From IMG/VR virus record IMGVR_UViG_3300025316_001101: a DNA stretch of 64,000 nucleotides; one strand, 5' to 3'. The notes under the pieces are model-generated. The model saw only the letters and a program-made list of their open reading frames with translations, did no database searches and was not told the DNA's origin. Each line of letters starts with the position of its first letter. Position 1 is the first letter of the stretch. The DNA comes from a virus (Duplodnaviria > Caudoviricetes). Of this stretch, positions 1 to 64,000 are shown one piece after another. The position numbers and the translations under genes are program-made.

Positions 1-1
1 T

Positions 2-334
2 ACAAAAAGCACATGTAATTGTCTTAGGATACATCTTTCTGTTTAACACCATCCGCTCTGATCGTAGTTCTTGATCTAATTCCCAATGCAATTCTTGATG
101 ACACGTAGCACACAACAATAAACACTTATCCACTTCTGCTTTTTGTTTTTCAAAGGACAATGATTGACTGCTAATCCCAAAGTCTTTTTGTTCTGGGTCT
201 TTGTGGTGGAAATGATATGCGGGCGGAATTCTTTTGTTATACCCACATGTCTCACACTTGCCGCCTTTGTAATCCACTAGTTTTAACTTTGTCCTATTTC
301 TCCAATTCATTACTGCCATAGATCTTTTATTCAT
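2..334 (-). CDS. HNH endonuclease (partial, runs off left edge)
   Basis: Manual translation MNKRSMAVMNWRNRTKLKLVDYKGGKCETCGY...HFHHKDP...LCATCHQELH; CxxC and HNH-like motifs; not in ORF track because truncated. Confidence 0.75.
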   Translation of the reverse strand, partial: MNKRSMAVMNWRNRTKLKLVDYKGGKCETCGYNKRIPPAYHFHHKDPEQKDFGISSQSLSFEKQKAEVDKCLLLCATCHQELHWELDQELRSERMVLNRKMYPKTITCAFC

Positions 335-390
335 ACCCACACTCCTTATATTAACAACCATTGTAATATATAGGAGTGTAGGTTCAAAAT

Positions 391-422
391 AAAAAGCCCA
401 CGGAATAAATTCCGTGGGCTTT
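391..422 (-). terminator. Rho-independent terminator closing tRNA cluster 1
   Basis: Stem AAAGCCCACGGAA/TTCCGTGGGCTTT followed by U-tract on minus strand. Confidence 0.8.
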
Positions 423-424
423 AG

Positions 425-495
425 CTAGTCCCGGAGGATTTGAACCTCCACTAAGACAGTCAAAGTGTCTTGTGCTACCGTTACACTAGGGACTA
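425..495 (-). tRNA. tRNA-Gln(TTG)
   Basis: Cloverleaf; anticodon arm AGACA-CTTTGAC-TGTCT; T-loop TTCAAAT. Confidence 0.9.
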
Positions 496-499
496 AAAG

Positions 500-584
500 C
501 TGTAGGGGTCAGAATCGAACTGACGTAGGCTTCCGCCACACGTGATTAACAGTCACGCCGAAGTACCAACACTTCATCCCTACA
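500..584 (-). tRNA. tRNA-Asn(GTT) with long variable arm
   Basis: Acceptor TGTAGGG/CCCTACA, G73; CGTGA-CTGTTAA-TCACG; 16-nt variable arm TGTGGCGGAAGCCTAC. Confidence 0.85.
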
Positions 585-589
585 ATAAG

Positions 590-664
590 CGCCCTCGGTG
601 GGATTCGAACCCACGACCTTTAGCTTCGGAGGCTAACGCTCTCATTCCACTGAGCTACAAGGGC
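590..664 (-). tRNA. tRNA-Arg(CCG)
   Basis: TTAGC-CTCCGAA-GCTAA anticodon arm; canonical D and T arms. Confidence 0.95.
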
Positions 665-749
665 CAGCCGGATGCTCTACCATTGAGCCACACTGGAATG
701 AATAAAAAAGCTCCAGCGGAAGGACTCGAACCTTCAACTGTCCGGTTAA
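665..749 (-). tRNA. Circularly permuted tRNA-Asn(GTT): 3' half (749-711) precedes 5' half (697-665)
   Basis: Halves complement each other: acceptor TCCAGTG/CGCTGGA+G73, anticodon stem TCCGG/CCGGA, loop CTG|TTAA; 13-nt spacer CTTTTTTATTCAT. Confidence 0.7.
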
Positions 750-750
750 G

Positions 751-823
751 TACGCCCTCGGGGAGTCGAACCCCGAACCTCGACATTAAGAGTGTCTTGC
801 TCTGCCAATTGAGCTAAGGACGC
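751..823 (-). tRNA. tRNA-Lys(CTT)
   Basis: GACA-CTCTTAA-TGTC; acceptor GCGTCCT/AGGGCGT, A73. Confidence 0.9.
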
Positions 824-839
824 ATATAAATTTTTCAAG

Positions 840-912
840 CTATCCCGCAAGGTAACGCTCCTTGTCCCTCAGATTCAAATTCTGATGTGCAAAACTTCTA
901 CACCACGGGATA
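840..912 (-). tRNA. tRNA-Gln(TTG), atypical T-loop
   Basis: TCAGA-ATTTGAA-TCTGA; acceptor TATCCCG/CGGGATA; T-loop AGCGTTA. Confidence 0.8.
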
Positions 913-921
913 TCATTCAAG

Positions 922-994
922 CTGGGCAACTACGATTTGCACGTAGCACTCTAAGTTCAGAGCTTAGTGTGATTGCTGAATTCACCATTGCCCA
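922..994 (-). tRNA. tRNA-Gln(CTG)
   Basis: CTAAG-CTCTGAA-CTTAG; acceptor TGGGCAA/TTGCCCA. Confidence 0.85.
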
Positions 995-1009
995 ATATAT
1001 TTTTTCAAG

Positions 1010-1136
1010 CTGCCGAGAGTCGATTCGAACGACTTCCTTTTGATTAACAGTCAATTGATGTAGTTCCAACTGCATGCGTTGCCGCCAAGGGTCGCTGAAA
1101 CTTTCATTTTTTATGCTACCATTACACCACTCGGCA
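1010..1136 (-). tRNA. tRNA-Asn(GTT)-like RNA with ~55-nt Y-RNA (Ro-binding)-type module between D arm and anticodon arm
   Basis: Acceptor TGCCGAG/CTCGGCA G73, D arm, TTGA-CTGTTAA-TCAA and T arm all present; insert shares GTTTCAGCG..CCTTG and ATGYAGTTGGAACTACATC with the YrlA-like unit at 33937-34065. Confidence 0.7.
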
Positions 1137-1154
1137 ATGTTTATTTCAATCCTT

Positions 1155-1352
1155 TCATGGTCCCACCTCGATTACCAAAGCAGTTCCATTGTGCTTAACA
1201 GATTCAACACAAAGTTCTTCGGGATGACCCCACACATCAAGTTCACCTTCGTGAACTTGATGTGTGCCGATTACTTCGGTGCCATCGGGCACATCGGCAA
1301 TCAAAGCTCGTAATTCTTCAACCTTCATTTCTTCACCTTCTTCTTGTACCAT
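1155..1352 (-). CDS. Hypothetical protein (65 aa)
   Basis: ORF track; acidic, coupled to upstream ORF. Confidence 0.6.
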   Translation of the reverse strand: MVQEEGEEMKVEELRALIADVPDGTEVIGTHQVHEGELDVWGHPEELCVESVKHNGTALVIEVGP

Positions 1353-1519
1353 TCTTTAGGTTTATGGGGCGGGAGCATAAAAACTCTCTCGCCCGTTGGC
1401 TGCACTACAACACGTACTACAAACCTACGACCGCATGTGGGGCAACGCACTCTTGTAGGGCGTTTAGCCGCACCGGCCGGAATTAGCGGTTTGTTGTCGA
1501 AACTACATGTGGCGTTCAT
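1325..1519 (-). CDS. Small zinc-ribbon-like protein
   Basis: CPTCGRRF motif; start at MNATC. Confidence 0.55.
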   Translation of the reverse strand: MNATCSFDNKPLIPAGAAKRPTRVRCPTCGRRFVVRVVVQPTGERVFMLPPHKPKEWYKKKVKK

Positions 1520-1533
1520 GTTTTTAACTCCAA

Positions 1534-1609
1534 GTGAGACCACGGGGATTTGAACCCACGACCTACCTCGTTAAGAGCGAGGAATGCTGCCAGTAACACC
1601 TTGATCCCA
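1534..1609 (-). tRNA. tRNA-Lys(CTT)
   Basis: CCTCG-CTCTTAA-CGAGG; acceptor TGGGATC/GGTCTCA. Confidence 0.85.
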
Positions 1610-1617
1610 TTAATGTT

Positions 1618-1752
1618 TTATGCATCCCAACCATGTTCTGTCCAGCGAAACGTACCAGATCCAAAAGCGATGTGTGGAAAACACATTATTTCTTCAACCT
1701 CCTCAATTACTTCTTCAACTTCCTCAATTAGCTCATCATAATCATCTTTCAT
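1618..1752 (-). CDS. Small acidic protein (44 aa, MKDDYDELIEEVEEVIEEVEEIMCFPHIAFG...)
   Basis: Manual translation; GGAG RBS; below ORF-track cutoff. Confidence 0.5.
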   Translation of the reverse strand: MKDDYDELIEEVEEVIEEVEEIMCFPHIAFGSGTFRWTEHGWDA

Positions 1753-1765
1753 CTTTATCTCCCAA

Positions 1766-1802
1766 TAAAAAAGCCTCCCCCAGGCGTTGCCTGGGGGAGG
1801 CT
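1766..1802 (-). terminator. Intrinsic terminator (attenuator 1)
   Basis: 14-bp stem AGCCTCCCCCAGGC/GCCTGGGGGAGGCT plus U6. Confidence 0.9.
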
Positions 1803-1863
1803 CAATCTTTGTACGGAATAGACCATACCCCAGGCTGCGCCCTGGAGTTGATTTCCAGAGCGG

Positions 1864-1899
1864 TTAAGGCTTCTGATTATTCCGTTGCTTACGAGTCAT
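1864..1899 (-). CDS. Leader peptide 1 (MTRKQRNNQKP)
   Basis: GAGGA RBS 8 nt upstream; codons match downstream tRNA anticodons; lies between promoter and terminator. Confidence 0.8.
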   Translation of the reverse strand: MTRKQRNNQKP

Positions 1900-1922
1900 T
1901 GTTTTAATCCTCACTGTATCTA

Positions 1923-1954
1923 TATTATACGCTGAAATTTTCGTTTGTCAAGTC
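1923..1954 (-). promoter_or_regulatory. sigma70-type promoter (TTGACA-16-TATAAT), exact 32-bp copy at 23695-23726
   Basis: Direct sequence match to consensus and duplication. Confidence 0.85.
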
Positions 1955-2004
1955 AGAATCTTTCGAATCTACCGTATAGACGCATTGGTTCAGGAAAAGG
2001 TTCA

Positions 2005-2457
2005 CTAACTGCTCCAAATTTCGTCTGGGGCCTCGAAAAGCTTTTCAACCTCTTCCCGGCTGTTGTGCTGGGGGCAAAGGTTCCAGCATCGCATCTGAAT
2101 TTCGGCATATAACTCTGTCCATTCCCCGCAGACTTCACATTTGTGCTGAACATTCTCCCAGGCACCATTCAGGTGGAGTGCATGATCGAGGAGGTATGCC
2201 CGGTAGCAGGCTTGGGCTTCTTGGGCCGTATCGTGGCCGTCACCGTGGTGCTTGTCTTTGGTGGCCTCATTTGCTGCTCGGTAGCTTTCACTGATCCAAT
2301 TATCGTTGGGCAACTCATGATAAACCGAACAATATCCCACTGGCCATATCTGGCCATCATTCATGCAAGTATAATCGAATTTTCCATCTTTTCTTTGTCT
2401 GGCTTTGAAGTAGTTCATATTTTTCTCCCTAAATGATAAATAGTAATATGAAGACAT
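2005..2457 (-). CDS. Hypothetical protein with C-terminal CxxC..C
   Basis: ORF track; probable start at MNYFK. Confidence 0.65.
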   Translation of the reverse strand: MSSYYYLSFREKNMNYFKARQRKDGKFDYTCMNDGQIWPVGYCSVYHELPNDNWISESYRAANEATKDKHHGDGHDTAQEAQACYRAYLLDHALHLNGAWENVQHKCEVCGEWTELYAEIQMRCWNLCPQHNSREEVEKLFEAPDEIWSS

Positions 2458-3017
2458 TTCAAGAATGGTTAATCGAAGTTCATCCCGAATCCGTAGATGA
2501 AGGATTTCTTAGTAAAACTCTAGGCGGATTAGGCATGGCTGCGGCATTAGCCACTGGAAGTGGGATGTCTGCACAGGGAGCCGAACCTGTAGCCAAGCCA
2601 GCTATTGCGGCTGAGGCAGGAGCTTCATTCCATGATCCATTTACTAATCAATGGGTCACAGTCAAAGACAGTGAAACATTTTCTTGGAAAGATGGAGTGA
2701 TGGCTAAAGTGATTCCAGAAAAAGGAAATCCAAACATCATTCATGTGAAATTTTTGGTAATGGACGGTTCTCCCATAGCTCAAATTTTAGAAGACAATCC
2801 TAGCAATATGGCTCAGGTGTTTGGCGGTAGAATTAAAGCTTCTCACATGTTAGTATTACAACCGCCTCCTGGTTATATGGGCATGGTGAAGTCTGTGCAA
2901 TTTGAAGGTCGCACAGAAAAAGAAGTGAATGGCAAGCCGGGCAAGATTTATAAATTCACCAGCACATCGCAAAAAATGACGCCAAAGCAAGCGATGATGA
3001 TGCAAAGACAAAACTAA
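2448..3017 (+). CDS. Putative virion-packaged protein (N-terminus MKTFQEWLIE)
   Basis: TAAATA 5 nt upstream of ATG; resembles T4 internal-protein capsid-targeting sequence. Confidence 0.6.
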   Translation: MKTFQEWLIEVHPESVDEGFLSKTLGGLGMAAALATGSGMSAQGAEPVAKPAIAAEAGASFHDPFTNQWVTVKDSETFSWKDGVMAKVIPEKGNPNIIHVKFLVMDGSPIAQILEDNPSNMAQVFGGRIKASHMLVLQPPPGYMGMVKSVQFEGRTEKEVNGKPGKIYKFTSTSQKMTPKQAMMMQRQN

Positions 3018-3244
3018 GTTCCGGCTACTTTTTCCATATCTGCTTTGCGATCACTACTAATATCTGAGTGTGATCGTGGCGTCCAACCAGACCCCTTAAA
3101 GATAAGACCGACACCACCGCTTATAAGCCTTTGCAATTTATCCTTGCCGCATTTTGGACAAGTCTTTTCCGGTTCGGCTTTAATACTATGAAAAAATTCA
3201 TGTATTGATTTGCAATCGCTGCATTGATAATCATATGTTGGCAT
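3014..3244 (-). CDS. FmdB-family zinc-ribbon protein
   Basis: MPTYDYQCSDC...CPKCG...LIS...FKGSGW. Confidence 0.85.
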   Translation of the reverse strand: MPTYDYQCSDCKSIHEFFHSIKAEPEKTCPKCGKDKLQRLISGGVGLIFKGSGWTPRSHSDISSDRKADMEKVAGT

Positions 3245-3258
3245 GAATTAAGATAGTA

Positions 3259-3426
3259 TTATTTTGGCTTTTCAATTCCCAAGGAGGCCAAATAATCTTT
3301 AAGTTCTTTAGCCTCTTTGGGAGCCAATGCGACAATACGATCACCCAGATCTTGGATGTAATCATCAAATCCTGTAACTATTCTTGGATTTTTAGGCGGC
3401 GGAGCCTGAATCACTTGAGTTTCCAT
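3259..3426 (-). CDS. 55-aa protein resembling the N-terminal dimerisation domain of ribosomal protein bL12
   Basis: Manual translation ...IQDLGDRIVALAPKEAKELKDYLASLGIEKPK; AGGA RBS; similarity is from recall of bL12 N-termini, not from a search. Confidence 0.5.
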   Translation of the reverse strand: METQVIQAPPPKNPRIVTGFDDYIQDLGDRIVALAPKEAKELKDYLASLGIEKPK

Positions 3427-3670
3427 ATTGTTCCTTCCAATTTAGATCGGCCAGATCCTCTTGACGGGTCTGATCCTTCCAACATCTTCTTGGATTACCG
3501 CACATATAGCAAGAGCAAGATTTTAGATGATCTGCTCGTTTGGCGGCTGCGTCTTCAAATTCTTGATTTCTCGGTTCACCCAATCGCCAACTATTGTTAA
3601 GGCGATACACTCTTCGAGCCTTGGCCTTCATTCGTTGCGAATCTAATCGTCGTTCTGCTCGTTTTGACAT
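3392..3670 (-). CDS. Basic hypothetical protein with CSCxxCGNPR motif
   Basis: ORF track. Confidence 0.65.
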   Translation of the reverse strand: MSKRAERRLDSQRMKAKARRVYRLNNSWRLGEPRNQEFEDAAAKRADHLKSCSCYMCGNPRRCWKDQTRQEDLADLNWKEQYGNSSDSGSAA

Positions 3671-3750
3671 TCAATTCTCCTTCTTCTATATTTATGCATA
3701 TGATCATATTTTTTGGGGGATAATTTGGGGGCAGCATACTATATAACTAC

Positions 3751-4155
3751 ATGAAAAGAAAATGCTCTACTTGCGGAAAAGAAAAAGAACTCAATGCTGA
3801 TAATTTTAGGCCAAAACTAGATCGTCCTGGAAAATCAAGACTATCTTACTCCTGTCGCCCATGCCAACAAAAACGACAAAGAAACATGCGGCAAATAAAA
3901 AAATCTATAGTGTTTACAAAACTCTCCGAACAACTTGGTTCACTCTGCCCCATTTGTGGGTCGCCAGCGACCGCCATAGATCACAATCACCAAACAAATA
4001 AAATAAGAGGATTGTTATGCATGTCATGCAATACGGGATTGGGATGTTTTGCGGATAATATTGACAACCTACGACGTGCGATTGTTTATCTAAAAAACAA
4101 TTGTGAGTTAGGTGAATGGGAAGAAAAAACAGGCGGTAAACTGTTTTCTACCTGA
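3751..4155 (+). CDS. Endonuclease VII-family (His-Me finger) nuclease
   Basis: CPICG...IDHNH...RGLLCMSCNTGLG...AIVYL. Confidence 0.85.
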   Translation: MKRKCSTCGKEKELNADNFRPKLDRPGKSRLSYSCRPCQQKRQRNMRQIKKSIVFTKLSEQLGSLCPICGSPATAIDHNHQTNKIRGLLCMSCNTGLGCFADNIDNLRRAIVYLKNNCELGEWEEKTGGKLFST

Positions 4156-4196
4156 TCACGATTTTCTATTGTACTCCAAACCTCTCTGATTGTAAA

Positions 4197-4616
4197 CTAG
4201 TAATCGCTTCTCATAGTAAATCTGGGGGTAATGACCAATGTGCTACCATTCTGCATGTGCCTCACTTCGGAAAATGCCTCCACCCACAAAAGCTTACCGG
4301 ACGTACTTCCTACTACAAAATAACCATAAAGGTCATCTCCAGTTTCTCCCGCTAACCAATCCAATGTAGACGAATAAGTAGATTGTGCTACCCCATTTGA
4401 ATTCAAAGCTGCGTCCCCCCAACCTGATCGCAACAATGTTTTTCGCTCATACCCGGTAAAATCAGCTTCCGAATAATCATCTACTGTATCCGTCAGCATC
4501 GGGATGTTATTGTTATTGTAAAGTCGTACCGATAAAGTCTCATCATCCACCAATGCTATTTTAAGACATGTGTTTAATAAAACCAGTTGACCCTCGGTTG
4601 GAATAATTAAAGTCAT
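4197..4616 (-). CDS. Putative virion structural protein
   Basis: Beta-rich; LYNNN..DYSEADFTGY pattern typical of tail-associated proteins. Confidence 0.55.
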   Translation of the reverse strand: MTLIIPTEGQLVLLNTCLKIALVDDETLSVRLYNNNNIPMLTDTVDDYSEADFTGYERKTLLRSGWGDAALNSNGVAQSTYSSTLDWLAGETGDDLYGYFVVGSTSGKLLWVEAFSEVRHMQNGSTLVITPRFTMRSDY

Positions 4617-4669
4617 AACAACTCCTGAAAAAATCTACTAGTATCTAGTATATATCGATAGGAGAAATT

Positions 4670-4819
4670 ATGGAAACCAAAGAAGTAAAAGCCGAAACCA
4701 CAGTGCATCCCGATGGACGCATCGATGTTAACATATTGGTGCCCGGACTTACAATGCAACCAAAATTTAACTTTGGTAACCAAGAACCCTCAGAAGAGCA
4801 AAATCCCAAACAGGAATAA
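4670..4819 (+). CDS. Small hypothetical protein (49 aa)
   Basis: Manual translation METKEVKAETTVHPDGRIDVNILVPG...; GGAG RBS. Confidence 0.5.
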   Translation: METKEVKAETTVHPDGRIDVNILVPGLTMQPKFNFGNQEPSEEQNPKQE

Positions 4820-4831
4820 TAGGAGCGTATT

Positions 4832-5254
4832 ATGGCTAGTGGCGTTTATAATATTTTCAAAGCTGAAATAATGAAAGGCACTTTTGCTTTACTGACTGAT
4901 GAGATTCGAGTCGCTTTAATGACTTCTTCACACAGCTTCAATGCAACACATACTACATGGTCCAATGTTTCTACTAATGAAATAACAGGTGCCACGGCCG
5001 TAGGATATGACACCCCTGGTTTTGTACTAGCATCCGCTGCCGTTACTGTGGATGGTGGAACCAGAGGTAAATTTACCGGTGCTGGCATTACTTGGTCTAC
5101 ATCTACCATTACCGCACGACATATAGTTCTACATGATGTGACGGCTGGAAACAGACTTATTTGCAGCATAGATCTAAGTACAGACTACATTTCATCGGCT
5201 GGCAATTTCCAAATTACTTGGGATGCTTCTAATGGTATTTTAACTATTACTTAA
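4832..5254 (+). CDS. Putative tail-associated structural protein
   Basis: Thr/Gly-rich beta protein ending FQITWDASNGILTIT. Confidence 0.6.
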   Translation: MASGVYNIFKAEIMKGTFALLTDEIRVALMTSSHSFNATHTTWSNVSTNEITGATAVGYDTPGFVLASAAVTVDGGTRGKFTGAGITWSTSTITARHIVLHDVTAGNRLICSIDLSTDYISSAGNFQITWDASNGILTIT

Positions 5255-8127
5255 TTATCAAGTTGTTTCCAAGCAGTGCCATTATAGCCATAAAAGTGTT
5301 TATCGCCAGTATTGAAATATAAATCGCCAGCAACTCCTGATGGGTCTCCGCTATAACTACCTATTGTTAATAGATTATTGATTTTCATGTCTCCGCTTAC
5401 CAAAAGCTTTCCGGTATTATAATCTTGCGACATAATCTGCAATGTAGAAGCTGGATCTATATAAATTTTACTCAAATCGGATGTAAGCGACATTGACCCC
5501 ACCGCTCCAGCCGTTAAAATGTTTACATCTTTATTGCCACATCGTAGCATAGTTGCTGTTGCATTAATCATGGGAGTAGACAATGGACTAGCATCAGTCT
5601 GTATTCCAAATTCATAAGTAGTAACCATATTCCCCATGAAAAATACTGTTGGACTACCATTTAACTGCCAACATGTCTGACTTGGAGCACCCATTCTTGC
5701 TAACACATTATTTGTAAATATGCCCACCACTCCATTACCAGATAGTATCGAAAATCCGCCTAAGCTTACGCTCATTAACTTAGCATTATTCACAGTAGTG
5801 GTTACAAAATGAATCCCATCCGTTGATAAATTCAAAAATAATGGTATGTTTGCTGTAACATCACAAGAGGCATCATTGACAGTTAACGTGTTTGAAGCTC
5901 CAGACACATCATAAGCATCAATTGCTACGCCACCTACGCAAGAGCCCCAATCGATTCCAATTAGTCTTAACAAACCACCTGTGTATCGCACCAATCCCTT
6001 AGCTGCTCCTAAAATAGAAGCGCCTATTAACGCACAATTCTGTATTGCCGTTATGGCTGATGTAGTAAACAAATATTCATTTAACACATTGCTTGTATTT
6101 AATTGAATTCTAACTGACGTTTTATATGAAGCCCCAACAATATACACGTAATCCTTTAATATCATAGAATCTTCTACAAATACACCTGGACCAATGGATA
6201 TTGTATATCTGTGTGTTGGTCCAGCGTCATTAATGCTATCTAAAGCACTTTTAACCGAACTATAATCTCCGCCTACCTTTGCCACTATTATGATGTGATC
6301 ATCTTTTCCAGTAATGATAAAATAATCCGACTCAACGAGATGTTTACCAGCCTCCGAATATCCTGTAAATGTTCCGACTGCTGTGCTGTTTTCTATATGA
6401 AAATCCATTGTGTTATCATCGAAATCTACAGCCTCCATTCTAGCATATGGACTTACACCCGTGGTATCCACATAAACACCCTTACTCCAATTATTGATTT
6501 TCATGCTACTGCCAGCAAAATAACCACCTTCTCGAACCCATACTCCATATGATTGTGGAGCACCCGATGAATTGCCACTTATTGTAGCTCCTTGCATTGT
6601 CAAGACAGCTTTGGGACCATCCACCACTAGTCCAGATTCCGGCACCACAGACTGATACTGTATAAAAGTGTTTTCTGCATCTATTACTGACTCGTAATCA
6701 ACACCCTCCACTCGTATAGCATGCTCTTCACAGTCTACAAAATCTACATATTCTAAATACAAATATGAATCTACACTCGGAGAATTCATCTCAATTCCAA
6801 TGGCACAAGTGTCGAAACTACATTTGTGTATGGTAATCCAATCGCCTATATCCTCCAAATATACACCAGATTGATTTGCACCAGCATTTGCAATAGTTAT
6901 AAACATCAAACCACTACGATTACTAAGCTGAAACACATGATGAGTATCCGCATCCGGTTGAATCACAGTCATATCTTGTTGCCAACCCACAATATAAACA
7001 AACGAAGGCACCTGTAACAAAGGCTCAACAAAAGTTCCTGGACCTACATTGATTAAATATTTGTTGTCTTCGGCTGCATCTCCTAATGTGACAATATATG
7101 CAATGGCATCTGCTAGCGTCTTAAAATCGCCACCTTTTTTAGCCACCACTACAATGTTGGTATCTCTGTTAGCAACGAAAAAATCACAAGGTTTACACAC
7201 AGAATATTTCAACCGATCAGCACTTCCCACAAATTGACCGGTGGCTGTTAAATTATCTACCAAAAAATCCATTGTGTTGTCATCGAAATCTACAGATTGA
7301 AGCTTTAAGTATGGAGTGGTGCCAACATTGTCAACATACGCACCTATAGCCCAATCTTCTATTCTGGCAGACGATACATTAATATAACCACCATTTGTCA
7401 CCCTAATGGCATTACCCACCATGTCTTCTGAACCATATAGTCCCAATCCTTGAAAATTGGCTTCTGTTTTATTGCCACTTATTAAAATCACATCTACTGG
7501 GGGATCTCCGTCCGTATAGTCCACATACACATTTTCAGCGTTAAAAAAACATTCGTCCAATCCCAAATTTGTACATTTAATAGCGTGTTGTGTGCAGTTG
7601 GAAAAATCCACATACTCCAAATACATTGATGATGTAAAGCTTTGCGTTTCATGCAAAACTCCAATATAACAATCTTGAATAGTGACCTTGTGCATAACAG
7701 TGAAATAGCCACAGTCATGAGAATAAATAGCAGCATATCCTGATCCCGCTCCCTGTAGTGTCAAATCTACCATTCCTGCCCTATTAGACAGTTTTACAAT
7801 ATGATGATTCACATCATCCGGCTCGATTATTACAGCATCAATATGCGTACCTTTTAAGTATACAAATGGCGGCAAAACCAATTCTGGTTCTGTATATGTT
7901 CCAGGACTAATCCTTATTACGTATCGCCTAGCAGAGGAGCTATCTGTAATGTGGGCTATGGCCGCTGCAATTGTGATAAATTCTCCTCCATCTTTCTGCA
8001 CATAAAGAACATTCGGCCCCTCTCCCGTTTCGGAAATGGATAAATCTTCCCGCAGTGCCTCAAGGATTCTTGGATACCATTGTTGCGGATTAAAACAACC
8101 AAGTTCTGCTTCGGTCGGTGTTGACAT
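5251..8127 (-). CDS. Beta-helix (pectin-lyase-like) tailspike or depolymerase-like protein with three repeated modules
   Basis: Three copies of V(Q/A)K.GG.F.TI..A(I/L)...Y.I.I.PG.(Y/F).E; start refined to MSTPTE by RBS. Confidence 0.65.
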   Translation of the reverse strand: MSTPTEAELGCFNPQQWYPRILEALREDLSISETGEGPNVLYVQKDGGEFITIAAAIAHITDSSSARRYVIRISPGTYTEPELVLPPFVYLKGTHIDAVIIEPDDVNHHIVKLSNRAGMVDLTLQGAGSGYAAIYSHDCGYFTVMHKVTIQDCYIGVLHETQSFTSSMYLEYVDFSNCTQHAIKCTNLGLDECFFNAENVYVDYTDGDPPVDVILISGNKTEANFQGLGLYGSEDMVGNAIRVTNGGYINVSSARIEDWAIGAYVDNVGTTPYLKLQSVDFDDNTMDFLVDNLTATGQFVGSADRLKYSVCKPCDFFVANRDTNIVVVAKKGGDFKTLADAIAYIVTLGDAAEDNKYLINVGPGTFVEPLLQVPSFVYIVGWQQDMTVIQPDADTHHVFQLSNRSGLMFITIANAGANQSGVYLEDIGDWITIHKCSFDTCAIGIEMNSPSVDSYLYLEYVDFVDCEEHAIRVEGVDYESVIDAENTFIQYQSVVPESGLVVDGPKAVLTMQGATISGNSSGAPQSYGVWVREGGYFAGSSMKINNWSKGVYVDTTGVSPYARMEAVDFDDNTMDFHIENSTAVGTFTGYSEAGKHLVESDYFIITGKDDHIIIVAKVGGDYSSVKSALDSINDAGPTHRYTISIGPGVFVEDSMILKDYVYIVGASYKTSVRIQLNTSNVLNEYLFTTSAITAIQNCALIGASILGAAKGLVRYTGGLLRLIGIDWGSCVGGVAIDAYDVSGASNTLTVNDASCDVTANIPLFLNLSTDGIHFVTTTVNNAKLMSVSLGGFSILSGNGVVGIFTNNVLARMGAPSQTCWQLNGSPTVFFMGNMVTTYEFGIQTDASPLSTPMINATATMLRCGNKDVNILTAGAVGSMSLTSDLSKIYIDPASTLQIMSQDYNTGKLLVSGDMKINNLLTIGSYSGDPSGVAGDLYFNTGDKHFYGYNGTAWKQLDN

Positions 8128-8218
8128 ACGATTCCCCTTTGCTGTATTTAGATTAACCAAATTGCATTTTCTGAACGATATATAACCTTGAATCATATTC
8201 TAAGGTCGAGGATGCACA

Positions 8219-10390
8219 ATGAAAGTAGCTGTAGAAAACTTATTGCAAGGAACCACGGCAGCATATCCTGGCTCCTACAGCCAAACTGCCGTCAATTTAG
8301 GCTCTCTTATTCAACAAAAAACTGGCGCAACTGCCCTGGATAAATTTATCGGCCCTGTACCTATTGCTCTTGCTAGGCCGATGGAAGAAAGCACTGCGAT
8401 TCCAGTGTTTTATCCTCACATCATTGCTTGGAGCAGCAATATTTATTGGATATTTTTAGCAGAGGCCACAACTACTGGAGCCGCCACCAGACGTGTTATA
8501 GCTTACACTTATACCAAATCTACCTCTACGTTTGCTTATAAAGGATATGTGACTCTTACCTACCCCACAGGAAGCACTCACACTATTCAAGGACATAGAG
8601 TAGCATATCGTACCTTTAGTACAGGCACCATCTCCTCTGTTACCAATGCTGCTCAATCTGTTGTGACTGGATCAGGCACGGCATGGGTTACCAATAAAAT
8701 TTGCGGTGGTGCCAGAATAGGCTTTGGCAGCACAGATCCTACACAAATATCAACATGGTATTACATTGGTTCTGCCGTGGGTACTTCTGGAGTTAGTGGA
8801 GAAACTACCATTACTCTCACTGGCACCGCCCCTTCTTTTTCTGGAAGCTATGTAATAGAAGAATTAACTATTATTCACGCTAATAGAAATGGTACAGCTA
8901 CTTCTGCTGGGTTATTTGTCATAAAAGGAATAAATTGGGATGATTTCCAACCAGCGGGCCTTACCATTTTATCGGCCACTACCGTTGATTTAGTTAAAGC
9001 CTGTTATTGGTTGAAAGATGCCGCTTCACCAGCCATGACAGCATCATGTGGCATTGGATTAACCACACCTACAGATGCTAACACACATTGGATTTATGTA
9101 ATCAATGCTGACGGTGCCGCATCAATGCGTGTGTATAAATACAATATTAGACAAGCATTGACATTAACCTCTGGTGCTATGTTGCTTCCTGTAACCGCTG
9201 GTTATCAATACACTTCTTGGTTCAAAACTGGAGCACAAGCAACCACTGGTAACATTAGTACAACCAACTGCTGTCGATTAATGACTTTGAATCATGGTCC
9301 AGGGGCGGGAGTTTCCTGTATTTATGGGGCTACTGCCTCTAGAGTATTTCGTATACCAGAGTCCGCAGTAATTGATTCCGGCACACAATTTATAGCAGAT
9401 AATATGGTAGAACTACCTCCTGGCTCTGTCAACACATTTGCCGCAACTGGTGGTTTAACATCAGTAGAGGATTCCTCTGTGTTGGATAGACTCTATATTA
9501 CGGCTGGTAGCGGGCAACGGCACTATTGTACACGATATAATCCTACCGCAGCTACATGGGATATTGTCTGGTCTAGTGATAACAAACAAATCGATCAAAG
9601 CACAGCCAGTACAGAACTTCAACCCTATCCTTCCACTGTTGCTGGTGGTTTTTCTATTTGGGCACAAGCTGGCTTATTGTTTGCAGTAAGAAATGGTCAA
9701 AATGCTCAAACCAACATTATGTACGCCTTCCCTGCGGGTGCCCATTGGGACTTTGCTTCAACTACCGGACAGAGACTTATATGCCCTGTGATGAGCACGG
9801 TAGGAGCCACTAGATTTTATCGTCTTTATATAAATGCCGAAGAAATACTAGGAGGAGACAATTTAGGAATTGCACCCGAGCCCTATAGAGCTTATATTCG
9901 CACAAGCGGAATTTCTGACGATAGCGGTACTTGGCAGTTAATCAATGATACTGGTGACCTTACTAGCATTATACCCGGATCACAGATTCAAGTAATGATC
10001 GAATTCAAAACTCTTGGCATGACCTGCGTTCCCGCTCGTATTTTTGGAGTTTGCATTACCTACGAAGATAACTCAACGGATAGTCATTATCAACCATCTG
10101 TCAAATGGTCAGATAGACTCAACAAGAAATTTGCATGGAGATTTGCAACAGCCTGGGGTGGAACCGTACCAACTCTTACTGTAAAACTATACGATGCCGT
10201 CACTGGAAATTTATTATTAACAGATACCACTGCCGCACAAGCCGCTGGTACTTTTGATAAAACTACCGATGATAGCAATTGGGTAACACCATATAACACA
10301 ACAGACAAAGGCAACGAAACAACGTACATTCGTTACACGCCTTCGTCGTTAGCCGACAATGTTAAGGTAAGAGCAATTATCACACAATAA
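8219..10390 (+). CDS. Large virion structural protein (paralog of 10393-12606)
   Basis: Thr/Gly/Ala-rich; shared motifs RPMEEST, GGARIGFGS, HGPG.G, NETTYIRYTP. Confidence 0.7.
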   Translation: MKVAVENLLQGTTAAYPGSYSQTAVNLGSLIQQKTGATALDKFIGPVPIALARPMEESTAIPVFYPHIIAWSSNIYWIFLAEATTTGAATRRVIAYTYTKSTSTFAYKGYVTLTYPTGSTHTIQGHRVAYRTFSTGTISSVTNAAQSVVTGSGTAWVTNKICGGARIGFGSTDPTQISTWYYIGSAVGTSGVSGETTITLTGTAPSFSGSYVIEELTIIHANRNGTATSAGLFVIKGINWDDFQPAGLTILSATTVDLVKACYWLKDAASPAMTASCGIGLTTPTDANTHWIYVINADGAASMRVYKYNIRQALTLTSGAMLLPVTAGYQYTSWFKTGAQATTGNISTTNCCRLMTLNHGPGAGVSCIYGATASRVFRIPESAVIDSGTQFIADNMVELPPGSVNTFAATGGLTSVEDSSVLDRLYITAGSGQRHYCTRYNPTAATWDIVWSSDNKQIDQSTASTELQPYPSTVAGGFSIWAQAGLLFAVRNGQNAQTNIMYAFPAGAHWDFASTTGQRLICPVMSTVGATRFYRLYINAEEILGGDNLGIAPEPYRAYIRTSGISDDSGTWQLINDTGDLTSIIPGSQIQVMIEFKTLGMTCVPARIFGVCITYEDNSTDSHYQPSVKWSDRLNKKFAWRFATAWGGTVPTLTVKLYDAVTGNLLLTDTTAAQAAGTFDKTTDDSNWVTPYNTTDKGNETTYIRYTPSSLADNVKVRAIITQ

Positions 10391-10392
10391 TT

Positions 10393-12606
10393 ATGGCATT
10401 ACAAGCAATAGAAACATTGATGTCAGGGGCAACCTCTGTTTATCCACTATATGATCAAACAAAGATTAATATAGGACAATGGATAAAAAGCACATACGCA
10501 TCTACCGCATTAGGACCACAACAAATATGCGTTGGTCGTCCTATGGAAGAATCGACAGCTAATCAATGTTTCGTGCCTTGGATTGTACAATGGACAAGTG
10601 ATGTTTATTACGTATTTTTGGCAGACGCTACAGGTGGTGCAGCTACCAGAAAAATATATTGTTATAAATATGTCATCTCTAACAACACCCTTAGCTTTCA
10701 AGGATTTGTCACTCTTACATTTCCAACGGGTGGAACCCATACCATTCGTGGTTTCGCAGTAGAATATAGAACCTATAATACAGGTACTATTTCATCAGTA
10801 TCAAACGCTTCTCCCTCTATAGTTGCAGGTTCTAGCACCGCTTGGACCACTGCGGGCCTTGCAGGTGGTGCTAGAATTGGATTTGGTTCAGCATTAGACC
10901 CTTCTGCTATACCCAAATGGTATTACATTGCACAAACCATTACCACCTCGGGAATTGCTTCTGACACAAGTATTACTTTATCTGGGAATGCCCCTTCTTT
11001 TTCTGGGGTTTACATGATAGAGGAATTGCGAATTATCGTAGCCACTACTAATGGTACAGTTGCTCAAAGTGGACTATTTGTAGCAAAAGGCTTAACATTT
11101 GATGATTTCGCTTTAGCAGGCACCACTATTGCCGCTGGCACCACATTTGATAATACTAAAGCTGTTTATTGGCTACAAGACAACGCCACAATGACTAATA
11201 CAGCCGCATGTGGAATAGGATATCAAACAGCAGCAAGTGCGACATCTCAAACAATTTATGTTGCAAACGCTGATACCACTACCTCCTTAAAAATATTTCA
11301 ATACAATGTACGAATCGCACTTGGAGTAATGACTACCGGCACTTCTGCTTTAGCTTTTGTCCAAAAAACTGGCGCACAAGCCGTTACAGGAACCCTAGCA
11401 CAAATTCAATCTTGGACTCTAGCCAATCTAAGTCATGGTCCTGGAAACGGCGTCTTATCCATGTATGGACTAACAGCTTCTAGAGTGTTGCGTTGCCCAA
11501 CTACCGGCAGTGGATCAGCCTATATTACTAGCGGAAGCACAACATTTATTGTAGACACTAGCACAGAATGGGCACCGGGAAAAATACTACAAGGCGATAC
11601 ATTTGCAACCACTGGGGGTATGTCTTCCATTGCTTATGCCGACACCATTGATCGATTGGCTATTTTCAATGGATCTGGTCAACGATCTTATGTCACACAG
11701 TACAGTCCCACTGGCGGCAATCCACCGTCCACTGGTTTCGATCATGTCATGTTTCTAGATTCTAAACAATTAGACAAAACAACAAGTTTTGCTATGAATT
11801 ACCATCCAAGCAATACTGGATTTGCTTATACTGGCAATATAAAAAACGGCATGGCCTTTGTGTGCCGTAGCGGAACCGCTGTAGATTCTAATATCTTATA
11901 TGGATGGCCACTAGGAGCCCATTGGACATATGCTTATGGAGTTGTCGCCTTAGGTCAAAACAGACTTGTGACCCCAGTAATGAACACTACGGGAGCTAAA
12001 AAATTCTATCGTGTCTATGTAAATTTTGACAGAGATAATTGGATACAGACTGGAGATTTTGGAGCATTTCCTGAACCCTATAGAATATTCTATAGAACAT
12101 CGGGAATATCAGACAATACAGGAACTTGGCTTCCCGCTGGTCCAACTCGCATTCGTGCTGGAAATCTCACTTCTGTGACTGCGGCATCGACCATTCAATT
12201 TATGATTGAATTTAGAACTATTGGTATGACTTGCATTCCAAATAGCATTTTTAATGTATGTGTATTATATGAAGATGGAAACACAGATAGTCATTTCGAG
12301 CCATCTGTTTATCGATCCTCTATAAGCGAACGCAGATTTGCTTGGAGATTTGAAAATCCATTTGAAACCGCAGTTCCCACACTTAATATATCTATAGTCA
12401 ATGCAGATAGCGGCAGCGTGCTATTAACTGATAGTACCGTCGCTAGTGCTAATGGAACATGGGGAAAATCCACAGATGACGGAGCAAACTTTATCGCTTA
12501 TGGTACATTAAGTGACAAAGCCAATGAAACAACCTATATACGATATACTCCAACCTCACCTACATTTGGTGATAACACAAGAGTAAAAGCAATATTGACA
12601 CAATAA
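10393..12606 (+). CDS. Large virion structural protein (paralog of 8219-10390)
   Basis: Collinear similarity to preceding ORF over full length. Confidence 0.7.
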   Translation: MALQAIETLMSGATSVYPLYDQTKINIGQWIKSTYASTALGPQQICVGRPMEESTANQCFVPWIVQWTSDVYYVFLADATGGAATRKIYCYKYVISNNTLSFQGFVTLTFPTGGTHTIRGFAVEYRTYNTGTISSVSNASPSIVAGSSTAWTTAGLAGGARIGFGSALDPSAIPKWYYIAQTITTSGIASDTSITLSGNAPSFSGVYMIEELRIIVATTNGTVAQSGLFVAKGLTFDDFALAGTTIAAGTTFDNTKAVYWLQDNATMTNTAACGIGYQTAASATSQTIYVANADTTTSLKIFQYNVRIALGVMTTGTSALAFVQKTGAQAVTGTLAQIQSWTLANLSHGPGNGVLSMYGLTASRVLRCPTTGSGSAYITSGSTTFIVDTSTEWAPGKILQGDTFATTGGMSSIAYADTIDRLAIFNGSGQRSYVTQYSPTGGNPPSTGFDHVMFLDSKQLDKTTSFAMNYHPSNTGFAYTGNIKNGMAFVCRSGTAVDSNILYGWPLGAHWTYAYGVVALGQNRLVTPVMNTTGAKKFYRVYVNFDRDNWIQTGDFGAFPEPYRIFYRTSGISDNTGTWLPAGPTRIRAGNLTSVTAASTIQFMIEFRTIGMTCIPNSIFNVCVLYEDGNTDSHFEPSVYRSSISERRFAWRFENPFETAVPTLNISIVNADSGSVLLTDSTVASANGTWGKSTDDGANFIAYGTLSDKANETTYIRYTPTSPTFGDNTRVKAILTQ

Positions 12607-12607
12607 A

Positions 12608-12790
12608 ATGGCCATTACAGATATTTGTTTTTGCGAAAATGATAATCAAAAATTTATTCTAGAAATCCCTCAAGGAAGTCTAGGAACGCCAACAGATATT
12701 GTATCAGAAGCCGGTAGTGACACTGGTCCATTAGTAGAAGAGTTAGTGCAAGTCATCACCATTATCAATCAAAGAAAATTAGTGAGGTAA
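12608..12790 (+). CDS. Small hypothetical protein
   Basis: ORF track, coupled in operon. Confidence 0.55.
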   Translation: MAITDICFCENDNQKFILEIPQGSLGTPTDIVSEAGSDTGPLVEELVQVITIINQRKLVR

Positions 12791-12792
12791 TC

Positions 12793-13263
12793 ATGCGTGG
12801 AGTTTATACAGCACAGATAACTATAACCGGTGCTCAAGCAGCCAAAACCTTGGTCTATATTCAATCTCCAAGCACGTGCGTTGTAGAAATATTAAGTGCT
12901 AGCTTGGGCAATGCCAATCTAGGCACGGCCGAACAATGGAACATAGGATTATTTCGTGTAACAACCATTGGATCACCCACTGGAACCACAATTACACCAG
13001 AAAAGCATGAAGTCGGAGATGCAGTATCAGCAGCAGGAGCCGCTACAGGCGTTCTAGGCAATTTAACCGCTGAACCCACAACCTACTCATCTGTTGCCAT
13101 TGATAGACAGGGAGCATCAGATCTCGCTGGATACCGATATGATCCCATTCCCGAAGAAAGACCCATTGTTCCTCCTGGCGGTGCCATTGGACTAAGATTA
13201 TTGACTGCCACTAACGGTCAATTTACGGCTAATGCTCAAATTATCTTTAGAGAAATAGGATAA
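12793..13263 (+). CDS. Putative structural protein
   Basis: Beta-sandwich-like composition within structural cluster. Confidence 0.55.
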   Translation: MRGVYTAQITITGAQAAKTLVYIQSPSTCVVEILSASLGNANLGTAEQWNIGLFRVTTIGSPTGTTITPEKHEVGDAVSAAGAATGVLGNLTAEPTTYSSVAIDRQGASDLAGYRYDPIPEERPIVPPGGAIGLRLLTATNGQFTANAQIIFREIG

Positions 13264-13285
13264 CGTCCTTATCCTCCTAAATACA

Positions 13286-15379
13286 GTGGGAGGAAACGGA
13301 ATCGTGTCAATCAACTATTATCGCATAGGAACAGTCTATCCAAGAACTGGATTACGAGTACCGTATCCTCGCCATAAGCGACCGGCAATTGCTGCATATT
13401 TGCCCGGACCCACGAATGCTGGTGTATCTCCCAGTGCAATTAATAGTTCTATTGCCACAGCCAATCCCACCATTGACACCGTTAGAAATGTAGATGTTAC
13501 AGTTGATACAACCGCATCTATTGCTGAAACCTATGTGGCAACCATATCTGCTATTAGAAACGTATCTATAACCGTTAACACCACCACTGCCGCATCTGCC
13601 ACTAGCGACCCACAGATATCCACTATTAGAAACGCATCAATTGCATCTGATACCACCAACATCACCACTGTTAGTTATGCTCCAACTATATTGGCAGTAA
13701 GAAATGTAGACATAAATACAAATAGTGTTTCTGCCGCTTCCACCGATCACTCCGTCACCGTTACCGCTATTAGAAACGTAACACGCCAAGCATTAACAAG
13801 TCAACTTGATGCCTTAGCAAATGATGTTGCTGTCACTACCACAAGAAGCATAAATGTAACAACTAATTCCGTCACTTCTGAGACTGCCGTTGGCACTGTA
13901 ATCATATCAGCCATTCAGAACGTCTCGCAAACCGTCTCTGCAACCACGGCTGCCACTAATACATGGTCACCCGGCATATCAATTACTAGAAACGTATCTA
14001 TCTCTTCAGATACCGCAAATGCAATAACGGCAACTACATCTCCAACAATTGCTACAGGATATGGCACTATTGCAACTGCTGATTCTGTTAATGCCGCCGC
14101 ATTAGCCACAACACCAACAATCTATACTACAAGAAGCGTAGATCAAACCCCAATCGCAGTTGACGCCACAACAGTCGCAAATAATCCATCCATAATTACC
14201 ACAAGCAGCACCAGTGCGACAGCTAACAACGTTAATGTCTCGGCTACTATTACCGTTCCTACAATTACCGCTACCAGAAATCCTGTTGTTACGCCAACAG
14301 GGCCATCCGCCACCGCTTCTACATTTGATGCCACCATATCTGTTACCGTAAGCGTTACTGCCTATGCAACGGCTTCATCTGCTACGACATCGACTCATAC
14401 GCCAACAACAATCGCCCAAAAAAATATTACCGCTACACCCGCCACCGTTTCCACAACGACCAATACGCATGCTCCAACCATTAACATCTCCCTAACTGTT
14501 TCTCCAACAGCTTCATCTGCTACGACAGATCCTTGGGCAGCCACTATAACCACTACAAAAAATGTAAACACTGATCCCAACACTATTAATTTAACATCAC
14601 ACCCTGGCACGCCTCTCATTACTGTCACTACCAATGCATTTGTATTTGCACTGTGGACTGAATCCTATGCAGAACCACAACTGCCAATGATTTCTTCTAG
14701 CCAAACAGCTTTCCCCGCACATGTTGAATCATATGGTGAAACATATACTCCAACTATATTGGCACAAAGAAATGTTAGTGTAACGACAAATTACACAACC
14801 TGTGATGCAGCCGCTTACTCCCCGACGATAACGGCCATACGAAATGTAAATGTTATACCAACAAGCGTATCCACTATTACAGATACAACAGTGCCCTATG
14901 TGTACGTAGAAGCCATTCCTCCTAGCGTATCGAGCACAACAACAGCCCACAACCCTCAAGTAACAGCAATTAGAAATGTTGACATAATTCTCGAATACGT
15001 CACGGCAGAATCAACTGCGTATCGTGCTGACTTCTCTACATCAAACATATATTATGACAAAGGAAGAAATGTTGCCTGTAAAACATATCTGCCAATAATA
15101 AAAGCTTCATTTACAAATCCAGATGGATATTATGTCACACGTACTACCACCACCGCACACGAAGAACAGCCTTATGCAATTCCAACATTGGTACTACAGT
15201 TATTAGAAGCAGAGTCCGAACACATAGAAGACCCAACCCCCAAAATTATTGCAATAGAAGAACAAAATCCCGATGATGATTCTACGACATCATCTACACA
15301 GACAATCAATCGCAATATCAATAAGCTCAAAAAGTCAACTGTATTCCCCGATCCTGAACCCTATATAATTCAGAGGTAA
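13286..15379 (+). CDS. Thr/Ser/Val-rich repetitive fibre-like protein
   Basis: ~23-aa period repeat with PTI.A.RNV core. Confidence 0.65.
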   Translation: MGGNGIVSINYYRIGTVYPRTGLRVPYPRHKRPAIAAYLPGPTNAGVSPSAINSSIATANPTIDTVRNVDVTVDTTASIAETYVATISAIRNVSITVNTTTAASATSDPQISTIRNASIASDTTNITTVSYAPTILAVRNVDINTNSVSAASTDHSVTVTAIRNVTRQALTSQLDALANDVAVTTTRSINVTTNSVTSETAVGTVIISAIQNVSQTVSATTAATNTWSPGISITRNVSISSDTANAITATTSPTIATGYGTIATADSVNAAALATTPTIYTTRSVDQTPIAVDATTVANNPSIITTSSTSATANNVNVSATITVPTITATRNPVVTPTGPSATASTFDATISVTVSVTAYATASSATTSTHTPTTIAQKNITATPATVSTTTNTHAPTINISLTVSPTASSATTDPWAATITTTKNVNTDPNTINLTSHPGTPLITVTTNAFVFALWTESYAEPQLPMISSSQTAFPAHVESYGETYTPTILAQRNVSVTTNYTTCDAAAYSPTITAIRNVNVIPTSVSTITDTTVPYVYVEAIPPSVSSTTTAHNPQVTAIRNVDIILEYVTAESTAYRADFSTSNIYYDKGRNVACKTYLPIIKASFTNPDGYYVTRTTTTAHEEQPYAIPTLVLQLLEAESEHIEDPTPKIIAIEEQNPDDDSTTSSTQTINRNINKLKKSTVFPDPEPYIIQR

Positions 15380-15381
15380 AC

Positions 15382-15720
15382 ATGAGCGATTATACGGCAA
15401 TATCATATGGTGGTTGTGTGTGCGGCGGATGCGCAATCGTTACTTTCACTGATTCCATTACGCTATTATTTGGCGTTGGAGATACCTTATTTGTGAAAAG
15501 AACCGCCCAACTTAAAGGGCAATTAGAAAAGGTATGGATCAAACGAGTCGATGTGTATAAAGATGCAATTACCCACAATCAAACAATAGTGAGATTTATA
15601 GACAGCACCAATAGAATATGGCGGTGTGAAGAATTAATCCCCTATAGTACCGCAATTTCTACGGCCTCTATCGCTCTAGAAAGACAGTTAAGATCTAAAA
15701 GCATGTTGAAATGCTCATAA
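15382..15720 (+). CDS. Hypothetical protein
   Basis: ORF track. Confidence 0.6.
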   Translation: MSDYTAISYGGCVCGGCAIVTFTDSITLLFGVGDTLFVKRTAQLKGQLEKVWIKRVDVYKDAITHNQTIVRFIDSTNRIWRCEELIPYSTAISTASIALERQLRSKSMLKCS

Positions 15721-17196
15721 ATAACTGGCCAAACTGATCCCAGCCTGTTGTGCCCAACGAGCCATAATGTTAGTCGGTTTTTGCTCAGCCTTAGCGTTAT
15801 AATTGCCTCTCGCTTGAGAAATGACATTGGACTTATTAACTTCAATTGTTAATACTTTATGTTTGCCAGAATAATCTTCCAATTCCATAGTCCACATAGA
15901 ACAACGACCAGAAGAGCAAGAATGTGCATAGCTTCCTCCACAATGATGCAACGCCCGACCGTCAGCCACCAATTCCTTGTGGGATAGCATCTCACGAATC
16001 GTCCAAATCTTGCAGTTCTTATTATTGGATTCGCCTTCCTGCATTTCAAATCCAGGTAAACCACACGACTGCCAAACCGAGTTCTCACCCTTCTTCTCTT
16101 TACCCAATTTACGGTGCCACGCAGCGACCGCTTTCAACAAAGCCTCCGGGTCTCGATTCTTCATGCTCAGGTTCGGTTGTTCCGGCCCACGCTCTTCAAC
16201 AACACCAGGACCAACAAAAATACGCCGTCCAGCAAACCGTTGATTCTGCAAATAATCAATGATCGGACCCACATGTTCCGTGTCCAACATCGGATTAGCA
16301 ATAAACCAGCGAAGCACGCTCATCCAGAAATCTTCATTGACGAAATTATTTTCCAACAAAGTACCACGAATAGCATTTGCCAATCTAGCATCCCCACCCA
16401 ATGCATAGATTTGCCCCCAACGAATCGCCGCCCGAATATTATAATCATCCGGGGCTTTCATGAAGTGATGGGCCTCCATCTTGGTTATAGGGGTTGGCAG
16501 ATCAATTGCCTTACGAATATTATACCCCAAACCAATATGAATAAACCAAAGCTGATGTAGCAGGTTTTCTTCAAAGAATACCACATCCATGAACTTCGGA
16601 ACAAAATACTTCGCCAATAAATGGCGAGCCAAAGATGTAAACTGACGCCGGGTGTTGTGACTAGTCGGCTCCCAATCCTCCAAAGGCCGAATCCAATCCT
16701 TCTTCAAATTTGCCAGAGTAATCAATCCGGTCAATACAGCCTTCTTGCCAACAGCAAAATGAATGTCCTCGCCCACACAAGATTGAAGTTTAAGAGCCAA
16801 TTGAGAAATGGTCTCCCGCAAGGCGGGAGACCATTTCTCTTCTCGGTGTTCCCAATTTCCCAAAGCACGAAGACCAATTGGCAAATCCTTCCATTCGATC
16901 TTCCCATCGAAATACATTTTAATTGTCGTAGCCGGATCTCGAAACTTTCTTTTGGCGAGCATGGCGTCAGCCGCCATGCGAGTAATGATCAAGGTTTCAT
17001 CACGGAATTGTTTACCAGTCTTATTAACATTCCGACTAAAACCGTGTCTACGGCACCATTCTTTATACTCTTGTACAGACCCCAAGCCCAAGCGTTTAAT
17101 GTGACAATTCAACGCAGGATCATCTTCTGATCGAATTCTGGCCTTCTTGGTAGACATTCTATTATTATAGCCCAACGAAGTCCAATTGTGAATCAA
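15715..17196 (-). CDS. PcfJ-domain protein
   Basis: C-terminal WTIREML...L..DG..LHHC.GSY...C..G.CS.W...LTIEV pattern. Confidence 0.75.
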   Translation of the reverse strand: MIHNWTSLGYNNRMSTKKARIRSEDDPALNCHIKRLGLGSVQEYKEWCRRHGFSRNVNKTGKQFRDETLIITRMAADAMLAKRKFRDPATTIKMYFDGKIEWKDLPIGLRALGNWEHREEKWSPALRETISQLALKLQSCVGEDIHFAVGKKAVLTGLITLANLKKDWIRPLEDWEPTSHNTRRQFTSLARHLLAKYFVPKFMDVVFFEENLLHQLWFIHIGLGYNIRKAIDLPTPITKMEAHHFMKAPDDYNIRAAIRWGQIYALGGDARLANAIRGTLLENNFVNEDFWMSVLRWFIANPMLDTEHVGPIIDYLQNQRFAGRRIFVGPGVVEERGPEQPNLSMKNRDPEALLKAVAAWHRKLGKEKKGENSVWQSCGLPGFEMQEGESNNKNCKIWTIREMLSHKELVADGRALHHCGGSYAHSCSSGRCSMWTMELEDYSGKHKVLTIEVNKSNVISQARGNYNAKAEQKPTNIMARWAQQAGISLASYL

Positions 17197-17945
17197 GAAT
17201 ATTGTTTGGCTAAAGCCAACGCTTTTTCCTTAGTGAGAGCTAGGGCCTCTTGTTTAGACAGTTTATCTGGTCGCATGCTGAATTCTACCTTGGCCGCTAT
17301 TTTATGAGCCGCATCGTACTTCGTTTTCTTGTATTTCATCAGTATTCGCTCAACATACTCATGAATTAAAATAAACGGCCCCTCTTTGTTAGTATGTGGT
17401 CCTAGTTCTAACCATATCTCATCGTTGGGCACCCAGGAATATACATAGCCATGCCCACCCTCTATGAAATCGGTTTTACAGCGGTTCCTTACTTCTTCTC
17501 CATCTACCAGCCAAACATCGATGTTTTCATCTTTAATATGACCGTATTTACGAACATAAACTTTAACAGATGCTTTCTTATCAGTTCCCTCTGGATGTTT
17601 TTGAGAAAGACATTTTGAATCTCGATAATCTTTTTCTTTAATTACTCCTCGTTCATAAACCTTTTTTGCATTATCTCCATGTTCTGTATGCTTAACCTGA
17701 TACAAAGCTGTAGCAATAAGTATTTTTTGTTCTTCTGGCTTAACATCATCTTCGATCCATATTTCATTCTTGGGGATCAAGGAAGGTATAAAACAATATG
17801 TAGAAGAACCCCCGAACTCCTCGGCTGCTGGAGATGAGTTCCTCACGGCTTCACCATTAACTAAAAAGACCTTATATTTACCATACTGGTCTAACAGCTT
17901 CTTTTGAAAATTCTTCTTGTTGACATGTTCTAAGAATGTAAGCAT
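17193..17945 (-). CDS. Hypothetical protein with internal duplication, possible metallopeptidase (IHEYVE)
   Basis: Two V(F/W)LV(N/D)GE.VRN..F.(G/E)G...Y.(F/W).P..EIW(I/L)E modules; TAAATA 4 nt upstream. Confidence 0.6.
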   Translation of the reverse strand: MLTFLEHVNKKNFQKKLLDQYGKYKVFLVNGEAVRNSSPAAEEFGGSSTYCFIPSLIPKNEIWIEDDVKPEEQKILIATALYQVKHTEHGDNAKKVYERGVIKEKDYRDSKCLSQKHPEGTDKKASVKVYVRKYGHIKDENIDVWLVDGEEVRNRCKTDFIEGGHGYVYSWVPNDEIWLELGPHTNKEGPFILIHEYVERILMKYKKTKYDAAHKIAAKVEFSMRPDKLSKQEALALTKEKALALAKQYS

Positions 17946-17999
17946 ATCTTATTTAGGCAAAATCTTACAATTCATGCCTAAATATAGAAAGGGGGATTT

Positions 18000-18170
18000 A
18001 TGAAAACATTTCACGAATGGCTAGAAGAAAAAGGGGTATTAGAAGAGTCAATATTCACTTGTCAGAAATGCAACAGCCAAATCAACATCAGCGGCGTAAG
18101 TGAACCAGAAAAGATACACTGCAAAAAATGCGGTGGTGAGATGTCTAAGGTTTCTGCAAAAGCTGCATAA
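18000..18170 (+). CDS. Small zinc-finger protein (MKTFHEWLEE...)
   Basis: Manual translation, 56 aa, CQKC...CKKC. Confidence 0.6.
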   Translation: MKTFHEWLEEKGVLEESIFTCQKCNSQINISGVSEPEKIHCKKCGGEMSKVSAKAA

Positions 18171-18438
18171 CTTCAATCAAACTCCACACTGGCCGGAAGT
18201 CCTCATACAGACATTCTCCGCACACGCACTCTCCCAACTTCAGCGTATGGAAATCGAGATACCAACAACAACTACGAATGTTTGGCCCCCAATGATTGCT
18301 CCATCTTCTCACCCGATCACCAAGATCCCAATATGTTGATCCAGACCACGAATAAAAATCAGGAGATCTCTCGGGCACTTCGCATAAGGACCAATTGGCT
18401 ACAGTCCCTACAAAAAAATTACTAAAATCACACCTCAT
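18145..18438 (-). CDS. Hypothetical phage protein (SGSTYW...RRWSNHWG)
   Basis: ORF track, start trimmed to avoid overlap. Confidence 0.5.
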   Translation of the reverse strand: MRCDFSNFFVGTVANWSLCEVPERSPDFYSWSGSTYWDLGDRVRRWSNHWGPNIRSCCWYLDFHTLKLGECVCGECLYEDFRPVWSLIEVMQLLQKP

Positions 18439-18457
18439 CCTTGAACTAACTTTTCTC

Positions 18458-18883
18458 CTATTTTGTTGCCATGTTATACATTTGAATGGGAGATATCTTT
18501 CTAGGAAACCACATAATACTTTGTTCTCGTAGTGCTGCTGCGCATATCTCCGAACAATACCACTTGTTGTTATTCTGAATATCCCCTGGAAAGAAGAAAC
18601 ACAATATCCCCTTCCAGTCATAAAGCTTTCCTACTTGTGTCTGACACCATGCTCGTATTACGGCTTCTTCTTGAACTGGCAAAACCGATAAGTGTACAAT
18701 GTCCCAATTGGCAGGAGCGATATTGATTTGCTTAAACCTAACGCCTCCGTCTCGACCAGATGACGAAAAGCACATGCCATCACTGAATCTAATCTCTACA
18801 TGGCTATAGCGGCCCCAAGTGGCCCAAGCTATCGCCTTGTCGGCATAATCGCCCTGAGAAGCAATATAAAACATTAGGTCCAT
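18458..18883 (-). CDS. Permuted papain-like NlpC/P60 (YiiX/YebB-like) protein
   Basis: YSHVEI early and WYCSEIC late (His-before-Cys permutation). Confidence 0.75.
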   Translation of the reverse strand: MDLMFYIASQGDYADKAIAWATWGRYSHVEIRFSDGMCFSSSGRDGGVRFKQINIAPANWDIVHLSVLPVQEEAVIRAWCQTQVGKLYDWKGILCFFFPGDIQNNNKWYCSEICAAALREQSIMWFPRKISPIQMYNMATK

Positions 18884-18901
18884 ATGTTATTTACCGCTGA
18901 A

Positions 18902-19636
18902 TCATTTATTTATTACAAACACCGCTACGCCATTCCACCAATTTTCTTGATCTTGATTTCCGGTTGCGGGTAATTCCCATTGTTTGCTTATTGTCCAATT
19001 TAACTTCTTAAAAGCCGCTGCTGTGCCATTCTTAGTCGTTGCCCAATTCCAATCATCTACAACTATAATCACCGTACTGGATAACACGTTGGCAAAATGC
19101 GTTATCCCCTTCTCTTGTGCCGCTTCATCATGGTCTCCGTCATAAAAATAAATATCAAAAGGATTATTAGATTGATATGTGCGATAACCCTCGGCACCAC
19201 ATCCAGACCCTACAATAGTTGGTCCAGGCCCCTCTACTAGATCTACGGTGAAACAATCCTGATCAATAAACTTATATTTTCTGTGCTTCAAATGAATATT
19301 ACAATATAATGATCTTCTTAATTTTACATCCAAGTCTAGTGTGCCATATGAAAAATCATCAATCCCGACAGGCAACCTATGCATTTCATTGTCATAAACC
19401 GCCGAAATGAAAGTAGATCCTTGCCAAACTCCAACCTCTAAATACCTATTATCAGGAATTGAACACAGATTATTCAAAAAATGTCGCATCTTTACACTAG
19501 AAAGACCACGCATCATTAAGATTTCCTCAGTCAGCTTCGACTGACCATTATTGGCCATGTGAATTGACCAATCGGTCAATCTAATAGCTATATCTGTATT
19601 CATATCCACCCTCCCTATATTAAGAGAGTTTGTCAT
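18902..19636 (-). CDS. Class I SAM-dependent methyltransferase
   Basis: YLEVGVWQGST, FDIYFYDGDH, IVVDDWNW. Confidence 0.85.
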   Translation of the reverse strand: MTNSLNIGRVDMNTDIAIRLTDWSIHMANNGQSKLTEEILMMRGLSSVKMRHFLNNLCSIPDNRYLEVGVWQGSTFISAVYDNEMHRLPVGIDDFSYGTLDLDVKLRRSLYCNIHLKHRKYKFIDQDCFTVDLVEGPGPTIVGSGCGAEGYRTYQSNNPFDIYFYDGDHDEAAQEKGITHFANVLSSTVIIVVDDWNWATTKNGTAAAFKKLNWTISKQWELPATGNQDQENWWNGVAVFVINK

Positions 19637-19928
19637 ATGAATAATCTAACAAGACCACCCGTTTTTCTAAATCAGCAATTTTACCGAACCGTTGTCGGCC
19701 TCTATCTGATTGTATAAGGATATAGTCCTTTAAGTCTACTTGTAACAACCAATGAGCCATTACTCTATGGTGCCCATCTTGTATTTCAATACTTCCATCT
19801 TCCAACTCAGCTAAAATCACTGATGGCAATGGATCACCCGCAACAATCGCTTCCATCATGGATGGAAGTTGGTCAGGATTACGCAGCTTTCGCTGGGTAA
19901 CATAAATTATTTCTGTATTCATCGACAA
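19620..19928 (-). CDS. ParB/sulfiredoxin-like domain protein
   Basis: IQDGHHRVMA motif. Confidence 0.7.
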   Translation of the reverse strand: MSMNTEIIYVTQRKLRNPDQLPSMMEAIVAGDPLPSVILAELEDGSIEIQDGHHRVMAHWLLQVDLKDYILIQSDRGRQRFGKIADLEKRVVLLDYSYDKLS

Positions 19929-19964
19929 AGATGAATACAGGAGGACCAGTTATATGTTTCATAG

Positions 19965-20039
19965 TACCCCCGGCAGGAATCGAACCTGCTATTGCCAATT
20001 TAGAAGATTGGTGCCTTATTCCAGTCGAGCCTCGGGGGC
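19965..20039 (-). tRNA. tRNA-Arg(TCT)
   Basis: CCAAT-CTTCTAA-ATTGG; canonical T arm. Confidence 0.9.
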
Positions 20040-20087
20040 GTTTGTTTTTGCGATCATAACTATAAATACTGTTTTAGAGGCAAGCCT

Positions 20088-20528
20088 ATGAAGGTAATTG
20101 CGCCAAGATATAGTAATTGTTTATTAATCTTGTTTTACTTGCTTCTAAGAGGCAAAATACATTTCATTGTTGGCGTAAATTCTGATAGTTCTTGGTGGCC
20201 TTGGCACTTCTTAACACTCAATAAAAAAGGTCACGCTCTCCATTTTAGTCACATTTTGAAACATGAATGGAATCACTTAGCCCCCTGGTGGTTCTTAGGC
20301 CGAATACAAGGCATAGCTAAATGCAAACAAAAAGAAATTATAGCACAACACCATAAAGAAATACGCTTCGTGACTAACAGAATATACCTGTCTCTAACAA
20401 TCTGTTTTATATTCTGTGCCTTTGCTATCATTCCTTACCTTATAGTATTTGCTCTTTACCCCTATTGCTTTGTAATCTATTGGCCAATACATGCCATTGT
20501 TCGCAAATTACAACAGAGTCTTAAATAA
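20088..20528 (+). CDS. Membrane protein with HExxH (HEWNH)
   Basis: ORF track; exact TATAAATA upstream at 20061-20068. Confidence 0.55.
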   Translation: MKVIAPRYSNCLLILFYLLLRGKIHFIVGVNSDSSWWPWHFLTLNKKGHALHFSHILKHEWNHLAPWWFLGRIQGIAKCKQKEIIAQHHKEIRFVTNRIYLSLTICFIFCAFAIIPYLIVFALYPYCFVIYWPIHAIVRKLQQSLK

Positions 20529-20537
20529 AATTTCAAG

Positions 20538-20608
20538 CAGGATCGCTCGGTTCCGCCCCGAGACCGTTGGTTTTGGAGACCAAAATGCTGCTGTTACACC
20601 ACGATCCT
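20538..20608 (-). tRNA. tRNA-Trp(CCA)
   Basis: TTGGT-CTCCAAA-ACCAA; acceptor AGGATCG/CGATCCT, G73. Confidence 0.85.
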
Positions 20609-20613
20609 ATAAG

Positions 20614-20696
20614 CAAGGACGGAGAGAATCGAACTCTCATTTCGGCTTACGCCAAACGGTTTTGGAGACCGCTGCATTCCAGTCTGCCACGCCCTT
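20614..20696 (-). tRNA. tRNA-Trp(CCA) with long variable arm
   Basis: GCGGT-CTCCAAA-ACCGT; variable arm TTGGCGTAAGCCGAA. Confidence 0.8.
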
Positions 20697-20700
20697 ATAA

Positions 20701-20778
20701 AGCCCCGTTGCCTGGGCTTGAACCAATACCTTGGGCTCCAATTGCAAATGCGAGTGCCCACGTGCTACCACGGCTAGG
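20701..20778 (-). pseudogene. Degenerate tRNA-like element (possible GCA or TGC loop)
   Basis: T-arm-like TTGG-TTCAAGC-CCAG; poor anticodon and acceptor pairing. Confidence 0.3.
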
Positions 20779-20952
20779 ATTTCATCCTGTTACTAATGAT
20801 TGATGATTGTGTATCTAGTCTCAAGAACCTGTCCAGGCTCTTCCCCCGGCTCACAGTTTTTTACGCTTTTGCAATTGTTATTCTTGAGCATTCAAAACTT
20901 TTGTCTCACGTTTTCGCAATCTTACTCTCTTTCACCTTTACACCACAACGGG

Positions 20953-21363
20953 TTAATACATTTTTTGGTTCGCAATCGTACAATGAAAGCATTTCCTAAA
21001 TCCTTCAGGCGGTAGCGTGAATTCACTTCTTACCGGCAAACCCAACTCAAGTCTGATATCTTCCAGTCGTACACAAAATATGTTCAACCAGTAGTAAACC
21101 TTTCCCTGTTGGACTATCGGACTATAAAAGAATTCAACTTCTTCGCCCTGATACTTCTTCCAATGTTCTTTGTGAACCGGCTCCTCTTTTTCTTGTCTTA
21201 CAACCGTAATATGTGGATCATATCGAGTGGGCATTACGGGCAACCATTTCGGAATCAATGCCCTATAATACTCTGCGATACCTTTATCCACCTCCACAAT
21301 TAATTTCCATCCTTCATCAGAATACCTTAGTTTTCCGATTGAAGGACATAACACTTCGTCCAT
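20953..21363 (-). CDS. 2H phosphoesterase family protein
   Basis: Two HxT motifs (PHITV, FHCTI); paralog of 39730-40152. Confidence 0.7.
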   Translation of the reverse strand: MDEVLCPSIGKLRYSDEGWKLIVEVDKGIAEYYRALIPKWLPVMPTRYDPHITVVRQEKEEPVHKEHWKKYQGEEVEFFYSPIVQQGKVYYWLNIFCVRLEDIRLELGLPVRSEFTLPPEGFRKCFHCTIANQKMY

Positions 21364-21364
21364 A

Positions 21365-21497
21365 GGGTCGTTGACGAGACTCGAACTCGCATCTTCTCCT
21401 TATGAGAGCTATTTTGCCCACTGGAATTTTTAATCGTTCTACGTTGTTACTCAGCGCTTTTCACAACGCTTCCCGTCCAGATCAAACTACAACGACC
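21365..21497 (-). tRNA. tRNA(CAT)-like RNA with ~60-nt D-loop insertion
   Basis: Acceptor GTCGTTG/CAACGAC, T arm GCGAG-TTCGAGT-CTCGT, CTCATAA loop with weak stem; insert closed by CTGGA/TCCAG. Confidence 0.5.
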
Positions 21498-21502
21498 ATA
21501 AA

Positions 21503-21682
21503 GTTGATTGATCCTGCCTTACCATTATGGATGCTAGCATCGGCTAAGTGACTAACGATCTGTGCCATTTATGCCTTTCAGCACCCCATTCAAGGGCCAC
21601 ACCCATCCCATCCACACACCAACTGCCGCCAGTGCTGACTTTAGGGATTCAGGAGTCTCACCTGCCTTCTCGTTCAATCAAC
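21503..21682 (-). ncRNA. Candidate 180-nt structured ncRNA inside tRNA cluster 2
   Basis: 9-bp terminal stem GTTGATTGA/TCAATCAAC; internal CAGG-TGAGACT-CCTG and TCAGCAC/GTGCTGA. Confidence 0.5.
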
Positions 21683-21684
21683 AG

Positions 21685-21758
21685 GGTGTACGAGCGGACC
21701 TGCCCCGCCTTACTCTTGCTTCACAGGCAAGACCCTCGACTACTTCGGGATCGTACAC
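21685..21758 (-). tRNA. tRNA-His(GTG), atypical D/T loops
   Basis: 8-bp acceptor GTGTACGA/TCGTACAC (G-1), C73; TCTTGC-CTGTGAA-GCAAGA. Confidence 0.75.
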
Positions 21759-21760
21759 AG

Positions 21761-21834
21761 AGCGGTATGAGGGAGTCGAACCCTCACCTAAACGTTGGCA
21801 ACGTTTCGTGCAGCTACCGCTACACCAATACCGC
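21761..21834 (-). tRNA. tRNA-Gly(GCC)
   Basis: AAACG-TTGCCAA-CGTTT; U73. Confidence 0.9.
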
Positions 21835-21840
21835 ATACAG

Positions 21841-21912
21841 TGTGGCATCAAGGAATTGAACCTTGGACCTGCGCCTTATCAGAGCGCCGCTCTACTACTG
21901 AGCTAATACCAC
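21841..21912 (-). tRNA. tRNA-Ile(GAT)
   Basis: GCGCT-CTGATAA-GGCGC; A73. Confidence 0.9.
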
Positions 21913-21922
21913 ATTATTTCAG

Positions 21923-21995
21923 GGTGATTGAGGGTAATCGAAACCCCTCCTACAGATCCACAATCTGCCGTGCTAACCTTTACACCACAACCACC
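21923..21995 (-). tRNA. tRNA-His(GTG)
   Basis: GCAGA-TTGTGGA-TCTGT; G-1 and C73. Confidence 0.9.
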
Positions 21996-21999
21996 ATAA

Positions 22000-22221
22000 T
22001 TAACCTATTACTCCCCACAAAAAATCACACACTCTTTCCCACCAAGTTACTCGCCAAAATTGTCTGCCATGACAACTCACATTGTAATGACGCCATTGAG
22101 ATTTCTCTCCCTGGCGATCTAAATTCCACATTTTACTTTCGGAGTGCAACCATCCTCTCGCCCACGCCTGTGCAAAATGACTTATCGGTTCATGTCTGGT
22201 TAAGGTTTTGAAATGCTTCAT
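22000..22221 (-). CDS. Hypothetical protein
   Basis: ORF track. Confidence 0.5.
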   Translation of the reverse strand: MKHFKTLTRHEPISHFAQAWARGWLHSESKMWNLDRQGEKSQWRHYNVSCHGRQFWRVTWWERVCDFLWGVIG

Positions 22222-22466
22222 TTCTTATCAAACTGACTTTCGGCCCGCTTACCAACCAAAAACGCCTGATAAAGAGTTTCAATCATTTCGTCCTGATTTT
22301 CCTTCGGATTCAATCGTGTTCCACAATGCGAACAAAAGCGTGCGCTGCTAAAGCAAGACTTCTTGCACTCATCGCACATGATCCGCATTTCAAACACGTT
22401 CCAATCCTTGGATTCCAGGTACTTACCCATCTTTCTTGCAACTGTTTCTTTCTTAGTCATTTTCAT
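22218..22466 (-). CDS. Small double-CxxC protein
   Basis: CDEC...FCSHCG. Confidence 0.6.
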   Translation of the reverse strand: MKMTKKETVARKMGKYLESKDWNVFEMRIMCDECKKSCFSSARFCSHCGTRLNPKENQDEMIETLYQAFLVGKRAESQFDKK

Positions 22467-22473
22467 TCTCCAA

Positions 22474-22547
22474 GTGGGACCACTGGGAATCGAACCCAGG
22501 TTGTCGGATTAAAAGTCCGATGTTCTGCCGACTGAACTATAATCCCA
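22474..22547 (-). tRNA. tRNA-Lys(TTT)
   Basis: TCGGA-CTTTTAA-TCCGA. Confidence 0.92.
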
Positions 22548-22550
22548 AAG

Positions 22551-22623
22551 TCGGGCTACCAGGAATCGAACCTGGATTCCGAAGTTATCAGCTTCGTTTC
22601 TTAAACCATTGGAACATAGCCCG
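22551..22623 (-). tRNA. tRNA-Ile(GAT)
   Basis: CGAAG-CTGATAA-CTTCG. Confidence 0.92.
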
Positions 22624-22783
22624 CATGCAACGGAACCACACGCAAAACCTCACTGGCTAACGTCGCCTTGAGAAATAAAGCCGCTTGCACTTTGCTATCG
22701 GCCGAAATTTGCGTCTTCCGCTGCTTTCCATCTTTCTTTGACTTATAAGTCACCTCAAATCTTGTATAATTTCTCTTCATCAT
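22601..22783 (-). CDS. Small basic hypothetical protein
   Basis: GGAG RBS; 3' end overlaps tRNA-Ile. Confidence 0.45.
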   Translation of the reverse strand: MMKRNYTRFEVTYKSKKDGKQRKTQISADSKVQAALFLKATLASEVLRVVPLHAGYVPMV

Positions 22784-22790
22784 TCTCCTA

Positions 22791-22873
22791 GTAGGACCGA
22801 AGGGAATCGAACCCTTATTGCCCTTTCGAGCCCAGATTAAAAGTCTGGAGCATTCCAGTCTGCCACGATCCCA
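22791..22873 (-). tRNA. tRNA-Lys(TTT) with long variable arm
   Basis: CCAGA-CTTTTAA-TCTGG; variable arm GCTCGAAAGGGC; D arm identical to Trp 20614-20696. Confidence 0.82.
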
Positions 22874-22902
22874 TATTGGTGATCGTTGCACGTTTAAGCC
22901 TG

Positions 22903-23178
22903 TTAAAATCCATCTTCCATTTCCTTAATCATTTGTTCAAGAGCAACTTCTTGCTCTGTAATTTTTTGATATTCTTCCGGCGTCATATCTGCCGCACAGT
23001 TGTTGTTACACAACTTCACCAACTTTTCATGTGTCGGTGACTTCCATTTCTCGGCTAACATTTCCTCACCACCGCCGATCAAGTCAACCCATCCCATTCC
23101 CATCGCATTTTCAAATGCGTCTTCTGCGCCACATCGGGTGCAATATGCTCCCGGCCAACCACTCCAATTATGTGCCAT
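22903..23178 (-). CDS. Hypothetical protein (MAHNWSGWPGAYCTRC...)
   Basis: AGGAG RBS; start trimmed from ORF track. Confidence 0.65.
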   Translation of the reverse strand: MAHNWSGWPGAYCTRCGAEDAFENAMGMGWVDLIGGGEEMLAEKWKSPTHEKLVKLCNNNCAADMTPEEYQKITEQEVALEQMIKEMEDGF

Positions 23179-23199
23179 GTTAGTTCTCCTTTGGTGTCT

Positions 23200-23228
23200 A
23201 TTATACCGTAACTGATCCAACTTGTGAA
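23200..23228 (-). promoter_or_regulatory. sigma70-type promoter (TTCACA-17-TATAAT)
   Basis: Consensus match just downstream of attenuator-2 terminator. Confidence 0.6.
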
Positions 23229-23235
23229 CACCAAA

Positions 23236-23268
23236 CAAAAAACCCCGGTTCTTCGAACCGGGGTTTTT
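23236..23268 (-). terminator. Intrinsic terminator (attenuator 2)
   Basis: Stem AAAAACCCCGGTTC/GAACCGGGGTTTTT with U-tract. Confidence 0.9.
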
Positions 23269-23317
23269 CCTAAAACTTATACCGGTTCGGGCTGTCCCGA
23301 CCGGCGTATGCCTTGGT

Positions 23318-23395
23318 TCAGGACGTAGTGTGGCTAATATGACCGTGTTTCGGCCAGCATTTACCACTACGTCTTGTAATCAAAGCAAATAACAT
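23318..23395 (-). CDS. Leader peptide 2 (MLFALITRRSGKCWPKHGHISHTTS)
   Basis: AAAGGA RBS; enriched in codons read by cluster-2 tRNAs; followed by competing hairpins and terminator. Confidence 0.75.
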   Translation of the reverse strand: MLFALITRRSGKCWPKHGHISHTTS

Positions 23396-23413
23396 TTTCG
23401 TTTCCTTTACACC

Positions 23414-23441
23414 TTAGACGCACCAAGCGTCCAAAAGGTTC
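23414..23441 (-). promoter_or_regulatory. ECF-sigma-like promoter (GAACCT-16-GTCTAA)
   Basis: Matches GAACTT-N16-GTCTAA ECF consensus, ~19 nt upstream of leader 2. Confidence 0.4.
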
Positions 23442-23504
23442 ACTAAAAAATGGGCCGGTCATATAGACACGGCCAACCTCTCACCAAGAGAGGGGAGTCG
23501 TAAG

Positions 23505-23577
23505 TGGCAGACCCAGGTTCCGACCCTGGAAGCCTCGGCTTATGAGACCGAGAAGGCGACCACGCCTACCATCTGCT
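23505..23577 (-). tRNA. tRNA-Met(CAT), initiator-like (1:72 mismatch)
   Basis: CTCGGT-CTCATAA-GCCGAG; A1/C72 mismatch. Confidence 0.75.
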
Positions 23578-23582
23578 ATAAG

Positions 23583-23675
23583 TGGTGGGGGCTGGGATCG
23601 AACCAGCGATCTTCAGGTTATTCTAGGGCTTGTCTGAGCCAAGAGCCTGACGAGATGCCTCTTCTCCACCCCACG
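23583..23675 (-). tRNA. tRNA-fMet(CAT) with 21-nt insertion in the anticodon (34/35)
   Basis: fMet-like body CGTGGGG/CCCCACC (C1-C72 mismatch), TCAGG/CCTGA; loop CTC[21 nt]ATAA. Confidence 0.7.
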
Positions 23676-23694
23676 TCATGTATTCTTATATATC

Positions 23695-23726
23695 TATTAT
23701 ACGCTGAAATTTTCGTTTGTCAAGTC
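23695..23726 (-). promoter_or_regulatory. sigma70-type promoter, identical 32-bp copy of 1923-1954
   Basis: TTGACA-16-TATAAT. Confidence 0.85.
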
Positions 23727-23803
23727 GGAATTTTTCAGAAGCTCATCGGAATTTCTCTGCCATCCAATTTCAACGAAGAAATCAACGGTAATATATAATT
23801 TCA

Positions 23804-24523
23804 ATGAAACAATCAGATTTGATCATCCTTAGCTCTACTCGGAACAAAACCATAGAGAATTTTGAAATTAAGATGCTTGATTCCTTTTGCAGGACGACTC
23901 CTCAAGAATGCAAAATGTTAGTCATAGAAAATAATTCCAATGCAGTGGATCATGCTCAATGGAAAGAATGTGTCGAATCAAAAGGCCAAACATTTATGTT
24001 TTTTGATGGAGAATTCAACATAAACAAAATGTACAATTTGGGGACCAAATTAACCACCAGTGAATATGTGATGTATGCTAATTCAGATATTGTATTTCAC
24101 ACGAACTGGTATCGTAATCTTTTGAATTGGTTTGATGTCACGCCCAATCTATTTGTCGTATCGCCTTTTTCTAAAGCCCTAGTTCCTGACGTAAATAGAC
24201 ATGGAGTATACAGAACCGATGTGATGCCCGTCAGATATATTCACGATACCGTTTACATACCTGGATGGTTTTATTGTTTGAAGCGATCAAGTCATTTCGT
24301 GTGGGATGAAAACTTCCGGGCACATTTTCAAGATGTGGATTTTGTTTATACGCTTGAAAGAATGAGAAAGAAAGACAATAGCATTAAAAGCGGAATAGCC
24401 TACAACAGCAGAGTTGATCACTTGTGTGGCGGCACGGCTCACAATGCATCTCAATACTATTACACCACACAAGGCGAATATGCTTGTTTCGCCAAGTGGG
24501 GAGTGGGCAAGAAGTGGAATTAG
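23804..24523 (+). CDS. Glycosyltransferase family 2-like protein
   Basis: VIENNS, FNINKMYNLG, YANSDIVF, QDVDF. Confidence 0.75.
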   Translation: MKQSDLIILSSTRNKTIENFEIKMLDSFCRTTPQECKMLVIENNSNAVDHAQWKECVESKGQTFMFFDGEFNINKMYNLGTKLTTSEYVMYANSDIVFHTNWYRNLLNWFDVTPNLFVVSPFSKALVPDVNRHGVYRTDVMPVRYIHDTVYIPGWFYCLKRSSHFVWDENFRAHFQDVDFVYTLERMRKKDNSIKSGIAYNSRVDHLCGGTAHNASQYYYTTQGEYACFAKWGVGKKWN

Positions 24524-25122
24524 TTGTGCAGTACCACTTTTATATTCCTGCTTTCCAACTGCTTGATCAATTCTTTAACTGATTCATCAGACTCAGTTGA
24601 CACAAATCTCTGGTGAAATTCGACGTGTAATTCGTCGATCCAATCGGCTATATTTCTTTCTAGCAAACTACGCAATACACGGAACTCAGATCCTTCAATA
24701 TCCATTTTAATCAAAATATAATCATCTTGATTAAAATTAGCCGTAATGAATCTTCCTAAATCTATTTTTGGCACCATAAAGGTGGCAATCAAAACATCAC
24801 TGATTGCGGTTGACTCGTTCTTAAATTTGCGCATAGCTTGACCGGCTTGCACTGCAAAGTCCTGATAAATAGAAGATCCGCCGTCATCATCTTTAGAAAC
24901 ATGAAACGCTGCGTTTCCATCTTCTATACCGATCACTGCATTCAACAAAGAAACCGTTACGCCTTTGAACGTAACTTTACCCGTACTACATACTAAAGGA
25001 TTGGCTTCAAATCCATAAACCTCCCAAGTAGAATCAATTTTATTTTGATCTATCATCACACCCATACCGTGTCCACGATGAGTGCCACAATCTAAGAAAA
25101 CTTTTTTATTCATTTGAAACAC
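24520..25122 (-). CDS. FkbM-family methyltransferase
   Basis: FLDCGTHRG, GFEANP, IKMDIEGSEF. Confidence 0.85.
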   Translation of the reverse strand: MFQMNKKVFLDCGTHRGHGMGVMIDQNKIDSTWEVYGFEANPLVCSTGKVTFKGVTVSLLNAVIGIEDGNAAFHVSKDDDGGSSIYQDFAVQAGQAMRKFKNESTAISDVLIATFMVPKIDLGRFITANFNQDDYILIKMDIEGSEFRVLRSLLERNIADWIDELHVEFHQRFVSTESDESVKELIKQLESRNIKVVLHN

Positions 25123-25313
25123 ATTAAAAGGTTGCCTACTAAAATGAACGTGCCAATTATGGATATTACAGCGACGATGCCATATCCTATTTTAGCATCA
25201 GCACTTTGATGCCTACTTGAAGTCCACAATCCATAAGTAGCGATGGAGCCGCCGAAAATCATAATGAATACGGCGGCTACCAATCGCATTAAATCTATCG
25301 AGTTGTTTTCCAT
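25110..25313 (-). CDS. Two-TM membrane protein
   Basis: Hydrophobic segments. Confidence 0.6.
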   Translation of the reverse strand: MENNSIDLMRLVAAVFIMIFGGSIATYGLWTSSRHQSADAKIGYGIVAVISIIGTFILVGNLLMCFK

Positions 25314-25326
25314 CAGTCAATTCTAC

Positions 25327-25791
25327 TTATTTTGACGGCTCAACTTTTTTCTCTTCGAGTTTAATGTCAGCTTTAGGCTGTTCGGCTTTCAATTCCTTTT
25401 CCAGCTTTTCCAGCTTGTTCTCAACCTGCGGCTGATCTTTAATTTCCGGCTTGGGGAGTTCCGTCTTCGGTGCTGGATTCTTGGGTTGAGTTTCAGGATG
25501 CAGTGGAACATATCTCCAACCGGCAATTTGTCCTGGGCCGTGATAGATGTCGATCTCTTTGCCCCACTGCTTGTCAATTGGAACGACCGCTACTGACCAA
25601 TTTTTGCCACTATGAACGGCTTTTTCCACATCAATCTTCGCCGGTTCAGTCTTATCAGATGTTGCGGCTGAAGCTGTTTTTGGTTGTGAAAGCCCAGAAA
25701 TATCGGATTCCCACTTGCCAAGATACTTTCCAATCACCATGCCTAACACCAACGATCCTAAACATCCCCATGCTACATAACGCTTATTCAT
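25327..25791 (-). CDS. Membrane-anchored hypothetical protein
   Basis: N-terminal TM; start trimmed to MNKRY. Confidence 0.6.
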   Translation of the reverse strand: MNKRYVAWGCLGSLVLGMVIGKYLGKWESDISGLSQPKTASAATSDKTEPAKIDVEKAVHSGKNWSVAVVPIDKQWGKEIDIYHGPGQIAGWRYVPLHPETQPKNPAPKTELPKPEIKDQPQVENKLEKLEKELKAEQPKADIKLEEKKVEPSK

Positions 25792-25874
25792 TGTACTACT
25801 CCTAACAGAAAAACTACTCTCTTGGGGAACACTCCCAAGAACATTGCCATAGTATAACATTTTCACAAGGCTTG

Positions 25875-26393
25875 TCAATCCCTTGGTCTGATGTATTCTT
25901 TAAGGGGGTCTTCCCAATTGACCCTTTCCCCTGCTTCGCTACGTTTTTGCGCATCCTTGAACCGCCAACTATTGACGAACTGATAACCATTCATGCACAT
26001 CTCCGTATGGCCATCGTCGCCGTGGTTATACCATGCTTCGCAAAGCCATACATCAGGATGATGAGCCGTACCCTTGAATTGTCCTTCTGACAATTTGTGA
26101 AATTCTTCGTAGTTGCCAATATAAAACAACTCATTATCATCCTCCGGTGGCAAGGCAAGCATTTCAGCCGGTGCCTCCCACACTTCTGGGCCTATCAACT
26201 CTACCCCCGGCTTGTTGAACAAGAAAAGCTCGCACTCGTACACCCGACCAAAATCTGGAATACAGAATTCTGGTTTGCAAAGCACTCTCTCGGTAGGCAG
26301 CCAGAACCGACCGCATGGAAATTGTAAAAATTTAGCCCACTCTGGTTTGAGTTCCCGATAGAGTTTCATCAACCTAATGTCTGTATAAGTCAT
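25875..26393 (-). CDS. Hypothetical protein
   Basis: ORF track. Confidence 0.65.
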   Translation of the reverse strand: MTYTDIRLMKLYRELKPEWAKFLQFPCGRFWLPTERVLCKPEFCIPDFGRVYECELFLFNKPGVELIGPEVWEAPAEMLALPPEDDNELFYIGNYEEFHKLSEGQFKGTAHHPDVWLCEAWYNHGDDGHTEMCMNGYQFVNSWRFKDAQKRSEAGERVNWEDPLKEYIRPRD

Positions 26394-26629
26394 TCGTCAT
26401 CATCCGCTAATGTTTTTTCTTCAAAGTGATTCAATTCCCGCATAGACCAAATAAACCCGCCGTCGCCGCTTCCAGAAAAGATTCTATGATCCCATGTACA
26501 CCACCCTTGTCTCGGATTCCACTTGCTCATAGCAATCAAAGTTCCAGGTCGTGTTTCAGAATAAAGCATTCCCGTGCGCCAACTCCCTTCGGCAAAAGGC
26601 AAGAATCCAATTCGTCGGATGAGCTTCAT
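26390..26629 (-). CDS. Small hypothetical protein (paralogous N-terminus to 26626-26838)
   Basis: MKLIRRIGFLPF. Confidence 0.6.
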   Translation of the reverse strand: MKLIRRIGFLPFAEGSWRTGMLYSETRPGTLIAMSKWNPRQGWCTWDHRIFSGSGDGGFIWSMRELNHFEEKTLADDDE

Positions 26630-26838
26630 CGCCTATACTTTCTCGACCAAGCAGCAGCACGCTCATCAGCAAACCCAAGTGAAAATACCCCTCTAGAGCC
26701 TACACTGCGGGCTCTATTAATGGCGTTTGCAGAATTCAATGATGCATTTCCCATATTACAAGAGAACCCGCTAACCGGCCTATGATCTCGATGGCTCTCA
26801 CAAAATGGGAAAAATCCAATTTGACGTATGAGTTTCAT
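26626..26838 (-). CDS. Small hypothetical protein
   Basis: MKLIRQIGFFPF. Confidence 0.6.
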   Translation of the reverse strand: MKLIRQIGFFPFCESHRDHRPVSGFSCNMGNASLNSANAINRARSVGSRGVFSLGFADERAAAWSRKYRR

Positions 26839-28085
26839 TCGTAATCACTTAATTTGAATACATTGGATTCTTTAGGAATGTAATGTCGGCAATCATAGCT
26901 CAAAAACCAATACCAACGTTCGGGCTTCTCAGGTCGAACCGAATTACCCATGCCATCCGTAATCAAAAATACGGCTTCTGGATATTTGCAACCTTCGTTC
27001 AGCATCGTCTTTTGAATAAATGCTTCCAGAATACCGAATGATGTTCCACCACCGCCGTATATCTTACCCTTGGCAAGCTCCACTTCTTTCACCGCTGTAT
27101 CGAAGCAGAACAGTCTTACATCGAACCGCTTTGGATCAAGACTACGAGCCGCTTTGAAAAATCGATCTTTGAGATTCCAGCACGATCCACTGGTATCTTG
27201 AAACAAAAATACCATAATCTTGCCTTCGGTTTCGTGCTCGATTTCCATCTCCGTGGGCAGCATAAGCTTCTTATCCAAAGTGACGAATCTTCGATTCACT
27301 CTAGCCCACTGTTCAATGTCCTTCATTTCCGGCCGGTCGTATTTTCTGGACCACTCTTTTATTACAGTCTCCCACTTCTTCTTCTTTTTAACCGGCTTCA
27401 CATCAATGAAAGTCCAACCACCCGTGCCTACGCCCGCCTGTGACTCTTGCACTTCCGCTTCATAATGCTTTTCAATCGTGTCCTTGAGAGCATCTTTCTC
27501 TTCCTTGGACAACACCCCATCTAATTTACCGACTACCTCATCCCAATTAGATGTTCCCAATCCAGCATGATCATCCAACGTGCGAATCACCAACTTGAGT
27601 TTTTCTAAATTTTTGGGCATACGGTTGAAGTAATACTCAAACGATTTATCGTCAGGCATATCTTCGCCAACAAACACCGTATCGACCCAACAGCCCTTCT
27701 TGTTGAGATCGCCAAGAAGGGCTCGATCAAATCCAAATCCTCGCACCAAGGCATGATTCACAATAACATCTAGCAAATAATTTGCAACCTCATGATCCTG
27801 AGACCCCAAGGTTCTAATGCCATGATTCAAAATGATGTGCAAACATTCATGGCAGATTACAAATAGCCGTTGATACTCATTTAACGAATTCCAATACTTG
27901 GGATTGAACACGAATTCTACCCAATCGCCTTGAGAATCAAAACTAACCGCTGCCGTTTCAATCTCATTGGTGAAAACAGGACGACCCATTTTCCACAACT
28001 GATAAAAAACAGCATGGTATTCCTCTAGCTTCAAGCTCAAAGCCAGAAACTCATCGGCGCTAAGCGTCGGTGTTGGGATACTCAC
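26835..28085 (-). CDS. Metallopeptidase-like/VWA domain protein (DUF2201-like)
   Basis: HECLH plus C-terminal DTSGS...GGGT...TDG MIDAS; start moved to GTG 28085 coupled to upstream TAG. Confidence 0.8.
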   Translation of the reverse strand: MSIPTPTLSADEFLALSLKLEEYHAVFYQLWKMGRPVFTNEIETAAVSFDSQGDWVEFVFNPKYWNSLNEYQRLFVICHECLHIILNHGIRTLGSQDHEVANYLLDVIVNHALVRGFGFDRALLGDLNKKGCWVDTVFVGEDMPDDKSFEYYFNRMPKNLEKLKLVIRTLDDHAGLGTSNWDEVVGKLDGVLSKEEKDALKDTIEKHYEAEVQESQAGVGTGGWTFIDVKPVKKKKKWETVIKEWSRKYDRPEMKDIEQWARVNRRFVTLDKKLMLPTEMEIEHETEGKIMVFLFQDTSGSCWNLKDRFFKAARSLDPKRFDVRLFCFDTAVKEVELAKGKIYGGGGTSFGILEAFIQKTMLNEGCKYPEAVFLITDGMGNSVRPEKPERWYWFLSYDCRHYIPKESNVFKLSDYE

Positions 28086-28223
28086 TACTTGCCCACTCCC
28101 ATTACGGCCACAGCCGCTATGATTGAAACGATTACACACTCTACGATCAAAAGCGTCAATCCAGCATTAAACGACCGATGTTGACACATCATCACCACCG
28201 CAATAATTGCCGCTGGCAAGCAA

Positions 28224-29737
28224 GTCAATTACCCCTCCCACAAGGGGAGGGGCTTGGGATTTGTCAAACTAATGTTTTAACTAATCGCTTAGAAGAAGTT
28301 TGACGAATTGCTTCAATCCTTATTCTTCTCGGTGTATTGACGACACCACTATTGAGTTGAGTAATTAAACTCTTCCCTTTACCTTCTTTTAACATTATAC
28401 CCAATGCTCCATTTACATCTGCATTAAGCACTATTCCTGTTGATGACTTAAATAATCCTCTTGGGTATCTTTTTCCCATATATTCATCATGATGACACAT
28501 TACTTCACCAGCAAGATGATCGCATTTACTTGTGTATGCTTCTTCCCTTGCTTTGAAACTAATACCATTTAACATTAGTTTTGATTTTAGTTTTTGAACA
28601 AACTTAGCAAAAGGAAGATTTACGAAGTTTTGGTTGTTCTTATCGCCGTGATTAACACCATTTTGTGCCATCCATCCTTCGCCAATTACCACATTACCAA
28701 CATCATTATTCAAACAATATTGAAGAATGAAATTAGAATAATTATTTAAGTAATCATTGATTTGTCGCCCTCGTCTTGCTCCAAGCCAACGAATACGCTT
28801 ACTGCTTTTCTTTCCTTGCTTTTCAAGTATTGATTGTAATTCTGCTTTTGTTTTGTTATATAATCTGTTTAGTGATTTAAGTTCCCGACCATCCATAATG
28901 AATGAGCGTCCAGATTTTTCATCAAGACAAGTAGCAAAATTATTTACACCAATGTCAATACTTAGACAATTCTTTCCTTCACTTGCTTTCGGTTCTTCTA
29001 CTTCATACACATATTCAATCTCAAAGTATTCAGCATCTAATTTGGGAATAATGCGTATTTCTTTAATTTTATGTTTTTTAATACATTCGGGTATTAGATA
29101 TTTGAATTCTTTGAGTCTGTATTTGCTTTTGAGAGTTGGTGTAATCCTAACTTTGATTTCAGTTTTCCATAATCCTTTATTGTTTGGAAGAATGAATGGA
29201 AAATATCCATCCTTGTCCAAGTATCCAGGTATTTTAACTTCTCCTACATAATGACCCAATCTCTTACTTCGTAATAATCCAAAGAATGAAGCGTATGCTC
29301 TATCAACCATCATCATTGACTGCTGACTTGCTAATGTTGGCATTGATTTGTATGAATGATGGTTTTTAACTGAATGATATGCTGTTGCGTAAGTCAGGCG
29401 TTCTCCACACTTAAAAAAATGTTGTCGCATTGCGTAAAGAGTGCTGTTGTAAACATCCTTACTTTTACGGCACATTGACTTCAAGAAGTAATGTTCTTTT
29501 TGCGTTAGACCTTTGAGTTTGTTTTTCAATACAAGTAGCATACTAAATTATATAGTATGCTAAGTTTATTTTTTCATAACTTTTTCAAAATAATTTTCAT
29601 TATGCGGGCTTACATCCCCCACCACAAGGGTTTGACCTAGTTCGCATTTTCGTTCGCTACGCTCACTCAACGCTCACAGGTCAAACATTCCTGCGGAATG
29701 TGGAGGTTTTCGCCCGCTTTCTATAAACCAATAGCGT
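28224..29737 (-). mobile_element. Non-autonomous IS200/IS605-family (tnpB-only) element
   Basis: Subterminal hairpins (TTTGACC..GGTCAAA left; CCCCTCCCC-TTGT-GGGAGGGG right); TTGAC at both junctions; no tnpA. Confidence 0.8.
28264..29541 (-). CDS. tnpB: TnpB RNA-guided endonuclease
   Basis: RuvC motifs SIDIGVNN, VIGE, NADVNGA; IS-like ends. Confidence 0.9.
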   Translation of the reverse strand: MLLVLKNKLKGLTQKEHYFLKSMCRKSKDVYNSTLYAMRQHFFKCGERLTYATAYHSVKNHHSYKSMPTLASQQSMMMVDRAYASFFGLLRSKRLGHYVGEVKIPGYLDKDGYFPFILPNNKGLWKTEIKVRITPTLKSKYRLKEFKYLIPECIKKHKIKEIRIIPKLDAEYFEIEYVYEVEEPKASEGKNCLSIDIGVNNFATCLDEKSGRSFIMDGRELKSLNRLYNKTKAELQSILEKQGKKSSKRIRWLGARRGRQINDYLNNYSNFILQYCLNNDVGNVVIGEGWMAQNGVNHGDKNNQNFVNLPFAKFVQKLKSKLMLNGISFKAREEAYTSKCDHLAGEVMCHHDEYMGKRYPRGLFKSSTGIVLNADVNGALGIMLKEGKGKSLITQLNSGVVNTPRRIRIEAIRQTSSKRLVKTLV

Positions 29738-29798
29738 GTCAATATACTCCACACGCACAGAAAGAACAAAATAATTGCAAATTCCACTTCATTATCTC

Positions 29799-31433
29799 CT
29801 ATTTACGAGTCCAACTTTTACCACCAAGCCCTCTGTATGTAGAGGGAGCAGGCACAGGTGTGGCTACCGGCACTTTCGGCGGTCTGCCACGACCACGCTT
29901 GGTTGGCAAAGCAATAGCACTTCCATTAGACGTAGATACGCCTGTAGCCCTGGGACAAAGGATTTTGCCGCCATGACCCGCCGCACACAACTTGTTCAAC
30001 AGATCGGGGAAAGCCCCACCGTACTTTTTATAAATTTCCGGCCAATGAATATTTTCATTCTTGGCAATTTGATCAATAGCGTGATTTGCCATTCCCACCA
30101 TACCATTCAACCGAATTGAATTTTTCAACGTGGTTAAATGTGACTTCTTACAAATTAACGCCAATATCTTCAACACTTCTACGGCTTCTGCACTTGTCAT
30201 GGTCGGCGGCAATCGACGAGCCATATCCTCCAAAACCTTCTTACGGTCGTAGGTCTGCTGTCTCTTGCCAAGCTGATTCTTCCAAAGATCGGTCGCAGCC
30301 CTAAACGGATTGCTCGGTGTATAAATTGCACCTGCGTGCGTATTAAACTTCGGCTTATCTGGCATGCTATGCCCGATCATCTCTCCACCACTGGTAATAA
30401 ATCCTACATTTAGAGCATTCAAAGCATCGGGATGACTCGCCAATGCCTTCTTCAGCTTCTTGGTCAATGCTTTGTTTTGATCGGCTGTCAAAATTTCCGC
30501 CACTATTGCACGTAACGACTCATTCGTATCTACATGCTTCATTGTCCAATCAAACACTGCATCTTCGGCAACGATCAGCGAACTAATCTTTTCATCAGAC
30601 ATCAGCGGAAGAAAGTAATCCCTAAACACTTCCTCATTCACAATATAATTAACGGCCGCTGCATAGGTATTTTCAGTCGTTACAAATTTCCTAGCTTCGT
30701 CCTTGTTGTTGGTAGACATCAATTCCCGCAAACGATCCATCACAGGACCAGTCTTAATGATCGTTAGCAACTTCGATACATTGGCCTTAGGTGGCAACAC
30801 ATCTCGTACATCCCCTTGCTTGGTCAAAATATCCAGGGCATAATCCAATCGCCGGGGCGAACAAGCATCCTTCATTTCAACTGGCAATTCATTCCACCAA
30901 GAAATTGCCGCTCTGGATGTATCGGCACCATAGACCTTGGTAAAATAATCTAGATCCGGCTTATAAGGAATGTCCAATGAAACGTGGAATCGGTCCTTTT
31001 GCGCCGGGTCCAATCGTTCAACATCGTATTCATCTTCATCGTCTGGGTTGATCGCCGCCCACACGATACGCAAATTCTTAAATTTCTTGCCGTTAATGCT
31101 CTTGAACTGCATCAACTCCATTACAGCATTACGCACCTTCTTATGAGCACGATTGAACTCATCGAAAAATAACGCCTCGATCTGGTCCAACTGAAATTCC
31201 AATGGTCGCACCAAATCAATATAAGGCACACCCTCGGCAGTCACTTGCTCTTTAGGAATTCCAATAAAATCTACCCACGGGTCCATCGTAGCAGCAGAGA
31301 AATACTTCCACCGCAAATTGGCCTTATCAAATGCCTGGGTGATTATAGCTGTCTTACCGACACCGTGACGACCAACAAACAATACGTTATAACCGTGCTT
31401 GATCCAAAACTCTAACTTCGCTTGACTAATCAT
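29799..31433 (-). CDS. MoxR-like AAA+ ATPase
   Basis: GRHGVGKT Walker A, FFDEFNR Walker B, AAINP, LDPAQKDRF; paired with VWA gene. Confidence 0.85.
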   Translation of the reverse strand: MISQAKLEFWIKHGYNVLFVGRHGVGKTAIITQAFDKANLRWKYFSAATMDPWVDFIGIPKEQVTAEGVPYIDLVRPLEFQLDQIEALFFDEFNRAHKKVRNAVMELMQFKSINGKKFKNLRIVWAAINPDDEDEYDVERLDPAQKDRFHVSLDIPYKPDLDYFTKVYGADTSRAAISWWNELPVEMKDACSPRRLDYALDILTKQGDVRDVLPPKANVSKLLTIIKTGPVMDRLRELMSTNNKDEARKFVTTENTYAAAVNYIVNEEVFRDYFLPLMSDEKISSLIVAEDAVFDWTMKHVDTNESLRAIVAEILTADQNKALTKKLKKALASHPDALNALNVGFITSGGEMIGHSMPDKPKFNTHAGAIYTPSNPFRAATDLWKNQLGKRQQTYDRKKVLEDMARRLPPTMTSAEAVEVLKILALICKKSHLTTLKNSIRLNGMVGMANHAIDQIAKNENIHWPEIYKKYGGAFPDLLNKLCAAGHGGKILCPRATGVSTSNGSAIALPTKRGRGRPPKVPVATPVPAPSTYRGLGGKSWTRK

Positions 31434-31445
31434 TATCGCCCCTTG

Positions 31446-32057
31446 TTATTCTGCTTCTGTTGGTTTGCCATCTGCCATTTCGTCTTTAACTAGCTGCTCG
31501 AATCTGCTTTGCAATAGTTGTTCTCCATGCAGTTTCAATTGACGCACTCGCTCTTTTGTAACCTTTATTTTGCTACCAATGGCTTCGAGCGTCATTTCTT
31601 TAACATAATAGTCAAACACTATTTGCTTGCAACGAGCATCCTTTTCAGTATCCTCAGGATGTGATTCAAAGAATCTCTCAATCAACCATGTGGGCATTGC
31701 ATGATCATTACCACGATAATCAGGAATGTCTACCGTATCCCGACGATTCATTCGTTCCAATGATTCAGTCGGCAACCGTTCAGAACGCTTGCGACTACGA
31801 CCAGAATGAATAATGGAATTTTTCATACACATAAATGCCCAAGTGCTGAATTCTCCCCACTTAGGGTTATATGTCCTAATGGCCTGTGCAAGACCAAGAA
31901 GGGCATCAGAAAACTCCTCTGTGTCCATAAGCTCTTGCCCACGCCGACGACGAGCAAATTTCTTCGTCACTTCGATTGCCAAGCCGAAATGATCCTCAGC
32001 CCGAATTTCCACTCGGGGAGTATCTTCTAACATTGGCAATACCTGGGCTACACACAC
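31446..32057 (-). CDS. RNA polymerase sigma70-family factor
   Basis: Region 2 (LGLAQAIRTYNP..FSTWA) and region 4 (TLEAIG...TKERVRQ). Confidence 0.85.
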   Translation of the reverse strand: MCVAQVLPMLEDTPRVEIRAEDHFGLAIEVTKKFARRRRGQELMDTEEFSDALLGLAQAIRTYNPKWGEFSTWAFMCMKNSIIHSGRSRKRSERLPTESLERMNRRDTVDIPDYRGNDHAMPTWLIERFFESHPEDTEKDARCKQIVFDYYVKEMTLEAIGSKIKVTKERVRQLKLHGEQLLQSRFEQLVKDEMADGKPTEAE

Positions 32058-32121
32058 ATTAATGCTCCTGAATCCATCCTACAGATACATTATTGTAGTA
32101 CAAACCCCGATCCATGTAAAC

Positions 32122-32156
32122 AAAAAAAGCCCACCCGGCTCTGCCGGGTGGGCTTC
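32122..32156 (-). terminator. Intrinsic terminator
   Basis: AAGCCCACCCGGC/GCCGGGTGGGCTT plus U7. Confidence 0.85.
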
Positions 32157-32166
32157 GTGTATTAAA

Positions 32167-32338
32167 GGTAGAGTCACAACTAGGAACTTGCTACTCAGTC
32201 TCGGTTGCCCTTTGTTTTTGTTTTTTTCCCAAGCTATTGAACTTAATAATTTGAAGCTGGGATGAACATGTAACTTTCGGGGCCTATGAACTGAAGGCCG
32301 ACATTAAAGTAATTGGTCAAATTGACCGGACTCTACCC
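32167..32338 (-). ncRNA. Candidate ~170-nt structured RNA
   Basis: 9-bp closing stem GGTAGAGTC/GACTCTACC with internal hairpins, followed by terminator. Confidence 0.4.
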
Positions 32339-32355
32339 CCCCCCATCCCTGTTGG

Positions 32356-32883
32356 CTAAGCCAACAGTTCAGGATCGACCGGAAAACCGGTCTTGTTACC
32401 TACTAGGACGCCCTTCAAATTGGCTTGGGCAATAGCGTTTTTGATGGCAGTTGTATAACTGCTGCTCGTCACCGCCCGCTTCATCGCCTCATTGATAGTA
32501 ATCGTCCGTCGAGCATACTCTTGTTCTTTGCTTCGAGCCATCTCTCGTCTGGAATAACCGAATGGATCGTGCGTGTCGTTGGTCGCTTGTCGCCACATGT
32601 TTTCGACTCGGCTCGCTCCGTCCTTCAACTTGATAGCCAAGGCCAACGTCATTTGCTTGCCCATGATAATAACCGGCACTTGCTGGTTGTACCATTCCTG
32701 CAATGCTTGCAGGGTGCAAACTTTTTCATTCGCCTTCTCGTAGTTCTTCACCACTTCGTCTGGAGGCGATTTTTCTTCGCCCTCAAAAGCCGTCAAGCAA
32801 TTGGTAAACTGTTGCTCTGCAACATGACGTTCGAGATTTGCCCGTGTCAGAGCATCTCTAAGTTGGTAACCATTTACTTCCAT
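32356..32883 (-). CDS. Helical hypothetical protein
   Basis: ORF track; TTGACT/TATAAT promoter at ~32918-32945. Confidence 0.7.
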   Translation of the reverse strand: MEVNGYQLRDALTRANLERHVAEQQFTNCLTAFEGEEKSPPDEVVKNYEKANEKVCTLQALQEWYNQQVPVIIMGKQMTLALAIKLKDGASRVENMWRQATNDTHDPFGYSRREMARSKEQEYARRTITINEAMKRAVTSSSYTTAIKNAIAQANLKGVLVGNKTGFPVDPELLA

Positions 32884-32966
32884 AACTTCACTCCTGTGTG
32901 TTTGGTAGCCATTAGGATTATACGGAGAAAATCCGAAAAGTCAATGGCCATGATGATCAAAAAAAA

Positions 32967-33037
32967 TGCGGCCGACAAGGATATGGGGTAGTCTTTACGT
33001 CTTTACTTGATGTAGACCACTCCTGCATTCGGCCGCA
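32967..33037 (-). ncRNA. Y-RNA-like unit A (stem-closed)
   Basis: GCGGCC-GAATGCAGGAGTGGTCTACATC...CTTGTC-GGCCGC. Confidence 0.7.
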
Positions 33038-33132
33038 ATACTGCTGCGTGGTAGACCTTTGATGGACCTTGCATCTATCCCATTGGATACGCCATCAGAG
33101 GTGGCCACTCCCACCCTATGGTGGTTATATTT

Positions 33133-33192
33133 TGGCTCGACAAAGAGTGACAAGTCTTTGTTATTGATGTAGACCAGTCGGCATTCGAGCCA
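33133..33192 (-). ncRNA. Y-RNA-like unit B
   Basis: TGGCTC-GAATGCCGACTGGTCTACATC...TTTGTC-GAGCCA. Confidence 0.7.
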
Positions 33193-33205
33193 TTTGTATT
33201 TACTG

Positions 33206-33333
33206 TTTTGGATTTTAATCTTACCAGACAAAAATCGTAAAGTCTATTGTACTGGGAACATTTAACCCAGTATCTCCGATTGATGGTGGGGATGTAAACC
33301 TTACAAGCATTCTGGTAAGATTGAAATCCAAAA
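33206..33333 (-). ncRNA. Y-RNA-like unit C (long stem)
   Basis: ~22-bp closing stem, GAATGCTTGTAAGGTTTACATC...TTTGTC. Confidence 0.65.
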
Positions 33334-33340
33334 TAAAAAG

Positions 33341-33500
33341 TGTGGGTGCCGGGAATTTCACCCAGACCAACGATTTGAAAATGTAGTCCCATCCTGCATT
33401 CGATCTAAACATTCTTTTGCAAGAACATTTGGATTGACAAGGGACGGCGAGACGAACAGCCTTTCGGCATTCGCTGTGCTGATGTTACACTACACCCACA
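33341..33500 (-). ncRNA. YrlA-like tRNA-mimic Y RNA (unit D)
   Basis: Acceptor GTGGGTG/CACCCAC, D and T arms; anticodon arm replaced by CCTTGTC...GAATGCAGGATGGGACTACAT. Confidence 0.75.
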
Positions 33501-33522
33501 TAAATTTTCAAAAAACAAAAAA

Positions 33523-33597
33523 TAGAAACCTGACAAGAAAACGGCGTAGTCATTTTCATTAATAGTGATGTAGACCACTCCTGCATTCAGGTTTCTA
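33523..33597 (-). ncRNA. Y-RNA-like unit E
   Basis: TAGAAACCT-GAATGCAGGAGTGGTCTACATC...CTTGTC-AGGTTTCTA. Confidence 0.7.
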
Positions 33598-33599
33598 AG

Positions 33600-33768
33600 T
33601 GTCGAGGCCAGGAGTCGCACCTGGACTGGTACTTCCAAAAAGTAAATGTAGTCCCATCCTGCATTCAATCTAAACATTCTTTTGCAAGAATATTTAGATA
33701 GACAAGGGGCGGCGAGACGAACAGCCACCTTGCGGTGGCAAACCGTGCTTCTAAACACTCCCTCGACA
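33600..33768 (-). ncRNA. YrlA-like tRNA-mimic Y RNA (unit F)
   Basis: Acceptor TGTCGAGG/CCTCGACA, T arm CCAGG-TGCGACT-CCTGG; core nearly identical to unit D. Confidence 0.75.
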
Positions 33769-33790
33769 ATAAAATTTCAAAGATCAAAAA

Positions 33791-33870
33791 TCAAAATTAA
33801 AACCAGACAAGGGTTCGATAGTCGTCATTTTTCCGATGTAGACCATCTGGCATTCTGGTTTTAATTTTGA
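33791..33870 (-). ncRNA. Y-RNA-like unit G
   Basis: TCAAAATTAAAACCA-GAATGCCAGATGGTCTACATC...CCCTTGTC-TGGTTTTAATTTTGA. Confidence 0.7.
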
Positions 33871-33935
33871 GTCCGACAAGGGTTCGATAGTCGTCACGTT
33901 TTTGATAATGTAGACCATCTGGCATTCGGACTCAA
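33867..33935 (-). ncRNA. Y-RNA-like unit H
   Basis: TTGAGTCC-GAATGCCAGATGGTCTACAT...CCCTTGTC-GGACTCAA; core duplicated from unit G. Confidence 0.7.
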
Positions 33936-33936
33936 G

Positions 33937-34065
33937 AGTTGAAGATGGGATTTGCACCCATAACCTACTGGTTGGATGTAGTTCCAACTACATTTGGGTT
34001 TTAAGGCCCAACAAGGAACGCTGAAACGTTTTGCCGGTCGCTCTATCTAATTGAGCTACTTCAAC
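33937..34065 (-). ncRNA. YrlA-like tRNA-mimic Y RNA (unit I)
   Basis: Acceptor GTTGAAG/CTTCAAC, D arm, T arm ATGGG-TGCAAAT-CCCAT; insert CCTTGTTGGG..CCCAAATGTAGTTGGAACTACAT. Confidence 0.75.
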
Positions 34066-34224
34066 TTATTGTGTAGACCCGCTTCTAATTCCTTTCGGAA
34101 CTAGCCTACCCTATAGGCCGTCCACACACAGGTTGCCAAGTTATCCCCAGTTCTTGGCTGTAAATTGCTGGGGCAATGTACTCTTGATCGCCCGGCCCTG
34201 CGGCCGGGCGATCCCACACTTTAT

Positions 34225-35934
34225 TTACTCGGCTGCCGATTCCTCGACAACTTCTTCTACAACCGGAGCCGCCGAAGCGTCGTCCAGGCTGACATTTTCA
34301 ATCACCTTGACCCAGTGATCCGCATCGTCGCCGCCTTCCATGAATCCGGCAATAACCTGGAACACTTGATCACTGAAGCCACCCACCTGGAGGATGTCCT
34401 GGTGCTGCTTCACTTGGCTGCTTCCCCTCGGGGTGAGGTCGATACAAACCAACTTTGCCCGTGGATTACGCTTCTTGAACGTCTGCCACTCGGTCATCAA
34501 GCCAGTTGCATTACCATAGGCATAACTGTAACCGCTGTCAACCCAACTTTCGTTGTCGCTGATGAAGACTACAAGGTCGCCCTTTGCCTTCTTTGCATTC
34601 AGTTCTGCCAATGGCAAGCTGCAATTCGTTCCACCACCACCATAACGAGCCAACTTTTGCGCATTCGTCATGATGCTGTCCCTCGAATTCAAGTCGTGCT
34701 TGTAGGTTCGAGTGTCGAACGGAATTACATTTGCCTGCTCGTTAGTACGCAACATGGTCACAGCGAACAGGGCCGCTACGTCCACGCACGAAACCGCCGA
34801 AGATGCACCCATTCGGTATCCCGTTGCCGGGCTACTCATTGAGCCTGAAGTATCGACGCAGACATACATTTCGCCGGAAATCTTCGGCACATTTTGTACC
34901 GCAATTTCCATTGCGTCCTGCAACGCCAAACTAATCTGAGTCGGTACGCCAGTCGCCGCCTTGAAAGCCATCAGCAGTTGGTACGGGAATACCCGTGCCC
35001 GCTCAATTTGCTTCTTGTCACGGAGACGTTCAGCAATAATCTGAACCAATTCCGGGTCACTCAATACGTCGTGTCGCTGGAAGGTGTTCAAATTCATTCT
35101 CGTCATCTGCCACGGGGCAGTACGAGCAATTTGCTTCCACTCGGCTGGGCCGATGCCCAACGAGTCCAACATACGGAAATCAACCCTCGGCACAGTGCCT
35201 TCCTTGGTCCGCTTGTAATTTTCGTAATCCTGCACCAACTGCGGAAGCAGGCTATAATCATGTTCGTAGCAAACGCCTTGAGCGTTTACATATACTTCGC
35301 CATTCTTAGCCAAAGTTACGAGCTTACCGTTGCGAACTTCCGCACCCTTGAGGTATGCGAACATCGCAGCCTTAGCTTCACTGGACGGACGTGGCCGTGC
35401 CATACGAAGAATGTCACGCATGGTCGGATCGTTACCGATAGACGCCTTGAACAAAGCTTCGCCGTTCATACGGTCGAACCAATCACGGATTGCGTGCTTG
35501 ATCGCCCACGAAGTCATATTGATCGGCTTACCGGTGATGGCACCACTACGGCCCATCTGAATAAAGTTTCGCAGCATCTTACCATTGTCGATTACTCGAC
35601 GGAAGACCTTACGGAACAACTTCGGATCGATCTGCGACAATACAACCGTCAAGAACGCTGGCATGTCCTTCATGTATGCCTTGTCACGGCAATAGACCGC
35701 AGTCTTCGCCAGGAACAACGGATCGTCAATCAATGCTTGCGCAGCATCCTTGGCAATCTTTAGATTGTCTTCGGCAGATACGTAGTAAGTGCCGTTGAAG
35801 CAGTTAGTCGCTGCAATTTGAGCCAGCGCATGCTTCGAGGAAAATGAATACGCCTTGCCACCAGCCGCATTAACGGTATCCGCTACCGGTGCAATCGGGG
35901 TACGCTGAGACGCAAAAAGGTTCTTGTTAGCCAT
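34225..35934 (-). CDS. rsr: Ro60 / TROVE-domain RNA-binding protein with VWA domain
   Basis: VNAAGGKAY, MKDMPAFL, MTRMNLNTF, ARVFPYQL, VCVDTSGSM, GGGTNCS, FISDNESW. Confidence 0.92.
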   Translation of the reverse strand: MANKNLFASQRTPIAPVADTVNAAGGKAYSFSSKHALAQIAATNCFNGTYYVSAEDNLKIAKDAAQALIDDPLFLAKTAVYCRDKAYMKDMPAFLTVVLSQIDPKLFRKVFRRVIDNGKMLRNFIQMGRSGAITGKPINMTSWAIKHAIRDWFDRMNGEALFKASIGNDPTMRDILRMARPRPSSEAKAAMFAYLKGAEVRNGKLVTLAKNGEVYVNAQGVCYEHDYSLLPQLVQDYENYKRTKEGTVPRVDFRMLDSLGIGPAEWKQIARTAPWQMTRMNLNTFQRHDVLSDPELVQIIAERLRDKKQIERARVFPYQLLMAFKAATGVPTQISLALQDAMEIAVQNVPKISGEMYVCVDTSGSMSSPATGYRMGASSAVSCVDVAALFAVTMLRTNEQANVIPFDTRTYKHDLNSRDSIMTNAQKLARYGGGGTNCSLPLAELNAKKAKGDLVVFISDNESWVDSGYSYAYGNATGLMTEWQTFKKRNPRAKLVCIDLTPRGSSQVKQHQDILQVGGFSDQVFQVIAGFMEGGDDADHWVKVIENVSLDDASAAPVVEEVVEESAAE

Positions 35935-36021
35935 AATATAGCTCCTTTCATCACTTCGTTGTTATTTAAGGCTTCGTTGCCACGCTTGGACAAACGTGAC
36001 ATTTATTCCTTGGACTTAGGT

Positions 36022-36049
36022 ATTATACGTAGCCTTTTTAGAAAGTCAA
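36022..36049 (-). promoter_or_regulatory. sigma70-type promoter for Ro60/Y-RNA locus (TTGACT-16-TATAAT)
   Basis: Consensus match upstream of rsr. Confidence 0.7.
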
Positions 36050-36261
36050 CACCCTAAACATTATTTTTCCGAAACTCATTCCTGATGACGTAATTATACT
36101 CTGGCCTAAACCACTTGTAAACTACTCACTGAAATATTCCCTACAACGCTGCAAACTAGACCATGACCAACTATGCTGCCAAGCAATTTCCCAACATAGA
36201 CCAATAGAAAAATCCTTGGACATCATCGTGCTATTCATCAAAAAAGACCGTCTGACTATTT

Positions 36262-36453
36262 TCATTCAGTCGGCTTCGGCGGCTGTGTATCGTTCCGATG
36301 AATTGCATCGAAAACTTCACGACGATGGACAGGAACTTCCTTGGGGGCCTCAATGGCAAGACGCACCTTATCACCCCTGATATCTACAACCGTAACCATA
36401 ATGTCGTCATTGATAACAATACTTTCATTCATCTTTCTGCTCAATACCAACAT
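36262..36453 (-). CDS. csrA: Carbon storage regulator CsrA
   Basis: MLVLSRK.NESIVINDDI.VTVVDIRGDKVRLAIEAPKEVPVHRREV. Confidence 0.95.
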   Translation of the reverse strand: MLVLSRKMNESIVINDDIMVTVVDIRGDKVRLAIEAPKEVPVHRREVFDAIHRNDTQPPKPTE

Positions 36454-36532
36454 GTCATTCTCCTCCTGATTAAGCTTGCCCATTTCCATACTTTTACCAT
36501 AAATGCATGGTTTTGGCAAGCGTGATTTTCGT

Positions 36533-36748
36533 CTACTCTATGGGCACAAAAATAACTGGTGGGGATTTCCGTGTAGATTCTGGAGCGTCCCCTTTGATAG
36601 AATTCCACAAAGCTGCTTCCAAATCGGGGACCGCCCGTACAGACGAACATCCAGGGCAGTCACAAATCCAAGGAGTGCCAGCATTGTAGGCATCCATCAT
36701 ATGCATAGCCGCTACAAGATGCATTGCTGCATTCATTTCAATATCCAT
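36533..36748 (-). CDS. Hypothetical protein
   Basis: ORF track. Confidence 0.55.
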   Translation of the reverse strand: MDIEMNAAMHLVAAMHMMDAYNAGTPWICDCPGCSSVRAVPDLEAALWNSIKGDAPESTRKSPPVIFVPIE

Positions 36749-37247
36749 AATATGGGGTGTAGCAATTATTGAAAAATACGTTATACGCTCGATTGATAGC
36801 TGTTGCTTGAGCGTATCCTATCCAATCAGGATTTTGATTATAATAAGTAGGTCTACGACTCATACTCATTCGCTTTTGTCGGATCAAAATGTTTTGAAAA
36901 TCATCAATCCTCTTCCTGATTGTTCGGATCTCTTTCAAAATTTCCTTCTTTTGATCTGGATCTTCTGTTTCCGCCAATTCAATCAACTTGTCTTGAATCT
37001 GATCTCTCAAAGCAAAAACCATGTCCACTGTTACCGAACCCTGTTCGGCATTAAATTGCGGTGTAGTTGCCGTAGTGCCTGTTGATGATCCATCAACATA
37101 TCGCATATCCCCAACGCCACAACGACCAGTGGTACATTTGCCATTTGCACACTGAGAATTTTTAGGAGTCATCGGGGCATCTACATATTTCATATCATCG
37201 TCAACAGTTGCACCAAGCAAAACCAATGCTAGAAACATCGTATTCAT
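36738..37247 (-). CDS. Exported hypothetical protein
   Basis: Signal peptide-like N-terminus. Confidence 0.6.
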   Translation of the reverse strand: MNTMFLALVLLGATVDDDMKYVDAPMTPKNSQCANGKCTTGRCGVGDMRYVDGSSTGTTATTPQFNAEQGSVTVDMVFALRDQIQDKLIELAETEDPDQKKEILKEIRTIRKRIDDFQNILIRQKRMSMSRRPTYYNQNPDWIGYAQATAINRAYNVFFNNCYTPYYGY

Positions 37248-37429
37248 TTTCGTCTTTCTGCATACTTGTTTGTCAACTCTATAATTTTTTCTTTTCGCCG
37301 TTTTCCGTTCAATTCTTCAAGCAACTCTTCGGGATACATAGAAAAATAATTACCCCACCATCTCTGCATTTTGGATTCAAAGATCCGCCATCCCTTTCCT
37401 GGTTCTGCTTTGGCTACGTATCTTCGCAT
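37244..37429 (-). CDS. Small hypothetical protein
   Basis: ORF track, coupled to ligase. Confidence 0.55.
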   Translation of the reverse strand: MRRYVAKAEPGKGWRIFESKMQRWWGNYFSMYPEELLEELNGKRRKEKIIELTNKYAERRK

Positions 37430-39675
37430 TACAACATTTTCTTGAGGGCATCAACGTCGATAATCGGGATATTCAATTCCTTGGCCTTATCACTCTTAGC
37501 ACCGGAGCCATCGCCTGCTACCAAGAAACTAATCTTCTTACTCACACTGCTATGGCATTTGCCACCAAGAGCTTCGATCTGCTCCTCCCAGTGTCGCTTG
37601 CCTTCATCAAATCCACCCGACACACAGAAATTCTTGCCAGTCAACTTGCCAACCTTGGGAGACTCCAATTCCACATGTTCCAACAGAGCATCCAATTCCT
37701 TGTGGTGATCACCCAAATAATCGTAGACAATATGTGCTGTTTTCGCACCAACACCCTCCACGGCTTCCAACTCGGCTTCGGTCGCACTACGAATTTTATC
37801 AAAATTTCCGAAATGGTCAACCAAAGCCTTGCCTGCCGACTTTCCAGCAGTCTCAATCCCAAGTGCCGCAAAGAACAGAGCGGCAGAGATCTTCTTCTTG
37901 TGTTTACAAGCCGCAGCAATCTTGTCGGCCAATTCACCATCATCTTCGATCTTTTCCGGGTGATCAATTCCATGAATTGTGCCCACGATCAATAAAGCCT
38001 GCCGCAAACTAAGATCGGAACGATTTACAATCTCAGATTGACTAAGATTATAAAAATCAGCACGATTCTTTACACCTACCGCAATCAACTGTTCCATCTT
38101 GGATTCGCCAATACCAAGCACGCCAAGAGTAGCAAAATAGTGACAGAATCCAGTGATCTGTTTGGCCGGGCAATAATCACTGTAACAAAACAATTCCCAC
38201 ATTTCTTCTCGACCACCACTCGCTGGAGTGTGTTCAAGTGTAGTGATACCACCACAACTTGGACACGTCTTTGGATATTCCGGCGTGCCCTTACATTGAT
38301 CACTGACAACTCCAACCACCTTGGGAATAATATTTCCCGCCTTCAAAACTCTGATGGTTGTTCCAACATCAATTTTATTGCGGATCATATAACCCGCATT
38401 ATGCAATGTTGCACGACCAACATCTGTATCTGCCAACCGTACCTTGTCTTTGAAAATAGCAACAGGCTTAATCACCCCAGTGCGGCCAGTATTCCACTCC
38501 ACTGATTTGATAATCGGCTGCGCCTCTTCCTCGGCAAATTTCCAAGCAATTTTACCTTTGGGGTTTGCTGTGACTGCACTGCCATGCTTACCCAATTGTT
38601 CTTGAGCATCCAAATCGTTTACACAAATAACAATCCCATCAACCCGATAATCCAATTCAGAAACATGCTGTTCAAGCGTATCAAGCAGATAGAAGTTAAA
38701 AAGCGAAACACGAACGAATGGCACACCAAGCATTTGATTTACATACTTAGCCCGTTCAATCTCCGTTTTATACGAAGGCTGAGCAATACCTTCAATACCG
38801 TGGCCCATGAATGACAACCGATGATGTTCGGTCTTGGACGGATCAGTGATCTGTTTAATACCGCCCATCGCAGCAGCACGCTCATTAGCAAATTCTGGTT
38901 CGCCACATTTCTTCTTCCACGCCTGCACCTTCGGAAGATCGGCCCTTCTGATAATCAACTCGCCAGTAATACGACAAGTAATGGGCTCTTTTAATTGCTG
39001 AGGAATTGACTTAATGTATTTAACGTTCTCGGTCACGTCTTCCCCTTCAATGCCACGTCTCGGCCGCAGACCAGCCTTGACCAAAATCCCCTTCTCATAA
39101 TACAAACCAATTGCCACACCGTCCCATTTGTAAGACATGCAGAAATACTCACGGGGATATGTAAAAACTTTGCCGTTATATTTGCGCTCGGCAACATCCA
39201 CCTTCTTATCTTCTACTGGCTTAACCGTCACGGGATCAACCAAAACAATTTTCTTGGCAGACAAATCATAGACCGGACCCTTCTTGACGGCATCACTGGC
39301 CTCGGCTACACAGTCCTCCATCCATTTGAAAAGCATACCTTCCTTAACATCCAACTTTTCATGACTAGCCTTCTCAATAGAAGTCATGGGAGGATGATGC
39401 TTGACTTTCTTACCAACCGCATCGTCCTTACCGGCAGTAATATTGTCAAATACAGTAGAATTGGGCCGGTCGTCCTTCAACGCCTGCCGCATGAAATCAT
39501 AGCGAGGATCAGGAACAGGATGGACACGATCAAGCTTGAATTCTGTGACCAACCAATCCGGCGTACTGACAGGCAACATACAATCCTGCCCATCGTTGTA
39601 AAGTGAATCCAGGCAACCAATTACGGATTCCAATTCATCCAACTGATCGTTCGTATATTTCGTCTGTTTTGACAT
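37429..39675 (-). CDS. ligA: NAD-dependent DNA ligase
   Basis: KWDG adenylation motif, RITGEL, VDGIV, TGRTG, C4 zinc finger, HhH, BRCT. Confidence 0.92.
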   Translation of the reverse strand: MSKQTKYTNDQLDELESVIGCLDSLYNDGQDCMLPVSTPDWLVTEFKLDRVHPVPDPRYDFMRQALKDDRPNSTVFDNITAGKDDAVGKKVKHHPPMTSIEKASHEKLDVKEGMLFKWMEDCVAEASDAVKKGPVYDLSAKKIVLVDPVTVKPVEDKKVDVAERKYNGKVFTYPREYFCMSYKWDGVAIGLYYEKGILVKAGLRPRRGIEGEDVTENVKYIKSIPQQLKEPITCRITGELIIRRADLPKVQAWKKKCGEPEFANERAAAMGGIKQITDPSKTEHHRLSFMGHGIEGIAQPSYKTEIERAKYVNQMLGVPFVRVSLFNFYLLDTLEQHVSELDYRVDGIVICVNDLDAQEQLGKHGSAVTANPKGKIAWKFAEEEAQPIIKSVEWNTGRTGVIKPVAIFKDKVRLADTDVGRATLHNAGYMIRNKIDVGTTIRVLKAGNIIPKVVGVVSDQCKGTPEYPKTCPSCGGITTLEHTPASGGREEMWELFCYSDYCPAKQITGFCHYFATLGVLGIGESKMEQLIAVGVKNRADFYNLSQSEIVNRSDLSLRQALLIVGTIHGIDHPEKIEDDGELADKIAAACKHKKKISAALFFAALGIETAGKSAGKALVDHFGNFDKIRSATEAELEAVEGVGAKTAHIVYDYLGDHHKELDALLEHVELESPKVGKLTGKNFCVSGGFDEGKRHWEEQIEALGGKCHSSVSKKISFLVAGDGSGAKSDKAKELNIPIIDVDALKKML

Positions 39676-39729
39676 AGTTTCTCCCTTTCTGATAACATTA
39701 TACTATGATGATCGGCAGTTGTAAACAAC

Positions 39730-40152
39730 CTATACGGGCGCATTCCCAATCGTAAGATGCAGATAATATTCAGGATGTCTTGAAAGACCCAATTCCATCC
39801 GAATGTCTAAGGCTCGTTCACATTGAACCGGTAACCAAAAATGTTTTCCGTTATCTTTTACTATTGGTTCATATGCAAATTCAATAGACTCACCATCATA
39901 TTTTTTCCATAAATTCTTTTTATGATCTAGCGGCTCTTCATTTCGTATGACCGAAACATGCTCTGCCCACGCTGGTCGAAGCAATTGATCACAATTAAAT
40001 GCCTGTAATTTATAAAGAGCACGATACAATTGACCAATACCGGGATCGGCATCTATTACCAACCACCAATTAACAGAACAGCCCTCACCTAAAAGCTGAG
40101 GGCTGTATCGAAAAATTCCAGATGACTTAATTATCGCCATGATGATAACCAC
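39730..40152 (-). CDS. 2H phosphoesterase family protein
   Basis: EHVSV and LHLTI motifs; paralog of 20953-21363. Confidence 0.7.
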   Translation of the reverse strand: MVIIMAIIKSSGIFRYSPQLLGEGCSVNWWLVIDADPGIGQLYRALYKLQAFNCDQLLRPAWAEHVSVIRNEEPLDHKKNLWKKYDGESIEFAYEPIVKDNGKHFWLPVQCERALDIRMELGLSRHPEYYLHLTIGNAPV

Positions 40153-40828
40153 GTTGACTCAATAAACCAAACCCTGTACGCTTAGCCATCATTGCTTTAA
40201 TCTCAGCAAATGTAAATGGCCGATAATCCCCAAGCAACTTGAACGCATTATCTACTCCCACGTCCAACGACCAGCGACCGGGCATAATCTCATCTAGCCA
40301 CTTTTCTGCATTTGAATGTGAGTGCCCATAAAGATTCCAGGCACCATGATGTCGCTTATCCCAAATGGCAAGAGCCTCATGATTCATTTGAATCTTTTGA
40401 CCTTGCACAACAGCCGTCGTCTTGTCCCAACATTTGCTGAACAAAACTCGTATTAAATTCCTAGCTGTTGAATCTTGCAATGGATCATGATTTCCCCAAA
40501 GCATCATCACATTCTTGCAATTGATCCTACGGCGATAGAAGGAATAGACTTTGAAAACATCATCATCCGTATCCCTCCTGCTACACATGTACCAATCACC
40601 CAGGAACCACAAGCGATCTTCTGGTTTTACTTGAGCGTTGATTTTGTCGATAAAATAGTCATTCATCCTATCTGAGGATTCACGACTAATTCGCAAATTT
40701 TGAATGTCTCGGTCTACCCCAGACTCCATTACTTTTCGTTCTTCCGGCGACATGAACATAAGCCGATGGCTATGCTTCAGAATATTTCCATGTCTGAAAT
40801 GCAAATCGCCAGTGAAATGATCTTCCAT
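40127..40828 (-). CDS. Calcineurin-like metallophosphoesterase
   Basis: GDLH, GDW, GNHD, GHSH. Confidence 0.88.
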   Translation of the reverse strand: MEDHFTGDLHFRHGNILKHSHRLMFMSPEERKVMESGVDRDIQNLRISRESSDRMNDYFIDKINAQVKPEDRLWFLGDWYMCSRRDTDDDVFKVYSFYRRRINCKNVMMLWGNHDPLQDSTARNLIRVLFSKCWDKTTAVVQGQKIQMNHEALAIWDKRHHGAWNLYGHSHSNAEKWLDEIMPGRWSLDVGVDNAFKLLGDYRPFTFAEIKAMMAKRTGFGLLSQRGYHHGDN

Positions 40829-40867
40829 AATTACACCTATTGTACCCCAGCAAACCAGGGTTGTAAA

Positions 40868-41164
40868 CTACGCCCCCCTAATGGCGTCTTCTAATACTGC
40901 CTTCTTTTGAATACCTACAAATCGTTTCGTCTCACTTCCATTTTTGAAAACTATAAATGTGGGGATTGCACTGATGTTATGTTTGGCGGCAAGCTCGCTG
41001 TTTTCATCAATGTTTATTTTCGCCACATCAAATTCCTGAGATAGTTCTGCCATGACCGGAGACATGGCGTGACAAGGGCCACACCAAGGTGCCCACCAGT
41101 CTATCAGTACCGTTTTATTTGCTGTTTCGGCCGCAAAATTACCTTCATTTAATGACAATATCAT
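40868..41164 (-). CDS. trxA: Thioredoxin
   Basis: WAPWCGPC, SAIPT. Confidence 0.92.
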   Translation of the reverse strand: MILSLNEGNFAAETANKTVLIDWWAPWCGPCHAMSPVMAELSQEFDVAKINIDENSELAAKHNISAIPTFIVFKNGSETKRFVGIQKKAVLEDAIRGA

Positions 41165-41185
41165 AAATTTCTCCTTTTCATAAAA

Positions 41186-41758
41186 TTAGTAATGCACAAC
41201 TAAATCCGCTAGCCAATAGCAATAATCTCTTAAATATGGTCCCATTTCACAAATCCAAACTTCATACAAAGTAACAAAGTTTTTAGAAATGAAAACCAAA
41301 GATTCTTGCAATGCCATAAATCGCTCATCTACATTGAATGTAACATCTGTTGTATGGTTAAATTGGTTTTGGTATCCCTGTTGCTTTATTGCATCATCGC
41401 AACAATAAAGCAACATATCCCAAGCAGCAAGATGTGCCTTTTTTACACTAGAGGCTATCTGATTACCACTTAAACTTGCCGCCCATTTCATTATAAACGA
41501 TTCATATTCATCCCAATGAATAAACAAATCCTTAGATGTTGATTCAAACAAAGCCCGTCCACGATATCCATCGTGGACGGGCTTGACTGTCTTTATATGA
41601 TACGTCCCAGGATGAACCGATGGCAATTCCCAACGAATACTTAAAATTCTCCATGTAAAATCGTAGTCGGTTTTGAAAAATATCGCCCCACGATCTACAT
41701 GTCTGGCATATTGAACATTGATTCCATGCCTGTGAAAATACTCTTCACACAAATACAT
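41186..41758 (-). CDS. Hypothetical protein
   Basis: ORF track. Confidence 0.65.
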   Translation of the reverse strand: MYLCEEYFHRHGINVQYARHVDRGAIFFKTDYDFTWRILSIRWELPSVHPGTYHIKTVKPVHDGYRGRALFESTSKDLFIHWDEYESFIMKWAASLSGNQIASSVKKAHLAAWDMLLYCCDDAIKQQGYQNQFNHTTDVTFNVDERFMALQESLVFISKNFVTLYEVWICEMGPYLRDYCYWLADLVVHY

Positions 41759-42462
41759 CAGTTGTCAGATCCCTTGACTTCTGAAGGATGCTTTAGATCT
41801 AAATCCGGCGTAGGCACTACAATTGCTGGAGCCGAAAGCGTCTTCGCTGGAATTCGTTCTTCCAAAGCCTGCATTCTCGCCTGCAATTGATCAATTACTT
41901 GCATCTTCTTATCTACCATCTGTATCTTACTGTCTAATTCTTTGATCGCTTTCAGCAATTCATTATTATCAGACTGAATAACCTTAACATCAGTGGTTTT
42001 AATAGAAGCCGGTGACGTAGGCGTAGGAGGAACAAACACAGGCGTATTTGCAGTTTTTGTTGTAACAATTGTTTGCCTTGTAACCGCTACCATTCCGGCT
42101 TGATATTCAGCCATCTCTGCTTTGGTACGATATTTAATCGAACCATCAGATTCTAAAGCACATTCATTAAACGCAAACCCTTTTCCATAATCTAAAATGA
42201 TATGTGACACACGATTTTTATGGTCACGATAAATGGTGGGTCTCGGCAAAATGCCGTTAAGTACAGGGGTCTTAACCTTATAATCACTAGCAAACTGACA
42301 TGCCACGTATTCTTTAGACGTAACACCTGCGCAACTTTTGTATTCTACAGTCACAGTTGGAGGTTGATTATCTGCAACATAATTCCAACCAGAATCGTCA
42401 ACACAATAGTTACCATTACATTGCCCCACAAGGGCAAAAACAACCAATAATTGTCCTAACAT
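41758..42462 (-). CDS. Exported hypothetical protein with coiled coil
   Basis: Signal peptide-like N-terminus. Confidence 0.6.
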   Translation of the reverse strand: MLGQLLVVFALVGQCNGNYCVDDSGWNYVADNQPPTVTVEYKSCAGVTSKEYVACQFASDYKVKTPVLNGILPRPTIYRDHKNRVSHIILDYGKGFAFNECALESDGSIKYRTKAEMAEYQAGMVAVTRQTIVTTKTANTPVFVPPTPTSPASIKTTDVKVIQSDNNELLKAIKELDSKIQMVDKKMQVIDQLQARMQALEERIPAKTLSAPAIVVPTPDLDLKHPSEVKGSDN

Positions 42463-42770
42463 TACAGTTCTCTCCCTTTGTAAAAGTTAAAACGGTCAGA
42501 CAACGACAAGTCATCACTTCCTTTCCAGCGATGTGAAGCTTCATCCCATGCAACAGGGTACTCCGCTGGAAATGTTTCTAAAATGGTAAACAAGGCAGCC
42601 ACGCTTTCTGCTCGCTCCACAGATCTATGAAACGCTAACGGGTGCATTGTCGGAAATAAAACACGTAATTTTTCTATGTTTTCTTGATCAATCATTATAT
42701 TCGGGCGGCAGTTTTTTCTGATTTTCTGCCAGTTGCCGCATCTTCTTGCTAACAATGCGACCCGCTTCAA
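42462..42770 (-). CDS. Hypothetical protein
   Basis: ORF track; probable start MIDQE. Confidence 0.55.
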   Translation of the reverse strand: MKRVALLARRCGNWQKIRKNCRPNIMIDQENIEKLRVLFPTMHPLAFHRSVERAESVAALFTILETFPAEYPVAWDEASHRWKGSDDLSLSDRFNFYKGREL

Positions 42771-43005
42771 ATCTATTGTACAGCCAACACACTAAAACGC
42801 TTCCCAAGATTCCCATCACCAATCCTGATCGTGCAAGGAACTCGCCTCGACCCAACAGGAATTGTATGAATCCTCCAACATAGAATCCCGCTATGCCAAT
42901 CAAAATGGTTGGCAAACAACCTTGTGCTTCAGGCACCTTTATTACTGCCTTGGCAACTAATCCCACTATCATCGCACATGCTACAAAAAAAATCAACCAC
43001 AACAT
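42688..43005 (-). CDS. GlsB/YeaQ/YmgE (transglycosylase-associated) membrane protein
   Basis: IVGLVAKAV...TILIGIAG..VGG...ILGSVLV. Confidence 0.75.
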   Translation of the reverse strand: MLWLIFFVACAMIVGLVAKAVIKVPEAQGCLPTILIGIAGFYVGGFIQFLLGRGEFLARSGLVMGILGSVLVCWLYNRFEAGRIVSKKMRQLAENQKKLPPEYND

Positions 43006-43895
43006 TATTTTCTCCTTGCTTCTACAGGTTGGTAAGCCGGTACTATCTCTAAATAATGATCCGGCGTCTTATTGGTAATAACATCATTCGACAAATTAGT
43101 CATATATCGCTTGAACACAATATCGAAACTTGCATAATTTTCAAAACCCAAAACATCACGTAATGCCCCATCGGAACCTCCAGCCATCAACAATTTATGA
43201 AAATTTTTCTGGCCAAACTCCTTGCGAAGCATCAAACAAACAATGGCTGCCTCTGTATCAAATAACTCCTTGGTAGCAGCGTCATACTTTTCGAACTTCA
43301 CTCGATCCATCGTAAAAATTGTTTTACTAAAAAACATCTTGTTGTCTTTAGCAATCCTGCTGGATAATGTAGAAAAACGGGCTCTTATTTGTGGCAAAGT
43401 CATGTTTAACACTGCCATTCCACGATATGCCCACAATCCAAATTTCACATTGTTCATTCGTTCAAAATCTGCCAAAGAAAATCGCAACAATGCTGCCGGT
43501 AACGACTCGGCAGCATTGCCATCTAACAGCAACCACACAACCCTATTCTTTTCTCTACCTGCTTGATCTAACTGTATTTCAATATGCGTATCATTTAATT
43601 GAAAGAGCTTCTGCATTAACTCTTTGTCAGGAACAACTTGAATACGACATTCTGTTTGATAAGAGTAATCAGGCAGCCCCCAACGACTAATGGACCACTG
43701 CTTGATTCTTGGAAGATCCCTTCGTAGAAATTCTCCTTGACGACGATCAAGGCTTAAAATCACAAAATTGTCTACCGTATATCGATTCCAAGTTTTCCCT
43801 GCGATTGCGGGATCAATAGAAGATTGTTGTGCTTCTAGCGGCATCGCCGCTAGAAGCACAACCACGAATACAAACTTTTTCAATAAATTTGCCAT
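43005..43895 (-). CDS. Exported hypothetical protein
   Basis: Signal peptide; ORF track. Confidence 0.65.
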   Translation of the reverse strand: MANLLKKFVFVVVLLAAMPLEAQQSSIDPAIAGKTWNRYTVDNFVILSLDRRQGEFLRRDLPRIKQWSISRWGLPDYSYQTECRIQVVPDKELMQKLFQLNDTHIEIQLDQAGREKNRVVWLLLDGNAAESLPAALLRFSLADFERMNNVKFGLWAYRGMAVLNMTLPQIRARFSTLSSRIAKDNKMFFSKTIFTMDRVKFEKYDAATKELFDTEAAIVCLMLRKEFGQKNFHKLLMAGGSDGALRDVLGFENYASFDIVFKRYMTNLSNDVITNKTPDHYLEIVPAYQPVEARRK

Positions 43896-43905
43896 CAGCC
43901 AAACC

Positions 43906-44334
43906 TTACGCTGCTAAATCGCATAGCGAGGCAGTATTCTCCTCTTTCGTTATCTTATCAGAAGAACAGTCGATTTGAAACCCCAAATATTCGCCCTGTT
44001 TTTCAACCGTATCTGCAAGACAGAAACCACTATCATTTAACGGTCTGTCTAACGATATGGGTGTAAAATAGTGATCACGTGCCCCCCAACTTGCCTCTCG
44101 GAGGTAGTCGATAATGGCACCATTGATTTTAATGATTGCATAAGCCTTAAAGCTTTCTAGACAGCCATTAAATTTATTGGCTGCATCTACTAAGCCCAAA
44201 TACGCCGCTGAAATCAATTCATCAGGCTGCACACTTCGGGGAACGCTTCTGCTCTTATGCAGAGCAATTCGTTCAGCTAATTTCATGTGTTCGTAAATCA
44301 GTTCGTCTCGTTCTTCAAGTAATGAAGTTCCCAT
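43906..44334 (-). CDS. Short sigma factor (FliA/WhiG-like region 2)
   Basis: DELISAAYLGLVDAANKF...FKAYA..KI.GAIIDYLR; region 4 absent. Confidence 0.75.
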   Translation of the reverse strand: MGTSLLEERDELIYEHMKLAERIALHKSRSVPRSVQPDELISAAYLGLVDAANKFNGCLESFKAYAIIKINGAIIDYLREASWGARDHYFTPISLDRPLNDSGFCLADTVEKQGEYLGFQIDCSSDKITKEENTASLCDLAA

Positions 44335-44470
44335 AGTAAATCTCCTTTTGTAATAGTGATTATGGTAAACATTATTCGTATATTTCGTTAAGTACATATC
44401 GTCAGACTATCGTTAAAATAGTTATACTATTTACACATTCTAACACACATTTTAGACGTTGCCAATGCCG

Positions 44471-44677
44471 TTATCTTTCTGCATTAGGATCAATTAAACC
44501 AGATGTCGGTCGCATAGCCACTTGCCTCATAAGAGCCGACATACTATCTTTAAGAACCTCAACGTCAAGTTGTGTTTCTTTTGACAAATTTGCCTGTTTT
44601 ACCAAGAAATTAGACATGGTGATGCAAAATGCCAAATTGATTAGCCCTACTATTAATATCACAATCTCAATAACCAT
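44471..44677 (-). CDS. Small membrane protein
   Basis: N-terminal TM. Confidence 0.55.
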   Translation of the reverse strand: MVIEIVILIVGLINLAFCITMSNFLVKQANLSKETQLDVEVLKDSMSALMRQVAMRPTSGLIDPNAER

Positions 44678-44689
44678 ATACCATCCTTT

Positions 44690-45928
44690 CTAATACGATG
44701 CTGGAAAAATTGAATTAAATTCTACGCTTTTACTTGTTGTGTTTATCTTCACCTCTGCAATGTTCAATCTCAGCATGGGATTTGCTCTCCAAGCGGAATT
44801 AAACAGTCCTATTTCATCATAAATGATACTATAATCTACCACTAACTCACCAGCATTCATAGTGGCAAATCCTGTCAAGGTATTTACGCTAAAAGCCACA
44901 TCTGGTGTGACGCCCGCACAAACGGTGCCTTGCGGTGTAGCCAATATGATCTTAGAATGCTTGGATTCACCAGAAGTAACGCTTTTTTTCATAATTTGTA
45001 TGGTTAATTTCCATATCTTCTGACCCAATAACGCTCCTTCTAATTCATTAGTGTTTTGAAATTGGAATGTCCAAGTCCAAGTTTCTCTACCTCCTGTAGA
45101 AGATAGCCCATCCATATGAACCGTACTCTGCCATTGATTGGTAGAGGTTGTGTACAACATGTTTATTGGTTCGGTAAAGTTTATAGAGTTCTTCAACGCA
45201 AACTGCCTAAATATGTTTGTGCTATCGAAATTATGATCCATAGCCAACCTCAAAGGCCAATTATAATTATTGCAGTCACTTACGCCTCGCACCGTTTCTG
45301 TATTAATACTAAGAGGTGGAATTGTGCTATCGTCCCAGGTATCAATATCGGTAATATACTTCCAATCCCATGTTGGCAATGTAAGCCATGAGATGTCTGT
45401 AGCCTCTACGTCTGTAGTAATAGACTGTACATCAAATGATTGCGATTCAACATATGGATTGTTGATCGCTTGAAATGCACGATCTGTTAATCGCAATGCC
45501 ATTGAAGGAGCAGAAGGAACAAACTGCGCACATTCTGGAATGGATTCAAAATCCTGTTCTTCCAACTGCGTACAGCCAGACATTTTGCCACCCATATCTG
45601 ACAGTCTTTCTGTCAAATTATATTTCCTAATAGATTTAATCGCCCAAGTACCTAATGCGGGCACATAAAATGGTGGTTGTGGAGATTGCAGTAATTCACA
45701 TAAATGTGCCACACTTTTAGCTGGAATGACTTGCACATACTTTGCTCCGCAATTCAATGGCTGCCCTTGGATGGTTCCCTTACAACCACTGCACGACGGA
45801 TCTCCGGTGTCCAATCCTGTAGCGCACGATGGTGGCGTACATATACCTTCGATACGATACCAAGATCGCTTTTCACTTTCGATCTCCCAATCTAAATCAA
45901 CAGTTTGTTCTACCGAATAATCTGCCAT
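44690..45928 (-). CDS. Hypothetical protein (412 aa)
   Basis: ORF track. Confidence 0.65.
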   Translation of the reverse strand: MADYSVEQTVDLDWEIESEKRSWYRIEGICTPPSCATGLDTGDPSCSGCKGTIQGQPLNCGAKYVQVIPAKSVAHLCELLQSPQPPFYVPALGTWAIKSIRKYNLTERLSDMGGKMSGCTQLEEQDFESIPECAQFVPSAPSMALRLTDRAFQAINNPYVESQSFDVQSITTDVEATDISWLTLPTWDWKYITDIDTWDDSTIPPLSINTETVRGVSDCNNYNWPLRLAMDHNFDSTNIFRQFALKNSINFTEPINMLYTTSTNQWQSTVHMDGLSSTGGRETWTWTFQFQNTNELEGALLGQKIWKLTIQIMKKSVTSGESKHSKIILATPQGTVCAGVTPDVAFSVNTLTGFATMNAGELVVDYSIIYDEIGLFNSAWRANPMLRLNIAEVKINTTSKSVEFNSIFPASY

Positions 45929-45933
45929 CAGTG

Positions 45934-46605
45934 TTATTCCTCTAATCGCTCCAAAATAGCTGCTACCATAGGATGCCTAACGATAGAATCGCTACCAAAT
46001 TTAACTACTGCTAAACCCTGCACGCTTTCTAGACGAGCAATAACATCAATCAATTCTACATCTCGCAAATCGCTTTGTTTAATGTCTCCATTAACGATCA
46101 TCTTAGTGTTCTTGCCCATACGAGTCAAAAACAGCTTAATTTGCTTTTTAGAAGCATTTTGAGCCTCATCTAAAATACACACAGCATCGTTGAATGTTCT
46201 ACCTCTCATATAAGCAAGAGGAGCAATTTCAATTACACGATTAATAATTTCACGCTGCGGTGTGCCTTCTCCTATCATTCTCCCCATACAATCTACCAAT
46301 GGCATCAAGTATGGATTCACCTTTGCCTCCAAGTCTCCTGGCAAATAACCCAAACTCTCTCCCGCCTCTACTACAGGTCTAGTGAGAACAATTTTCTTCT
46401 TAGTCCGCTGCAATATCTCATAAATGGCAAATGCCATCGACAAGTGGGTTTTTGCTGTCCCAGCCGGTCCTGTCAAAAACAACACATCATGTTGTTGATA
46501 GGCCGCATACGCCAATTGTTGAGACGTATTCATAAATTCAATATGGAACTTATTGGGGGGTGGGGCAGTGGATGTAGAACTCTTAACTCGTTTGGTTTTA
46601 TTCAT
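45934..46605 (-). CDS. phoH: PhoH-family ATPase
   Basis: GPAGTAKT, RPVVEAGESLGYLPG, AYMRGRTF, LDEAQN, RHP; start at MNKTK. Confidence 0.92.
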   Translation of the reverse strand: MNKTKRVKSSTSTAPPPNKFHIEFMNTSQQLAYAAYQQHDVLFLTGPAGTAKTHLSMAFAIYEILQRTKKKIVLTRPVVEAGESLGYLPGDLEAKVNPYLMPLVDCMGRMIGEGTPQREIINRVIEIAPLAYMRGRTFNDAVCILDEAQNASKKQIKLFLTRMGKNTKMIVNGDIKQSDLRDVELIDVIARLESVQGLAVVKFGSDSIVRHPMVAAILERLEE

Positions 46606-46663
46606 AATGGTATTTATCCTCCTCAATATAAAAGAAACTAACTTCAGAAATGCTAAATAAAGC

Positions 46664-47152
46664 ATGCGATTTACAGAGTGGCTAATATTGGAGAAATATA
46701 TGACGGATGAATCGGCCTTTTGCGGATATTGCAAAAAGCCACTCGTAGCCAATGTTATTAGCATAAACCCCAATGAAAAATCACCAGGGCAATTAATGCA
46801 ATGTAGTTGCAAAAAATCTAAAATATGGACCAATAGAATTCGTAATGTAGATAACCTTTTAAGATTTGCATCTGGACAAATGCCTAAATACACTAATGGC
46901 TTTTGCAATGATAAATGGTGTGCGTACTGCTTTACATGGCCCGCATCTATAGATTGTGTAAAGACTGGCATACCCAAGGCTGTTCTTAAACATCGACGAG
47001 ATTTAGATCAATACGCATGTAGAAACTGCGACCAAAACAACTTACTGTACATGGATACGTCATTAGAGGGTAGTGAGTTAGACACTAAACCGATACTTGA
47101 TTGGTATAAAAATCACCTAATAGAACTAAAACGAGTGCTTGGTCAAACCTGA
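46664..47152 (+). CDS. Cys-rich protein with capsid-targeting-like N-terminus (MRFTEWLILE)
   Basis: TAAATA 4 nt upstream; multiple CxxC. Confidence 0.6.
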   Translation: MRFTEWLILEKYMTDESAFCGYCKKPLVANVISINPNEKSPGQLMQCSCKKSKIWTNRIRNVDNLLRFASGQMPKYTNGFCNDKWCAYCFTWPASIDCVKTGIPKAVLKHRRDLDQYACRNCDQNNLLYMDTSLEGSELDTKPILDWYKNHLIELKRVLGQT

Positions 47153-47160
47153 GGTATAAC

Positions 47161-47595
47161 ATGGATTTCAAAAATTTCTTATTAACTGAAGGTTATGAAC
47201 AAGACCTCAAGAAAACATTGGCAAAAATTCCTAAAAAACATAAGGCTCTCATCCGAGGTTATAAATTCAAATTCCAACCTGGGAATGAACTCAAAGGTGA
47301 ACACGACAGTATTGGTCTAATCAATCGAAATACAAAAGTAGTAACCGTAGCAGCCCCGTGGAACTATGGTCGTGAATATACCGTTCTACATGAAATTGCA
47401 CATCTAATTTGGGAAACCCTGAATGAAAAACAGCAAACAAGGTGGCGAGAAATTGTAAAGAAACATCCTAGTGAAGATAAGCCAAGACAATCGAACGAAG
47501 AATATTTTGCTATGGCATATGCCTCAGCCTATGCCCATAATCAAATTAAGAAGTTCTGTATACCTGCGTGGCACAAGTTTATTCAAGGCTTGTAA
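47161..47595 (+). CDS. Zincin-like metallopeptidase (LHEIAH)
   Basis: HExxH plus NEEYFA; N-terminus MDFKNFLLTE. Confidence 0.65.
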   Translation: MDFKNFLLTEGYEQDLKKTLAKIPKKHKALIRGYKFKFQPGNELKGEHDSIGLINRNTKVVTVAAPWNYGREYTVLHEIAHLIWETLNEKQQTRWREIVKKHPSEDKPRQSNEEYFAMAYASAYAHNQIKKFCIPAWHKFIQGL

Positions 47596-48632
47596 TAGTA
47601 TAAATACCCCAGCCAGCTTTCGTCCGCATCTGAGTTCCATTCTTTTAGATGCTTTTTACAAGTATATCTCATCAACCGACCCATCCAACTAGTGGTAAAA
47701 TGCAATGCTTTAGCAATCTCTTCAGATGAGTTGGCACCAACTTGATATAATTGAGGCAACCAATCAATATCTTGCCCTCCAATAAAGGGTACATCATTAT
47801 CCACAAAATCAGCAGCTACAATATTGAATGATTCGCTATAACTGACTTGCATGCCTATATCCATTGTCCTCACAAGATGTACAAAATCATGATGTGGCAT
47901 CCAAGGATGTAGGATAAGTTCATGCTTATCTTGTCCTTCAAAAAACGCATCAACATTCTTAAATACCTGTTGTCCATTTTGTTCACATCGATTGCCATTC
48001 ATGTGAAACATTAAATTCTTTCCAAGGCTATTGGCATATTTAACAGCAGCAATTGCTTGTATCAATTGATTTTTCATTGGTCTAATAGCCCCAAAACACC
48101 CTATATCAATTGAATTATCTCCATGTTTCTTCTGAGTGTAATATCGATGATAAACAGGTGGACAGTACACGTTTGGAAGATAAACCGTTCGAACACCCAA
48201 AGTATCAGCAAGATCCACTGTTATTTCTTCTGCGTTGGGAGCAATAATCAAATTGTTAAACACTTCTTGCAACTCTTTGTATTGTAACAACCACTTGAAA
48301 GCAATACCCTCGTTAGCAAGAAATGGAACTTTACTGTGAAGTCTAATAGCCCACTGTCTATTCTGATGCCTCTTGAGATTCATTAATTCATATATCTTAG
48401 CTGGCGTTACCCATATTGCCTCTATGAATACATGCGTAGGATCATACTCAGTCACAAGTTTATCAATACAATTACCATCAACAGCCCTAGCAACACTAGC
48501 AGTGATATGATTTTTGCGTAACGCATTAGCCATAAATTCTGCCGAATTCATTAGACCGTATGATGGATTATAACAATCGTAAAAATCATTACGTAGCTTG
48601 CATATAAATAATACCTTTAATTTAGGAGACAT
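47583..48632 (-). CDS. Glycosyltransferase (GT-B, family 4-like)
   Basis: GCFGAIRPMKN, ESFNIVAAD. Confidence 0.75.
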   Translation of the reverse strand: MSPKLKVLFICKLRNDFYDCYNPSYGLMNSAEFMANALRKNHITASVARAVDGNCIDKLVTEYDPTHVFIEAIWVTPAKIYELMNLKRHQNRQWAIRLHSKVPFLANEGIAFKWLLQYKELQEVFNNLIIAPNAEEITVDLADTLGVRTVYLPNVYCPPVYHRYYTQKKHGDNSIDIGCFGAIRPMKNQLIQAIAAVKYANSLGKNLMFHMNGNRCEQNGQQVFKNVDAFFEGQDKHELILHPWMPHHDFVHLVRTMDIGMQVSYSESFNIVAADFVDNDVPFIGGQDIDWLPQLYQVGANSSEEIAKALHFTTSWMGRLMRYTCKKHLKEWNSDADESWLGYLYYYKP

Positions 48633-48738
48633 GATATCCTCGCATGTGTTGACGTGGAAGGCCCAACAAACTAACGAACCTTACCCTATATATTCATGTC
48701 TAAGAAATAACTATCCAAACTAGGAGTTCTATAGTACA

Positions 48739-50055
48739 ATGAGTTGTAATATATCTGCCAAATTGCACTTCAGGAGATTCCTAATGGAAATGGAAACGAC
48801 CCCAGATCAGAAGGACCGCATTCGAACCATCATACAAAAGCTTATGGCTGATGATAAAAATTGGTTCAATCAGCAAGAAATCGCAGTCGGAAACAAAGGT
48901 CCGTACTGGGTGCTGAACTATATGCAGGGCTCCCGCAATGAATATAATCAACTTGTCCGTGGTATGATTATTCGTAAGCCAAATGGACAAACTATTAATG
49001 ATCCACTCGACCTGATTGTTAGCTTCCCATTTATGCGGTTCTACAATAAAGGCGAAAAAGAAGCTGCCCCTGTTGATTTTTCAAAAGCAGACATGCTAGA
49101 AAAACTAGATGGGTCAATGGTGGGAGTGTTTTTCCCAGATGGCGATCCCTCTAAGCCACAATACCATACTAGAAAAATGGTATCTGCCCATAAACCCGAC
49201 ATGGATATGATGATTGGCGGCTTTGAAACAGCCAAATCCGGCCCACAGCCATTCATGAAAATCATCGGAGAATACGTGAATAAACTACACTTCACTAAAG
49301 AAGATGTAGCTATGACCTATGTTTTTGAATTTATCCATGAAATTAGCAAGGTTCTAACCAGCTACTCGCCAGAAAAATATGGATTACACCTATTAGGTGC
49401 AAGAAACATACGCACTCACCGTGAATTAACAGAAGATCAATTAGATGTAATAGCTCGTAGAATAGGTGCCCCACGTCCACGTCGTTGGAATACTACTGGC
49501 GACGAGGCAGAAATCCGTCAAATGATGGATGAAATTGGCAAAGATACCGAAAACTTTGAAGGGGCTGTGTTCCGAGACCCGGAAGGCAACCGAGTGAAAC
49601 TAAAACGTGATGATTATGTCAAGCTACACCATTTGCTTGACAAACTATCCTTCAAACATTTAATCCCCAAGGTCTTGGAAGGGGAATCCGAGGAAATCAC
49701 TGCTTACTTCCCATCAGCCAAAAAAACCATTGAAACTTTCCAAAAAGCATTTGACGATTATATCGACAAAGCAGTAGTGGCTGTACGTAAATATCATGAT
49801 CAGAAATTAGATCGTAAAACCCTAGCCATGAAGATATTTCATGGAACTGGGGAAGATCTAGACCAGTACATGCGATCCCTGGTGATGAAACATTACGAAA
49901 ATGGTGATGAAGATTCCGTCCGACAAATAATCACAAGAGATCTTAAAACGGTTGCCCTCGGTCGAAATGGCGTTGGCGGCAGTCCACAAAGATTAATGGA
50001 AATTATTGGTATCCATGATGACGAATCGGACGAGAAACAAGACAAAGAGCCTTAA
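48739..50055 (+). CDS. T4 Rnl1-like ATP-dependent RNA ligase
   Basis: PFMRFYN, EKLDGS (motif I), FEF, EGAV, KLK; start ambiguous (TTG ~48762 or ATG 48784). Confidence 0.8.
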   Translation: MSCNISAKLHFRRFLMEMETTPDQKDRIRTIIQKLMADDKNWFNQQEIAVGNKGPYWVLNYMQGSRNEYNQLVRGMIIRKPNGQTINDPLDLIVSFPFMRFYNKGEKEAAPVDFSKADMLEKLDGSMVGVFFPDGDPSKPQYHTRKMVSAHKPDMDMMIGGFETAKSGPQPFMKIIGEYVNKLHFTKEDVAMTYVFEFIHEISKVLTSYSPEKYGLHLLGARNIRTHRELTEDQLDVIARRIGAPRPRRWNTTGDEAEIRQMMDEIGKDTENFEGAVFRDPEGNRVKLKRDDYVKLHHLLDKLSFKHLIPKVLEGESEEITAYFPSAKKTIETFQKAFDDYIDKAVVAVRKYHDQKLDRKTLAMKIFHGTGEDLDQYMRSLVMKHYENGDEDSVRQIITRDLKTVALGRNGVGGSPQRLMEIIGIHDDESDEKQDKEP

Positions 50056-50258
50056 TCTCCAGTCAATCGTTGTTCTAGAATTTTTTGAAGCTCAAGAAGA
50101 ATATCTTTACAATCCTCTAATTCGGGTGGTTCCATGTTATAAATCATAACAATGGCATCTTCCAAACGCTCTCTAGCGTTTTCGGGATTGCGAATTACAT
50201 CCTGCTCTTTTAGATAATCTTGAAAACTCTTCACAAAATATATAGTCCCTTTCGGCAC
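50052..50258 (-). CDS. Small protein with KSFQDYLKE N-terminal motif
   Basis: ORF track. Confidence 0.5.
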   Translation of the reverse strand: MPKGTIYFVKSFQDYLKEQDVIRNPENARERLEDAIVMIYNMEPPELEDCKDILLELQKILEQRLTGD

Positions 50259-50297
50259 AAATGTGCCGAAAGGGACTGTTTTATTATTACAAACGCT

Positions 50298-51050
50298 TTA
50301 TACGCTTGCACTAACTGCTTGTGCTTGAATTCCTCTAAGAATCTTAGGAATAGTAACCATAGCTTGTTCTGTTAGTCTTTCGTAATCATTAATATCTAAG
50401 GCAAAGATCCGATAGTGATGACAAATAGGATTTCTCATCACCTGAGGCTTATACCCTGCTTGCTGTGCTTTAAGCGTCATCATAAAGGCATGCCCCACTT
50501 GTGGCAATTCTTCTAGCCACGGACCACAATCTCTCCAACAATCTTTAGTCATCATCATGCAATATTCTTCTACGAAATCTACTTTTTGCTGTTGCATGTA
50601 ATAAGATTGCAAGCTAACCCCAACAAATCCCGTACCTTGTGCCTCAGACACATTCACCAACAAATCAATCCATGCTGGATTAGTAATGACTATATCATGA
50701 TGCAAGAAAATAAAATACTTCGAATTCTTGTCTGCTGCTTCCATTCCTTTATTACAAGCGGCCGACCAAAATATATTCTTCTCACATCTTACAACCTTTA
50801 CTTCCTTATCAATTTCATTTAAGAATTCTTGACTGTCTGGACCTGATCCGTTATCAACAACAATGATCTCATAATTGTTGTTGAAACTAGTAACAGCTAT
50901 AGACTGAAGACAAATATTAAGATATTCTGGCCTATCCTTATGCACCACAATAATAGACACTTGTTCTTCACTTCCGTCATGAAGATTGATGGTTAACTCT
51001 GGCTTTTCCCCCTCCAGAGGATTGTGGGGAGTGATAATTTTCTCTGCCAT
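50298..51050 (-). CDS. Glycosyltransferase family 2
   Basis: SIIVVH, IIVVDNGS, LHHDIV. Confidence 0.85.
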   Translation of the reverse strand: MAEKIITPHNPLEGEKPELTINLHDGSEEQVSIIVVHKDRPEYLNICLQSIAVTSFNNNYEIIVVDNGSGPDSQEFLNEIDKEVKVVRCEKNIFWSAACNKGMEAADKNSKYFIFLHHDIVITNPAWIDLLVNVSEAQGTGFVGVSLQSYYMQQQKVDFVEEYCMMMTKDCWRDCGPWLEELPQVGHAFMMTLKAQQAGYKPQVMRNPICHHYRIFALDINDYERLTEQAMVTIPKILRGIQAQAVSASV

Positions 51051-51058
51051 ATTTCTCC

Positions 51059-51337
51059 TTATTCTAAATCTAATGGTACTGGTACTGATACTATAATTTT
51101 GATTAAGCCCAGCCACTTAACCAATCCTTCTATATCGTTCTCTTCACTAAATTGAGGACAGCACGTAAGCACTTTGTTCAAAGCAGCAATAGGCGTGTCT
51201 GCCTCTACTATTTGTACTTCTGCAATCATAGTTTCCGTAGGAGTGTTGATTCCAAAATATGACATGTCATCTCCGAATCCAACGGAATACCCATGTGGCA
51301 CTTCACGAATTCTATTTACGGATACTGCATATTTCAT
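51059..51337 (-). CDS. Hypothetical protein
   Basis: ORF track. Confidence 0.55.
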   Translation of the reverse strand: MKYAVSVNRIREVPHGYSVGFGDDMSYFGINTPTETMIAEVQIVEADTPIAALNKVLTCCPQFSEENDIEGLVKWLGLIKIIVSVPVPLDLE

Positions 51338-51603
51338 TCCACGATCTCCAACTCAAAAGCTCCAACTTCACAAAAACACTCTAAATCTCCTTGCGGAGTA
51401 GACACCTTAATAGGTCGTATCTTACCTTCCGGTGTTACGTATGTCGCCTTTAACTCCTTCAATAAAGCATCAGCTTGTGAAGCTTGAGAAAAAGCTTTTT
51501 CGGTTTTTATAGCAACATACTCACCAGCAATTTGACGAGCCACTGTAATGACGCAAAAAATCTTTTGATGGTGAATGCCCTCGTTTTTATCGTTTTCTGC
51601 CAT
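51334..51603 (-). CDS. Hypothetical protein
   Basis: ORF track; GAGG RBS. Confidence 0.6.
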   Translation of the reverse strand: MAENDKNEGIHHQKIFCVITVARQIAGEYVAIKTEKAFSQASQADALLKELKATYVTPEGKIRPIKVSTPQGDLECFCEVGAFELEIVE

Positions 51604-51639
51604 AATTTACCTCTACTTTAAGATAGTTATTTACCAATA

Positions 51640-52216
51640 TTATTTCGTGCGTTCGTACATCGAAATAGGTTTTGTCGAAATAACTGTCTTTTTCGCTGTC
51701 GCTATTTCTTCTACCGACCGTTTCTCGATATAAAAAATTACATAGACAATGCCATTTTCATCACAAAAAGTACGAGCATTGTCTTCCAGATTCATTTCGT
51801 GGTGTTTGAAGAAAGGATTGCTTGCTTCGGGTCCGTGATTCATGCAACCATTGACTGTTTTCCCTACAATTTTTCCAATAGCTGTTAGCATTTCTTGCGA
51901 TCTGCTTGGATAACAATTTTGTAATTCCTGCCACGCATCAAGATTATCAGATGAAACTACAGAATGGCTTTGATTGTTTACTTTGGCAATATGATGTTTT
52001 GAAGCATTTTTGGGAATAAATGCTGTCATTTTTAGATCAGGGTTTGTGCCTTCCTTAACCCGAACACTACTTATACGTTCGGCTAATTTCCCTTTATATT
52101 CGTCATATTGAATATCTTGGGCGGCGAGTTGAAATTCTGCCTTACCAGCATATACTCTTATTTTATGTCCAACAATTTTTTTTATCCGTTTCCGTAATCA
52201 CTGCGAATACTTTCAT
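51640..52216 (-). CDS. Hypothetical protein, apparently frameshifted at an A8 tract (52176-52183)
   Basis: ATG at 52216 overlaps upstream stop; with A7 the frame is continuous into 51640-52029. Confidence 0.45.
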
Positions 52217-52764
52217 GGATTAATCCCTAGCATCTTTCCAAACTCAGTCAATGTGATCCACTCAAACGCATAAGATGGTTCTACCCACATCTGTGCAATC
52301 TTATCGCCATCATTAATGACTACAATTTCTTTGCCCACATTAGTTACTGTCACTTTAACTCTAGTGGTATTGTTAGGACCAATCATACTGGGACCATCTG
52401 TGATGATCAATCCTTTAGATGCCCAATCGGGTTGAGCTTTTACCAAAGCACGATAGCTAATGGGTAACTTGATACTAAATCCGCAATCTATTACTACGGT
52501 TGCTCTATGGCTTAATGCCAGTCTTTTACCGCCTGTGTGATCAGGTTCTAAATTAGCAATTAAATCCACCACTGATACATTTTTATCATTACTTACAGGG
52601 ATGTATTTAGGATCATCCGCAACGATCTCTGTTGCTACCTTTTTTAACTGTGGCATCTCTAGATCTTTTAACGGAGATCTTGGCATTACACTTCGTATGG
52701 TCCCTTTTTTCTTTGGTTCATCAGATTTGTTCTTAGGCATAATATTTCCAATCGTTGCGGCCAC
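52213..52764 (-). CDS. Degenerate dUTPase-fold protein
   Basis: dUTPase-like layout (VIDCGFSIKLP..KGL...GDKIAQ) but RSG, GxID and motif V not conserved. Confidence 0.65.
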   Translation of the reverse strand: MAATIGNIMPKNKSDEPKKKGTIRSVMPRSPLKDLEMPQLKKVATEIVADDPKYIPVSNDKNVSVVDLIANLEPDHTGGKRLALSHRATVVIDCGFSIKLPISYRALVKAQPDWASKGLIITDGPSMIGPNNTTRVKVTVTNVGKEIVVINDGDKIAQMWVEPSYAFEWITLTEFGKMLGINP

Positions 52765-52803
52765 TGGCCGTCAGCACCATAACATAGTATGATTGAAAAT
52801 AAA

Positions 52804-53046
52804 TTAGTCTTTAACACTTACTGTGTTTTGTGCCTCTGCGATATGCCTTGTGATGTCTGCTAAAAATCTTGGTAGGGCTACTGTGGGATAAGACGAAGCT
52901 CTTCGAATAACCTCCGATTCCAGCCTTGGATGCAAACCATATGCATGTATGGCAGCCACAATACTTTTCATAGATGGGGAGCGTGGTCCCAATCTACTCA
53001 CGTCTCGACCGGGTACGTCTATCTTGAAATTAATTTGTTCTGGCAT
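52804..53046 (-). CDS. Hypothetical protein
   Basis: ORF track. Confidence 0.55.
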   Translation of the reverse strand: MPEQINFKIDVPGRDVSRLGPRSPSMKSIVAAIHAYGLHPRLESEVIRRASSYPTVALPRFLADITRHIAEAQNTVSVKD

Positions 53047-53093
53047 TTTATTCCTTTGTTACGTAAATACAAGTATACTAATATAGCCTCCCT

Positions 53094-53504
53094 ATGATAA
53101 CTTTTAAGCAATTCATACAACTTTCGGAAGATAATACCATTGGGTATCATAACGACGGTCCAGGCAGTGGACTAGCGTATGGTAGCGGTGCGTTGCTTGG
53201 CAGCGATTTTACAGGAAGCGAAACTGCTGGCAAATTCTTGGGAAATCCCCTTCATTTACCAAGTTTAGACATGACGATTCCTCAGGTAGTTCGCTCTGGA
53301 GTAGTGCGACTCTTAGAAAAAAACAAAAATCCCATTCACATCTTGCTATCAGACGGAACAAGACTTCATTTAACCTGGGATCAATATAAAAGAATAGAAG
53401 GTACTGAACCGGCTATAGGCAAACTAATGCATGTGACATTTCAAAGAAACGTCAATAACGGCCCAGATGAAACATCTCAAATCACACAATGTCGTTGTGA
53501 TTAA
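53094..53504 (+). CDS. Protein with capsid-targeting-like N-terminus (MITFKQFIQLSE)
   Basis: ORF track; late-promoter-like upstream. Confidence 0.6.
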   Translation: MITFKQFIQLSEDNTIGYHNDGPGSGLAYGSGALLGSDFTGSETAGKFLGNPLHLPSLDMTIPQVVRSGVVRLLEKNKNPIHILLSDGTRLHLTWDQYKRIEGTEPAIGKLMHVTFQRNVNNGPDETSQITQCRCD

Positions 53505-53806
53505 TGTCTCTGTGATTCCCACACCTGTTCCCAAGTACGAGGCTGTTGAGGCTGTTCACCCGATTTCTTGATATATGGTAAATATGCTGCTGGTGGTCTT
53601 CTGGGATCGACCCGATCTGGATCAAATCCTGGATTGTACGGTCCTGGAGCATAATCCCTTTGCAATCTTTGCATAACCTTGTCGGCAGCCTTGTCGGCCG
53701 CTTTGTTGATCATTAAGGCCCCCACTCCAAACAAGAGAAAAATAGCCACGCTAACCGCCACCAACAAAACAGTAATCTTCTTTCCATCTATATTCATGAT
53801 TGGCAC
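53501..53806 (-). CDS. Membrane-anchored hypothetical protein
   Basis: N-terminal TM. Confidence 0.6.
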   Translation of the reverse strand: MPIMNIDGKKITVLLVAVSVAIFLLFGVGALMINKAADKAADKVMQRLQRDYAPGPYNPGFDPDRVDPRRPPAAYLPYIKKSGEQPQQPRTWEQVWESQRH

Positions 53807-53814
53807 CCTTTTTA

Positions 53815-54855
53815 CTACAATAGTTGATTGAAGTTTTTTCTTTTAGACCCATAACATGTTTTTTCTAAAGCCGCTAATTCTGACACCTTATTAGTATAAT
53901 CGTGTCCACCATTATCTGGCATATCTAAGTCTACTACTACCAATAAGTTGCCACGATTGTTCTCTCCCAAAAAAGGGAGACCCTGTTTAACCAATCTTAG
54001 CTTAGATCCCGGTGCCGTTTTAGATGGAATCCTTAGTTTAATTTTTCCACCATCAAGCGTTGGAATATCTAATTCTGTTCCAAACACAAGCTCAGAGAAT
54101 GTTAGAGGAATCGAACATAACAAATCTGTATTGCCTTGTCGTATAAAAAATTGATGAGGCTTTACGGTGACCATTACATAAAGATCTCCACGATCTCCAT
54201 TTTCCTCATCTCCTTGACCCTCTAATCTTAAATGCATGCCATCTACCACTCCAGGCGGAATATGAACAGATAAGGTTTCTTTTCTATTGGTTTTCCATCC
54301 CGCACCATTACAATCCGTACATTGTTTTCCTGGAAACTTTCCGCCGCCACGACATGTTGGACATGTAACCTCAAATCGCAATGGATTAACACTTAAAACC
54401 TTTCTTCCCGTCCCGCCACAAGCGTCACATGTTTTCCAATCAACTGCCCCTTGACCCATGCACATAACACATTTAGAGTGTCGATCTACAGATATGTCTT
54501 TTTTACATCCAGTAAGCACTTCTTGTAAATCAATAGCCACATCTACTTTAATGTCTCGTCCTTGTTTACGACGTACATTGTGGCCAAACCCAAACATATG
54601 GGCCATCATATCGTCGTATGCATAACGACCAACAGATGGCCCATGTCCCCCAACCTTACCATGAAGATCATATTCAGACCTTTTGGCAGGATTGTTCAAA
54701 ACTTCGAAAGCTTCATTTACCTTTTTGAACTGCTCTGTGGCGTCTTCACTAGGATTTACATCTGGATGGCATTCTCTGGCTCGCTTACGATATGCCTGTT
54801 GTATCTCTTCCAATGAAGCATCTTTTTTAACGCCTAAGGTCTCGTAATAATTCAT
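53815..54855 (-). CDS. dnaJ: Chaperone DnaJ
   Basis: J domain with HPD, four CxxCxGxG repeats, C-terminal domain. Confidence 0.95.
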   Translation of the reverse strand: MNYYETLGVKKDASLEEIQQAYRKRARECHPDVNPSEDATEQFKKVNEAFEVLNNPAKRSEYDLHGKVGGHGPSVGRYAYDDMMAHMFGFGHNVRRKQGRDIKVDVAIDLQEVLTGCKKDISVDRHSKCVMCMGQGAVDWKTCDACGGTGRKVLSVNPLRFEVTCPTCRGGGKFPGKQCTDCNGAGWKTNRKETLSVHIPPGVVDGMHLRLEGQGDEENGDRGDLYVMVTVKPHQFFIRQGNTDLLCSIPLTFSELVFGTELDIPTLDGGKIKLRIPSKTAPGSKLRLVKQGLPFLGENNRGNLLVVVDLDMPDNGGHDYTNKVSELAALEKTCYGSKRKNFNQLL

Positions 54856-54888
54856 AGCTTGTTACAATACAAAGCCTTTATAATGGCA

Positions 54889-55209
54889 TTAAAGTTCTAG
54901 AGACGATTGTTCAAACAGAATAGCTTTCACAGCATGCAGTTCAACCAAACCTAATAATCGTTCGTTATCCCGTGGATAGTCTGGTACTGGCGTGTAATTT
55001 CCAGATAACAGTATTCGCTGCCCTACTTTAACCTGTCCCTCTTTACCTTCTCCGTATACATGTGGACCAATCTTCAACACATATGCCTGAGGAGCCCCCA
55101 CATTGCTTTTACCCTCTACATGCAGCCTTGTGCCCAAAGCCTCCTGTGAAGAAAGCATTTCTACCAAAATCTGCGAACCTACCGGTTCGACGCCTGCTAC
55201 CTTATTCAT
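54889..55209 (-). CDS. groES: GroES-like co-chaperonin
   Basis: VEPVGSQILVE...VLKIGP...VKVGQRIL. Confidence 0.7.
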   Translation of the reverse strand: MNKVAGVEPVGSQILVEMLSSQEALGTRLHVEGKSNVGAPQAYVLKIGPHVYGEGKEGQVKVGQRILLSGNYTPVPDYPRDNERLLGLVELHAVKAILFEQSSLEL

Positions 55210-55262
55210 TATTATCTCCTTGTGATGATATAACGTCTATACAGAGATAATAGTGTGCTGTT

Positions 55263-55802
55263 TTATTTTTTACTTTTTCCAGGCTCTAAATGACACATCA
55301 TCATACGACCTTCTAATCTTGGTTTCTGAGTTGCTATACCTACGTCTTGTAAAGCCTCTAAGGCTTTATTAATCACTTCCAAACCTAGATTTTGATGCGC
55401 CATTTCTGCACCTGTAAACTTTAATTTTAAGCATACTTTATGCCCGTCCTCTAAGAACCCACGCATTAATCTAACCTTAGTTTCTAGATCATGCTCAGCA
55501 ATCTTAGGACTTAATCTCATCTCTTTAAGTTGAGACTGTTTAGTGTGTTGCTTCTTCTCCCGTACACTTTTTTCATACTTGAACTTTCCATAGTCCATAA
55601 TCTTACAAACTGGTGGACGAGCGTGGGCCACCACTTCTACCAAATCTAACCCCGCATCTTTTGCTCTCTGCAAAGCGTCCTTGGTTAGCATAACTCCCAA
55701 ATTATCATCTCCCTCTATCACTAAAATCGGAGACAGCTTAATCTGGTGATTTACCCTAGTAAAATCAGACTGGCCACTAGGTTTAGCATATTTATTTGCC
55801 AT
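55263..55802 (-). CDS. infC: Translation initiation factor IF-3
   Basis: RVNHQI...LDLVEV...PPVCKIMDYGKFKYE...KEMRLSPKIAEHDLETK. Confidence 0.95.
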   Translation of the reverse strand: MANKYAKPSGQSDFTRVNHQIKLSPILVIEGDDNLGVMLTKDALQRAKDAGLDLVEVVAHARPPVCKIMDYGKFKYEKSVREKKQHTKQSQLKEMRLSPKIAEHDLETKVRLMRGFLEDGHKVCLKLKFTGAEMAHQNLGLEVINKALEALQDVGIATQKPRLEGRMMMCHLEPGKSKK

Positions 55803-57384
55803 GTGCCTCTATCATTCTCCTCAAAACCGGTGAAATATCGTCCTTCGGAACGACTACGTTAATTACAAATAGTTTACTACTTTTACACGCCTTTGTAAAT
55901 GCCTCTTCCAACTCCACTTCTGTCTCTACCTTTACTCCTTCACTGTGCGGAATCATCTGAACGATCTGCTCATAATTCCATTCTGCTGTTTGACAAAAAT
56001 CCACACCGGTCTGCTTTTTAACAGCAGATCCATGATTATTTAAGACCACTACTATTGGGTTTAATCCCATAGCGGCAATTGTCCCCAACTCTACACAAGA
56101 AAATTGAAATGCTCCATCTCCCACAATCACTATAGGCCGAACTTCTGGCTTAGCTAATTGCACCCCCAAAGCTGCCGGAATAGCAAATCCCTTGCTGCCG
56201 TGGTATAACGGTGAAAGAAAGTGGTTGTGTCGGTGAGTCACTAAATTTATAGACCCGAATAAACTATCCCCCGCATCAGCTATGATTGCCATTTGCGGAT
56301 CTAAAATGGAATTGATCTTGTCAAATAGTCTCTTCACAGTAATCTTAACATTGTCCTGTGGAAAATAATCTTCATGTTCATAAGACTTTGCCCAAGTAGA
56401 ATCATACTTCTTATGAGAAACTTCAAGCTTAGAAAGTCCTTTGATTACATCACTAAATGCAATGTATTTATACCAATGATGATTCACTCTAGCGTTATTT
56501 ACAGAAACCGATACTTCAGGGTGTGCTCCCTCAAATTCTACTGGCACCCTTCCCTCTGTGTCTGACATAGCATGTCCTAGAACCAGTACGCAATCAGAAT
56601 CCTCTACCATCTTTCGCATGAATTCAGAACTACCCTTGCCAGCATATACTCCCAAAGAGAGCGGATGGGTTTCACTAATAACCGATTTGCTCAATGGAGT
56701 TGTAGCGATTGGAATGTTTGCCTTCATGGCAAATTTCAATAATTCATTACCCAACCCAAATCTAGAAATCTGCACACCCGCAATGATCACAGGCCGCTGT
56801 GACTTTTCTAACAAGCATTTTATTTCACCAAGTAATTCGACCAACGGCCCTTCTTTTGTTTTAGGAGCCTCTGGCGTTCCCTGTTTGTACACATCGTATG
56901 TGACTGGTTTCTTGAGCAAGTCCCGTGGAACTTCGATATAAACAGGCAATTTATAAAAATTCAATTTTTCAAATGCATAGTCAATCATGTATCCTACTTC
57001 TGATTGATTCAACACAACATGACTACAAGTAATTTCCTCGATACTTTTCCAAGCATCGAAATCTAAAGCGTCTTCTTTTTCTCCAGGTGCTCCACCAATT
57101 ACTATCAATGGAGATCGTTCAGTGTATGCACACGCCACAGCATCGGCTAACTTCCATAGTCCAGTATTGAAGTCTATACAGACACAACCCGAACCAACCA
57201 CTCTGGCATAAGCATCTGCTGCAAATCCCGCATGTAATTCGCTAGTAGTACAAATAAAATTTATGTCGTTAGCAGCCGCAATTGCTCTACATAAATCTAC
57301 ATTATATCTACCAACAACTCCAAACACATGTTTGATGCCAGCGCCTCTAATTCTCTCGATGAGGAAGTCGGTAACTGTTGCCAT
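55792..57384 (-). CDS. ThDP-dependent enzyme of the pyruvate/indolepyruvate decarboxylase family
   Basis: SELHAGFAADAYAR, GDGAFQ...NNHG ThDP motif, IADAGDS. Confidence 0.85.
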   Translation of the reverse strand: MATVTDFLIERIRGAGIKHVFGVVGRYNVDLCRAIAAANDINFICTTSELHAGFAADAYARVVGSGCVCIDFNTGLWKLADAVACAYTERSPLIVIGGAPGEKEDALDFDAWKSIEEITCSHVVLNQSEVGYMIDYAFEKLNFYKLPVYIEVPRDLLKKPVTYDVYKQGTPEAPKTKEGPLVELLGEIKCLLEKSQRPVIIAGVQISRFGLGNELLKFAMKANIPIATTPLSKSVISETHPLSLGVYAGKGSSEFMRKMVEDSDCVLVLGHAMSDTEGRVPVEFEGAHPEVSVSVNNARVNHHWYKYIAFSDVIKGLSKLEVSHKKYDSTWAKSYEHEDYFPQDNVKITVKRLFDKINSILDPQMAIIADAGDSLFGSINLVTHRHNHFLSPLYHGSKGFAIPAALGVQLAKPEVRPIVIVGDGAFQFSCVELGTIAAMGLNPIVVVLNNHGSAVKKQTGVDFCQTAEWNYEQIVQMIPHSEGVKVETEVELEEAFTKACKSSKLFVINVVVPKDDISPVLRRMIEAHGK

Positions 57385-57389
57385 TTATC

Positions 57390-58178
57390 TTATCCCGCCG
57401 TTGGTGAATCGATTACTTTAATTAGGAATCCTTCGCCATCAACAGGGAACCGTCTTACCCACTCCGCTCCTAAAGTCACACATCCAAAATCAGCAGTGCT
57501 TGGAGTAAAACTGGGTATAACACTTATATCAGAGCCAAGGGCTGTTAATGCCTGAAGCGATACCTTCAACACCTTAAATTCTAACATAAAACAACCAGCT
57601 AAGCAAGTGTCACTTGGCATCCAATTGTACACTAAGAATGTGTTCATTAATTGATCGGCTGTAGTGGTGCCATCTACATTTAGAATGTCTTCTTTTTGAA
57701 ATTCAATAGTGCCCGTAGAATTCCCTTCCCCCTTCAAGATTTTTAATGATGAACCTTTAGAATAACTACCAATTGGCGTACCGTGATATCCACGTTCCAC
57801 CTGAATGAAATAATTGTTTTCATCAAACCCTATAACCCGCATATGTTCTGGCAAGCGGGCACGATCCATAACAATTACATCACCAGCAAGAATTTGATTA
57901 AAGCCAATGTTATCAGCTAAAGCAAAATAATTGTCATCTATAGAAGCAGTTAAAGCTTTTTTCAGTTTGCCTTTAGCCCACATGTTGACTTCAACCACAA
58001 TATCTGGATCTGTCAAATCTAATGGTCCATCGCAATCCTCAACCGACACCTTAAAAGCAGGTACAGTGTCGTGTCGTTTAATAGTAAAATCTGGACAATT
58101 TGATCCGCATGGATCTAGACAATCAGAAGTTGTAATAGAACCACATGCTGCCCCGGTTTGTGCGCCATAAATAGTCAT
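57390..58178 (-). CDS. Putative virion structural protein
   Basis: FTIKRHDT.P.F...C.LEFKV, baseplate-upper-protein-like layout. Confidence 0.5.
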   Translation of the reverse strand: MTIYGAQTGAACGSITTSDCLDPCGSNCPDFTIKRHDTVPAFKVSVEDCDGPLDLTDPDIVVEVNMWAKGKLKKALTASIDDNYFALADNIGFNQILAGDVIVMDRARLPEHMRVIGFDENNYFIQVERGYHGTPIGSYSKGSSLKILKGEGNSTGTIEFQKEDILNVDGTTTADQLMNTFLVYNWMPSDTCLAGCFMLEFKVLKVSLQALTALGSDISVIPSFTPSTADFGCVTLGAEWVRRFPVDGEGFLIKVIDSPTAG

Positions 58179-58220
58179 GTAATTATATATCTTACCTACA
58201 ATGTATTCCCGCTTGCAACG

Positions 58221-59144
58221 TCATAAATTTGTAAACACATCTGATGTCGAGCCATCTGAATACACTCTCCACCATATACAATGCAACTTCCGGTCCTTGT
58301 GTTCCCCGTATGTTACTTCCACATGATGTGTAGGACATAACGATGCAATGTCTTGAACCCTATTCAATGTTCGATCAGCACATATATGATGCAATTCAAT
58401 ATATCTATCATAATTACATAGGCAACACCTTCCTTTTGCTGATCCGCACGCTATAGCTCGCTTCAAAGATAAATAAAAATTATTACTATTGCGAAAATCA
58501 CTAAATAAAAGACAATCATTCCTAAACATTCTAAACTTGTTGGCCCTTAATCTAATTGCATTAGCACTTCTGTTCATTTTTTTTGCAATATCTTCCACCG
58601 ATAGTGCTTCAGCGTATAACAACCTCAATTCATTATCATCCTCTTCTTTCCAAAAATGTTGCGTCTTACGTTTCGATGGCAAACCAATTTGTTTAATTCT
58701 GTGCCGCACCGATTTTAGCGACCTGCCCAAATTATCAGCCAATTTAGTTAAACTCATATCTCTATTATCTTCTAGCCATTTGATTTCGTCAACAGTCCAT
58801 GATTTTGGATTAAATTTTCTCTTTGGATCAGATAATTCCAAGTTCTCAATACGATTATTTTTTTTATCACCATCTTTATGAGAAACTTCTTTGCCAGTAT
58901 TTACAAAACCATATTGCGACAACCATATGGCTCGACATACGTAAAAATGTCGTTGTGCTTTATCGCCAATTTTAATGCCAAACAAAAGATTGCCGTTCAA
59001 TTCCCATCCCCGAGCAATATGATTACCAATGGCGTCCTTTTTCCCAGAAAAAACCACTCCATTTTTAGCATCAACTATTATTTCTTTAGATCTGATTTTT
59101 AGTAAAACAACTTGATCATATTTTCCATTTTGAACCGATTCCAT
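58221..59144 (-). CDS. HNH endonuclease with HTH repeats
   Basis: SHKDGDKKNNRIENL; WT.DE/W..E.D repeats; second HH...LCPTHH. Confidence 0.8.
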   Translation of the reverse strand: MESVQNGKYDQVVLLKIRSKEIIVDAKNGVVFSGKKDAIGNHIARGWELNGNLLFGIKIGDKAQRHFYVCRAIWLSQYGFVNTGKEVSHKDGDKKNNRIENLELSDPKRKFNPKSWTVDEIKWLEDNRDMSLTKLADNLGRSLKSVRHRIKQIGLPSKRKTQHFWKEEDDNELRLLYAEALSVEDIAKKMNRSANAIRLRANKFRMFRNDCLLFSDFRNSNNFYLSLKRAIACGSAKGRCCLCNYDRYIELHHICADRTLNRVQDIASLCPTHHVEVTYGEHKDRKLHCIWWRVYSDGSTSDVFTNL

Positions 59145-59197
59145 AAAATTACCTCCACTATTATATAGTTATGATAATTTTGTTTTTCCAGTAAAAA

Positions 59198-59758
59198 TTA
59201 TACTTGCTTGGAATTTGATCTAAACACACCCATATTTTCCAATTGTTTTATTCTATTTGACAACCAATCCAGATTTCCACTAAACGCCTCAACTATGACC
59301 CCACCCTTCTCAGCAATTTCATCTGCGTCCTCGAATATTTTTTTATCAAGCATCATAGATCCACCATCATAAACACGACCGCTAAAATACACTACTTTTG
59401 CGATTCCTGCTGCGACTATCTTCAGCATACATGCCGCACATGGTTTCCCAGTCACATAAATTATGGCTCCTGTCAATCTATTCCTATCCGAATGATCAAT
59501 AGCATTTATTTCACTGTGAATAATATTCTTATATTTATAAGGTCGAGACCAATCCATTTCTACATCATCATATTGCGCAGGAGGTCCATTATACCCCGAT
59601 CCTAATGGATAATTATCGCATGTCACTATTTGTGATCCATGTTGTGTATTAGGATCTTTAGAAAAAGAAGCATGAATGAACGCTAATCCCATATACTTCT
59701 CATCTCTTGTTGGCACCTGTCTAGGCGCTATTTCACTAGTATTTCCGCTAACTTGCAT
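59198..59758 (-). CDS. dCMP deaminase
   Basis: SKDP, GYNG, HSEINAI, PCAAC. Confidence 0.9.
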   Translation of the reverse strand: MQVSGNTSEIAPRQVPTRDEKYMGLAFIHASFSKDPNTQHGSQIVTCDNYPLGSGYNGPPAQYDDVEMDWSRPYKYKNIIHSEINAIDHSDRNRLTGAIIYVTGKPCAACMLKIVAAGIAKVVYFSGRVYDGGSMMLDKKIFEDADEIAEKGGVIVEAFSGNLDWLSNRIKQLENMGVFRSNSKQV

Positions 59759-60255
59759 TTGTCTTCAACCTCTCTTGCTATTACTATTAAACGATTAGAT
59801 TCCAACCACGATTTGGCCGATTTGTCTGGACTAGCTATTAAGTGTGGCAAATGGAATTGAACCAATTTGTCGTCATATTGCGTTCTAGAAATATCAAAAA
59901 TATCCTTGCCCTTAAACCAAACTCCAAATCTCCTCATGCATCTTCGAAGCGCTATATCATTATAATGCTCTCCTGGCTGCGTTTGCTTCCTGTAATCCAG
60001 TCCAGAATCCAGATCATGCCTATTATAAACAAAAACGTCTAATTTTGCAACTAGCTCTTTTACCCGATTGATATCCTGGCGAAGGAATAGCCAATAAGCG
60101 TCCTCGTACAATTGCATTCCAAGCTCATATGCAAACAATTGTTTGCCAACCTTGAAAACCCAAAACCAATTACCTTTTCCGGCTTTTCTGTTTACCGAAC
60201 GTAAAAAGTCTTCACGATCTCTGTCTATGCCAAATGGGTTTATAAAATTTAACAT
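59728..60255 (-). CDS. Hypothetical protein
   Basis: ORF track. Confidence 0.6.
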   Translation of the reverse strand: MLNFINPFGIDRDREDFLRSVNRKAGKGNWFWVFKVGKQLFAYELGMQLYEDAYWLFLRQDINRVKELVAKLDVFVYNRHDLDSGLDYRKQTQPGEHYNDIALRRCMRRFGVWFKGKDIFDISRTQYDDKLVQFHLPHLIASPDKSAKSWLESNRLIVIAREVEDKCKLAEILVK

Positions 60256-60659
60256 TAATCCACCGATTGTAAATATTCTATTCTATAGCAATCGGCTTTA
60301 TATGCTGATTTGAAACGATTTAGATCCGCCAATTGATCTGTAGATAAATACCCCTTAATAACTACTTCTGGAAGTGGAATGTTGGCCGACCATCCCTCGG
60401 AGCTTTCCATATTTGCTTTACAAGTTATGGGGATAAAACCCAAACAAATATAATCTATACACCGTACTCCGAAGAAATCGCCAACCGTATCATAGATGTA
60501 TCCACCTATTGGCATTCCTTTCCCAACTGCAATCCGAAAGACTTTATTGCGATCCACATGTTGTGCATCTATGGCCATTGCTATCACATAGGTGCGAGCA
60601 GATAAAACATGTACTTGAAGATGGTGTTTGATATCTGCTACGTCGGTATTTGGCGTCAA
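60255..60659 (-). CDS. Hypothetical protein
   Basis: ORF track. Confidence 0.55.
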   Translation of the reverse strand: MTPNTDVADIKHHLQVHVLSARTYVIAMAIDAQHVDRNKVFRIAVGKGMPIGGYIYDTVGDFFGVRCIDYICLGFIPITCKANMESSEGWSANIPLPEVVIKGYLSTDQLADLNRFKSAYKADCYRIEYLQSVD

Positions 60660-60664
60660 ATCAA

Positions 60665-60895
60665 TTACTCACTCTTCTTGTGTTTCTTTTTTCGATGTGT
60701 TTTATGCTTTTTGTGCTTCTTGGGCTTGTCATCACCAGCTAGTTTATCTACTTGCCAAAACACTGCCGTACTATGTGCATTAACCCCAGCGGCCGGAATT
60801 GGTGGCATTAACCCCAAAGCTGCATTCCATCGTAATCTAGTAAATGGACTAGATTCTTGTGTTTGTAACCAATCTCTAAAACCTAATAGACTCAT
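60665..60895 (-). CDS. Small protein with FRDWLQTQE N-terminus and Lys/His-rich tail
   Basis: ORF track. Confidence 0.6.
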   Translation of the reverse strand: MSLLGFRDWLQTQESSPFTRLRWNAALGLMPPIPAAGVNAHSTAVFWQVDKLAGDDKPKKHKKHKTHRKKKHKKSE

Positions 60896-60984
60896 ATTAA
60901 TATATATTACAATATATCAAATAAAAAACCCAACATGGACTTTGTAAAAAGTCTATGTTGGGTGCCAACTACAATCTAATCGCA

Positions 60985-61314
60985 TTACCGAACTTTATAC
61001 TTGCCAGACTTGATAATCGCCAAAGGTTGAAAATCACCTTGTAAGGCTGCCTCCTGGGCTGCCTCATGGGCTTTTTCAAGTCGCTGCAATTTTACTTTCA
61101 GCGTCCTAATCCATCGGTTACTGCAATAGTATCCAGTATGATCCGTAAAGTGTAAATAGCTTCGATAGGTAAGGTAATACTTGATAAATTGCCGCTGTAA
61201 TATACCTCGGAAATACTTCCAGAGGTATTCTTGATCTTTTGGCAATTCTAAATCAAATATTCGACCCGAAATGAATTCCAGTTCTGGGTCCAATTCAGGT
61301 TCTACCGATGACAT
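60985..61314 (-). CDS. Hypothetical protein
   Basis: ORF track. Confidence 0.6.
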   Translation of the reverse strand: MSSVEPELDPELEFISGRIFDLELPKDQEYLWKYFRGILQRQFIKYYLTYRSYLHFTDHTGYYCSNRWIRTLKVKLQRLEKAHEAAQEAALQGDFQPLAIIKSGKYKVR

Positions 61315-61810
61315 TCACGCCCTCACAAATCTCAAGATACATCAACATCAATCCCGGTGCAAACACTTTGGGAATATCCAAAGTCTTGCAATGATTCAAA
61401 ATTGAAATTACGAATTTCACTTCACGGGGCACGGTCACCGCATCATCTGTTTCCCAAGTGACTTGGTGTTCTGCCCGCTGTAACGCAGCGTAGGCCGTCT
61501 TGGCACCATACTCTACATCAGTATTGAGTACCAATGTCATATAGTCTTCGGACTGTAGAAGCCGCTTGGGCACCGGCCCTCCACAATACATTGCCTTATC
61601 CTTAAAGAATACGCCAATGCATATGTGAACATAAGATTTTGCATCCCACATGCATTGCTTGTAATATTCCTCTTTCTTATGGCTTTCGCCAGTTTCCTCC
61701 GTTTCACAAAAGGCTTCAGAATCAAATTCTGAAACTTCAGGTTGAACTTCATCTTCCAAGTCGAAATCTTCCTGATACGACACGTCCTGCGCATTCAAAA
61801 CACTAGGCAT
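61295..61810 (-). CDS. Hypothetical acidic protein
   Basis: ORF track; GGAG RBS. Confidence 0.6.
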   Translation of the reverse strand: MPSVLNAQDVSYQEDFDLEDEVQPEVSEFDSEAFCETEETGESHKKEEYYKQCMWDAKSYVHICIGVFFKDKAMYCGGPVPKRLLQSEDYMTLVLNTDVEYGAKTAYAALQRAEHQVTWETDDAVTVPREVKFVISILNHCKTLDIPKVFAPGLMLMYLEICEGVNVIGRT

Positions 61811-61914
61811 GTAAATCTCCTACGATTTAGTTGTGGCATCCTGCGATAAATTATTAAGCAAATTCATTACCAACGTCAATACATATATCAGACACACTAT
61901 ATGGGAGGACTTTT

Positions 61915-62445
61915 ATGAAAAAATTCATCGCTCCGTTATTAATCGCTCTATTATTCCTTTCTGGTTGCAGTGGCAATCTTTCGCCACTTAGTCCAAATTC
62001 CAAGAAAAAAATTCAAAATCAAAATGGCAAAATCGAAGAACTAAAAGACAACCAAAACAGCGTAGCTGCTGAAATTGGAAAGTTGCGAAATGAAACCCAA
62101 GTTACTGCGGAAAAAATTAATAGTTTCCAGCAACAACAGGGCATGCTCAACAAAGAGAATTCAGGCATACAAATCCTCCAGGGCGATGGAGCCCTCATTG
62201 CCCTAATCGTTTTAACGACTCTTGGCATGGTATTGGTCTACTACTATCGAACGGAAGCATTAAAGGCTAAAAAGGTAAACGATATACTCGCTCACCAGAT
62301 CGTCCAAGCCAATAATCTTGACCTGGAGGACCAAGTTTTTCTAGCAGGCATGCATAGTGACGTAGAACCTGATCTGTATCATCTGATGGTGCAAAAGCAA
62401 ACCCAGTTGGGCGTAATACGACACCGTGGCCTAACAAGTCTCTAA
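61915..62445 (+). CDS. Lipoprotein with coiled coil and TM segment
   Basis: Lipobox LSGC. Confidence 0.65.
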   Translation: MKKFIAPLLIALLFLSGCSGNLSPLSPNSKKKIQNQNGKIEELKDNQNSVAAEIGKLRNETQVTAEKINSFQQQQGMLNKENSGIQILQGDGALIALIVLTTLGMVLVYYYRTEALKAKKVNDILAHQIVQANNLDLEDQVFLAGMHSDVEPDLYHLMVQKQTQLGVIRHRGLTSL

Positions 62446-62494
62446 CTCTGAATTTTCAAATTATACGACTTCTAACGGTTGTGTCAAGGTGACC

Positions 62495-62803
62495 TCATGG
62501 AGAATCCTTGTCGTACCCTTGCTCAACGTGTCTCAGCAGGGGATATCCGCTACAATTGTCTCCAATTGGCGAACCTTGAGAGAACGGATCGGTCCCTGCT
62601 TTTCTGCATTCTTCTCTATACTTTTCCACCGTAACATCAATTTTGTCTTTCTTGGACCGGATTAATTTCTGACAATACCACTTCTTCCAATCCACCTCAT
62701 CTTGTGCTAAATACCTGCACTGAGCAGATCCCCCAGAGTAACACAGACACACATCTTGCAACTGCTTGTTTGATAACATATCACATCCCCTTGCTAACAA
62801 CAA
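62495..62803 (-). CDS. Cys-rich hypothetical protein
   Basis: ORF track. Confidence 0.6.
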   Translation of the reverse strand: MLLARGCDMLSNKQLQDVCLCYSGGSAQCRYLAQDEVDWKKWYCQKLIRSKKDKIDVTVEKYREECRKAGTDPFSQGSPIGDNCSGYPLLRHVEQGYDKDSP

Positions 62804-63293
62804 TCTCTTCGCCTATATCTGAAATCAAAATGCCTTTTGCGTGATCAATTTCATGCTGATAAACGACGGCCATATAGCCGTCAATGATTTTATCAATAGG
62901 TTCTAAATGTAACCTATCATCCGCCAATAATTCCTGTCCAACCACTCTGATTTTTTCGTGCCTTTCCACCTTAAAGTGTCGTAATTTACCCATCGAAGTT
63001 CTTAATGACAAACACCCTTCTACCGACTGCCGCTTCACATCATCTACTGGTTCGTACTCGCAATCGATCATGAAGTGTAAATCCGTAGGCATCCGACAAA
63101 TTATGAAAAGTTTCCACGGAATACCAATTTGTACGGCAGCTAAACCAACGCCATCATTTTCACAGCATAGCTTAGACATTTCCACGCACAAATTATACAA
63201 TTTTACAAGATTGTCTTTAGGCGGAGCGACAACCTCTTCTTTTTTTGAAATTTTATCCACTAAGACAATGGAATATTCTGACATGGATTTCAT
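62781..63293 (-). CDS. def: Peptide deformylase
   Basis: GVGLAAVQIG, EGCLS, QHEIDH. Confidence 0.93.
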   Translation of the reverse strand: MKSMSEYSIVLVDKISKKEEVVAPPKDNLVKLYNLCVEMSKLCCENDGVGLAAVQIGIPWKLFIICRMPTDLHFMIDCEYEPVDDVKRQSVEGCLSLRTSMGKLRHFKVERHEKIRVVGQELLADDRLHLEPIDKIIDGYMAVVYQHEIDHAKGILISDIGEEIVVSKGM

Positions 63294-63580
63294 TGCTTCT
63301 CTGGGCAGGTAGATAAAGCTTTAGTAATGCCGTCAACCTTGTGCGACAACCATTCTTGAAGACCATCCGTATTACCCTTCAAGTTGCCGGGCACCCTCAA
63401 AATTACTGGAATGTCGTCCCCGTCATTAACTAATAAAGTCAGATGCTTAGTGATTAGTCTACGCAACAACTCTGAAACCGACCAGCCCATTTTCTTGGCG
63501 GCATTTTCCAGCATATCCTTCATCTCTGGCTCGACCGAAATGCTCATTACTTTATATTTTACATTTGACATATGATTCAT
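63290..63580 (-). CDS. Ribbon-helix-helix (CopG-like) regulator
   Basis: VMSISVEPEM...LENAAKKMGWSVSELLR. Confidence 0.7.
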   Translation of the reverse strand: MNHMSNVKYKVMSISVEPEMKDMLENAAKKMGWSVSELLRRLITKHLTLLVNDGDDIPVILRVPGNLKGNTDGLQEWLSHKVDGITKALSTCPEKQ

Positions 63581-63582
63581 CC

Positions 63583-63831
63583 TTACTCTTTGTTATAGGG
63601 TTTGCTGTACATCTCTTTCCGCTTTTTAATCCCGGCTTCTTTCTGCTTGCGACGACGCTTTTCACTATTGCTCTCATGGCGAGACTTAACCTTGTATTCC
63701 GTTAAAATACCGTAATCGTCTACCTTTCTTTTGAAAATACTCTTCAACACCTTGAAGCGATCATCCTCAGTTCGAAAATACTTTCCACCAAGATCTTTTT
63801 CATCTACTCTGGCACGCACTTTATGAGCCAT
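63583..63831 (-). CDS. rpsU: Ribosomal protein bS21
   Basis: LKSIFKRKV...GILTEYK...HESNSEKRRRK. Confidence 0.75.
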   Translation of the reverse strand: MAHKVRARVDEKDLGGKYFRTEDDRFKVLKSIFKRKVDDYGILTEYKVKSRHESNSEKRRRKQKEAGIKKRKEMYSKPYNKE

Positions 63832-63842
63832 TACATATTCTC

Positions 63843-64000
63843 CTAATCCCGTTCTATTTTTATGAATTTTGTGCCAATGCGTTGTACTTTTCTTTTTTTA
63901 ACATCGGCATAAGGCATTATTTTATTAAATTCTACTGTGGACGGCAAGCGATCCCGATCTGTGTCCCTTACCAACGCACGGCACTTTGCTATTATATTAT
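63843..64000 (-). CDS. Partial ORF (C-terminus only)
   Basis: Open frame from window edge ending ...KFIKIERD*. Confidence 0.4.
   Translation of the reverse strand, partial: NIIAKCRALVRDTDRDRLPSTVEFNKIMPYADVKKRKVQRIGTKFIKIERD

Follow-up and report, generated by a model that had tools for sequence, protein, structure and literature searches.

An initiator-type tRNA gene of a huge freshwater phage carries within its anticodon loop a 21-nt hairpin that belongs to a family of seven inserts in tRNA genes of related phages. We consider it likely that this hairpin is a mini-intron of a new kind, neither a bulge-helix-bulge (BHB) intron nor a ribozyme, which proteins or an RNP would splice out of a working initiator-type tRNA-Met(CAU) before an RNA ligase seals the tRNA. 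According to the textbooks, the tRNA introns of bacteria and phages are self-splicing group I introns, and splicing of tRNA by proteins is a feature of archaea and eukaryotes. Since the inserts described here are conserved, covarying, and 21-22 nt long, are not ribozymes, and lack a BHB motif, a third route must exist if the otherwise intact tRNAs that carry them are used. It is probable that the phages of this group cleave and religate tRNA by a route as yet undescribed for bacteria or their viruses.

An interrupted initiator-type tRNA gene and its orthologs

The gene lies in a window of 64,000 nt that corresponds to bases 99025-163024, read on the reverse strand, of a 259,024-bp IMG/VR virus record (hereafter G000), the completeness of which is estimated by CheckV at ~50%. 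G000 contains ~48-50 tRNA genes and one tmRNA and also encodes Y RNAs, a Ro60 gene, and an NAD-dependent DNA ligase. The type of promoter described below, the tmRNA, and the NAD-dependent ligase together indicate a bacterial host. We found no close DNA relatives of G000 among GenBank phages and no close relative of its NAD-dependent ligase in cultured phages. Related phage fragments were collected via their DNA polymerase, and their tRNAs were then listed. Two of them, G002 and G007, have DNA polymerases with 48% and 53% identity to that of G000, respectively, and the synteny of G002 with G000 spans tens of kilobases. Another fragment, G052, is syntenic with the 20-63 kb region of G000, and the metagenome contig L144 is related to its 224-230 kb region.

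The interrupted tRNA gene comprises 93 nt on the minus strand (23675..23583) and can be read directly from the sequence. The Rfam tRNA model recognizes it with 45.3 bits (gathering score 29) and assigns the extra bases to the anticodon loop, and ARAGORN also detects it. A sigma-70-type promoter on the same strand (23696..23723; TTGACA-16 nt-TATAAT) precedes tRNA position 1 by ~20 nt and matches the consensus at 12/12 positions, and the ortholog in G002 has a promoter of the form TTTACA-16-TATAAT at the equivalent location. The two exons were read directly and aligned to the orthologs. In the 5' exon (23643..23675, minus strand; tRNA positions 1-34), the acceptor strand CGTGGGG starting with C1 is followed by UG, the D arm GAGA-AGAGGCA-TCTC, a single G, the anticodon stem strand TCAGG, and C32 U33 C34. 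The 3' exon (23583..23621, minus strand; positions 35-73) continues with A35 U36 A37 A38, CCTGA, the variable loop AGATC, the T arm GCTGG-TTCGATC-CCAGC, CCCCACC, and the discriminator A73. CCA is not encoded and the gene instead has a C74-T75 trailer (23581..23582, minus strand); a C-T after the discriminator is shared by almost all of the ~48 tRNA genes of G000, none of which encodes CCA.

Between C34 and A35 sits the 21-nt hairpin insert TTGGCTCAGACAAGCCCTAGA (23622..23642, minus strand), and the anticodon loop thus reads CTC[TTGGCTCAGACAAGCCCTAGA]ATAA. The top of the hairpin consists of the stem GGCT/AGCC closed by the hexaloop CAGACA (23627..23640, minus strand), with a stem that covaries and loop positions 2 and 5 that are invariant in the family of inserts described below. 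In addition, the first base of the insert (i1) pairs with i19, and its last two bases (i20-i21, GA) pair with C34 and U33 of the exon. RNAfold predicts this insert helix also in the full 93-nt precursor. The initial annotation of this DNA had correctly read the location of the gene, its C1-C72 mismatch, and the GGCT/AGCC hairpin in the insert at 23642-23622. Directly downstream of the interrupted tRNA there is an odd CAU tRNA-like gene. For the two genes that flank the interrupted tRNA, relatives were found neither in IMG/VR nor in the syntenic region of G002.

The identity of the tRNA depends on the register in which the insert would be removed. Excision of 21 nt directly after C34 gives CTCATAA with the anticodon CAU, as had been assumed initially, and a shift of the excision by one or two bases in the 3' direction yields CTCTTAA (Lys-CUU), a register that had been overlooked and that is the call of ARAGORN. 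The orthologs separate the two. At the matching locus of G002, the gene combines A1xC72 and an identical D stem (GAGA/TCTC) with a 21-nt insert at the equivalent site (loop CTC AT GAGC AAAACC GCTC CATGA ATAA) in which the stem has changed to GAGC/GCTC from the GGCT/AGCC of G000 and i1:i19 is A:U rather than U:A. All 21-nt excisions from this ortholog that leave U33 and a purine at position 37 yield CAU only. The ortholog in G007 has an uninterrupted CTCATAA loop together with A1xC72, A11:U24, and an anticodon stem of AGG/CCU, and a three-way alignment places a gap of exactly 21 columns between CTC and ATAA relative to this gene. The orthologs thus establish CAU rather than CUU, because one ortholog gives only CAU and the other is an uninterrupted CAU tRNA. 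A tRNA-Lys(CUU) with the insert at 35/36 or 36/37 would agree with the shifted excision and with the discriminator A73, but besides the orthologs it is contradicted by a tRNA body with a 1:72 mismatch and A11:U24 that is unlike the Lys tRNAs of G000. Furthermore, only the CAU register sets the 5' cut 6 nt before the hairpin loop, as in the members of the family whose register is unambiguous. We thus rejected this reading as very unlikely.

Judged from its sequence features, the gene is an initiator-type tRNA-Met(CAU), in agreement with the fMet-type body that had been recognized at the outset. A Watson-Crick pair at 1:72 is absent from all three orthologs (C1xC72 in the target, A1xC72 in G002 and G007), A11:U24 is kept, and G000 and G002 share the D stem GAGA/TCTC, which reads GAGC/GCTC in G007. 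The run of three G:C pairs at 29-31:39-41 that is typical of initiators is incomplete, with A29:U41, G30:C40, and G31:C39 in the target and G30:C40 as the only one of these G:C pairs retained in the G002 ortholog. Initiator function is therefore not certain, given that the anticodon stem has two rather than three of these G:C pairs (and one in G002). The other two CAU tRNAs of G000 resemble elongator or Ile2 types, and the target is the only initiator-type tRNA found in the 259-kb record, which covers ~50% of the genome.

A family of hairpin inserts in anticodon loops

The insert is one of seven anticodon-loop inserts of 21-22 nt in four related phage fragments (G000, G002, L144, and G052) that interrupt fMet, Met/Ile2, Gln, Leu, Arg, and Phe tRNAs. 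Besides the target, G000 carries 22-nt members in tRNA-Leu(UAA) and tRNA-Arg(UCU). G002 has a second member in a tRNA with U1:A72, G73, and a Gln-type D arm which, judged from these body features and the cut rule of the family, is Gln(UUG). The member in L144 sits in a CAU tRNA of Met/Ile2 type. The one in G052 interrupts tRNA-Phe(GAA) and was found through the spacing of D arm and T loop, i.e., by a pattern that is blind to the sequence of the intron. The family is small, with seven members in four related fragments.

When anchored on the hairpin loop, all seven members align without internal gaps. Their consensus is a helix of eight pairs with one bulge and a hexaloop of the form N-A-R-N-C-N, in which the i1:i19 pair is followed by one bulged base, a stem of 4-5 bp, and the 6-nt loop, and in which the last two exon bases pair with the 3' end of the intron. 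A2 and C5 of the hexaloop are invariant in 7/7 members. The helix is 91% paired across the family with compensatory changes at 8/8 pairs, and RNAalifold independently predicts the same shared helix. None of 500 shuffles reached the covariation score, and it collapses in controls with slid pairing partners.

Covariance models built from the family recover its members with high specificity. A first model (R1), trained on six members without the tRNA-Phe of G052, scores family members at ~29-35 bits, including 32 bits for the target and 29.2 bits for the tRNA-Phe that had been left out. Across 364 kb, including all of the 259-kb G000 record, it matched only the six training sites, all of which are in tRNA anticodon loops. 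For a second model (R2), we used the inserts of five other tRNAs and excluded both fMet genes, and its best non-training match in 79 kb of sequence (the window and L131) is the target (19.8 bits, E 3e-4). The recovery of the target by this model, the eight covarying pairs, and the 0/500 shuffles argue that the insert is more than a chance hairpin. No further member came up when R1 was applied to 49 other phage records (~5.7 Mb), with the member in G052 being detected as a positive control, and the family therefore looks restricted to one group of phages. As far as searched, it is confined to related huge freshwater phages.

With Met-type intron patterns, only the G002 ortholog was found in IMG/VR, and G002 and L144 were found in JGI metagenomes; a match in GTDB was false and proved to be a class II tRNA-Ser. 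A search for orthologs by a pattern of D arm and T loop gave no matches. The pattern GGCTC...ATAACCYG had 36 matches, all of them ordinary tRNAs or partial 3' halves of tRNAs and none with an insert. Two candidates from G000 itself were left out of the family. A 22-nt insert in tRNA-Val(UAC) has a different, mirror-like design that is not matched by R1, and a 129-nt "tRNA" at 34065..33937 is a Y RNA adjoining Ro60 rather than an intron-bearing tRNA.

Removal of the insert leaves every member with a loop of 7 nt that has U33 and a purine at position 37, and with an anticodon that agrees with the identity features of its tRNA body. Intron-less orthologs were found for three of the interrupted tRNAs, and the gap in the alignment equals the insert each time: 21 columns for fMet of G000 against G007, 21 columns between CTC and ATAA for Met of L144 against the intron-less Met1 of G000, and 22 columns at 83% identity for the class II body of tRNA-Leu of G000 against G052. 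The last of these pairs places position 32 in the exon and therefore the Leu intron at 32/33. The same position is interrupted in Phe, followed by probably 33/34 in Gln and by 34/35 in the Met tRNAs and Arg. A cut position fixed at 34/35 is thus rejected, and as read from these sequences the cuts are defined by the hairpin and not by the position in the anticodon.

All members allow a 5' cut that lies 6 nt ahead of the hexaloop, immediately 5' of the i1:i19 pair. The 3' cut falls 9 nt past the loop in 21-nt members and 10 nt past it in 22-nt members, i.e., 2-3 nt past the partner of i1, and a single ruler that measures both cuts from the loop is excluded by this difference. The helix of Gln (21 nt) is the same as that of Leu, Arg, and Phe (22 nt), even though their 3' cuts differ. 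With the 5' cut before the i1 pair and the 3' cut 2-3 nt past its partner, the two phosphates would therefore face each other across the helix.

Similar ends occur in a permuted tRNA-Asn of the same genome (665..750, minus strand), where the initial annotation had rightly located the break 3' of the wobble base (G34|U35 in the sequence). Its 5' half ends at G34, flush against position 1 of the next tRNA, and its 3' half starts at U35, directly after A73-C74 of the previous tRNA and two bases past the acceptor helix. As with the insert, the base that follows the 5' piece opens a helix, and the 3' piece starts two bases beyond the end of one. Going by this sequence arrangement, tRNA-Asn and the mini-intron may share a route of end-making and ligation. 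A single route that cuts and ligates both RNAs at 34/35 had been suggested before; the sharing remains plausible from the matching end geometry and a phage RNA ligase, but the fixed position does not survive the comparison with Leu, Phe, and Gln. The alternative suggestion made at that time, mimicry of the products of an anticodon nuclease, finds no specific support.

Candidate enzymes and rival readings of the insert

Several genes of G000 could serve in such a route. The record encodes an RNA ligase of the Rnl2 family (G000 185966-186679; PF09414, 89.6 bits; PHROG "RNA ligase") that consists of the nucleotidyl-transferase domain only and for which a sequence search gave no solved relative. 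There are also two P-loop kinases with weak matches to polynucleotide kinases and an RNaseP-T-like RNA (G000 2728-2932; 37.1 bits, E 2e-5, below the Rfam gathering score) that matches, over its full length, an RNase P family lacking the S domain. RtcB, a splicing endonuclease, RNase III, Tpt1, an RNase Z-type fold, and a CCA-adding enzyme were not found in the 259-kb record (~50% complete).

We propose that the precursor would be transcribed from its own strong promoter and that the intron would fold into a hairpin of 6-7 bp with the conserved hexaloop, its last two bases pairing with U33 and C34 of the exon. Proteins or an RNP would then excise it by a 5' cut before the first intron-internal pair and a 3' cut 2-3 nt past the partner. 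The tRNA halves would be held together by the tRNA body and joined within the anticodon loop by a ligase, most likely the Rnl2-type enzyme of the phage. Points against the proposal are the lack of a recognizable endonuclease gene in the 259-kb record, the single domain of the ligase, and the small size of the family.

For the cuts, the version that we prefer treats the hairpin as a minimal mimic of an acceptor stem. RNase P cuts at the 5' end of such a helix and the trailer endonuclease just past its 3' end, which leaves 3'-OH and 5'-P ends. On the mini-intron, the 5' cut would fall to RNase P, possibly with the S-domain-less RNase P RNA that the phage itself encodes, and the 3' cut to a tRNA 3'-trailer endonuclease, and the resulting 3'-OH and 5'-P could be sealed directly by an ATP-dependent ligase. 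We favor these tRNA end-maturation enzymes because the genome encodes the RNaseP-T-like RNA, because its tRNAs have C74-U75 trailers without CCA, and because tRNA-Asn needs such cuts. A hairpin of 6-7 bp is far smaller than the known substrates of RNase Z, and RNase P does not prefer paired bases at -1 and -2; both points count against this version, as does the 3' register that differs by one base between members. The full pathway of RNase P, trailer endonuclease, and Rnl2-type ligase, which would also assemble tRNA-Asn and would be new to bacteria, is therefore put forward as a tentative possibility that we would rather bet against. Given the two weak candidates for a polynucleotide kinase, a heal-and-seal route is also conceivable.

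Both cuts might instead be made in one step by an RNase III-like nuclease, either of the host or an unrecognized enzyme of the phage, with the phage ligase joining the halves and the end-trimming enzymes uninvolved. This would suit the four 21-nt members, whose excised hairpin would have the 2-nt 3' overhang that is the geometry of RNase III products, and the 5'-P and 3'-OH ends of such products would suit an ATP-dependent ligase. We nevertheless hold it to be unlikely, given that 22-nt members would leave an overhang of 3 nt (or 1 nt), that the helix on the intron side has only ~8 bp and the usual substrates of bacterial RNase III are longer, and that the gene is absent from the 259-kb record (~50% complete). 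Another reading dispenses with excision altogether and regards the 93-nt RNA as a tRNA look-alike with a lengthened anticodon arm, i.e., a decoy or regulator that might soak up a host anticodon nuclease, MetRS, or formylase or act as a partner of Ro60. G000 indeed makes other tRNA-like RNAs that do not decode, including a YrlA-type Y RNA adjoining the Ro60 gene, the odd CAU tRNA-like gene is located directly downstream of the target, and the 259-kb record has no recognizable splicing endonuclease. Yet the flanks of 7/7 members rebuild a canonical 7-nt loop with an anticodon that matches the body, which a decoy would not need, the insert-free orthologs are ordinary tRNAs, and the hairpin occupies differing loop positions among tRNAs. 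On balance, a decoy or regulator of either sort seems improbable to us.

The sporadic distribution of the insert, with the same tRNA occurring with and without it in related phages, would also be expected if a small palindromic DNA element had disabled the gene and the hairpin had no function as RNA. In such a dead gene, it would be hard to explain that G000 and G002 both retain the insert, with compensatory changes, next to genes that have diverged beyond recognition, that the promoters of both are conserved, that every copy is fitted to its own exon bases, and that the motif is absent outside anticodon loops across the 259-kb genome; we regard this explanation as highly improbable. Splicing of the archaeal type, with a relaxed BHB, a splicing endonuclease, and joining by RtcB, has a precedent in the short archaeal tRNA introns at non-canonical loop positions (PMC4090602). 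A 4-bp central helix with two flanking 3-nt bulges cannot be drawn for these inserts, though, with 0-2/4 pairs in the target and no consistent register across the seven members, and the consensus fold places the 5' site within a helix. Moreover, neither endonuclease nor RtcB gene was found in the 259-kb record (~50% complete), and promoter, tmRNA, and NAD-dependent ligase indicate a bacterial host. A BHB intron is rejected on the structural grounds, as the initial annotation had anticipated when it saw no clear BHB, and we give archaeal-type splicing hardly any credence. A group I intron, which had been dismissed as far too short, is likewise rejected by the length of 21 nt, the lack of a catalytic core (P3-P9) and of any Rfam intron match, a terminal A where group I introns end in G, and a C at -1 that is paired with G in place of the U.G pair of their 5' site.

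Relation to known tRNA introns and repair systems

A search of the open literature found only group I cases and the "enigmatic" introns of Lak megaphages as comparable insertions. Group I introns split anticodon loops of bacterial and plastid tRNAs, e.g., tRNA-Leu(UAA) with CUU/.../AAAA (doi 10.1101/2020.01.27.920355). The mini-introns resemble them in their bacterial or phage setting, their sites in the anticodon loop that are often after position 34, and their sporadic occurrence among orthologs, and in both cases the last exon bases pair with the intron and the base at -1 is a pyrimidine. They differ from group I introns in being 21-22 nt long, in forming Watson-Crick pairs at -1, in ending mostly with A, and in having neither a core nor an Rfam match. 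With BHB introns (PMC4090602), they share a short sequence containing a hairpin and a position that is set by local RNA structure, and removal by proteins and joining by a ligase are what we propose here. In contrast to BHB introns, the mini-introns lack the motif itself, have their 5' site inside a helix, and occur in a bacterial setting, and the splicing endonuclease and RtcB of BHB systems were not found in the 259-kb record.

In Lak megaphages, the "enigmatic" tRNA introns that are listed in Table S6 of Devoto et al. 2019 (PMC6784885) are likewise inserts in anticodon loops of huge-phage tRNA genes and have orthologs with and without the insert. An example given there is ~93 nt long and has a tRNA-like minihelix and a T-loop sequence, whereas the mini-introns are bare hairpins of 21-22 nt with a hexaloop and no T-loop. 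The phages with mini-introns are a freshwater group that is unrelated to the Lak megaphages.

Phage T4 provides a precedent for joining tRNA halves, as its host's tRNA-Lys is cut by PrrC at 33/34, healed by Pnkp, and sealed by Rnl1 (PMC3400036). Similar to this repair, a phage RNA ligase is proposed here to join tRNA halves within the anticodon loop, and G000 has a ligase and possible polynucleotide kinases. Unlike the proposed splicing, T4 repairs damage to a host tRNA without any excision, and its ligase is Rnl1 while that of G000 belongs to the Rnl2 family. Permuted tRNA genes such as those of Cyanidioschyzon merolae, or the tRNA-Asn of G000 itself, also have pieces that are joined within the anticodon loop, but the interrupted fMet gene has its parts in normal order with a small insert. 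The algal permuted genes are processed via BHB motifs and circular intermediates.

If the full pathway with end-maturation enzymes and ligase operates, key tRNAs of these phages including the initiator would mature only while the phage's RNA-processing genes are active. Splicing of the mini-introns may also be a reason for the presence of RNA ligases, permuted tRNAs, and trimmed RNase P RNAs in huge phages. The substrate is small and well defined, with a precursor of 93 nt, a motif of 28 nt, and natural intron-less controls, and the candidate enzymes are encoded in the same genome. There are consequences for annotation as well because ARAGORN and Rfam miscall or miss interrupted tRNAs: ARAGORN calls fMet of G000 and Gln of G002 as Lys and Met of L144 as Glu, and the Leu member is missed by Rfam at its gathering score.

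A wider census of IMG/VR yielded >118 class I tRNAs in which 19-24 additional bases separate the D arm from the T arm. The majority of these are canonical introns at 37/38 in Tyr or Ile tRNAs, many of them on contigs labeled as giant viruses. Hairpin inserts of other designs also occur in phage tRNAs, i.e., in Arg-UCU (L189 and L268), in Lys-UUU (L176), and at 32/33 in Asn-GUU (L247 and L267).

Anticodon-loop inserts in this genome and in other phages

The tRNA-Val(UAC)-like gene of G000, the virus record from which the window is taken (positions 209999-210094, i.e., L041:9999-10093; 56.8 bits with Rfam), carries a 22-nt insert in its anticodon loop with a mirror-like design unlike that of the hairpin mini-intron family described by our covariance model R1. 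Here, 6 nt lead into the hairpin TCAGG-TGTATG-CTTGA, which is immediately followed by U33, and R1 gives no match to this insert. The tRNA-Leu(UAA) gene varies across related phages, with a 22-nt hairpin in G000, no insert in G052, and a 197-nt insert 3' of the anticodon in G004 that is probably a group I intron (L136 7367-7638, - strand).

Phage tRNAs with hairpin inserts of 19-23 nt and differing designs were also seen on the IMG/VR contigs L189, L268, L176, L247, and L267. Among these, an Arg-UCU example has its insert at ca. 37/38 and an intron tail base-paired to the loop's 5' half, an Asn-GUU example has its hairpin at 32/33, and Lys-UUU provides a further example of a different design.

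Variable arms, 3' ends, and the gene next to the initiator tRNA

Two tRNAs of the window, tRNA-Lys(UUU) (22792-22872, - strand) and tRNA-Trp(CCA) (20614-20696, - strand), have hairpin variable arms of 12-14 nt, which is unusual for these class I tRNAs. In the related phage G002, genes for Lys(UUU) (84-85 nt) and Trp (83 nt) have overall lengths that match.

None of the ca. 48 tRNA genes in G000 encodes CCA, and in almost all of them the discriminator is directly followed by C-T (e.g., 23581-23582 in the window). Neither a CCA-adding enzyme nor an RNase Z-like gene was found in the 259-kb record, which covers ca. 50% of the genome. An RNaseP-T-like RNA of 205 nt (G000 2728-2932, L039:2728-2932, + strand), at a distance of 2.3 kb from the tRNA-Leu gene with the intron, matches the entire length of the Rfam model RNaseP-T, which describes RNase P lacking the specificity domain, with a score below the gathering score (37.1 bits, E 2e-5).

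Directly 3' of the initiator-type tRNA-Met(CAU) gene lies a tRNA-like gene of 73 nt (23505-23577, - strand) that was missed by both ARAGORN and Rfam. It shows an A1xC72 mismatch, a D arm made up of 5 bp and a loop of 4 nt, the anticodon loop CTCATAA (CAU), and the T loop GTCGGAA. No counterpart is present downstream of the orthologous tRNA-Met gene in G002.

Suppressor tRNAs, an ORF in the tRNA cluster, and Y RNA-like elements

G000 encodes two tRNAs with the anticodon CUA, i.e., amber suppressors (183724-183798 and 210663-210736), a hint that some of the genome may use TAG as a recoded codon. Within the tRNA cluster, an ORF of 136 aa (20953-21363, - strand) clearly matches a PHROG family of unknown function and has a faint, below-cut-off match to the 2H phosphoesterase domain (E 0.004).

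A "tRNA" with a 61-nt insert (33937-34065, - strand) and two repeats (33800-33932, - strand) are located a short distance downstream of a Ro60/TROVE gene (34225-35934). They appear to be Y RNAs of the YrlA type and not tRNAs with introns.

What the first reader, a model, noticed from the sequence alone, without database searches (positions are those of the whole stretch)
32967..34065. Array of nine Y-RNA-like units in two circularly permuted topologies downstream of phage Ro60
Seen: directly after the TROVE gene, nine units share GAAUGC-N3-4-UGG(U/G)(C/A)CUACAU-like and (C/U)UUGUC strands. Six (A, B, C, E, G, H) are closed by their own unique terminal stems, with the GAAUGC strand 5'. Three (D, F, I) embed the same strands in reverse order inside a tRNA-like acceptor/D/T scaffold. 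Pairs share near-identical cores (A/E, D/F, G/H), indicating local duplication. Established: bacterial Ro60 (Rsr) genes are flanked by Y RNAs including tRNA-mimic YrlA, and Ro/Y RNA occurs in some phages. Inference: nine variants of one module suggest a diversified repertoire of Ro adaptors or decoys, expressed early from a sigma70 promoter (36022-36049).
Basis: partly seen in the sequence, partly recalled or inferred. Interest (0 to 1): 0.8.

Follow-up and report, generated by a model that had tools for sequence, protein, structure and literature searches.

The report
Phage Ro60 with nine Y RNAs
A freshwater jumbo phage encodes the RNA-binding ring protein Ro60 followed by nine small partner RNAs (Y RNAs), three of which are wired like ordinary tRNAs rather than like the known "inside-out" tRNA mimic YrlA, a form I did not find described in the papers I could search.

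Summary
On the minus strand a full-length Ro60 gene (35934-34225) is followed by nine structured RNA units (34065-32967).

- **Six canonical units (A, B, C, E, G, H).** These are hairpin Y RNAs. A unit-specific closing stem encloses a conserved GAAUGC / CUUGUC internal loop, an inner stem with a fixed G.U wobble, then UACAU.
- **Three tRNA-wired units (I, F, D).** They carry the same module with its strands in reverse order, capped by a hairpin. It sits in the anticodon arm of a tRNA-like body with a 7-bp acceptor stem, a D arm and a T arm.

The support is comparative.
- A model built from five units finds 51 matches in 80 related phage Ro60 loci, all on the Ro60 strand, with strong covariation.
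- Secure tRNA-wired units occur in four other phages.
- A ~98% identical strain from another study keeps all nine units. All 12 of its differences in unit F are compatible with the structure, including three compensatory pairs.
- I, F and D share the N73-CU(U) 3' trailer of all 16 phage tRNAs in the window.

The genome holds at least three more RNAs with this docking module. Function and expression are untested. Rfam YrlA and YrlB scores are below threshold. The scan has noted tRNA-shaped Y RNAs on other phage DNA before. This is a new variant of a known kind.

The parts
36022..36049 (-). σ70-type promoter-like site TTGACT-N16-TATAAT upstream of Ro60. A second site lies at 36121-36093.
   Evidence: 11 of 12 consensus positions. 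Function was not tested.
34225..35934 (-). Ro60 (TROVE + vWA) gene, 569 aa
   Evidence: Pfam vWA_Ro60 1.7e-17 and TROVE 1.5e-6. phrog_850 3e-43. Aligns over residues 22-531 to human Ro60 9nen and over 21-531 to Xenopus Ro60 1yvp.
34188..34211 (-). 12-bp G+C hairpin just after the Ro60 stop codon, with no U tract
   Evidence: z -4.6 for the 89-nt stretch
34070..34128 (-). Structured leader element J (three-way fold) with no Y motif; role unknown
   Evidence: z -3.76, 0 of 200 shuffles fold as well
33937..34065 (-). Unit I: a tRNA-wired Y RNA. The 7-bp acceptor, D arm, 5-bp anticodon stem and T arm enclose a capped CUUGU...AAUGU module.
   Evidence: Rfam tRNA 43.8 bits. R3 33.9 bits. ARAGORN accepts the scaffold. 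Homologs in L005 and L029.
33868..33934 (-). Unit H: canonical short Y RNA; starts 2 nt after unit I
33798..33863 (-). Unit G: canonical short Y RNA. Its closing stem can extend to 17 bp, and a 30-nt U-rich spacer follows.
33600..33767 (-). Unit F: a tRNA-wired Y RNA with an extra hairpin X and a 17-bp GNRA-capped closing hairpin
   Evidence: Three compensatory pair changes in a variant strain.
33523..33597 (-). Unit E: canonical short Y RNA; starts 2 nt after F and is followed by a 24-nt U-rich spacer
   Evidence: Rfam YrlB 29.0 bits, E 0.0034
33341..33499 (-). Unit D: a tRNA-wired Y RNA, paralog of F
   Evidence: R2 34.3 bits. ARAGORN accepts the scaffold..
33217..33322 (-). Unit C: long canonical Y RNA with an apical hairpin. 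Its flanks extend the closing stem to about 23 bp (33207-33336).
   Evidence: (33.9 bits). With filters off it scores only 9.1 bits.
33135..33190 (-). Unit B: canonical short Y RNA
33038..33134 (-). 97-nt spacer between B and A; weakly structured, possibly a decayed unit
   Evidence: z -1.75. No model hit.
32959..33037 (-). Unit A (32967-33037) plus a U8 tract. The G+C closing stem with U8 looks like the operon's intrinsic terminator.
1009..1136 (-). Unit K: a tenth Y module, paralog of I, sitting between the D arm and an intact Asn-type anticodon arm (loop CUGUUAA) of a tRNA body in the tRNA cluster
   Evidence: (59.2 bits; it is a training sequence)

Best explanation
This is a Ro60-Y RNA operon of a freshwater jumbo phage.

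**Transcription (inferred).** One transcript starts at the σ70-type promoter near 36049. It runs through the Ro60 gene and nine Y RNA units, and ends at unit A, whose G+C stem is followed by U8.

**Ro60 docking (inferred by homology).** Every unit carries the same Ro60-docking module. It is a helix interrupted by an AUGC-N / N4-5-CUUG internal loop, followed by an inner stem with a fixed G.U wobble and then UACAU.

**Two connectivities (shown).**
- In six units the RNA ends lie at the docking helix, as in YrlB and YrlA.
- In three units (I, F, D) the docking helix is capped by a hairpin, and the RNA ends lie at the acceptor stem of a tRNA-like body.
- This gives the shape expected of YrlA, with the strand connectivity of a normal tRNA.

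**Processing (inferred).** Host tRNA-processing enzymes cut these three units: RNase P at the 5' end and an RNase Z-type or exonuclease step at the 3' end. Those cuts also punctuate the array and free the canonical units, two of which start 2 nt downstream of a tRNA-like unit.

**Function (inferred).** The RNAs bind the phage Ro60 through the shared module. Their differing outer parts (short loops or tRNA bodies) tether or gate Ro60 toward different host partners, such as exoribonucleases and tRNA-binding proteins.
For: **Ro60 is genuine.**

**Canonical module**
- The compound motif occurs 7 times, only in the array.
- The folds and an independent RNAalifold consensus agree.
- Rfam YrlB and YrlA are the best non-tRNA hits in the region.
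- Model R1, built from 5 units, finds unit C, which was not in the model. It also finds 51 matches at E<0.01 in 80 related Ro60 loci, all on the Ro60 strand.
- On those matches 92.7% of cells are paired, against 35-50% when partners are slid, and 16 of 16 pairs show double changes.

**tRNA-wired class**
- Unit I passes the Rfam tRNA threshold. ARAGORN accepts the D and I scaffolds once the insert is replaced by a loop.
- The same architecture occurs in L005 (Rfam tRNA 47.2 bits), L033 (39.2 bits), L029 and four times in L025.
- In 11 such units the paired fractions are acceptor 74/74, T stem 53/54, inner stem 88/88 and closing stem 71/74, with diverse sequences and a U.G wobble in every one.
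- Model R3 gives 89.9% paired against 29-51% when slid.

**Natural variation**
- A ~98% identical strain from another study keeps all nine units.
- All 12 of its changes in F fit the structure: 3 compensatory pairs in the acceptor and T stems, 3 pair-preserving changes and 3 loop changes. Two of the loop changes are GCAA to GUAA.
- One-base indels and a new stop codon break the overlapping ORFs.

**Processing**
- I, F, D and K are followed by N73-CU(U), like all 16 phage tRNAs in the window, and none encodes CCA.
- The same signature is seen in relatives.
- H and E start 2 nt after I and F.
- No strong internal promoter was found.

**Precedent in print**
- Y RNAs are processed from one precursor, in one case together with a tRNA, and M. 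smegmatis YrlA is cut by RNase P and receives CCA (PMC4201824).
- A phage Ro60 binds two phage Y RNAs and host PNPase (PMC12135203).
Against: - No expression, processing or binding data exist for this phage.
- Rfam YrlA and YrlB scores lie far below their gathering scores (25.4 against 69; 29.0 against 97).
- Rfam's tRNA model does not report D or F, and ARAGORN rejects the F scaffold as I cut it.
- I, F and D lack the D-loop GG and have G at T-loop position 55, so the tRNA elbow may be altered and recognition by RNase P is uncertain.
- The homology-based fold of I (-26.3 kcal/mol) is less stable than its minimum free energy fold (-38.2).
- U-rich tracts after G and E could stop transcription or mark separate units.
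- Alignments fitted to my models lean toward my structures, and the 11-unit table was parsed by hand.
- The variant strain is one contig at depth about 9.
Confidence: 0.8

Rival explanations
1. I, F and D (and K) are real decoding tRNA genes interrupted by an intron-like or mobile insertion. The insertion is removed to give functional tRNAs, and the Y-like motif is incidental.
For: The tRNA body of I passes the Rfam tRNA threshold. K keeps an intact Asn-type anticodon arm and a G73 discriminator. The 3' trailers match those of the phage tRNAs.
Against: - Removing the insert from I, F or D leaves no anticodon loop.
- From my own knowledge, the only known bacterial tRNA introns are group I introns, which are far larger.
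- The insert is the same conserved module as in the six canonical units and as next to Ro60 in other phages.
- The insert's own helices evolve under pairing constraint.
Confidence: 0.04
2. The array is not cut into separate RNAs. It acts in cis as a structured 3' untranslated region of the Ro60 mRNA. For example, Ro60 could bind its own message for autoregulation or stabilisation, or the array could be a sponge.
For: There is no strong internal promoter, and no canonical terminator lies between Ro60 and the array. Every unit carries the presumed Ro60 site.
Against: - The tRNA-like units carry the same flanks as true tRNAs, which predicts cleavage.
- In relatives the units lie upstream as often as downstream of Ro60.
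- K and two further scaffold RNAs lie tens of kb away from Ro60.
- Published bacterial Y RNAs are discrete products of a precursor (PMC4201824).
Confidence: 0.07
3. Only some units are functional. The rest are decaying duplicates from recent local amplification, so the number nine has no functional meaning.
For: The pairs A/E, G/H and D/F share cores. The 97-nt B-A spacer looks like a remnant. I, F and D have non-canonical D and T loops.
Against: - Each unit keeps a complete, well-paired module with its own covarying closing stem.
- A diverged strain keeps all nine, with only structure-compatible changes.
- Mixed arrays of up to six units recur in L025.
Confidence: 0.08

Closest known systems
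YrlA (Rfam RF02553; Chen et al. 2014, PMC4201824; structure described in bioRxiv 10.1101/312249)
   Same: - Encoded beside Ro60.
- Ro-binding helix with GAAUGC on one strand and CUUGUC on the other (Rfam consensus).
- A tRNA-like domain with acceptor, D and T arms attached on the inner-stem side.
- Related phages carry canonical YrlA at the same place (L002 and L004, 55-59 bits; L063, L086 and L093).
   Different: - In YrlA the ends lie in the Ro helix and the acceptor stem is a closed loop, so it resembles a circularly permuted tRNA.
- In I, F and D the ends lie at the acceptor stem and the Ro helix is closed.
- I, F and D also lack the D-loop GG and the usual T-loop UUC.
- Rfam scores are below threshold.
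- Among the 11 loci checked with both Rfam and my models, those with tRNA-wired units show no canonical YrlA, and the reverse also holds.
YrlB / Yrn2-type short hairpin Y RNAs (Rfam RF02565; PMC4201824)
   Same: Units A, B, E, G and H are 56-75-nt hairpins with the same internal loop and a small apical loop. YrlB is the best Rfam hit on E and also hits A.
   Different: There are five to six paralogs in a row, against the one described per bacterium. Scores lie far below the gathering score of 97.
Thermus phage phiLo Ro60 with Yrl1 and Yrl2 (PMC12135203)
   Same: A phage-encoded Ro60 with adjacent phage Y-like RNAs. Binding was shown, and a complex formed with host PNPase.
   Different: phiLo has two RNAs upstream of the gene. 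No tRNA-wired form and no array were described.
[quoted passage not shown]
   Same: [quoted passage not shown]
   Different: There the acceptor ends arise by cutting a closed loop and give a two-piece RNA. Here they are encoded as the primary ends of a one-piece RNA.
Bas63 gp130, a Ro60-like anti-defence protein (PMC11482910)
   Same: A Ro60-like phage gene next to genes annotated as tRNAs. The authors guessed that some of these could be Y RNAs. The gene counters the Ppl defence system.
   Different: No RNA was analysed there. Any relation to this phage's Ro60 was not tested.

Membership tests
Bacterial/phage Y RNA (Ro60 partner RNA) | Encoded next to a Ro60 ortholog, on the same strand | tested here: met
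   The array starts 160 nt after the Ro60 stop codon, on the same strand. In relatives 51 of 51 model hits lie on the Ro60 strand.
Bacterial/phage Y RNA (Ro60 partner RNA) | A long stem holding the conserved Ro-binding helix, with the 5'-strand motif GNCGAAN0-1G (PMC4201824) | tested here: inconclusive
   The GAAUG core is present in 8 of 9 units (I has AAAUGU). The full GNCGAA form is present only in A. The helix and internal loop are conserved and covary.
Bacterial/phage Y RNA (Ro60 partner RNA) | Physical binding by Ro60 | not testable with these tools
   Needs immunoprecipitation or a gel shift.
Rfam YrlA (RF02553) / YrlB (RF02565) | Score at or above the curated gathering score | tested here: not met
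   YrlA on H scores 25.4 against 69. YrlB on E scores 29.0 and on A 17.6, against 97.
YrlA-type tRNA mimic | The tRNA-like domain has a closed acceptor loop, and the RNA ends lie in the Ro helix | tested here: not met
   I, F and D have open 7-bp acceptor stems at the RNA ends and a hairpin-capped Ro helix. No canonical YrlA is present in the array.
tRNA (RF00005) | Cloverleaf scoring above the gathering score | tested here: inconclusive
   I scores 43.8 bits, above 29. D and F are not reported. ARAGORN accepts the D scaffold and rejects the F scaffold after the insert is replaced. F's acceptor and T stems show compensatory changes.
tRNA (RF00005) | A 7-nt anticodon loop that can decode | tested here: not met
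   In I, F and D the loop is replaced by 62-111 nt. Only K, outside the array, keeps an anticodon arm.
tRNA (RF00005) | Conserved elbow nucleotides (G18 G19 in the D loop; U54 U55 C56 in the T loop) | tested here: not met
   The D loops of I, D and F have no GG. Their T loops read UGCAAAU, UGAAAUU and UGCGACU. K and the relatives L005, L029 and L033 are canonical.

The most novel reading that the evidence does not exclude
The phage uses one conserved Ro60-docking handle as a portable tag, fused to mimics of different translation-machinery RNAs.
- Three tRNA bodies in the array carry it.
- A tRNA-Asn-like RNA that still has its anticodon arm (K) carries it.
- At least one large RNA elsewhere in the genome carries it, with an apical part that matches the 23S GTPase-associated centre.

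Together these at least 12 RNAs would form a programmable set of Ro60 particles. They would target or sequester host factors that act on tRNA and ribosomes, for example defence nucleases.

The tRNA-wired form would also be the missing intermediate between tRNA and YrlA. A tandem duplicate of such a unit, read in the other register, is a canonical YrlA.
Probability: 0.25. Interest if true: 0.85.

Novelty: new variant of a known kind. Interest (0 to 1): 0.66.

Why it matters
**Number.** Published Ro60 systems have two to four Y RNAs. The bacterial and phage tRNA-mimicking type (YrlA) has been described as a circularly permuted tRNA. This phage has nine Y RNAs in one array and at least twelve RNAs with the docking module in its genome.

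**Connectivity.** The same docking module also exists in the connectivity of a normal tRNA, conserved in at least five jumbo phages.

**What this makes testable**
- Whether Ro60 needs free RNA ends near its binding helix.
- Whether tRNA-processing enzymes mature Y RNAs and punctuate Y RNA arrays.
- How YrlA arose from tRNA, an origin from dimeric pre-tRNAs having been proposed in bioRxiv 10.1101/312249.

**Annotation.** tRNA genes with large "introns" next to phage Ro60 genes may be Y RNAs.

Tried and rejected
- **Phage collection.** blastn of the locus against the INPHARED phage records gave no match.
- **RNA runs.** No RNA holder was listed in either search. Nothing can be said about expression.
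- **More units in the array.** R1 with filters off found no further canonical unit in the leader or in the B-A spacer.
- **Protein-coding reading.** The ORFs overlapping the array are rejected. The variant strain carries 1-base indels inside two of them (33075-33392 and 33784-33987) and a new stop codon in the 117-aa ORF.
- **Junction hits.** R2 and R3 'permuted' hits in L093, L086, L077 and L063, and at window 33167-33245 and L001 6983-7041, are set aside. They lie on junctions between neighbouring canonical units or tandem YrlAs. The covariation figures include some of these rows, so the hand-parsed table is the cleaner set.
- **First structure for I.** The inner stem GUUCC/GGAAC used in R2 was replaced by GUUUCAGC/GUUGGAAC after comparison with K and L005.
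- **Another motif hit.** The hit at G000:197081 lies in what looks like coding sequence.
- **Partner enzymes.** No RtcB, CCA-adding enzyme or RNase PH/PNPase domain was found in the 259-kb record, which CheckV estimates at about half complete.
- **E1 as an rRNA mimic.** Rfam gave no LSU hit on the 235-nt RNA at G000:217028-217262. Its resemblance to 23S helices 69-71 rests on memory only.
Full report
**Setting**

The window is part of a 259-kb IMG/VR virus record. Near-identical DNA is found in freshwater and lake metagenomes of several studies.

All genes around the finding are on the minus strand.
- The ORF 35934-34225 (569 aa) is a genuine Ro60. It hits Pfam vWA_Ro60 and TROVE and phrog_850. 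It aligns over residues 22-531 to human Ro60 and over 21-531 to Xenopus Ro60 structures.
- A σ70-type promoter-like site, TTGACT-N16-TATAAT, lies at 36049-36022. An identical one at 32944-32917 serves the next gene. No site of comparable quality lies inside the array.

**Observation**

Read on the minus strand, the stretch 34065-32967 holds nine units in the order I, H, G, F, E, D, C, B, A.

The compound motif (GAATGC, 3-6 bases, [TG]GG, 1-3 bases, CTACAT) occurs seven times, all in the array, and nowhere else in the 64 kb on either strand.

A, B, C, E, G and H fold alike. A closing stem that differs in sequence from unit to unit is followed by an internal loop: AUGC-N on the 5' side and N4-5-CUUG on the 3' side. 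Then come an inner stem with a conserved G.U wobble and UACAU. RNAalifold predicts the same structure unaided, and seven closing-stem positions covary among the paralogs.

This is the layout of the Rfam YrlA and YrlB consensus. Those two families are the best non-tRNA matches in the region, though far below their gathering scores:
- YrlB on E scores 29.0 bits, E 0.0034.
- YrlA on H scores 25.4 bits, E 0.014.
- YrlB on A scores 17.6 bits.

**The three other units**

I, F and D have a 7-bp acceptor stem formed by their own 5' and 3' ends, a D arm and a T arm.
- Unit I passes Rfam's tRNA threshold (43.8 bits) with a 61-nt insertion in place of the anticodon loop.
- ARAGORN accepts the I and D scaffolds when the insert is replaced by a neutral loop. 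It does not accept F as I cut it.
- The insert is the same module with its strands in reverse order: inner-stem strand, N4-CUUG, a capping hairpin, AUGC-N, inner-stem strand, ACAU.
- The strand sequences of D and F resemble those of E and A on both sides.
- The G of the wobble pair sits on the AUGC strand at the same distance from the loop in both connectivities.

The tRNA body is attached on the inner-stem side in both forms. The two forms should therefore have the same shape and differ only in where the chain is open. That is a circular permutation.

Published work describes YrlA as resembling a circularly permuted tRNA with a closed acceptor loop (bioRxiv 10.1101/312249; PMC11472068). I, F and D are thus the un-permuted counterpart.

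**Comparative support**

Two searches with the Ro60 protein fetched 88 loci from IMG/VR: 8 and 80. A few contigs recur in both sets. The matches are 41-57% identical to this Ro60, and many contigs exceed 200 kb.

*Canonical module.*
- A covariance model of five window units (R1) finds unit C, which was not in the model.
- R1 finds 51 matches at E<0.01 in the 80 loci. All lie on the Ro60 strand and flank the gene.
- On those matches 92.7% of cells are paired, against 35-50% with slid partners, and all 16 pairs show changes on both sides.

*tRNA-wired class in other phages.*
- L005 holds a 130-nt unit with Rfam tRNA 47.2 bits.
- L033 holds one with 39.2 bits.
- L029 holds one, and L025 holds four.
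- Several of these are capped by UUCG or GNRA tetraloops.
- In a hand parse of 11 secure units from five phages, the paired fractions are acceptor 74/74, T stem 53/54, inner stem 88/88 and closing stem 71/74. The sequences are diverse, and every unit has a U.G wobble in the inner stem.

*Junction artefacts.* Model R3 also hit sites in L093, L086, L077 and L063. Rfam shows that these are junctions in tandem arrays of canonical YrlA, so I do not count them.

*Substitution pattern.* Among the 11 loci I checked with both Rfam and my models, the two tRNA-mimic forms do not co-occur.
- Loci with secure tRNA-wired units (window, L005, L025, L029, L033) have no canonical YrlA hit.
- Loci with canonical YrlA (L002, L004, L063, L077, L086, L093) have no secure tRNA-wired unit.
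- This suggests that the two forms substitute for each other.

**Natural variation**

Contigs of a run from another study carry a roughly 98% identical strain that spans the whole array with the same nine units.

Twelve of its differences fall in unit F, and all fit the proposed structure:

| Place in F | Change |
|---|---|
| Acceptor stem | A-U to G-C |
| Acceptor stem | G-C to A-U |
| T stem | G-C to A-U |
| Closing hairpin | U.U to U-A |
| Closing hairpin | U.G to U-A |
| Closing hairpin | A-U to G.U |
| Two tetraloops | GCAA to GUAA |
| T loop | one base |

Two changes in unit C turn A-U into G.U. One-base indels and a new stop codon break the ORFs that overlap the array, which excludes a coding reading. 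The caveat is that this strain is a single contig at depth about 9.

**Processing signals**

- None of the 16 phage tRNAs in the window encodes CCA. Each has its discriminator followed by CU(U).
- I, F, D and K have exactly the same trailer, and similar AU-rich leaders.
- The signature recurs in tRNAs and tRNA-wired units of relatives.
- H and E begin 2 nt after I and F. G and E are followed by 24-30-nt U-rich spacers, and A by U8.
- The closing stems of C and G can extend to about 23 and 17 bp.

I infer a polycistronic precursor cut by tRNA-processing enzymes at I, F and D. There is published precedent:
- Y RNAs are made from one precursor, in one case with a tRNA.
- M. smegmatis YrlA is cut by RNase P and receives CCA (PMC4201824).

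**More of the family**

- A tenth unit, K (1009-1136), lies in the tRNA cluster 32 kb away. It is a paralog of I whose module sits between the D arm and an intact Asn-type anticodon arm.
- A genome-wide scan for the closing stem plus loop found two larger RNAs outside the window with the same scaffold.
- The apical part of the 301-nt RNA matches the bacterial LSU rRNA model at positions 1085-1152, the GTPase-associated centre (30.6 bits, E 4.5e-7).
- Other first readers of this scan had flagged these two RNAs as rRNA mimics without recognising the Y scaffold.

**Function**

Nothing here tests function.
- The published model is that Y RNAs gate Ro60 and tether it to partners such as PNPase (PMC4201824; PMC12135203).
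- A Ro60-like phage gene counters a defence system (PMC11482910).
- The phage record shows no RtcB, CCA-adding enzyme or PNPase domain. Partners are therefore probably host proteins.

**Unexplained**

- I, F and D all lack the D-loop GG and have G at T-loop position 55, whereas K and the relatives are canonical.
- The role of leader element J is unknown.
- The homology-based fold of I is less stable than its minimum free energy fold.

**Novelty**

I found no paper describing a tRNA-connectivity Y RNA or an array of this size. The review by Sim et al. (2020) could not be read.

Earlier reports of this scan describe tRNA-shaped Y RNAs beside Ro60 in other phages. This is therefore a recurrence within the scan, here in its richest form.

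Noticed in passing
window 1009-1136 (-): Unit K is a tRNA-Asn-like body (anticodon loop CUGUUAA, discriminator G) carrying the Y docking module between the D arm and the anticodon arm. It might still be charged or decode.
   Followed up: partly
outside the window: G000:C1:206813-207113 (+) = L095 314-614: A 301-nt RNA has an 11-bp closing stem and the same GAAUGC...GGGACUACAU / GUCUC...CUUGUC scaffold. Its apical part hits Rfam LSU_rRNA_bacteria positions 1085-1152, the GTPase-associated centre (30.6 bits, E 4.5e-7). It looks like a Y RNA carrying an rRNA mimic.
   Followed up: partly
outside the window: G000:C1:217028-217262 (+) = L096 229-463: A 235-nt RNA has a 15-bp closing stem and the same scaffold. 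Its interior recalls 23S helices 69-71 from memory only, and Rfam gave no LSU hit.
   Followed up: partly
window tRNA genes at 424-1608 and 19964-23675 (-): All 16 phage tRNAs lack an encoded CCA and have the discriminator followed by CU(U). The tRNA-wired Y units share this lineage-wide 3' trailer signature.
   Followed up: yes
window 33937-34065, 33600-33767, 33341-33499 (-): The three tRNA-wired units of the array all lack GG in the D loop and have G instead of U at T-loop position 55. K and the relatives L005, L029 and L033 keep both canonical features. This looks like a correlated change at the tRNA elbow.
   Followed up: no
L063 2263-2697; L093 2892-3341; L086 5407-5817: Related phages carry tandem arrays of two to three canonical YrlAs. 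Read in the other register, a tandem pair resembles a tRNA-wired unit, which suggests duplication as the route between the two connectivities.
   Followed up: partly
L025 5590-6381: This related phage has a mixed array of six units downstream of Ro60: four tRNA-wired and two canonical, separated by 0-4 nt.
   Followed up: partly
window 34070-34128 (-): A stable three-way structured element lies between Ro60 and unit I (z -3.76). It has no Y motif and no Rfam match.
   Followed up: no
outside the window: G000:C1:85100-85329 (L097): The 3' end of a phage tmRNA (Rfam 49.4 bits) is followed by a 71-nt hairpin with an 11-bp closing stem and GAAUGC, but without UACAU.
   Followed up: no
window 31446-32057 (-) and 32917-32944 (-): A phage σ-factor gene lies two genes downstream of the array. 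The gene directly after the array (32883-32356, 175 aa, no family match) has the same TTGACT-N16-TATAAT promoter-like site as Ro60.
   Followed up: no
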